DNA from: Rosenbergiella sp. YN46
GTDB taxonomy: Bacteria; Pseudomonadota; Gammaproteobacteria; Enterobacterales; Enterobacteriaceae
Strand: one strand, 5' to 3'
NCBI GenBank assembly: GCA_036620675.1
Contig: JAZHEE010000010.1
DNA length: 32,000 nucleotides
Part shown: positions 1 to 32,000 of the stretch, in pieces
Layout: each line of letters begins with the position of its first letter
Position numbering within the stretch: the stretch's first letter is position 1
Notes under the pieces: generated by a model
What the model was told of the DNA's origin: nothing
Databases searched by the model: none
The model's input: only the letters and a program-made list of their open reading frames with translations
Made by a program: the position numbers and the translations under genes

Positions 1-1307
<1,307 letters not shown>

Positions 1308-1396
1308 CCGTAATTGATGGCAGCGCGGCATTGCCGATTTCCATACCGGAAAGGAAATACGCGCTGCTGGTTCGGATTTTTTAGTTTAACCAGTGA

Positions 1397-2710
<1,314 letters not shown>

Positions 2711-2736
2711 TCGTCTGCAATAATTAATCTCTGAAG

Positions 2737-2767
2737 GCCCCGGCAGGAAACTGCCGGGGCTTTTTTT
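2737..2767 (+). terminator. Rho-independent terminator of eno
   Basis: A 10-bp GC stem gccccggcag / ctgccggggc with a gaaa loop is followed by seven T residues (2761-2767). It starts 27 nt after the eno stop. Confidence 0.9.
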
Positions 2768-2781
2768 ATGGCTTGTTGCGG

Positions 2782-3087
2782 ATTAGCGAGGAGTGTTCGA
2801 AAACGGATGGAATATGAACACGTTGGAGAAAGTTCCGTTCACTTTTAGTAAGTGCTTCTCTGTTAATTCGGAACACGTGAATGGGCCAGGGGGGCTCAGT
2901 CGCCACCCCCCTGGCGACCCGGGCTCCCCGGCGGTAAAAAACGCCGCTGACGCGGTTCCCTGCGCTAATTCCCGTCGGGCTTATCGGCACGGGCGAGAGT
3001 CGCCGTCCCTGGCGACCTCGCCCTGTCATGACTTCCCTGTCACTCCTCCGGCCCTCCGTGAACGCTTCGGCATTTTTTAAGCCGGGA
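2782..3087 (+). repeat. Left arm of a ~700-bp imperfect palindrome; structured non-coding element, copy 1 (read on + strand)
   Basis: It aligns block by block with the reverse complement of 3183-3477. Shared blocks are attagcg, gaatatga, ggagaa, ttccgttcac, gtgaa, cagggg..cccctg, ccct-cgctaattcccgtc, gccctgtc, gaacgct and cggga. Internal hairpins are at 2835-2884, 2886-2914 and 2971-2993. A long-range helix pairs 2928-2945 with 3069-3085. Confidence 0.8.
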
Positions 3088-3182
3088 CATAACCCCCTCA
3101 TCGCTTCAGTCGGGTTGCCTGAATGTGACTAGCGCTATCCCTTTCTGTAAATACAAGGGCAGAAGAGTAAAGATGGTGACAC

Positions 3183-3477
3183 TCCCGACCTAAAAATCGC
3201 CGGAGCGTTCGCGGTTGCCAGGGTCAGCCAGACAGGGCGTCTGGCTGAGGGTATACGGCACACGGACGTGCCGTTATACCCGACCCGTCCGGCGGACGGG
3301 AATTAGCGGAGGGCACCCGAAGGGCGATTTTTACGTCGGAAAGCCGGGTTGTCAGGGGCGGCATTTGAGCCCCTGACACGTTCACCGGCGCCGGTATTCA
3401 CATATTAAAAATCACCCTAAGGTGAACGGAATCTTCTCCGACACATCATATTCATTCAAAATCAGGCTCACGCTAAT
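3183..3477 (-). repeat. Right arm of the imperfect palindrome; structured non-coding element, copy 2 (read on - strand)
   Basis: This is a diverged reverse-complement copy of 2782-3087. Equivalent hairpins are at 3379-3429, 3351-3377 and 3284-3300. A long-range helix pairs 3185-3201 with 3323-3339 (16 of 17 bp). There are extra perfect hairpins at 3249-3282 (gggtata(a)cggcac / gtgccgtataccc) and 3223-3247 (tcagccagac / gtctggctga). Confidence 0.8.
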
Positions 3478-3494
3478 ATGCGATGCCCGCCGCT

Positions 3495-4319
3495 TTACAG
3501 CAGCAGTGGCAGCGTTGCGCTGGCCGTTTGCTGGCTGAGCTCGGCATAGTGCTCATCAATGGCGATAAGGGACATCGCCAGCAGTTCTACCAGCAGCATT
3601 ACGCTGATTTTGGCGTTCAACGCGCCGCCGCTTAGCGGACTTTCTGGCTTGGCCGCCACCAGCAGAATATCGCTTAACGACGCCAGCGGGCTGGAAGGGG
3701 TGTTACTGAGCGCCAGCACCTTCACGCCGCGCTTGCGGGCCAGCTTCACCACGTGCAGCAGATCGCGGGTGGATCCCGAACTGGAGATCGCCACTGCTAA
3801 GTCTTCCTGGTTGAGCGTTGCCGCGCTCATCGCCGCGCGATGCATATCGCTGTACTGTTGCGCGCTTTTGCCGAAGCGCAGCAGCTTATACTGAAGATAA
3901 TCTCCGGGGATAGCGCTTGCCGCAACGCCGTATATCTGCACCGAACGCGCCTGATGCAGCGCCTGCGCCGCCGCTTTCAGCATCTGGCGATCCAGTAGTT
4001 TCGCCGTATCCTGTAGCGCCTGTACTGACTCTTCCACCACTCGATCTATCGCATCTCCCGCCTGGCGCGGTGTGGTCTGGTGCTGAATATCCAACGCCAG
4101 CGCCATTTTAAATTCGTTATAGCCTTTGCATCCCAGCGTCCGGCACAGCCGGGTGACGCTTGCTTCGCTGGTTTCGCTTTCCCGCGCCAGCTCGGTAATG
4201 GTCAGGTAGAGCACGCTGGCGGGGGCGTTTAACACGAACTCTCCCAGCTTCTGCTGGGTTGGGCTGTATCCGGATACGCTCTGCCGCAGCCTGAGCAGCA
4301 GGTTTTCATGTTGTGACAT
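3495..4319 (-). CDS. MurR/RpiR-family transcriptional regulator (N-terminal HTH, C-terminal SIS domain), 274 aa
   Basis: The N-terminus (SPTQQKLGEFVLNAPASVLYLTITELARESETSEASVTRLCRTLGCKGYNEFK) is a typical RpiR-type HTH. The C-terminal part (VQIYGVAASA...AISSSGSTRDLL) resembles a SIS sugar-phosphate-binding domain. It is divergent from a PTS gene. Confidence 0.85.
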   Translation of the reverse strand: MSQHENLLLRLRQSVSGYSPTQQKLGEFVLNAPASVLYLTITELARESETSEASVTRLCRTLGCKGYNEFKMALALDIQHQTTPRQAGDAIDRVVEESVQALQDTAKLLDRQMLKAAAQALHQARSVQIYGVAASAIPGDYLQYKLLRFGKSAQQYSDMHRAAMSAATLNQEDLAVAISSSGSTRDLLHVVKLARKRGVKVLALSNTPSSPLASLSDILLVAAKPESPLSGGALNAKISVMLLVELLAMSLIAIDEHYAELSQQTASATLPLLL

Positions 4320-4486
4320 GCAAGTTCCTTAATGCGTTTTGCTACCGGTTAGTGTGGCGGAAAGCGGGGCGCTGACGCCAGTCATTTTAAAAAAGTATGA
4401 TCCGTCTCCCGACTTTTGGTGGTAATTTTCAGTTAATTATTTTTATGTGGTAATAATTTTCACCTTGCTCAGCAGGGAGAAACCTT
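4320..4486. promoter_or_regulatory. Divergent promoter/operator region between the RpiR-family gene and the PTS operon
   Basis: AT-rich intergenic region. It carries a direct repeat gtggtaattttca (4419-4431) and gtggtaataattttca (4447-4462), spaced 28 bp start to start, which is a candidate operator. The Shine-Dalgarno sequence agggaga lies just upstream of the 4487 ATG. No promoter has been mapped. Confidence 0.35.
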
Positions 4487-6040
4487 ATGTCTCTATTCAG
4501 CGGCGCCTCATCGGGAGGCTGGTTCGAAAAAGCGCAGCGCTTTGGCAAATCCTTTATGTTGCCGATTGCCGTGCTACCGGCGGCGGGGCTGCTGTTGGGG
4601 ATTGGCGGCGCGCTCTCTAACCCCAACACCATCACGGCGTATCCTTTCCTGAACGTCGACTGGCTGCAGGCGATATTCACCATTATGAGCAGCGCTGGCG
4701 CCATCGTGTTTGCCAATCTGTCGGTGCTGTTTGCGGTGGGCGTAGCGGTGGGGCTTGCGAAGAGCGATAAAGGCACCGCCGGGCTATCGGCGCTGCTGGC
4801 GTTTCTGGTGATGAACGCCACTATTAATGCCCTGCTGATTCTGACCGGCACCCTGGCGCAGGATAACCCTGGCGCGGTAGGGCAGGGAATGACGCTGGGC
4901 ATTCAGACTCTGGAAACCGGCGTCTTTGGCGGGGTGGTTATCGGCCTGGTGACCTGTATGCTGCATCATCGCTTTCGCAATATTGCGCTGCCGCAGTTTC
5001 TGGGCTTTTTCGGCGGTTCGCGCTTCGTCCCCATCGTCAGCTCTCTGGCCGCCATTGTGGTGGGGGCCCTGATGACCGTTATCTGGCCCCATTTTCAGGC
5101 GCTGATTTTCGGGCTGGGCGGGCTGGTGGATGCCACCGGTTATCTGGGTACCTTCCTGTATGGCTTTATTCTGCGCATGCTGGGCCCCTTCGGTCTGCAT
5201 CATATCTTCTATTTGCCCTTCTGGACTACGGCTCTGGGCGGCAGCGAGATAATTAACGGCCAACTGGTGGAAGGCACGCAGCGCATCTTCTTTGCCCAAC
5301 TGGGCGATCCCGCGACTCAGCAGTTTTATGTCGGGACTTCGCGTTTTATGTCCGGGCGTTTTATCACCATGATGTTCGGGCTGCTGGGAGCCTGCCTTGC
5401 GATGTACCACACGGCGAAACCCGAAAATAAAAAGCGTGTGGCCGGTCTGTTGCTTTCGGCGGCGCTGACCTCATTCCTGACCGGCATTACCGAGCCTGTC
5501 GAGTTCTCGTTCCTGTTTGTGGCCCCGGCGCTTTACGTTATCCATGCCCTGTTCGATGGCCTGGCCTTTATGCTGGCCCATATTCTGCACATCACCATCG
5601 GCCAGACGTTCTCCGGCGGTTTTATCGACTTCATGCTGTTCGGCGTGCTGCAGGGCGAGGCGAAAACCCACTGGATGTACGTGCCCTTGGTCGGTGTTCC
5701 CTGGTTCTTCCTCTACTACTTTATCTTCCGCTTCGCCATTGTCCGTTTCGGTTTCGCCACCCCGGGCAGGGAGAAAGAGGGCGTGGATCAGAGTGAGTTC
5801 GTCCGGGGCGAACGGGCTCAGGCCATTGTGACCGGACTGGGGGGGAGGGATAACCTGGAAGAGGTGGACTGCTGCGCTACTCGCTTACGCGTGACGGTAA
5901 AGGATGCAGCCAAAGTGGACGAGGCGGCGCTAAAAGCGACCGGCGCCCACGGTGTGATTTTGCGCGGCAACGGCGTGCAGGTGGTCTATGGCCCGCACGT
6001 CACCATTATCAGAAATGAAGTAGAAGAGATTTTAGCCTGA
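4487..6040 (+). CDS. PTS glucose-family EIICB component (no EIIA domain), 517 aa
   Basis: The protein is a multi-pass hydrophobic EIIC resembling PtsG/NagE/MalX (FEKAQRFGKSFMLPIAVLPAAGLLLGIGG...). Its C-terminal EIIB domain carries the phospho-cysteine motif (LEEVDCCATRLRVTV). Confidence 0.9.
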   Translation: MSLFSGASSGGWFEKAQRFGKSFMLPIAVLPAAGLLLGIGGALSNPNTITAYPFLNVDWLQAIFTIMSSAGAIVFANLSVLFAVGVAVGLAKSDKGTAGLSALLAFLVMNATINALLILTGTLAQDNPGAVGQGMTLGIQTLETGVFGGVVIGLVTCMLHHRFRNIALPQFLGFFGGSRFVPIVSSLAAIVVGALMTVIWPHFQALIFGLGGLVDATGYLGTFLYGFILRMLGPFGLHHIFYLPFWTTALGGSEIINGQLVEGTQRIFFAQLGDPATQQFYVGTSRFMSGRFITMMFGLLGACLAMYHTAKPENKKRVAGLLLSAALTSFLTGITEPVEFSFLFVAPALYVIHALFDGLAFMLAHILHITIGQTFSGGFIDFMLFGVLQGEAKTHWMYVPLVGVPWFFLYYFIFRFAIVRFGFATPGREKEGVDQSEFVRGERAQAIVTGLGGRDNLEEVDCCATRLRVTVKDAAKVDEAALKATGAHGVILRGNGVQVVYGPHVTIIRNEVEEILA

Positions 6041-6738
6041 TGAATACGTTACTGAACGGCCTGAATGGCCAGCTGATTGTCTCCTGCCAGGCGCTGGAAG
6101 ACGAGCCGTTACATAGTCCCTTTATTATGTCGCGTATGGCGCTGGCGGCAGAGCAGGGAGGAGCCGCCGGAATTCGCGCCAACAGTGTGGCGGATATTGC
6201 GGCCATCCGCCAGCAGGTGGCGCTGCCGGTTATTGGCATCATCAAGCGTGATTACCCCGGAAGCGAGGTGTTTATCACCGCGACCCTGAGAGAGGTGGAT
6301 GAACTGATGACGGTAGCGCCGGAAATCATCGCGCTGGATGCCACCGCCCGCCCGCGCCCCGGCGGTCAGAGCCTGGCGACGCTGGTAGCGCAGATTCGCC
6401 AGCGCTACCCCGGGCAACTGTTGATGGCAGATGTTTCCACCCTGGATGAAGCGAAAACCGCCGAAGCGCTCGGCTTCGACTGCGTTGGCCCCACGCTTTA
6501 TGGCTACACGGAAGAGACCAAAGGCCACAAACTGCCAGAGCAGGATTGCCGTTTTCTGGCTGAACTGGTTGCTGCGGTGACCATTCCGGTGATTGCCGAA
6601 GGCAATGTGGAAACCCCGGAGCTGGCCGCCCGCTGCCTGGCGCTGGGCGCCCATGCCGTGGTGGTTGGCGGCGCCATTACCCGCCCGCAGCAGATTACCA
6701 AACGTTTTGCCGCAGCCATAAGCGCACACTGTCCGTGA
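6040..6738 (+). CDS. Putative N-acetylmannosamine-6-phosphate 2-epimerase (NanE family), 232 aa
   Basis: NanE-like sequence (LIVSCQALEDEPLHSPFIMSRMALAAEQGGAAGIRANS...PVIGIIKRDY...IAEGNV...VVVGGAITRPQQIT). Its start overlaps the PTS stop (TGATG at 6038-6042), which suggests translational coupling. Confidence 0.85.
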   Translation: MNTLLNGLNGQLIVSCQALEDEPLHSPFIMSRMALAAEQGGAAGIRANSVADIAAIRQQVALPVIGIIKRDYPGSEVFITATLREVDELMTVAPEIIALDATARPRPGGQSLATLVAQIRQRYPGQLLMADVSTLDEAKTAEALGFDCVGPTLYGYTEETKGHKLPEQDCRFLAELVAAVTIPVIAEGNVETPELAARCLALGAHAVVVGGAITRPQQITKRFAAAISAHCP

Positions 6739-6797
6739 ATGACCCGGAGCCGAGAATTTGCGATAATCGGCGTTTCCTTCACGCGACAGAGATGATT

Positions 6798-7469
6798 ATG
6801 CAGTACCCGATTAACGAGATGTTCCAGACGCTCCAGGGCGAAGGCTACTTTACCGGCGTGCCGGCTATCTTTATCCGGCTACAGGGATGCCCGGTCGGCT
6901 GCCCGTGGTGCGATACCAAACATACGTGGGAAAAGCTCGCCGATCGGGAAGTGTCGATGTTCAGCATTATGGCCAAAACCCGCGAGAGCGACAAATGGGG
7001 GGCGGCTGGCGTTGAGGATCTGCTGGCGATTATTCAGCGCCAGGGTTACAGCGCGCGCCACGTGGTGATCACCGGCGGTGAACCCTGTATCCACGATCTG
7101 ACCGCTCTGACCGAAGGGCTGGAAAGCCAGGGATTCCGCTGCCAGATAGAGACCAGCGGCACTCACGAAGTACGCTGCACGCCGGACACCTGGGTGACGG
7201 TATCGCCAAAGGTGAATATGCGCGGCGGTTATGATGTGCTGTCGCAGGCGCTCCAGCGCGCCGATGAGATCAAACACCCGGTCGGACGGGTACGTGACAT
7301 TGAAGCGCTCGACGAACTGCTGGAGACGCTGGACGATGAAAAGGCGCGCATCATCGCGCTACAGCCCATCAGCCAGAAAGAAGAGGCGACCCGCCTGTGC
7401 ATCGAAACCTGCATCGCCCGCAACTGGCGGCTGTCGATGCAGACACATAAGTATCTGAATATCGCCTGA
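6798..7469 (+). CDS. queE: 7-carboxy-7-deazaguanine synthase (radical SAM), 223 aa
   Basis: From MQYPINEMFQTLQGEGYFTGVPAIFIRLQGCPVGCPWCDTKHTWEK onward it matches E. coli QueE (YgcF). The tracked ORF start at 6735 is an upstream in-frame extension with no homology support. Confidence 0.93.
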   Translation: MQYPINEMFQTLQGEGYFTGVPAIFIRLQGCPVGCPWCDTKHTWEKLADREVSMFSIMAKTRESDKWGAAGVEDLLAIIQRQGYSARHVVITGGEPCIHDLTALTEGLESQGFRCQIETSGTHEVRCTPDTWVTVSPKVNMRGGYDVLSQALQRADEIKHPVGRVRDIEALDELLETLDDEKARIIALQPISQKEEATRLCIETCIARNWRLSMQTHKYLNIA

Positions 7470-7538
7470 TTCAGGTTTAAATAGATCTGAGCACCCTCTT
7501 CCCTTTGGAGATAAGGATTGTGTGGGAGCCCTTTTTCC

Positions 7539-7561
7539 CCCTCTCCCCTTTGGGGAGAGGG
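7539..7561. repeat. REP/BoxC-like GC palindrome between convergent queE and queD (probable bidirectional terminator)
   Basis: Palindrome ccctctcccc ttt ggggagaggg followed by ccgg. It belongs to the same motif family as 11830-11878. A degenerate partial copy lies at about 7494-7518. Confidence 0.6.
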
Positions 7562-7568
7562 CCGGCGA

Positions 7569-7931
7569 TTACTCGCCCCGGTAGACGCAACCCGCCGTGC
7601 AGGTCTCTTTTACCTGAACCGCGCTCAGCAGCGGCAGTTGCGGCTTAATCTGCTGCCAGATCCAGCGGGCCAGCACTTCGCTGGTGGGATTTTCCAGCCC
7701 CGGAATATCGTTAAGATAGTGGTGATCCAGGCGCTCCCAGGTGGGCTTAAACGCCGCTTTCAGCTCGGCAAAGTCGATGACCCAACCAGTATGGGGATCC
7801 ACTTCGCCGGTCACTTCCAGGCGCACCATAAAGGAGTGGCCATGCAGGCGCCCGCACTTGTGGCCTTCCGGCACGTGGGGCAGCCGGTGTGCGGCTTCGA
7901 AGGTGAACTCTTTAAACAGGGTGGTTGACAT
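7569..7931 (-). CDS. queD: 6-carboxy-5,6,7,8-tetrahydropterin synthase, 120 aa
   Basis: The translation [39 protein letters not shown]...[13 protein letters not shown] matches E. coli QueD (YgcM). I chose the start at the internal Met of the tracked ORF because that is where homology to the E. coli N-terminus begins. Confidence 0.93.
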
Positions 7932-7952
7932 GTGCAGGCCTCGGTGTGACAA

Positions 7953-8293
7953 AAAACCGCCGCATAGTACCGGAAATGATTTTTTTTGGCATTAACTAAA
8001 ACCCGCTTTGCGCAAGTTTCGCCCTTTTCAGGTGATGAAACTTATGTTTAACATATAAATCAATTGGTTAACAAATCTGTTTTTACGTTAATCAATAACA
8101 TAAAAAGCGGTTAGGCGATTTGGTTATTAATTATTTCCATCCCTTCTTTAATTGTTATTACCCCCGCCGTTAACCTTACTTTCACTTCTGTTTTCGCCCG
8201 CAGGGGCCAGGACACCTGATGCGCCGTTTGGTCGCACTAATCTGGCATTCCGGGGCGGGTGAACGCTTTTAGCATACTGGAACATAACGACGC
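7953..8293. promoter_or_regulatory. queD / cysJ divergent intergenic region containing the cysJIH promoter (expected CysB-dependent)
   Basis: A 340-bp AT-rich region upstream of cysJ. The cysJIH promoter of E. coli and Salmonella is CysB-activated. I did not map individual binding sites. Confidence 0.4.
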
Positions 8294-10090
8294 ATGACGA
8301 CTCAGGCTCCTCCCACTTCGCTGCTTCCGTTAACGCCGGAACAGCTGGCGCGCCTCCAGGCGGCGACCACGGACTTCTCTCCCACCCAGCTGGCATGGCT
8401 TTCCGGCTACTTCTGGGGGATGGTAAATCAACAGCCTGGCGCAACCGTTGGGGGGGCTCCAGCACCGCAAGCGGCGGCGATCACCCTGATTTCGGCTTCC
8501 CAGACCGGTAACGCCCGGCGGGTGGCCGAGCAGCTGCGCGACGACCTGCTGGCGGCGAAGCTGAACGTCAACCTGGTCAACGCCGGCGACTATAAATTCA
8601 AACAGATAGCCCAGGAAAAACTGCTGGTGCTGGTTGCCTCCACTCAGGGGGAAGGGGAGCCGCCGGAAGAGGCGGTCGCGCTGCATAAGTATCTGTTTTC
8701 GAAGAAGGCGCCGAAGCTGACGGACACCGCCTTCGCGGTATTTGGCCTGGGGGATACCTCCTATGAGTTCTTCTGCCAGTCGGGTAAGGATTTCGACGCC
8801 CGCCTGGCGGAGCTGGGCGCGGAACGGCTGCTGGATCGCGTGGATGCCGACGTAGAGTTTCAGGCGGCGGCGGAAAACTGGCGCCAGCGTATTACCGAAA
8901 TCCTGAAGGCGAAAGCGCCTCAGGGAGCCCCGGCTCCTGGCGCCGTTGCCGGTGCGGTGAGTGAAATTGTCACCACGCCATGGACTAAAGAGGCGCCGTT
9001 TGCGGCATCGCTTGCCGTGAACCAGAAAATTACGGGGCGCGGCTCTGATAAAGACGTGCGCCACCTGGAGATCGATCTTGGCGATTCCGGCCTGCGCTAT
9101 CAACCGGGAGACGCGCTGGGCGTCTGGTATCAGAACGACCCGGCGCTGGTGCAGGAGCTCCTCGAGCTGCTGTGGCTGAAGGGCGATGAGATCGTTGAGG
9201 TGAACGGTGAATCTCTGGCGCTCAGCGAAGCGCTACAGTGGCATTTCGAGCTGACGGTGAATACCGCGGGCATCGTAGAAAAATACGCCACCCTGACCCG
9301 TAATGACGCGCTGCTGGAGCTGGTGGGCGATCGCGATAAGCTGCACCACTATGCGGCTACCACGCCGATAGTCGATATGGCGCGCTTCGCTCCGGCCCAA
9401 CTGGAGGCTCAGCAGCTTATCGGGTTACTGCGCCCGCTGACGCCGCGCCTGTACTCCATAGCTTCGTCCCAGGCCGAGGTGGAAAACGAAGTGCATATCA
9501 CCGTTGGCGTGGTGCGCTACGAGGTTGAAGGGCGTGCCCGTAGCGGCGGCGCTTCCGGCTTCCTGGCCGACCGGGTGGAAGAAGATGGCGAAGTGCGGGT
9601 GTTTATCGAACACAACGACAATTTCCGCCTGCCCGCGAATCCGGAAACGCCGGTCATTATGATTGGCCCCGGCACCGGTATCGCACCGTTCCGCGCCTTT
9701 ATGCAGGAGCGCGATGCCCAGGGGGCAACCGGCAAAAACTGGCTGCTGTTCGGTAATCCGCATTTTACCGAGGATTTCCTCTATCAGGTGGAGTGGCAGC
9801 GCTATGTGAAAGAAGGTTTGCTGACCCGTATTGACCTTGCCTGGTCCCGCGACCAGCAAGAGAAGATTTACGTACAGGATAAACTGCGCGAACAGAGCGC
9901 AGAGCTGTGGCGCTGGATTAACGACGGCGCCCATATTTACGTCTGCGGCGACGCCAATCGCATGGCGAAAGACGTTGAGCAGGCGCTTCTGGAAGTGATT
10001 GCCGAACAGGGGAGCATGGACCTGGAAGCGGCGGATGAATATTTAAGTGAGCTGCGCGTAGAGCGCCGTTATCAGCGAGACGTTTACTAA
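8294..10090 (+). CDS. cysJ: Sulfite reductase [NADPH] flavoprotein alpha-component, 598 aa
   Basis: The translation [42 protein letters not shown]...[11 protein letters not shown] is near-identical to E. coli CysJ. Confidence 0.97.
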
Positions 10091-11802
10091 TGAGCGAAAA
10101 ACATCCCGGGCCCTTGGTGGTCGAAGGTAAACTGGCCGATGCCGAGCGCATGAAGCTTGAGAGCAACTTCCTGCGCGGCACTATTGCCGAAGATTTAAAC
10201 GACGGCCTGACCGGCGGATTTAAGGGCGACAACTTTCTGCTGATCCGCTTTCACGGCATGTATCAGCAGGACGATCGCGACATTCGCGCCGAACGCGCCG
10301 AACAGAAACTGGAGCCGCGCCACGCCATGCTGCTGCGCTGCCGCCTGCCGGGCGGCATTATGACTACGAAGCAGTGGCTGGCCATCGACAAATTCGCCGG
10401 CGAAAAAACGCTGTATGGCAGCATTCGTCTGACCAACCGCCAGACCTTCCAGTTTCACGGCATTCTGAAGAAGAACGTGAAACCGGTGCACCAGATGCTG
10501 CACGAGGTGGGGCTGGACGCGCTGGCGACCGCCAACGACATGAACCGTAACGTGCTGTGCACCTCTAACCCGATTGAGTCGCAGCTGCACGCCGAGGCTT
10601 ACGAGTGGGCGAAGAAGCTCTCTGAGCACCTGCTGCCGCGCACCCGGGCCTATGCCGAAATCTGGCTGGACCAGGAAAAAGTGGCCACCACCGATGAAGA
10701 GCCGATCCTCGGGCCGACCTATCTGCCGCGTAAATTTAAAACCACGGTGGTGGTGCCGCCGCAGAACGATGTGGATCTGCACGCCAACGATATGAACTTT
10801 GTGGCCATTGCCGAAAACGGCAGGCTGGTGGGCTTTAACCTGCTGGTGGGCGGCGGTCTTTCCATCGAGCACGGCAACAAGAAAACCTATGCCCGTACCG
10901 CCAGCGAGTTCGGCTATATTCCGCTGGAGCACACCCTGGCGGTGGCGGAAGCGGTGGTCACCACCCAGCGCGACTGGGGCAACCGTACCGACCGTAAAAA
11001 CGCCAAGACCAAATACACCCTTGAGCGCGTAGGCGTGGACACCTTTAAGGCTGAAGTGGAGCGCCGGGCAGGTATTACGTTTGAGCCGATCCGCCCTTAT
11101 GAATTCACCGGTCGCGGCGATCGTATCGGCTGGGTGAAGGGGATCGACGATAAGTGGCATCTGACGCTGTTTATCGAAAACGGCCGTATCCTGGACTATC
11201 CGGGGCGCCCGCTGAAGACCGGGCTGCGTAAGATTGCTGAAATCCACAAGGGCGATCTGCGCCTGACCGCCAACCAGAACCTGATCATCGCCGGGGTGCC
11301 GGAAAGCGATAAAGCTTCTATCGAAGCGCTGGCCCGGGAGCATGGCCTGATGGCGGCGACGTCCCGCCAGCGGGAAAACTCGATGGCCTGCGTCTCTTTC
11401 CCGACCTGCCCGCTGGCGATGGCGGAAGCCGAGCGTTTCCTGCCCGGCTTTGTTGATAAGGTGGAAGGGCTGATGGCGGCTCACGGCGTGGCGGACGAGC
11501 ATATCGTTCTGCGCGTAACCGGCTGCCCCAACGGCTGCGGCCGCGCCATGCTGGCGGAAGTGGGGCTGGTGGGCAAAGCGCCCGGGCGCTATAACCTGCA
11601 CCTTGGGGGCAACCGCATCGGCACCCGCATTCCGCGGATGTTCCGGGAAAACATCACCGAGCCGGAGATCCTCAGCATTCTTGATGAACTGGTAGGGCGC
11701 TGGGCCAAAGAGCGTGAAGCGGGCGAAGGCTTCGGCGACTTCACCGTGCGTACCGGCATTGTGCGGCCGGTTCTCGATCCGGCGCGCGATTTCTGGGAAT
11801 AA
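10090..11802 (+). CDS. cysI: Sulfite reductase [NADPH] hemoprotein beta-component, 570 aa
   Basis: The translation [64 protein letters not shown]... matches CysI. Its start overlaps the cysJ stop (TAATG). Confidence 0.97.
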
Positions 11803-11829
11803 ACGATAACCTCTGGCCCTCTCTCTTAC

Positions 11830-11878
11830 CTGCCCCCTCTCCCTTCAGGAGAGGGCCGGGGTGAGGGGAAGGGGGCAG
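11830..11878. repeat. REP/BoxC-like compound palindrome in the cysI-cysH spacer
   Basis: The outer stem is ctgccccct / agggggcag. It encloses ccctctcc cttca ggagaggg followed by ccggggtgagggg. The core is the same as at 7539-7561. Confidence 0.6.
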
Positions 11879-11892
11879 AGGAGGGGGAAACG

Positions 11893-12627
11893 ATGTCCAT
11901 ACTTGATCTCACGGCGCTAAACGCCTTACCGAAAGCGCAGCGCGACCAGGCGCTGGCCGACACCAATGCCCAACTGGAGGCGCTAAGCGCTCAGGATCGC
12001 GTGGCATGGGCGCTGGAAAACCTGCCCGGCGAATTTGTGCTGTCGTCGAGCTTCGGCATTCAGGCGGCGGTTTGTCTGCATCTGGTGACCCGGCAGCGGC
12101 CCGATATCCCGGTGATCCTGACCGATACCGGCTACCTGTTTCCAGAAACCTATCGCTTTATCGATGAACTGACCGAAAAGTTAAAGCTGAACCTGAAGGT
12201 GTTTCGGGCCAGTGAAAGCCCCGCCTGGCAGGAAGCGCGCTACGGCAAGCTGTGGGAGCAGGGCGTGGAAGGCATCGAGCGCTACAACCAGATCAACAAA
12301 GTGGAGCCGATGAACCGGGCGCTGGAAAGCCTGGAGGCACAAACCTGGTTCGCCGGCCTGCGCCGCGAGCAGTCTGACAGCCGCGCCAGCCTGCCGGTGC
12401 TGGGCGTCCAGCGTGGGGTATTTAAGATCCTGCCGATTATCGACTGGGATAACCGCACGGTGTACCAGTACCTGAAGCAGCATGACCTGAAATACCACCC
12501 GCTGTGGGACGAAGGCTATCTGTCGGTGGGGGATACCCACACCACCCGCAAGTGGGAGCCAGGCATGGCGGAAGAGGAGACCCGCTTCTTTGGCCTTAAG
12601 CGCGAGTGCGGGCTGCATGAGGGGTAG
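11893..12627 (+). CDS. cysH: Phosphoadenosine phosphosulfate (PAPS) reductase, 244 aa
   Basis: The translation [18 protein letters not shown]...[14 protein letters not shown]...ECGLHEG matches E. coli CysH, including the C-terminal ECGLH motif. Confidence 0.97.
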
Positions 12628-12630
12628 TGT

Positions 12631-12652
12631 GCTCCCCACGTGAGTGGGGAGC
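12631..12652. terminator. 9-bp GC hairpin between convergent cysH and cas3 (putative bidirectional terminator; CRISPR-repeat-like core)
   Basis: Stem gctccccac / gtggggagc with loop gtga. It has no flanking T or A tract and is the only structure in the 31-nt gap between the two stop codons. Confidence 0.45.
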
Positions 12653-12658
12653 CCTACA

Positions 12659-15370
12659 TCATGCCAGATGTCCGCCGGTCAGCCCAAAACGTTTGCTGTA
12701 ATAAACAGCCTCCCCTTGTGGCGATACCAGAAGTATCTGGGCTATCGGGCGGTGTTGCTGATTACGGAATTGTTCCAGGGACTCATCGTCGGGGAGGTGG
12801 AAGCCGACGGACTTTTTCTGCCACCAGGAAAGGCGTACCGAAAGGCGGCTTTTCTCCCAGCGGTAATCTCCGTCGTTGACTATCGGATGTAAGCGATGAT
12901 CCTCATCCTGCCAGGCAAGATAAACATCAACACTTTCTTCCCCCAGCCGGGTGGAAAATTCGCGCTCGTTGTCCCATAAAAAATCGCTGGACTCCCGGTG
13001 ATATCCTTTATCGCGCTGTAACAGATTCTGTGTTGCGACGGCGCGTTGACTAAGCACTTTGCCAAAATTCATATCTGATATGGTCTGTAAACCGGGCGGT
13101 GCGATAATCTCTTGTTCGTAGACGCCATCGACCAGTGTTCGGGCATATTCCGGCATACGGATTTCCCCATGCTTTTTGAGCAATGCCTGGGTACGCCACA
13201 GGCAGGCGTGGTCGGGATAGACATAACCGGTACCGCGTAACGCTTCTCCCAGCCATCCCGATTTTGCCTCAGGTTGCCATTCAGGTGCCAGAATATGTAA
13301 CACCGGCGGTTGGCGTTCGTCAGGCAGAGAGTCTTTAGGTTGCCCCTGCGCATTGCGAATATGGCGCTGTAATCGGCCCGCTCGTTGGATCAGTAAATCA
13401 ATGGGAGCCAGATCGGAAATCATCCAGTCAAAATCCAGATCCAGACTCTGTTCGACAACCTGGGTGGCGATAAGCACCTTACCGCGACGCTCCTCTGCTG
13501 GTGTACTTTTACCAAACCAGCTCAGCGTCTTTTCCTCTATATTCAGACGATCGACAAAGGCAAAACGGCTGTGAAACAGCAACAAATCCTGAGGAGGTAT
13601 CCCGCCATCATTGAGTAGTTGCTGAAATATATCCAGAGCATCATCGACGGTATTACGGACCCAACAAATGCACTGTCCGGACTCCACGGCCTGCCTGATG
13701 ACCTTTAGTGCATCGGTACGTGTATGCAGCCAGTTAATGGACACGGTGCGCTCTACTTCCGGGCGTGTTTCCAGCGCTTCTTCGTCCAGACCTGTAGCAG
13801 ATAGATGGCTTAGCCAAGGATAACCTGCATCATATCGGGCGTCTGTTGCGGTGAATTCGGCACCGCTATTAAAGGCGTTGAGCAATTTTTCCCGCAGAGA
13901 AGCCGGTAGCGTTGCACTAAGAATAATGGCGCTACCGCCCTGGGCCGCATGAAAGCGGAGTAGTCCTTCCAGTAATTTCACCATATAGCTGTCGTAGGCG
14001 TGCACTTCGTCCAACAATAAAATCTTATCGCGCATGCCTAACAGACGAAGTGACTGATGGCGAAAGGGCATTACCGCCATCAGCAATTGATCGAGCGTCC
14101 CGACGCCGACTTCGGCCAGTAACGCTTTTTTACGGGAATCAGCAAACCAGGCGTGGCATTCAGCCTGGGCACTGGCATCGTTAGCGGCATATCTATCAGC
14201 CGTGCCATCGTCAGGTTGCCACACTGACTCCCTGAACGATGATGACATCTCTCTGCCGCCGTGGGCCAGGATAAGCGAAGGTCTGGTCTGTGGTGAAAAG
14301 AGCGCACGGTAGGCTTTAGCCAGTCGGCTGTACATGGCGTTAGCTGTCGCCATCGTTGGCAGCCCGACGTACAGGCCTGCTCCTTTTCCGGCAGACATCA
14401 GACGGTGGGTCAGGATCACTGCCGCTTCGGTTTTGCCTGCACCGGTTACATCTTCCAGAATAATAAGCTGCGGACCGGGGGCAGTGATATCCAGCGTTGT
14501 CGCCCGTTGTTGGAGTGGTGTCAGATTATGGATAAATGGGAATAGCGTCTGATGCCCGCTATACGGACTATGCTGTGACAGCGGGGGAATCCGCTGAATT
14601 GCCCGCTGCGCGTTTTCGCATGCGATAGGCCAATACTGGTCCAGTGGCATAGGCTCGCTGAGAAGAGGGAATTGCGTTTCGTCTGAACCCATCCAGTCGG
14701 CTAGTGTCATTAGCGCGGCGAAGAACCAGCTATCCAGCCTGAGCTGTTTCTTACCTGCTTTGCGCTGCCATTCCTGAGGTAGGGTAAAGGGAAATAGTCG
14801 GCTTAATTCCTCCAGATAGTGGCCCGCAGCCGCGATATCGGTATCGTCAAAAGCCAGTGAGCATTTGCTGGTTAGCGTATCGGGTGGGATCCCGTGGTGT
14901 CCTGTACTGACGGATATCCAGATATCGAGGGCACTTTTCAACCGGGTACGTTGTTCCCGAGGGATGGCGGGGAGTAGATCGTTACTGCCACTACACCAAC
15001 CTTCAATCAATTTTTGCCATAAATAAAAGCCTAACGAGTCGTGACGCTCCAGGGCCGCAATACCGCTTACCGGAGGAACCAGAGGGGATTTGGGGAAAGG
15101 AGCGTATTGCTGAAATCCCCGAGCGAATTTTCCAATGTCATGACTGGCAAAAAGCCAGGCAATCCAGTTTTCTGCATCCTTGCCTCTGATCCCGTATTTG
15201 CTTAAAACGTCCTGAATACCAAACAGGTTACTTTTAACGATGGCATACCCGCATGCGGCGACATCCAGACAGTGGTAAGGCAGCAGGTGATAGGGGGCAA
15301 GGGTATCATCGCCCGAACGATTAGTTTTTCCCCAATAGCGTAGAAAGTTCGGAACTGTTGTAGCTGTCAT
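12659..15370 (-). CDS. cas3: Type I-E CRISPR-associated nuclease/helicase Cas3, 903 aa
   Basis: It has an N-terminal HD domain (YHCLDVAA...SHDIGKF), a helicase Walker A motif (DVTGAGKTEAA), a DEVH box (LLLDEVHAYD) and a later motif (ATQVVEQSLDLDFD). It lies next to the Cascade genes and is clearly more AT-rich than cysH. Confidence 0.95.
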   Translation of the reverse strand: MTATTVPNFLRYWGKTNRSGDDTLAPYHLLPYHCLDVAACGYAIVKSNLFGIQDVLSKYGIRGKDAENWIAWLFASHDIGKFARGFQQYAPFPKSPLVPPVSGIAALERHDSLGFYLWQKLIEGWCSGSNDLLPAIPREQRTRLKSALDIWISVSTGHHGIPPDTLTSKCSLAFDDTDIAAAGHYLEELSRLFPFTLPQEWQRKAGKKQLRLDSWFFAALMTLADWMGSDETQFPLLSEPMPLDQYWPIACENAQRAIQRIPPLSQHSPYSGHQTLFPFIHNLTPLQQRATTLDITAPGPQLIILEDVTGAGKTEAAVILTHRLMSAGKGAGLYVGLPTMATANAMYSRLAKAYRALFSPQTRPSLILAHGGREMSSSFRESVWQPDDGTADRYAANDASAQAECHAWFADSRKKALLAEVGVGTLDQLLMAVMPFRHQSLRLLGMRDKILLLDEVHAYDSYMVKLLEGLLRFHAAQGGSAIILSATLPASLREKLLNAFNSGAEFTATDARYDAGYPWLSHLSATGLDEEALETRPEVERTVSINWLHTRTDALKVIRQAVESGQCICWVRNTVDDALDIFQQLLNDGGIPPQDLLLFHSRFAFVDRLNIEEKTLSWFGKSTPAEERRGKVLIATQVVEQSLDLDFDWMISDLAPIDLLIQRAGRLQRHIRNAQGQPKDSLPDERQPPVLHILAPEWQPEAKSGWLGEALRGTGYVYPDHACLWRTQALLKKHGEIRMPEYARTLVDGVYEQEIIAPPGLQTISDMNFGKVLSQRAVATQNLLQRDKGYHRESSDFLWDNEREFSTRLGEESVDVYLAWQDEDHRLHPIVNDGDYRWEKSRLSVRLSWWQKKSVGFHLPDDESLEQFRNQQHRPIAQILLVSPQGEAVYYSKRFGLTGGHLA

Positions 15371-15444
15371 CCTTTTGTCCCTTAAGCCATAGATATAATA
15401 GGGATTCTAGTAGGGGATGGTGCGGGGATACAGTATTTTGAGAA

Positions 15445-15473
15445 GGGGTTATCCCCGCTTACGCGGGGAACAT
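15445..15473 (-). repeat. Orphan (solitary) degenerate type I-E CRISPR repeat, in cas3 orientation
   Basis: The minus strand reads atgttccccgcgtaagcggggataacccc, against the array consensus atgttccccgcggcagcggggataaaccg. That is 25 of 29 identical. Two mismatches are in the loop and two in the 3' handle, and the 6-bp stem is intact. Confidence 0.8.
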
Positions 15474-15564
15474 ATTCAATGGTGGTTTCTTTCACGCTTA
15501 CCCATGAGGAAATGATGATGTTGGTTGCATTTCTTTTGTATGGGTTAAGGCGTATCTAGCGTCC

Positions 15565-15588
15565 GGCAGGTCCCTAAAGGGACCTGCC
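15565..15588 (+). other. Perfect 10-bp hairpin immediately upstream of the cse1 ribosome-binding site
   Basis: Stem ggcaggtccc / gggacctgcc with loop taaa. It is followed by ttacaggagagactga and the ATG at 15605. Confidence 0.6.
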
Positions 15589-15604
15589 TTACAGGAGAGA
15601 CTGA

Positions 15605-17164
15605 ATGGATTTAACTAAAGAAAAATGGCTTCCCGTTATCTTCTCCAGTGGTGAAAAAACCAGAATTTCTCTGTCCGGGCTGTTGGACGATAGCATTCAG
15701 GATGTCGCCTGGCCCCGGCCCGATTTTCAGGGGGCGGCATGGCAAATGCTGATTGGTATCCTGCAATGTTGTGTTGCGCCCGAAGATGAGGACGACTGGG
15801 AGGAGGTATGGCATGAGGGCATTGAGGCCGAAGCATGGTCACAGGGGCTGGCTTCCCTTTCTCCGGCGTTACAGTTTGGCGAACAGAAACCTTCCTTTCT
15901 GCAAAGTTTTGAACCGTTGGATAGCGACAACGGTGTGATTTCCGGACTGCTTATTGATGCTCCCGGCGGCAACGCCCTGAAACTTAATAAAGACCATTTC
16001 GTTAAACGCGGCGGCGTAGAACAAATCTGCCCTCACTGTGCGCTGATGGCATTGTTTACTGTACAGACTAACTCCCCGGCAGGCGGTGCAGGTTATCGGG
16101 TGGGAATGCGCGGCGGCGGGCCATTAACGACCCTGGTGATCCCCCGGGAAGAAGATGAGTATCCTCTGTGGAAGAAGCTGTGGCTCAATGTGTTGCCCCA
16201 GGATAGCGCGCCGATACCAGCGCAGTATCCAGTTATCTTCCCCTGGTTGGCGCCGACTAAAACCAGTGAAAAAGCCGGTAACCTGGTGACGCCGGAAAAT
16301 GCTCATCCCTTACAGGCATATTGGGGAATGCCACGCCGTATTGAACTGGATTTTTCCCACACCCGTTCTGGTAGCTGCGATTTGTGTGGTGAATACCATG
16401 AGCAACTGCTGCTGGAAATGCGTAGCAAAAATTACGGCATTCAGTACGATGGTTGGTTACACCCCTTTTCCCCTTATCGCCAGGCGTTGAAAGATCCTTC
16501 AGCCCCCTGGCTGGCATTGAAAGGTCAGCCAGGGGGACTGGCCTATAAAGACTGGCTGGGGTTGTTACTTCAGGGAGAGGATAAATACAATAAGATGCAA
16601 CCTGCGAAGGTGGTTCGTACTGCCAGACGGGAGATTCCTTTAAGTCTGTGGTGTTTTGCCTGGGATATGGACAACGCTAAGGCGCGTTGTTGGTATCAGC
16701 ATCGTATTCCATTGTTTAGCGTTTCTTGCCCTGAAAGCTTTGTTGCTGTGTTACAGCTTGTGCTGTTGCTGGCATCCGATGCGTTATCGTTGCTGAGATA
16801 CGCGCTAAAAAGTGCTCGTTTTGAAAATCCTAAGGAAGCCAAAGTCGATTTCAGTATGGTCGATATCGCTTTTTGGCAGGAGACTGAACCGGCTTTCCGA
16901 ATGTTACTGAAAGTGTTGGTCAGGGAACCTCGCACGACCCATCCCGATACTCGCCAGGCGCTACGCTGCTGGGAAACCAGCCTGTATCACTATCTGTTCA
17001 AAGTTTTCGATCGCGATGAGCTAACCAACCCCGATAGTCCGGACGAGATTCTGCTGCGTCAACTGGAGGCCCGACGGATGTTGGAAAGTAGCTATCGTAA
17101 GCAAAAATCCCGCAAGGATTTCCTGGCGCTGACTAAAGAAGAGAAGGAATCCCTCCATGTCTAA
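15605..17164 (+). CDS. casA: Cascade large subunit Cse1/CasA (Cas8e), 519 aa
   Basis: It is in the first position of the Cascade operon. The N-terminus (KEKWLPV) resembles CasA, and size and synteny fit (cse1-cse2-cas7-cas5-cas6e). The sequence is divergent from K-12 CasA. Confidence 0.9.
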   Translation: MDLTKEKWLPVIFSSGEKTRISLSGLLDDSIQDVAWPRPDFQGAAWQMLIGILQCCVAPEDEDDWEEVWHEGIEAEAWSQGLASLSPALQFGEQKPSFLQSFEPLDSDNGVISGLLIDAPGGNALKLNKDHFVKRGGVEQICPHCALMALFTVQTNSPAGGAGYRVGMRGGGPLTTLVIPREEDEYPLWKKLWLNVLPQDSAPIPAQYPVIFPWLAPTKTSEKAGNLVTPENAHPLQAYWGMPRRIELDFSHTRSGSCDLCGEYHEQLLLEMRSKNYGIQYDGWLHPFSPYRQALKDPSAPWLALKGQPGGLAYKDWLGLLLQGEDKYNKMQPAKVVRTARREIPLSLWCFAWDMDNAKARCWYQHRIPLFSVSCPESFVAVLQLVLLLASDALSLLRYALKSARFENPKEAKVDFSMVDIAFWQETEPAFRMLLKVLVREPRTTHPDTRQALRCWETSLYHYLFKVFDRDELTNPDSPDEILLRQLEARRMLESSYRKQKSRKDFLALTKEEKESLHV

Positions 17165-17759
17165 CGATAACACCGCAAGCGAGCGGAGAATCACCCATCC
17201 AGAGGCGCAAGAAGCGCTGCTGGAATGGTTTAAAATACTGTCCGAACGCTATATCAATAAAAATGATCGAAAGATTAATGGTCGAGCCTGGCGGGCTGAA
17301 CTAAAACGCATGGAGCCTCCTTATGGCGTAATGATGTGTGAAGGCTATAGCGATCTCCGCCAGCGGTTATCGCCGCATATGTCGCTGGCGCCGATTCATG
17401 AAATGGCTCTGGCGGTATTTGCAAGCGTTGCCGTTTATATAAAAAACTATAACGGAAAGGGAAGTTTTGCCGCTCAGTTGGGTGAAAAACTTCGCAGTGA
17501 ACGTCCCTGTTTAAGCAAGCTTCGCTTCGAACGTTTGCAAAAGGCAACCGATCCCGAAACTTTCTGCAACTTGTTAATCAGTGCCGTAAAAATTCGTGGT
17601 ACTGAAGGGGTAAATATTATCTCTCTGGCCGACAGTATTTTTTTGTGGATGGAAGAGTGGCTACGGCGCGAAGAGCATCAGCCGGAAAACAGCCACCCGT
17701 TTGAACGTAACCGTATTCGCTGGGCTAATGAGTACCTCTCTACGGCGCGAACCAAATAA
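17157..17759 (+). CDS. casB: Cascade small subunit Cse2/CasB, 200 aa
   Basis: It is second in the operon and overlaps the cse1 stop by 8 nt. It is a basic helical protein of appropriate size. The assignment rests mainly on position. Confidence 0.85.
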   Translation: MSNDNTASERRITHPEAQEALLEWFKILSERYINKNDRKINGRAWRAELKRMEPPYGVMMCEGYSDLRQRLSPHMSLAPIHEMALAVFASVAVYIKNYNGKGSFAAQLGEKLRSERPCLSKLRFERLQKATDPETFCNLLISAVKIRGTEGVNIISLADSIFLWMEEWLRREEHQPENSHPFERNRIRWANEYLSTARTK

Positions 17760-17780
17760 TGGACTTTGGAAGGATTAATC

Positions 17781-18839
17781 ATGACTACTTTTATTCAACT
17801 GCATTTATTAACCGCATACGCCCCTGCCAACCTGAACCGCGACGAGTCCGGTAGACCAAAAACAGCTTATATGGGGGGCGTGGAGCGTCTGCGGGTGTCG
17901 TCGCAAAGTCTGAAGCGGGCCTGGCGAGTATCGGAAACCTTTGAAGCGGCGATGGATGGTTTTATGGGAAAACGTACGCGTCGTATTGGTGTGGATTATG
18001 TTTATAAGCCGATGACGGTCGCCGGTGTTGCAGAGAAAACGGCAAAGAGCGCGGCGGAAAAAATTGCGGAACAATTCGGTAAACGTAAAAACGATAAAAA
18101 TACCTCGACCGAAAAAAATCTCGAAATCGAACAAATCGTTCACGTCAGCCACCATGAAATCGAACTGATTAATCAACTGGTAAAAACGCTGATTGAGGAG
18201 CAGCGCGTACCGAAGGATGAAGAGGTCAAACTGCTAAGAAAAGAGCAGCGCAGCGTGGATATGGCGTTGTTTGGTCGCATGCTGGCGTCGTCGCCTGAAT
18301 TTAACGTTGAGGCCGCCTGTCAGGTTTCGCATGCGCTGGGGGTAAGTGCTGTTACCGTCGAAGACGATTTTTTTACTGCCGTTGATGATTTGAATAATAA
18401 AGAGCAGGATGCTGGTTCTGGCCATATGGGGGAGCAGAGTTTTGCGTCGGCGCTGTTTTACACCTACATCTGCATTAGTCGCGATCTGCTGGTTGAAAAC
18501 CTGGGCGGCAATGAGGAGCTGGCGAGACGCGCTATCGCTGCCTTGACCGAAACTGCTCTGACGGTATCGCCAACGGGTAAACAAAATAGCTTTGCTTCCC
18601 GGGCTTATGCCTCTTATGCGTTGGCTGAAATCGGTAAAAAGCAGCCTCGTTCACTGGCCGCAGCCTTCTTTCAACCAATTCGTGAGCAGAACCAGATTTT
18701 GGCGGCTATTGACGCTCTGAAGGCGCAGCGGGAGAGTTTTAACAGCGTTTACGGCGACTGTAGTGACGATTACAACGAGCTGAACGTGGTGGAAAGCAAA
18801 GGGAAGCTGACGGAACTACTGGCCTTTGTCAGCCAGTAA
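17781..18839 (+). CDS. casC: Cascade backbone subunit Cas7/CasC (Cse4), 352 aa
   Basis: The translation MTTFIQLHLLTAYAPANLNRDESGRPKTAYMGGVERLRVSSQSLKRAWR parallels E. coli CasC (..LNRDD....GG..R.RISSQSLKRA.R). The motif FTAVDDL is also conserved. I chose the ATG at 17781, which has a Shine-Dalgarno sequence (aagga) 7 nt upstream, over the TTG at 17766. Confidence 0.93.
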   Translation: MTTFIQLHLLTAYAPANLNRDESGRPKTAYMGGVERLRVSSQSLKRAWRVSETFEAAMDGFMGKRTRRIGVDYVYKPMTVAGVAEKTAKSAAEKIAEQFGKRKNDKNTSTEKNLEIEQIVHVSHHEIELINQLVKTLIEEQRVPKDEEVKLLRKEQRSVDMALFGRMLASSPEFNVEAACQVSHALGVSAVTVEDDFFTAVDDLNNKEQDAGSGHMGEQSFASALFYTYICISRDLLVENLGGNEELARRAIAALTETALTVSPTGKQNSFASRAYASYALAEIGKKQPRSLAAAFFQPIREQNQILAAIDALKAQRESFNSVYGDCSDDYNELNVVESKGKLTELLAFVSQ

Positions 18840-18848
18840 GGATTGATT

Positions 18849-19574
18849 ATGAAGGAATATCTGATTTTTCAGCTCTATTCGCCGCTCGCTTCCTGGGGAG
18901 AAGAAGCGTCGGGTGAAATCCGTCATTCGGCTGTGGCACCCACGCGTTCTGCTTTACTGGGATTATTGGCGGCTGCTTTAGGGATTCGTCGGGAAGATGA
19001 AGAGCGGCTAAATGACTTCAACCAGAACTATCATCTGGCCGTACATGCGTTGGCTACCCGGGAACGCTGGTTGCGGGATTATCACACTGTTAGCGCCCCG
19101 CGTGAAAACAAGAAGCTCCATTACTATACTCGTCGTGATGAGCTTTATCTGGCGCCGGACGAGGTCGGTACGTTAATTTCGCAGAGAGAATATCGCTGCG
19201 ATGGTTACTGGCATGTGGCGGTGAGCCTTACACCAGGTGCGCCATATTCTCTTCAGGATCTGAGAAATGCGCTGCTGGAGCCTCATTTTCCTCTCTATTT
19301 AGGCCGCAAATCTTGTCCGCTGGCCCTGCCACTGGCACCTCGTTTAATGAAGGGAAAGCTAAAGGATCTATTTATTCAAATCGCTCAGGAAATGTCTGTG
19401 CCGGAACTGGCAGGTTTTATCCGTCAGGAAGGTATGTGTTACTGGGATGACCCTGATGAAAGTAGTCTTTCCTGGCAGCAGAAACTGCATAGCCCCCACC
19501 AACCAACGAGTCGCAAGCGTTGGCAGTTCGGTAGCTACACCCGTTTTTGTGGTTCGCTACAGGGGAGGGAATAA
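18849..19574 (+). CDS. casD: Cascade subunit Cas5e/CasD, 241 aa
   Basis: The translation MKEYLIFQLYSPLASWGE...RSALLGLLAAALGIRRED...YLGRKSCPL parallels E. coli CasD (YLILRLAGPMQAWG...RSGLLGLLGACLGI...YLGRRSCPL). The ATG at 18849 follows a Shine-Dalgarno sequence (aagga). Confidence 0.93.
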   Translation: MKEYLIFQLYSPLASWGEEASGEIRHSAVAPTRSALLGLLAAALGIRREDEERLNDFNQNYHLAVHALATRERWLRDYHTVSAPRENKKLHYYTRRDELYLAPDEVGTLISQREYRCDGYWHVAVSLTPGAPYSLQDLRNALLEPHFPLYLGRKSCPLALPLAPRLMKGKLKDLFIQIAQEMSVPELAGFIRQEGMCYWDDPDESSLSWQQKLHSPHQPTSRKRWQFGSYTRFCGSLQGRE

Positions 19575-20277
19575 TGTATTTGTCGCGTATTCAGCTCCGG
19601 TTCAATAACCTGAAACCAGAGATGTTGGAAAAATGGCATTCAGCCACTTCCTATGCCAGCCATCAGTGGTTATGGCAGCTATTCCCGGAACAGGAATCCC
19701 GATCGTTTCTTTTCCGCCTGGAGGAACATGGGCGATTCTTTATGTTATCGACTACGCAGCCATTAACGCAGCACGCTCTGTTTATCGTTGAAACTAAGCT
19801 TTTTCAGCCTCAATTGGAAAAGGGGATGTTACTTGATTTTCAGCTACGAGCTAATCCTGTCGTTACACGGAATAACAAACGTAACGATGTCATGATGGAT
19901 GCGAAGTATCAGGCGAAGGCGCAAGGAATTCCCCGTGAGCAGTGGTGGGAGCGGCAACGACAGGCGGCACAGAGTTGGCTGGAAAGACAGGGGGAGCGGC
20001 ATGGTTTTCGTCTGGTCTCGCCACACGTTGACGACTTTGCTCTTTGGGCTGGTGACGCGTTCCAGGACGAACAGGAACGCGGTGGCTGCGTAATAGCATA
20101 CCAACAACATCGATGTATTCGTCGACAGCAGGAAAAACCTATCACTTTTAGTAGCGTCGATTTTTCGGGAACGCTTTGTGTGAGTGATGTCAGGGGGTTT
20201 AACCAGGCCCTGATGTCTGGACTGGGAAAAAGTAAGGCATTGGGTTGTGGAATGTTGATGGTAAAAAGGAAACGTTG

Positions 20278-20278
<1 letters not shown>
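19574..20278 (+). CDS. casE: CRISPR RNA endoribonuclease Cas6e/CasE, 234 aa
   Basis: It starts MYLSRIQL, against E. coli CasE MYLSKVII. It also has the FQLRANP and GLGKSKALGCGML motifs (E. coli GIGPAKSMGCGLL). The start overlaps the cas5 stop (TAATG), so the tracked ORF start at 19547 is an upstream extension. Confidence 0.93.
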
Positions 20279-21491
<1,213 letters not shown>

Positions 21492-21587
21492 GTTATCAAC
21501 TTTTTGATGTTTCTTGATTGTTGGTTAAAAGTTGGTAGAAAGATGCATCCGGAAAAAGCTCTTTAATAACAAGTATATATTTTTAGT
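21492..21587 (+). promoter_or_regulatory. CRISPR leader
   Basis: A 96-bp AT-rich segment between the cas2 stop and the first repeat (…aataacaagtatatatttttagt). This is the same position as the E. coli CRISPR-1 leader. The repeat variants are confined to the far end of the array, which fits leader-proximal acquisition. Confidence 0.8.
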
Positions 21588-22348
21588 ATGTTCCCCGCGG
21601 CAGCGGGGATAAACCGCATTGGCCGTGCCCGGGCCGCGTGGGGCATCAATGTTCCCCGCGGCAGCGGGGATAAACCGCGCAACGTCAGGAATCAGCAGGC
21701 GCCGGATGGATGTTCCCCGCGGCAGCGGGGATAAACCGGGAATGGCAGGAACTCCAGGCATGACGGAAAAATGTTCCCCGCGGCAGCGGGGATAAACCGC
21801 AATAACTGGTCGACCAGATAACTGGCATCGCATGTTCCCCGCGGCAGCGGGGATAAACCGTCATTCCTGGTTCCTGATATTGCAGGACGTTAATGTTCCC
21901 CGCGGCAGCGGGGATAAACCGACATGATAATTAGATTGACGGATGCGGTATCTATGTTCCCCGCGGCAGCGGGGATAAACCGACAGGCGTTTACAAAAAT
22001 AAATTCCTTTTGCTATGTTCCCCGCGGCAGCGGGGATAAACCGGCGTATCTTGTGGCTCAAACGGCACATTTTCGATGTTCCCCGCGGCAGCGGGGATAA
22101 ACCGCGACCGTGAGCGCATCCGGGCGCAAGCTGAACATGTTCCCCGCGGCAGCGGGGATAAACCGAATGACACTGGACAGTAACTCGTTAGATTCTGATG
22201 TTCCCCACGGCAGCGGGGATAAACCGCGTCGCCTTTCCAGAGTTCGTAACCAATGCTGATGTTCCCCGCGGCAGCGGGGATAAACTGGTTTCTGCCGCAC
22301 GCAGGGCGTTATCAGGCACATGTTCCCCGCGGCAGCGGGGATAAACCG
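21588..22348 (+). CRISPR. Type I-E CRISPR array, 13 repeats of 29 nt and 12 spacers of 32 nt
   Basis: The consensus repeat is ATGTTCCCCGCGGCAGCGGGGATAAACCG, with an exact 61-nt period. Repeat n starts at 21588+61(n-1). Repeat 11 (22198) carries a G-to-A change in the stem (ccccacgg). Repeat 12 (22259) has aaactg in place of aaaccg. The array is co-oriented with cas1-cas2. Confidence 0.98.
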
Positions 22349-22383
22349 AGGAATGATCCTGAGGTCAGGTTACGTTGTCCGCT

Positions 22384-23349
22384 TTACGCCTTCCCCTTCG
22401 CCAGCTCTTTCACCAGTGGATACAACACGCTGATCATCTGACGGGCGCGTTTTTCGATGCGGCCGGGCAGGTGTTTGTCCAGATATTGCAGGTTGTCGCG
22501 CGTAACGCTGTGCCAGGCCCGGGCGTCAGCGCCTGTGGTGGGGCGGGCGCTGATGTTCAGCACCGGGATGCCCGCCTGATCGAAAGGCATTATATCGCCT
22601 GGCGTATTGTCGCTCTGAATCCCGGCGCTGGCGGGGATCCCTTTACGGTGAGCCAGGGTCAGGGCGCGATCGCGGGTCAGCTTGCGTACGCTTCCCGGGG
22701 TCTTTTGGCCGCTGTTAAACCACAGCCGGTCGCCCGCCACCAGATTATCCAGGTTGATGACCAGCAGAATTTTTTGCCGCTGGTTTGGCGTCATACGCTT
22801 TAACACATCCCTGACGCCCGGCTGGCCTTCATCCCGGCCGCTGGTGGCGATAAAGCGAATGCCGTAGCGGGTGGGAACCTTTTTCAGGCGATCGGCCAGC
22901 TCCAGCATCACGCCCAGCCCCAGGGCGTTATCGTCCAGGCCCTGAAGGGTCAGCCCCCCCAGGTTATTGTCGCGCTCGTCGTCGTTTTTCGGCGTGTAAG
23001 TGTCCAGGTGCGCCATGATAATAATTTGCTGCGGCTCTTTTCCCGGGTGCGCGGCGATAACGGTGCTGCCGGTTACGTTCTGCCAGCTCTTTTGGCCAGC
23101 GGCGCTGGTGTAGATATAGCGGCTGTGGAACTGGCGAATATCGCTGTGATAGCCCCAGCGGCTAAACTGCTGGCGTAAATAGTCTGCCGACAGCATCTCA
23201 GCCGGGGAGCCGATCATCCGGCCGGGAAAATGCGTGGCTATCTGGCGGGCCTGAATATTGGCGGTTTCGCCGTATGAGGCCGCCGCGGGAAGTGCGCAAC
23301 AGACGCTCAGCATCAGGCAGAGAAGTGAGCGGCACAGTGCGGAAAGCAT
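22384..23349 (-). CDS. iap: Alkaline phosphatase isozyme conversion aminopeptidase, 321 aa, with signal peptide
   Basis: The motifs ARQIATHFPGRMIGSPAEMLSADYLRQQF...QIIIMAHLDTY...LLVINLDNL...PLVKELAK match E. coli Iap. It has the classical position next to the CRISPR array. Confidence 0.93.
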   Translation of the reverse strand: MLSALCRSLLCLMLSVCCALPAAASYGETANIQARQIATHFPGRMIGSPAEMLSADYLRQQFSRWGYHSDIRQFHSRYIYTSAAGQKSWQNVTGSTVIAAHPGKEPQQIIIMAHLDTYTPKNDDERDNNLGGLTLQGLDDNALGLGVMLELADRLKKVPTRYGIRFIATSGRDEGQPGVRDVLKRMTPNQRQKILLVINLDNLVAGDRLWFNSGQKTPGSVRKLTRDRALTLAHRKGIPASAGIQSDNTPGDIMPFDQAGIPVLNISARPTTGADARAWHSVTRDNLQYLDKHLPGRIEKRARQMISVLYPLVKELAKGKA

Positions 23350-23626
23350 GAGAGTTCCTTAATCCTTTACAGCAAAAAATTATGCCTGCACAGTATGAAA
23401 CCCTGGGTTTTGTACTGCAATTTCTATTGCTCTTAAACAGTGAAAAAACGCTGGCTTAAGTCATTTTGTGGCTAAGCTTTGCCAGCGCGTTATTCTTTTA
23501 CGGAACACCTCATTCCAATTGGGAATTTCATAACAAATCATCACGGGTCGTATAGTCCGTTCATTCGCTTTAACAATTTGCCGGAATAACGGCGGCAGTG
23601 CCGCGTATCCGGTTTAAGGGAAGGCT
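23350..23626. promoter_or_regulatory. iap / cysD divergent intergenic region containing the cysDNC promoter (expected CysB-dependent)
   Basis: A 277-bp intergenic region upstream of cysD. Binding sites are not mapped, and the assignment is by synteny only. Confidence 0.35.
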
Positions 23627-24535
23627 ATGGACAATACACGACTCACTCATCTGCGACAGCTGGAGGCGGAAAGCATCCACATCATTCGCGAGGTGGCCGC
23701 GGAATTCTCTAATCCGGTCATGCTTTACTCTATCGGTAAGGACTCCTCCGTGATGCTGCATCTGGCCCGTAAGGCGTTTTCGCCCGGCCGTCTCCCTTTT
23801 CCGTTACTGCACGTCGATACCGGCTGGAAGTTTCGTGAAATGTACGCATTCCGCGATCGCACCGCCAAAGAGTACGGCTGCGAGCTGCTGGTGCATAAAA
23901 ACCCGAAAGGGGTGGCGATGGGGATCAACCCCTTCGTACACGGCAGCGCCAAGCACACCGATATCATGAAGACCGAAGGGCTGAAGCAGGCGCTGAACAA
24001 GTACGGCTTCGATGCCGCGTTCGGCGGCGCGCGTCGCGATGAAGAGAAATCCCGCGCTAAAGAGCGTATCTATTCGTTCCGCGATCGCTTTCACCGCTGG
24101 GATCCGAAAAACCAGCGCCCGGAGCTGTGGCACAACTACAACGGCCAGGTGAACAAAGGGGAAAGCATTCGCGTATTCCCGCTTAGCAACTGGACAGAAC
24201 TGGATATCTGGCAGTACATCTTCCTGGAAAATATTGAAATCGTTCCTCTGTATCTGGCGGCCGAGCGTCCGGTGCTGGAGCGCGATGGGATGCTGATGAT
24301 GATCGACGACGATCGCATCGACCTGCAGCCGGGCGAGATGATCAAACAGCGTATGGTGCGCTTTCGCACCCTGGGCTGCTGGCCGCTGACCGGCGCCGTA
24401 GAGTCTGAAGCCCGGACGCTGCCGGAAATCATCGAAGAGATGCTGGTGTCGACCACCAGCGAACGCCAGGGGCGCATGATAGACCGCGACCAGGCCGGCT
24501 CGATGGAGCTGAAGAAACGCCAGGGTTATTTCTGA
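23627..24535 (+). CDS. cysD: Sulfate adenylyltransferase subunit 2, 302 aa
   Basis: The translation [51 protein letters not shown]... is near-identical to E. coli CysD. Confidence 0.97.
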
Positions 24536-24546
24536 GGAGCCGCCGG

Positions 24547-25974
24547 ATGAATAGCGTAATTGCACAACAGATCGCCGACCAGGGCGGCGTGGAAGCTTAT
24601 TTACAGGCGCAGCAGCATAAGAGCCTGCTGCGCTTTCTGACCTGCGGCAGCGTGGACGACGGGAAAAGCACCCTGATCGGCCGTCTGCTGCACGATACCC
24701 GCCAGATTTACGAAGACCAGCTCTCTACGCTGCACAACGACAGCAAGCGTCACGGCACCCAGGGCGAAAAGCTGGATCTGGCGCTGCTGGTGGATGGCCT
24801 GCAGGCCGAGCGTGAGCAGGGGATCACCATCGATGTCGCCTATCGCTATTTCTCTACCGGGAAGCGCAAGTTTATTATCGCCGACACCCCGGGGCATGAG
24901 CAGTACACCCGCAACATGGCCACCGGCGCTTCGACCTGCGACCTGGCGATTTTGCTGATCGACGCCCGCAAAGGCGTACTGGATCAGACCCGGCGTCACA
25001 GCTTTATCTCGACCCTGCTGGGCATTCGCCACCTGGTGGTGGCGGTCAACAAGATGGATCTGGTGGAGTACAGCCAGGAGCGCTTCGAACAGATTAAGCA
25101 GGATTACCTGACCTTTGCCGAACAGCTTCCCGGCGAGCTGGATATTCGCTTCGTGCCGCTTTCGGCGCTGGAAGGGGATAATGTCGCCAGCCAGAGCGTT
25201 CATATGCCCTGGTACAGCGGCCCGACGCTGCTGGAGATGCTGGAAACCGTGGAGATCCAGCGGGTGGTGGATAATCAACCGCTGCGTTTTCCGGTGCAGT
25301 ATGTGAACCGCCCGAACCTCGACTTCCGCGGCTATGCCGGTACCCTGGCCTCTGGCCGGGTGAAGGTGGGCGATCGGGTGAAGGTACTGCCTTCCGGGGT
25401 GGAGTCCAGCGTGGCGCGCATCGTCACTTTCGATGGCGATCTGGATGACGCGATCGCCGGTGAAGCTATTACCCTGGTGCTGGCGGATGAGATCGATATC
25501 AGCCGCGGCGATCTGCTGGTAGCGGCGGATACCGAACTTCCGGCGGTACAGCGCGCGAAGGTTAACGTTGTCTGGATGACCGGCGAACCGCTGGCGCCGG
25601 GCCAGAGCTATGACGTTAAAGTGGCCGGCAAGAAGAGCCGCGCCCGGGTTGACGCCATTAACCACCAGGTGGATATCCATACTCTTGATACTTATAGCGT
25701 CGACAGCCTGCCGCTGAACGGCATCGGACAGGTGACTTTAACCTTCGACGAGCCGCTGGCGCTGGATGCCTATCAGGATAACCCGGTAACGGGCGGCATG
25801 ATCCTTATTGACCGTCTGAGCAACGTGACCGTGGGCGCGGGCCTGGTGGATACGCCGCTGGTTCAGGAAAGCCGGGCGCCTTCCCGCTACAGCGATTTTG
25901 AGCTGGAACTGAATGCGCTGGTGCGCCGCCATTTTCCGCACTGGAATGCGCGGGATCTGTTGGGAGAAGGTTAA
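24547..25974 (+). CDS. cysN: Sulfate adenylyltransferase subunit 1 (GTPase), 475 aa
   Basis: The segment [32 protein letters not shown]...[12 protein letters not shown]...NKMDL carries the GTPase G1-G4 motifs and matches E. coli CysN. Confidence 0.97.
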
Positions 25975-26579
25975 TGGCGCAGCATGATGAGAACGTGGTC
26001 TGGCATCCCCACCCGGTAACCCGCGAGCAGCGCGAGCAGCTGCGGGGCCATCGCGGCGCGGTACTGTGGTTTACCGGGCTGTCCGGTTCGGGTAAATCCA
26101 CCGTAGCCGGGGCGCTGGAGCAGGTGCTCCACGCCCGGGGAGTAGGCACTTACCTGCTCGATGGCGATAACGTGCGCCACGGCCTGTGCCGCGATCTTGG
26201 TTTCAGCGACGACGACCGCCGGGAGAATATCCGGCGGGTAGGGGAGGTGGCCCGGCTGATGGTGGATGCCGGGCTGGTGGTGCTGAGCGCTTTTATCTCC
26301 CCCCATCGTGCCGAGCGCCAGATGGTTCGTGAACTGGCAGGAGAGGGGCGCTTTCTGGAGATCTTTGTCGACACCCCGCTGGCGGTGTGCGAAGCGCGGG
26401 ATCCCAAAGGGCTGTATCGCAAGGCGCGGGCCGGCGAATTACGGAATTTTACCGGTATCGATTCGGCCTATGAGGCGCCACCAGCGCCGGAGCTGCATCT
26501 CGATGGTCAACAATTGGTAACAAATTTGACCGATCAGATATTAGATCTGCTGCGCCGGCAGGATATCATCAGATCCTGA
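25974..26579 (+). CDS. cysC: Adenylyl-sulfate (APS) kinase, 201 aa
   Basis: The translation [49 protein letters not shown]... matches CysC. The start overlaps the cysN stop (TAATG). Confidence 0.97.
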
Positions 26580-26629
26580 AGACAGCGCCGGGCAAGCGTT
26601 TTGCCCGGTCGCCAGCCGACGGGATTTCT

Positions 26630-26959
26630 ATGCGCAATAACCCCTCTTACATCATCTCCCGAGGTTCCGGATTGCCGGAATCGGAAGAGCTACAGACCGC
26701 CTGGTCACTGCCGGGGGGGATCATTGGCTTATGCTCATGGCTACTGGCGCTGGGGCTGCCATTTCTGCTGTTCGGCTCCAATACTCCGTTCTTTTTCCTC
26801 TATACCTGGCCTTTTTTCCTTGCTCTGATGCCGGTGGCCGTGGTGGTGGGGATTGCCCTTCATTCGCTGGTAGGCCGACGCCTGCTGGTCAGTATTGTCG
26901 CGACCCTGCTTGCGGTGGTGATGATGTTTGGCGCGCTGTTCCTGTGGCTGACCCATTAA
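26630..26959 (+). CDS. ygbE: Small inner-membrane protein YgbE (DUF3561), 109 aa
   Basis: The segment WSLPGGIIGLCSWLLALGLPFLLFGSNTPFFFLYTWPFFLALMPVAVVVGIALHSL matches E. coli YgbE. The cysC-ygbE-ftsB synteny is conserved. Confidence 0.9.
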   Translation: MRNNPSYIISRGSGLPESEELQTAWSLPGGIIGLCSWLLALGLPFLLFGSNTPFFFLYTWPFFLALMPVAVVVGIALHSLVGRRLLVSIVATLLAVVMMFGALFLWLTH

Positions 26960-27121
26960 CGGTGAGCGTCAAAGCGTAACAGATCGTTGCCGCAGCCCCC
27001 GGGGCGCGCATCCTGGCGCGTTCTGTGGTACATTCTTGCGCACGTAAGTCTAACGACAGTAGGGGCGCTTTCGCCCAAAGGTCAGTTGTGGGATGATGAA
27101 GCCGTTTTATCTGGGGGCGGA

Positions 27122-27439
27122 ATGGGAAAACTAACGCTGCTATTGCTGGTTTTGCTGGCCTGGTTACAGTATTCGCTGTGGTTTGGCAAAAATGGCGTCC
27201 ACGACTATACGCGAGTGAAAGACGATGTTGCCGTGCAGCAGGGAACCAATGCGAAGCTTAAAGCGCGCAACGATCAGCTGTTTGCCGAAATCGACGATCT
27301 GAACGGCGGCCTTGAAGCTATCGAGGAGCGCGCGCGTAACGAACTGAGCATGACCCGTCCAGGTGAAACCTTCTACCGCCTGGTGCCGGACTCGTCTAAG
27401 CGAAACTGGAAAGCGGGACAGCAACAAAATAATCAATAA
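27122..27439 (+). CDS. ftsB: Cell division protein FtsB, 105 aa
   Basis: The translation [63 protein letters not shown] matches E. coli FtsB. The tracked ORF start at 26987 is an upstream extension with no homology support. Confidence 0.93.
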
Positions 27440-27466
27440 ATAACAACCGATTTGGGTTTCACATAA

Positions 27467-28177
27467 ATGGCAGGTTCCTCCGGGGATATTATCGGCGTGG
27501 TGCCGGCCGCCGGCATCGGCAGTCGTATGCAGTCGACATGCCCCAAGCAGTATCTCACCATTGGTGACAAAACAATTCTTGAGCACGCGGTCGCCGCGCT
27601 GCTGGCGCATCCCAGGGTACGCGAGGTGATTATCGTCGTAAGCCCCGAGGATCGCTGGTTTTCCGGGCTGCCGCTGGCGACTCATCCGCAGGTCAGGCAG
27701 GTTGAAGGCGGCGCCCGGCGCGCCGATTCGGTGCTGGCCGGACTGAGGGCCGCTTCCGGCGCCGAATGGGCGCTGGTGCACGATGCGGCGCGCCCCTGTC
27801 TTCATCCCGACGATTTAGCGCGTCTGCTGGCCCTGACCGAACATAGCCGGGTAGGCGGCATTCTGGCGGCGCCGGTGCGCGATACCATGAAGCGCGGCGA
27901 GCCGGGGAAGAGCGCCATCGCTCACACCGTAGAACGCGACGATCTCTGGCATGCCTTAACGCCGCAGCTCTTTCCGTTAGAACTTCTGAAGCAGTGCCTG
28001 GAGCGGGCGCTGGATGAAGGCGCGACCATTACCGATGAAGCCTCGGCCCTGGAATACTGCGGCTTTCACCCTGAGCTGGTCAGCGCTCGCGCCGATAATA
28101 TTAAAGTGACGCGCCCGGAAGACCTGGCGCTGGCGGCTTTTTATCTTACCCTGTTACAGACAACGGAGAATCACTGA
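27467..28177 (+). CDS. ispD: 2-C-methyl-D-erythritol 4-phosphate cytidylyltransferase, 236 aa
   Basis: The motifs [20 protein letters not shown]...[20 protein letters not shown]...[15 protein letters not shown] match E. coli IspD. Confidence 0.96.
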
Positions 28178-28656
28178 TGCGTATCGGACACGGTTTTGAC
28201 GTTCACGCGTTCGGCGGCGAAGGGCCTGTCGTTATCGGCGGCGTACGGATCCCTTATGACCAGGGGCTGCTGGCGCACTCCGACGGCGATGTGGCGCTGC
28301 ATGCGCTGACCGATGCGCTGCTGGGCGCCGCGGCGCTGGGGGATATCGGCAAGCTGTTCCCGGATACCGATCCGGCCTTTAAAGGCGCCGACAGCCGCGC
28401 CCTGCTGCGCGAGGCCTGGAAAAGGGTTCAGGACAAGGGCTACCGGCTCGCTAACGTTGACGTTACTATTATTGCCCAGGCGCCGAAAATGGCGCCGCAT
28501 ATTCCGCAGATGCGGGTGTTCATTGCCGAAGACCTGGGCTGCCATATGGATGACGTTAACGTGAAGGCCACCACCACCGAAAAGCTGGGCTTTACCGGTC
28601 GCGGCGAAGGGATCGCCGCCGAGGCGGTGGCGTTGCTGATTAAGTCAGAGGCATGA
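28177..28656 (+). CDS. ispF: 2-C-methyl-D-erythritol 2,4-cyclodiphosphate synthase, 159 aa
   Basis: The translation [65 protein letters not shown] matches IspF. The start overlaps the ispD stop. Confidence 0.97.
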
Positions 28657-29679
28657 TGGACTGGAATAATCTCACCTGGCTGCACGGGCAGCCGCAGGCG
28701 ACCGGGCAGCTGAAAGCCAGCCCGGAAGACTTTGTGGTGACGGAAGATCTGGGATTCGCGCCGGATGGCGACGGGGAGCACCTGCTGGTGCGCATTCTGA
28801 AAAAAGAGTGCAATACCCGTTTCGTTGCCGATATGCTGGCGAAGTATTTGAAAGTTCATGCCCGCGAGGTGAGCTTCGCCGGTCAGAAAGACCGGCATGC
28901 GGTGACGGAACAGTGGTTCTGCGTGCGGCTGCCTGGCACATCGATGCCCGATCTCAGCGGCTTTCAGCCGGAAGGTTGCCAGGTGCTGGAATATGCCCGC
29001 CATCGCCGTAAGCTGCGTACCGGCGCGCTGAAAGGCAACGCTTTTACTCTGGTGTTGCGGGAAGTGACCGGACGCGCTGAAATAGAGCAGCGCCTGAATG
29101 CCATTCTGCGCCAGGGCGTGCCAAACTATTTTGGGGCTCAGCGCTTCGGCCATGGCGGGAATAATCTGCACCAGGCCCGGCGCTGGGCTCAGAGCAATAC
29201 GCCGGTGCGCGATCGCAATAAGCGAAGCTTCTGGCTTTCTGCGGCGCGCAGCGCCATGTTTAATCAGATAGTCAGCGAACGTCTGAAAAAACCGACCTTT
29301 AATCAGGTGATTGACGGCGATGCGCTACAATTGTCCGGTCGCGGCAGCTGGTTTGTGGCGAGCGAAGAAGAGCGGCCCGAGCTGCAACGGCGGGTGGATG
29401 ACGGTGAACTGATGATCACCGCCGCATTGCCGGGGCGCGGCGAGTGGGGCAGTCGCCGCGAGGCGCTGGCCTTCGAACAGCAGGTGCTGGCGGGCGAAGC
29501 GGATCTACAGGGCCTGCTGGAGCGCGAAAAAGTCGACGCGGCGCGCAGGGCTATGCTGCTCTATCCCCGGGACCTGACATGGAACTGGTGGGATGATGTC
29601 ACGCTGGAACTGAACTTCTGGCTGCCGGCGGGCAGTTTCGCAACCAGCGTGGTTCGGGAACTAATCAACACGGGTGACT

Positions 29680-29699
<20 letters not shown>
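28653..29699 (+). CDS. truD: tRNA pseudouridine(13) synthase, 348 aa
   Basis: The motifs [30 protein letters not shown]...[15 protein letters not shown]...[11 protein letters not shown] match E. coli TruD. Confidence 0.96.
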
Positions 29700-31061
<1,362 letters not shown>

Positions 31062-31064
31062 GTC

Positions 31065-31081
31065 CCGGAAATTTCCGGTTT
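31065..31081 (+). terminator. Weak terminator-like palindrome after pcm
   Basis: The palindrome is ccggaaatttccgg, followed by only ttt. The T tract is short, so function is uncertain. Confidence 0.3.
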
Positions 31082-31193
31082 AACTCTCTGGTCGTCGGGG
31101 TATGGTGGTGTGATGTCGTACCTTATCGCCGACGCCGATAGATAAGTCGCAGTGTCTGGCTGGCATTAATCAGATTTTATTCCTGGGGGAGCT

Positions 31194-32000
31194 ATGAGCG
31201 CGGGAAGCCCTAACTTCAAATTACGTCGGATTGCGACATTATCGCTGGTGAGCCTGTGGCTGGCAGGCTGTTCCAATAACTCAACCCAGGCGCCGATCAG
31301 CTCGGTGGGGGATAATGGCGCGGGTTCCGGCGGCAGCGGCGGTATGGTGGTATCTCAGCCGCCACCGATTCAGAGTCAGCCTCAGCAGACGCAGCCGGTA
31401 CAGCAGGCCCAGCCGGTACAGCAGGCCCAGCCGGTGCAGCAGGCCCAGCCGGTGCAGCAGGCTCAGCCGGTGCAGCAGGCTCAGCCGGTGCAGCAGGCCC
31501 AACCGGTACAGCAGGCCCAACCGGTACAGCAGCAGAGCCAGCCGCCGTCCCAGCCGGTGAAAATGGAAAACGGCCGTATCGTCTATAACCGTAGCTATGG
31601 GGAAATCCCGAAAGGCAGCTATTCTGGTAGCACCTACACCGTTAAGCATGGCGATACCCTGTTCTATATCGCCTGGGTGACCGGCAACGATTTCCGCGAT
31701 CTGGCCCAGCGTAACAATATTCAGCCGCCTTATGCCCTGAACGTGGGCCAGACTCTGCAGGTTGGCAACGCTTCTGGCGCGTCTATTACCGGCGGTAATG
31801 CGGTGACTGAGGCTGATGCTAAAGCCCAGGGGGTGGCAACGGCATCTGCACAAAATTCAAACGCAGCAGTTGCGTCTAAACCGACAATTACGTATTCTGA
31901 AGATTCAGGTGAACAGAGTGCTAATAAGATGTTGCCAAATAACTCGCCCGCGACAGGTTCTGTAGCGGCGCCAGTCACGGCACCAACGAACAGCACGGCC
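31194..32000 (+). CDS. nlpD: Murein hydrolase activator lipoprotein NlpD, 3'-truncated by window edge (269 codons present)
   Basis: This ORF is absent from the ORF track because it has no stop codon in the window. My own translation is [27 protein letters not shown] (lipobox LAGC) ...[72 protein letters not shown] (LysM domain)... It matches E. coli NlpD and is in frame to nt 32000. Confidence 0.95.
31392..31535 (+). repeat. Eight tandem 18-bp units inside nlpD encoding (QPVQQA)x7 + QPVQQQ
   Basis: The unit cagccggt(a/g)cagcag(gcc/gct) starts at 31392, 31410, 31428, 31446, 31464, 31482, 31500 and 31518. Only synonymous third-position differences separate the units. Confidence 0.9.

Follow-up and report, generated by a model that had tools for sequence, protein, structure and literature searches.

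The palindrome between eno and rpiR in Rosenbergiella is probably a pair of diverged, tail-to-tail copies of a dispersed intergenic repeat

In Rosenbergiella sp. YN46, the spacer between eno and a convergent gene for a MurR/RpiR-family regulator (here rpiR) is filled by an imperfect palindrome of about 700 bp. This palindrome is real. Most probably, it is made of two independently diverged copies, arranged tail to tail, of a non-coding and non-autonomous repeat that is dispersed through intergenic regions of the Enterobacteriaceae. On this reading it consists of repeat copies inserted beside the eno terminator and is not a pair of dedicated RNA genes. The repeat family is unannotated and has no name; its kind is already known, being that of the structured repeats that resemble MITEs, YPAL and TwoAYGGAY. 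Positions given below refer to the window, the whole stretch of 32,000 nucleotides that was analysed.

A local alignment of one arm of the palindrome against the other scores 175, compared with 33 +/- 6 in 200 shuffles, and a repeat search returns the same inverted blocks in the spacer. The first-pass annotation, which read the spacer as two inverted copies of one structured element, was right on this point. The inverted anatomy it described also stands, but the limits of the arms do not: the left copy extends to about position 3156, and its tail fills most of the 95-nt segment that had been taken for the centre. The arms are about 63% identical to each other and keep the same fold. Identity to any other copy reaches at most 72% for the left arm and 65% for the right, and the two are separate lineages. 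No further copies were found elsewhere in the 32-kb window.

A full element spans about 375-400 bp, of which about 290 nt are followed by a tail of about 100 nt, and its G+C content is 0.56-0.69. The head carries two hairpins, P6 and P5. In the core, of about 160 nt, a long-range helix of 13-17 bp (P1) closes a junction with two hairpins, HpA and HpB, whose loops read A-N-GGA-Y; this is the architecture of the TwoAYGGAY RNA motif. Among the three identities suggested earlier, a MITE-like element comes closest, but the 17-bp inverted repeats assigned to its termini are the strands of P1 and lie inside the element, with about 140 nt between them and the head end and about 70-100 nt between them and the tail end. 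The element's true ends showed no inverted repeat.

The insertion sits beside the intrinsic terminator of eno (2734-2768, plus strand; inverted repeat I16), recognised by a terminator-like stem and a T-run. This hairpin pre-dates the insertion; the closest relative (L121) has it too, at its empty site. The left copy occupies 2782-3156, with its GGA-loop strand on the minus strand (head 2782-2834, main body, tail 3088-3156). The family profile matches it from 3156 to 2793 over profile positions 52-402 (nhmmer, 217.5 bits, E = 1.8e-66); the first seed profile had matched 2782-3087. The left core (2926-3085, minus) comprises P1 (2928-2945 with 3069-3085), P2, HpA (3028-3043, loop AGGGAA) and HpB (2991-3023, loop AGGGAC). 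Its MFE fold shows these helices, and it scores 120.5 bits with the family covariance model R1, for which it is one of the training copies. Also on the minus strand, and seen in the sequence, are P5, a GC hairpin with an 11-nt loop (2886-2914), and P6, whose CGTTCAC/GTGAACG stem encloses a variable loop of about 35 nt (2835-2884).

The right copy, at 3157-3477, has its GGA loops on the plus strand (short tail 3157-3182, main body, head 3430-3477). The family profile gives 170.2 bits over 3100-3476, with weak alignment before about 3157-3180, and the seed profile matched 3477-3182. The right core (3185-3341, plus) again has P1 (3185-3201 with 3323-3339), P2, HpA (3224-3248, loop AGGGCG) and HpB (3249-3281, loop ACGGAC), and scores 116.1 bits with R1, likewise as a training copy. 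Right P5, a GC hairpin (3351-3377, plus), is seen in the sequence, the MFE fold and the family alignment, and the P6 stem (3379-3429, plus) in the sequence. On the minus strand, the loop of right P6 holds a terminator-like hairpin (3425-3412, TCACCTTAGGGTGA then TTTTTAATAT) about 70 nt past the rpiR stop codon, which may be a replacement terminator for rpiR. The regulator gene (3495-4319, minus), identified by its ORF, Pfam domains HTH_6 and SIS, and homologues, is the right-hand boundary of the insertion site.

How well is this fold preserved in the family? Both strands of both arms fold better than shuffled sequences (z -4.0 to -8.5). The long-range helix, the GC hairpin with its 11-nt loop and the CCGTTCAC/GTGAACGG stem, all three described in the first pass, recur in a family alignment of 38 copies (A1). 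A cccgt...acggg hairpin and a pairing of attagcg with cgctaat, also described, are present in the window copies but absent from the family's conservation. In the family alignment, 91.8% of cells are paired, against 32-40% when partners are slid. Changes on both sides are seen at 22 pairs, where the slid controls give 4-8, and none of 500 shuffles reaches the observed values. With 101 distinct core copies aligned to the model, the number of such pairs is 30, compared with 10-16. Covariation at 22 to 30 pairs thus supports the fold. P1 is modelled with 13 pairs and extends to 17-18 in the window arms; 95-98% of its cells are paired, and four of its pairs change on both sides. The 10-bp stem of P5 is paired in every cell (100%), and one of its positions shows four Watson-Crick pair types. 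The P6 stem is invariant in the 38 copies and, because it never varies, yields no evidence from covariation. The two compensatory changes reported earlier in the long helix, G-C to A-U and A-U to U-A, are confirmed; each occurs once among the 101 distinct copies, in the window arms only.

The loops are conserved in sequence. Among distinct loops, 24 of 25 from HpA and 33 of 35 from HpB retain GGA, over stems that covary. The four bases between the flanking A and Y are GGGA, UGGA, AGGA or CGGA, and the base before GGA is usually G instead of Y. One subfamily has gained a third GGA hairpin, CCCC-AGGGAU-GGGG. Nearly invariant loops over covarying stems, together with this subfamily, resemble selection for a trans-acting ligand.

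Dispersed copies, named beforehand as a mark of an ordinary repeat, are largely what we find: there are many in related genomes, some with flanking duplications. With the family profile, 116 fetched loci gave 142 matches, some 85 of which are full length; the genera are Enterobacter, Leclercia, Lelliottia, Phytobacter, Silvania, Yokenella and Escherichia. A degenerate pattern scan covering one genome per species finds at least 109 loci in at least nine genera. A single genome of Phytobacter ursingii has at least 12 copies, about 75-96% identical, whose similarity ends about 95 nt beyond the core profile and which have no gene inside. In E. coli the copy number is low, at one to three places per genome. 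Of 5426 E. coli genomes, 4047 have a copy, which in most of the sampled matches lies in the asmA-yegH spacer, and 544 genomes have one after proX. Single copies are dispensable, given that the one in E. coli K-12 is truncated and that others have been split by REP insertions. When metagenome contigs were scanned for an exact 26-mer, no copies of the right arm turned up elsewhere. Carriage by phage (five pattern matches in viral contigs) or by plasmid (all 'plasmid' matches being chromosome-sized records of 1.4-4.9 Mb) was considered and gave no evidence of a vector.

The nearest relative, whose RpiR is 91% identical, has an eno-rpiR spacer of 64 nt, made of the same terminator plus 8 nt; in Enterobacter hormaechei the spacer is 52 nt. 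Since the closest relatives have an empty spacer of 52-64 nt, the additional 690 nt or so in the window are an insertion. Of 75 copies, 49 have convergent genes on either side and only 6 divergent ones, though many of these are orthologous loci in related species, so that the counts are not independent. Copies mostly adjoin terminators or REP-like hairpins, and many abut REP-like CCCTCTCCC...GGGAGAGGG palindromes. At six loci (L043, L093, L019, L095, L051 and L087), the copy is flanked by its own specific direct repeats of 16-33 nt, with a whole hairpin inside. These repeats vary in length and belong to a subset of copies: mean own and cross flank scores barely differ (9.2 against 8.1, with own higher in 37 of 78), so duplication is seen only in that subset. 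For the family as a whole, we could define neither a transposase nor terminal inverted repeats nor a clean target-site duplication, and no copy has a gene inside it. At the window site, where comparison with the empty site gives a doubtful GTGCGCTG echo on both sides, we rejected a target duplication. All nine inverted pairs that we saw are tail to tail, with gaps of 61 to 1040 nt.

We infer that the family settles beside or inside hairpins in the DNA, whether these are terminators, REP-like palindromes or the tails of other copies, and that its spread may sometimes duplicate an entire target hairpin. The elements here would have landed within the 8 nt that separate the shared eno terminator from the rpiR stop codon. 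The fold may be conserved because the element, as single-stranded nucleic acid, depends on it for its propagation or for being tolerated. The local effect is most likely passive, the addition of a very stable structured spacer between convergent genes. The insertion would have separated rpiR from a formerly shared terminator, for which it may supply a substitute hairpin.

The first-pass annotation knew of no matching Rfam family. The right arm does pass the gathering score of the TwoAYGGAY RNA motif (RF01731; Weinberg et al. 2010, PMC2864571), with 46.5 bits against a threshold of 43 for 3180-3344 on the plus strand (E = 1.1e-4, whole window). The left arm (2986-3049, minus strand, 25.7 bits) and the E. 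coli copy (29.1 bits) give partial matches below that score, in which their two-hairpin modules match model positions 43/46 to 112/114 on the same strand. In 18 other loci with family copies there is no match at the gathering score. TwoAYGGAY and the family share a long helix that closes two hairpins. The terminal loops of TwoAYGGAY, however, are A-Y-GGA-Y, whereas those of the family are more often A-G-GGA-U, and the family element has P5, P6, a small hairpin and the tail beyond the Rfam model. The original gammaproteobacterial seeds of TwoAYGGAY were drawn from a single Psychromonas genome, as several copies whose flanks are conserved. To our knowledge the motif has been known since 2010 without a function, so membership in it explains little. 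The Rfam match and the conserved GGA loops also count against the earlier choice of strand, by which each arm is co-oriented with the gene upstream of it, for they lie on the opposite strand; two RNAs read from the GGA strand would diverge from the centre instead of following eno and rpiR.

YPAL elements (RU-2) are miniature insertion sequences of Yersinia (De Gregorio 2006, as reported by Delihas, PMC2229807, PMC2759123). In the account given there, they duplicate their targets over a variable length of 3-26 bp, at or next to dyad symmetry, a behaviour that matches the hairpin-containing flanking repeats of our family. YPAL resembles the family too in being a non-coding and GC-rich repeat, dispersed between genes, whose inverted repeats are internal and not terminal; PMC2229807 lists internal inverted repeats, a composition that is not AT-rich and variable duplications at dyad-symmetric targets. 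Dyad-symmetric targets recall the insertion beside the eno terminator. The fold is also alike, a long stem around two hairpins with AAGGAU and AUGGAU loops, but YPAL is 168 bp long and is without the P5, P6 and tail modules. nhmmer found no sequence relationship between YPAL and the family, and model R1 gave no match to the core of a Yersinia copy (L119), apart from a 7-bit partial, and 12.5 bits (E = 0.11) to a plasmid variant (L120). Rfam files YPAL as Ysr224, on the opposite strand, and no TwoAYGGAY match is listed for it even at E up to 10. We rejected homology to YPAL at the level of sequence and model and keep it as an architectural analogue only.

The REP/BIME and ERIC (IRU) repeats of enterobacteria are likewise structured and extragenic, are concentrated at 3' gene ends and often form mosaic clusters, and at the proX site of E. 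coli the family element and REP/BIME units are alternative occupants. The element is far longer and more complex than REP, which is 35-40 nt, and has no sequence similarity to ERIC; no GTAG/CGTC-type tag or associated RAYT gene was identified for the family. Its short paired GGA-loop hairpins, with a spacing that a CsrA dimer could putatively bridge, recall the motif of CsrB and RsmZ (PMC4383904), and binding of CsrA by them is a possibility. An element, however, has two or three GGA sites where CsrB has many, and unlike CsrB and RsmZ it is multi-copy and mobile-looking, with no promoter found.

Could the arms be small RNA genes all the same? According to this alternative, which we consider unlikely though far from negligible, they are sRNA genes of the TwoAYGGAY type, transcribed outward on the GGA strand, whose GGA-loop hairpins would bind dimeric CsrA; the copies would act as CsrA sponges or put neighbouring transcripts under Csr control. 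It overlaps with the dispersed-repeat reading, dispersal being the way in which such a gene family would spread. The Rfam score of the right arm on the GGA strand argues for it, as do the GGA loops kept over covarying stems and the third hairpin of one subfamily. The SELEX consensus for CsrA is RUACARGGAUGU. The commonest HpB, CUACAGGGAUGUAG, is closely similar to it, a resemblance that we take to favour this alternative. So does the CsrA binding predicted for TwoAYGGAY by the authors of RMfam (PMC4333381). The GGA strand is also preferred in the model-fitted alignment, where G-U pairs outnumber A-C pairs by 88 to 29, and by the cores, which are 7 kcal/mol more stable on it (7-11 kcal/mol family-wide). 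The excess of wobble pairs comes mostly from two columns, however, and a model-fitted alignment leans toward the modelled strand; the unfitted alignment gives an uninformative 15 to 12. As for stability, composition alone predicts that a G-rich strand folds better, and both strands of the arms beat shuffles. We rejected both measures as guides to the strand.

No conserved promoter or terminator was found. A consensus scan returned one sigma-70-like site, which lies inside the right arm but not on the GGA strand, together with two weak terminator-like hairpins, and no conserved -35/-10 could be defined by eye in the element's tail. The proposal of a paired sRNA or 3'-UTR-derived RNA locus gains no support from promoters, and the eno terminator lies between eno and the left arm. 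The 18 loci that miss the Rfam threshold, the truncated K-12 copy and the REP-interrupted copies count against sRNA genes as well, and YPAL, the one related element with a recorded transcript, has it on the opposite strand. We found nothing relevant in the literature on an sRNA in the asmA-yegH spacer of E. coli, or linking CsrA with miniature repeats. A purely selfish reading, for its part, fails to explain the conservation of the GGA loops and the third hairpin. A bolder idea, which we hold to be quite improbable, is that the family, and by architecture TwoAYGGAY and YPAL too, is mobile DNA whose conserved cargo is a pair or trio of high-affinity CsrA-binding hairpins and which spreads by targeting hairpins. 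On this view an insertion would bring neighbouring 3' UTRs under the Csr regulon, or else all copies jointly would titrate CsrA, and the hairpin-targeted spread would duplicate variable lengths of target. We know of no bacterial transposase family that explains spread of this sort.

Two further explanations were weighed. The palindrome could have arisen on site if one resident sequence had been duplicated in inverted orientation, through snap-back or template switching for example, and had then decayed. The arms are indeed adjacent and inverted around a short centre, and tail to tail is the only inverted arrangement seen, as a hairpin-type duplication would give. Yet at 63% identity the left arm is nearer to copies from other genera than to its partner, the gaps of other tail-to-tail pairs are as wide as 1040 nt, the partners of one such pair (L071) fall into different clusters at 90% identity, and the site in relatives is wholly empty, without even a single copy; we judge this origin very improbable. 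The spacer might instead hide a small protein gene or the decayed remains of a type I toxin-antitoxin locus. The first pass saw no credible ORF; ORFs do run across both arms, of 95 and 111 aa on the left and of 53 aa on the right, and stop-free stretches with medians of 70-99 aa are common in the family. None of the arm ORFs has a Pfam match, however, and there is no conserved frame, since of 1204 indels between copies only 2 have a length divisible by three. On these two grounds the element is non-coding, and the open stretches are the chance expectation for GC-rich palindromic sequence. No conserved small ORF was found to sustain the toxin-antitoxin relic proposed earlier, and a hidden gene of either kind is scarcely credible.

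At this locus, the practical upshot is that the palindrome's structure gives no grounds for postulating a dedicated regulator of eno or rpiR. A puzzling palindrome becomes a recognisable object, and it reveals a repeat family that genome annotations ignore: none of 50 sampled E. coli matches has an annotated feature beneath it, the curated E. coli K-12 record has no annotated feature in the element's spacer, and three short-read assemblies are, independently, broken inside the element. TwoAYGGAY in gammaproteobacteria now appears as the core of dispersed, hairpin-seeking repeats, and variation in copy number, the comparison of filled with empty sites and the binding of CsrA offer concrete ways to study the motif.

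The 725-bp spacer under study lies between eno (1412-2710, + strand, preceded by a partial pyrG and followed by an intrinsic terminator at 2734-2768) and a convergent MurR/RpiR-family gene (rpiR; 3495-4319, - strand). Beyond rpiR come, in order, a PTS EIICB gene, nanE, queE and cysJIH, and last a type I-E CRISPR-Cas system. A homologue search finds the exact RpiR protein in only a few contigs; its next relative is 91% identical, and then come proteins of Enterobacter and other genera, at most 82% identical. In the 91% relative the eno-rpiR spacer measures 64 nt and consists of the window's terminator and 8 nt more; in E. hormaechei it is 52 nt. Therefore about 690 nt have been added in the window between the terminator T-run and the rpiR stop codon: the element is an insertion at a terminator. 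We recognised no target duplication at the window insertion site. A match to Spot 42 over the terminator region (2692-2768) is not real; it is sub-threshold (25.8 bits against 80) and driven by the terminator hairpin alone. The CRISPR-Cas locus (12659-22285) is complete, with cas3 (12659-15370, - strand), cse1 (15605-17164), cas1 (20245-21195) and an array (about 21588-22285, period 61, repeat GTTCCCCGCGGCAGCGGGGATAAACCG) followed by an iap-like M28 peptidase gene; its placement beside cysJIH is the same layout as in E. coli.

The first-pass annotation read the spacer as two inverted copies of a structured element, and both parts of this reading hold. The left arm (2782-3156) aligned to the reverse complement of the right (3157-3477) gives a local score of 175, against 33 +/- 6 in shuffles, and a repeat search of the window recovers the same inverted blocks. 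Against dinucleotide shuffles, both strands of each arm fold better, by 4 to 8.5 standard deviations. The long-range closing helix (P1), the GC hairpin with its 11-nt loop (P5) and the CCGTTCAC/GTGAACGG stem (P6) lie where the annotation placed them, and both compensatory changes that it reported in P1 are confirmed. Its cccgt...acggg hairpin and attagcg/cgctaat pairing exist in the window arms but are not conserved in the family elsewhere. Three independent short-read assemblies carrying the exact window rpiR gene (L005, L006 and L007) end at one base, 3348, which in the right arm separates the core from P5; this points to a boundary of the repeat or to a dip in coverage over the structured core.

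The window element belongs to a repeat family that is dispersed, structured and non-coding. Scanned over one genome per species, a degenerate pattern taken from the junction of P6 and P5 matches at least 109 loci, the genera among the matches listed being Enterobacter, Leclercia, Lelliottia, Phytobacter, Silvania, Yokenella, Huaxiibacter, Kosakonia and Escherichia. With a family profile built from four seeds, the 116 fetched loci give 142 matches, of which about 85 are full length. The Phytobacter ursingii genome alone holds at least 12 copies, whose similarity ends about 95 nt past the profile, with no gene within. Related sequence occurs in 4047 of 5426 complete E. coli genomes; none of the E. 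coli matches listed has an annotated feature beneath it, and most of the copies inspected are found between asmA and yegH (where K-12 has a truncated one), some after proX. The spacer had been said to contain no credible ORF; ORFs do cross it, and these have no Pfam match. This absence, together with an indel length divisible by three in just 2 of 1204 cases between family copies, argues that the family is not coding. We found no paper that names this Enterobacteriaceae repeat family.

The K-12 asmA-yegH copy (L002, 2433-2609) lacks both GGA hairpins when compared with L003. The break falls at ATCGGGTA (ATTGGGTA in K-12), a sequence present twice in the full-length allele, so deletion between two short direct repeats likely removed the hairpins. 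In the curated K-12 record the spacer carries no annotation. A 403-nt scaffold of a Levilactobacillus tujiorum assembly (L107, NZ_JAAXLK010000056.1) is nearly all one full-length family copy (214 bits) and is probably a contaminant contig.

Is the fold itself maintained? A nine-helix structure that we drew pairs 91.8% of cells in an unfitted MAFFT alignment of 38 copies (clustered at 90%), and sliding the partners lowers this to 32-40%. Two-sided changes occur at 22 pairs, against 4-8 with the partners slid, and none of 500 shuffles attains the observed values. When 101 distinct cores are aligned to a covariance model built from those same cores, a procedure that leans toward the structure, both partners are changed in 30 of 46 pairs, where controls give 10-16. 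One position in P5 shows all four Watson-Crick pair types; P6 is invariant and thus silent on covariation either way. On this comparative evidence the family fold is under selection. While the stems of the two core hairpins (HpA and HpB) covary, GGA is retained in 24 of 25 distinct HpA loops and in 33 of 35 distinct HpB loops. In Leclercia, Silvania and part of Enterobacter, a subfamily has gained a module of about 75-88 nt bearing a third CCCC-AGGGAU-GGGG hairpin; the extra module lies beside a small hairpin in L072 (6279-6509), L065, L096, L048, L076, L010 (3906-4137), L080 and L014. The HpA loop is interrupted in L013, L041 and L047, in the first two by REP-like palindromes.

As to the strand, few wobble pairs occur: G-U against A-C stands at 15 to 12 of about 2100 cells in the unfitted alignment, and at 88 to 29 in the fitted one, two columns supplying most. 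We lean tentatively toward the strand with the A-N-GGA-Y loops (- in the left arm, + in the right). Watson-Crick pairing as symmetric as this would be expected from a constraint at the level of DNA or one indifferent to strand.

The first-pass annotation knew of no Rfam match. A cmscan of the whole window yields a single one above gathering score, to TwoAYGGAY (RF01731), whose threshold is 43 bits; it spans 3180-3344 on the + strand and scores 46.5 bits (E = 1.1e-4). In a relaxed scan the left arm also matches through its two-hairpin module, on the - strand and at 25.7 bits. On the Rfam strand both elements point outward from the centre, the reverse of the proposed co-orientation with eno and rpiR. 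TwoAYGGAY shares the family's architecture and formally claims the right arm, but 18 other loci with family copies gave no match at gathering score, so that the family as a whole is only a candidate member. Weinberg's gammaproteobacterial TwoAYGGAY seeds all come from one Psychromonas genome, as several copies that have conserved flanks, which suggests that this motif also rides on a repeat. YPAL/RU-2, a miniature insertion sequence of Yersinia filed in Rfam as Ysr224 on the other strand, likewise has a long stem around two GGA-loop hairpins and behaves similarly, yet shows no relationship to the family at the sequence or covariance-model level. A YPAL/RU-2 relative of about 75% identity occurs on plasmids, most of them conjugative, of E. 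coli, Klebsiella, Citrobacter and other genera (L120, 1501-1664, and 15 further records; 16 of the 19 matching records in the 60-80% identity band). The copy in L120, the only one fetched, lies on a plasmid typed as mobilizable, near an IS26 copy, and scores as Ysr224.

Full copies lie between convergent genes in 49 of 75 cases and between divergent genes in only 6, counts that are not independent, since many of the 75 are orthologous loci. Between tandem genes, copy orientation follows no rule (7 against 13). REP-like palindromes adjoin many copies, and at the E. coli proX site the family element (544 genomes) or one or two REP/BIME units occupy the same spot alternatively. Six copies have flanking direct repeats of their own that hold a complete hairpin: 33 nt (31/33 identical) in L043, a perfect 21 nt in L093, 21 nt and not REP-like in L019, 17 nt in L095, and 16 nt in L051 and L087. 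These match the pattern in Yersinia YPAL, where Delihas describes duplications of 3-26 bp at or beside dyad symmetry (PMC2229807). Own flanks are on average barely more similar than cross flanks (9.2 against 8.1), so flanking duplication is confined to a subset of copies.

How did the window pair arise? Its arms diverge more than any other member seen: they share 63% identity with each other, and with any other copy at most 72% (left) and 65% (right); therefore they are not a recent local duplication. By the family profile the left copy's tail extends to about 3156 and the right copy retains a short tail only. The data set has nine inverted pairs whose members lie within 1.5 kb; every one is tail to tail and none head to head, and the gaps measure 61-1040 nt. 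One copy may have entered the other's hairpin-rich tail or landed next to it. Rfam C4 antisense RNA (RF01695) scores above threshold a few hundred bases from family copies in L017 (7746-7833), L059 (4764-4851) and L010 (3525-3611), in the last two between the members of a tail-to-tail pair.

At the window locus the effect of the element is most likely passive. The insertion would act as a stable structured spacer that cuts rpiR off from a formerly shared terminator; about 70 nt past the rpiR stop, the right arm contains a weak terminator-like hairpin. The fold may be retained because the element needs it to spread or persist. The family's GGA hairpins may be CsrA-binding sites; the RMfam authors predict CsrA binding for TwoAYGGAY (PMC4333381). 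Loops in which GGA hardly ever changes, and the third hairpin gained by one subfamily, make the putative binding worth testing.
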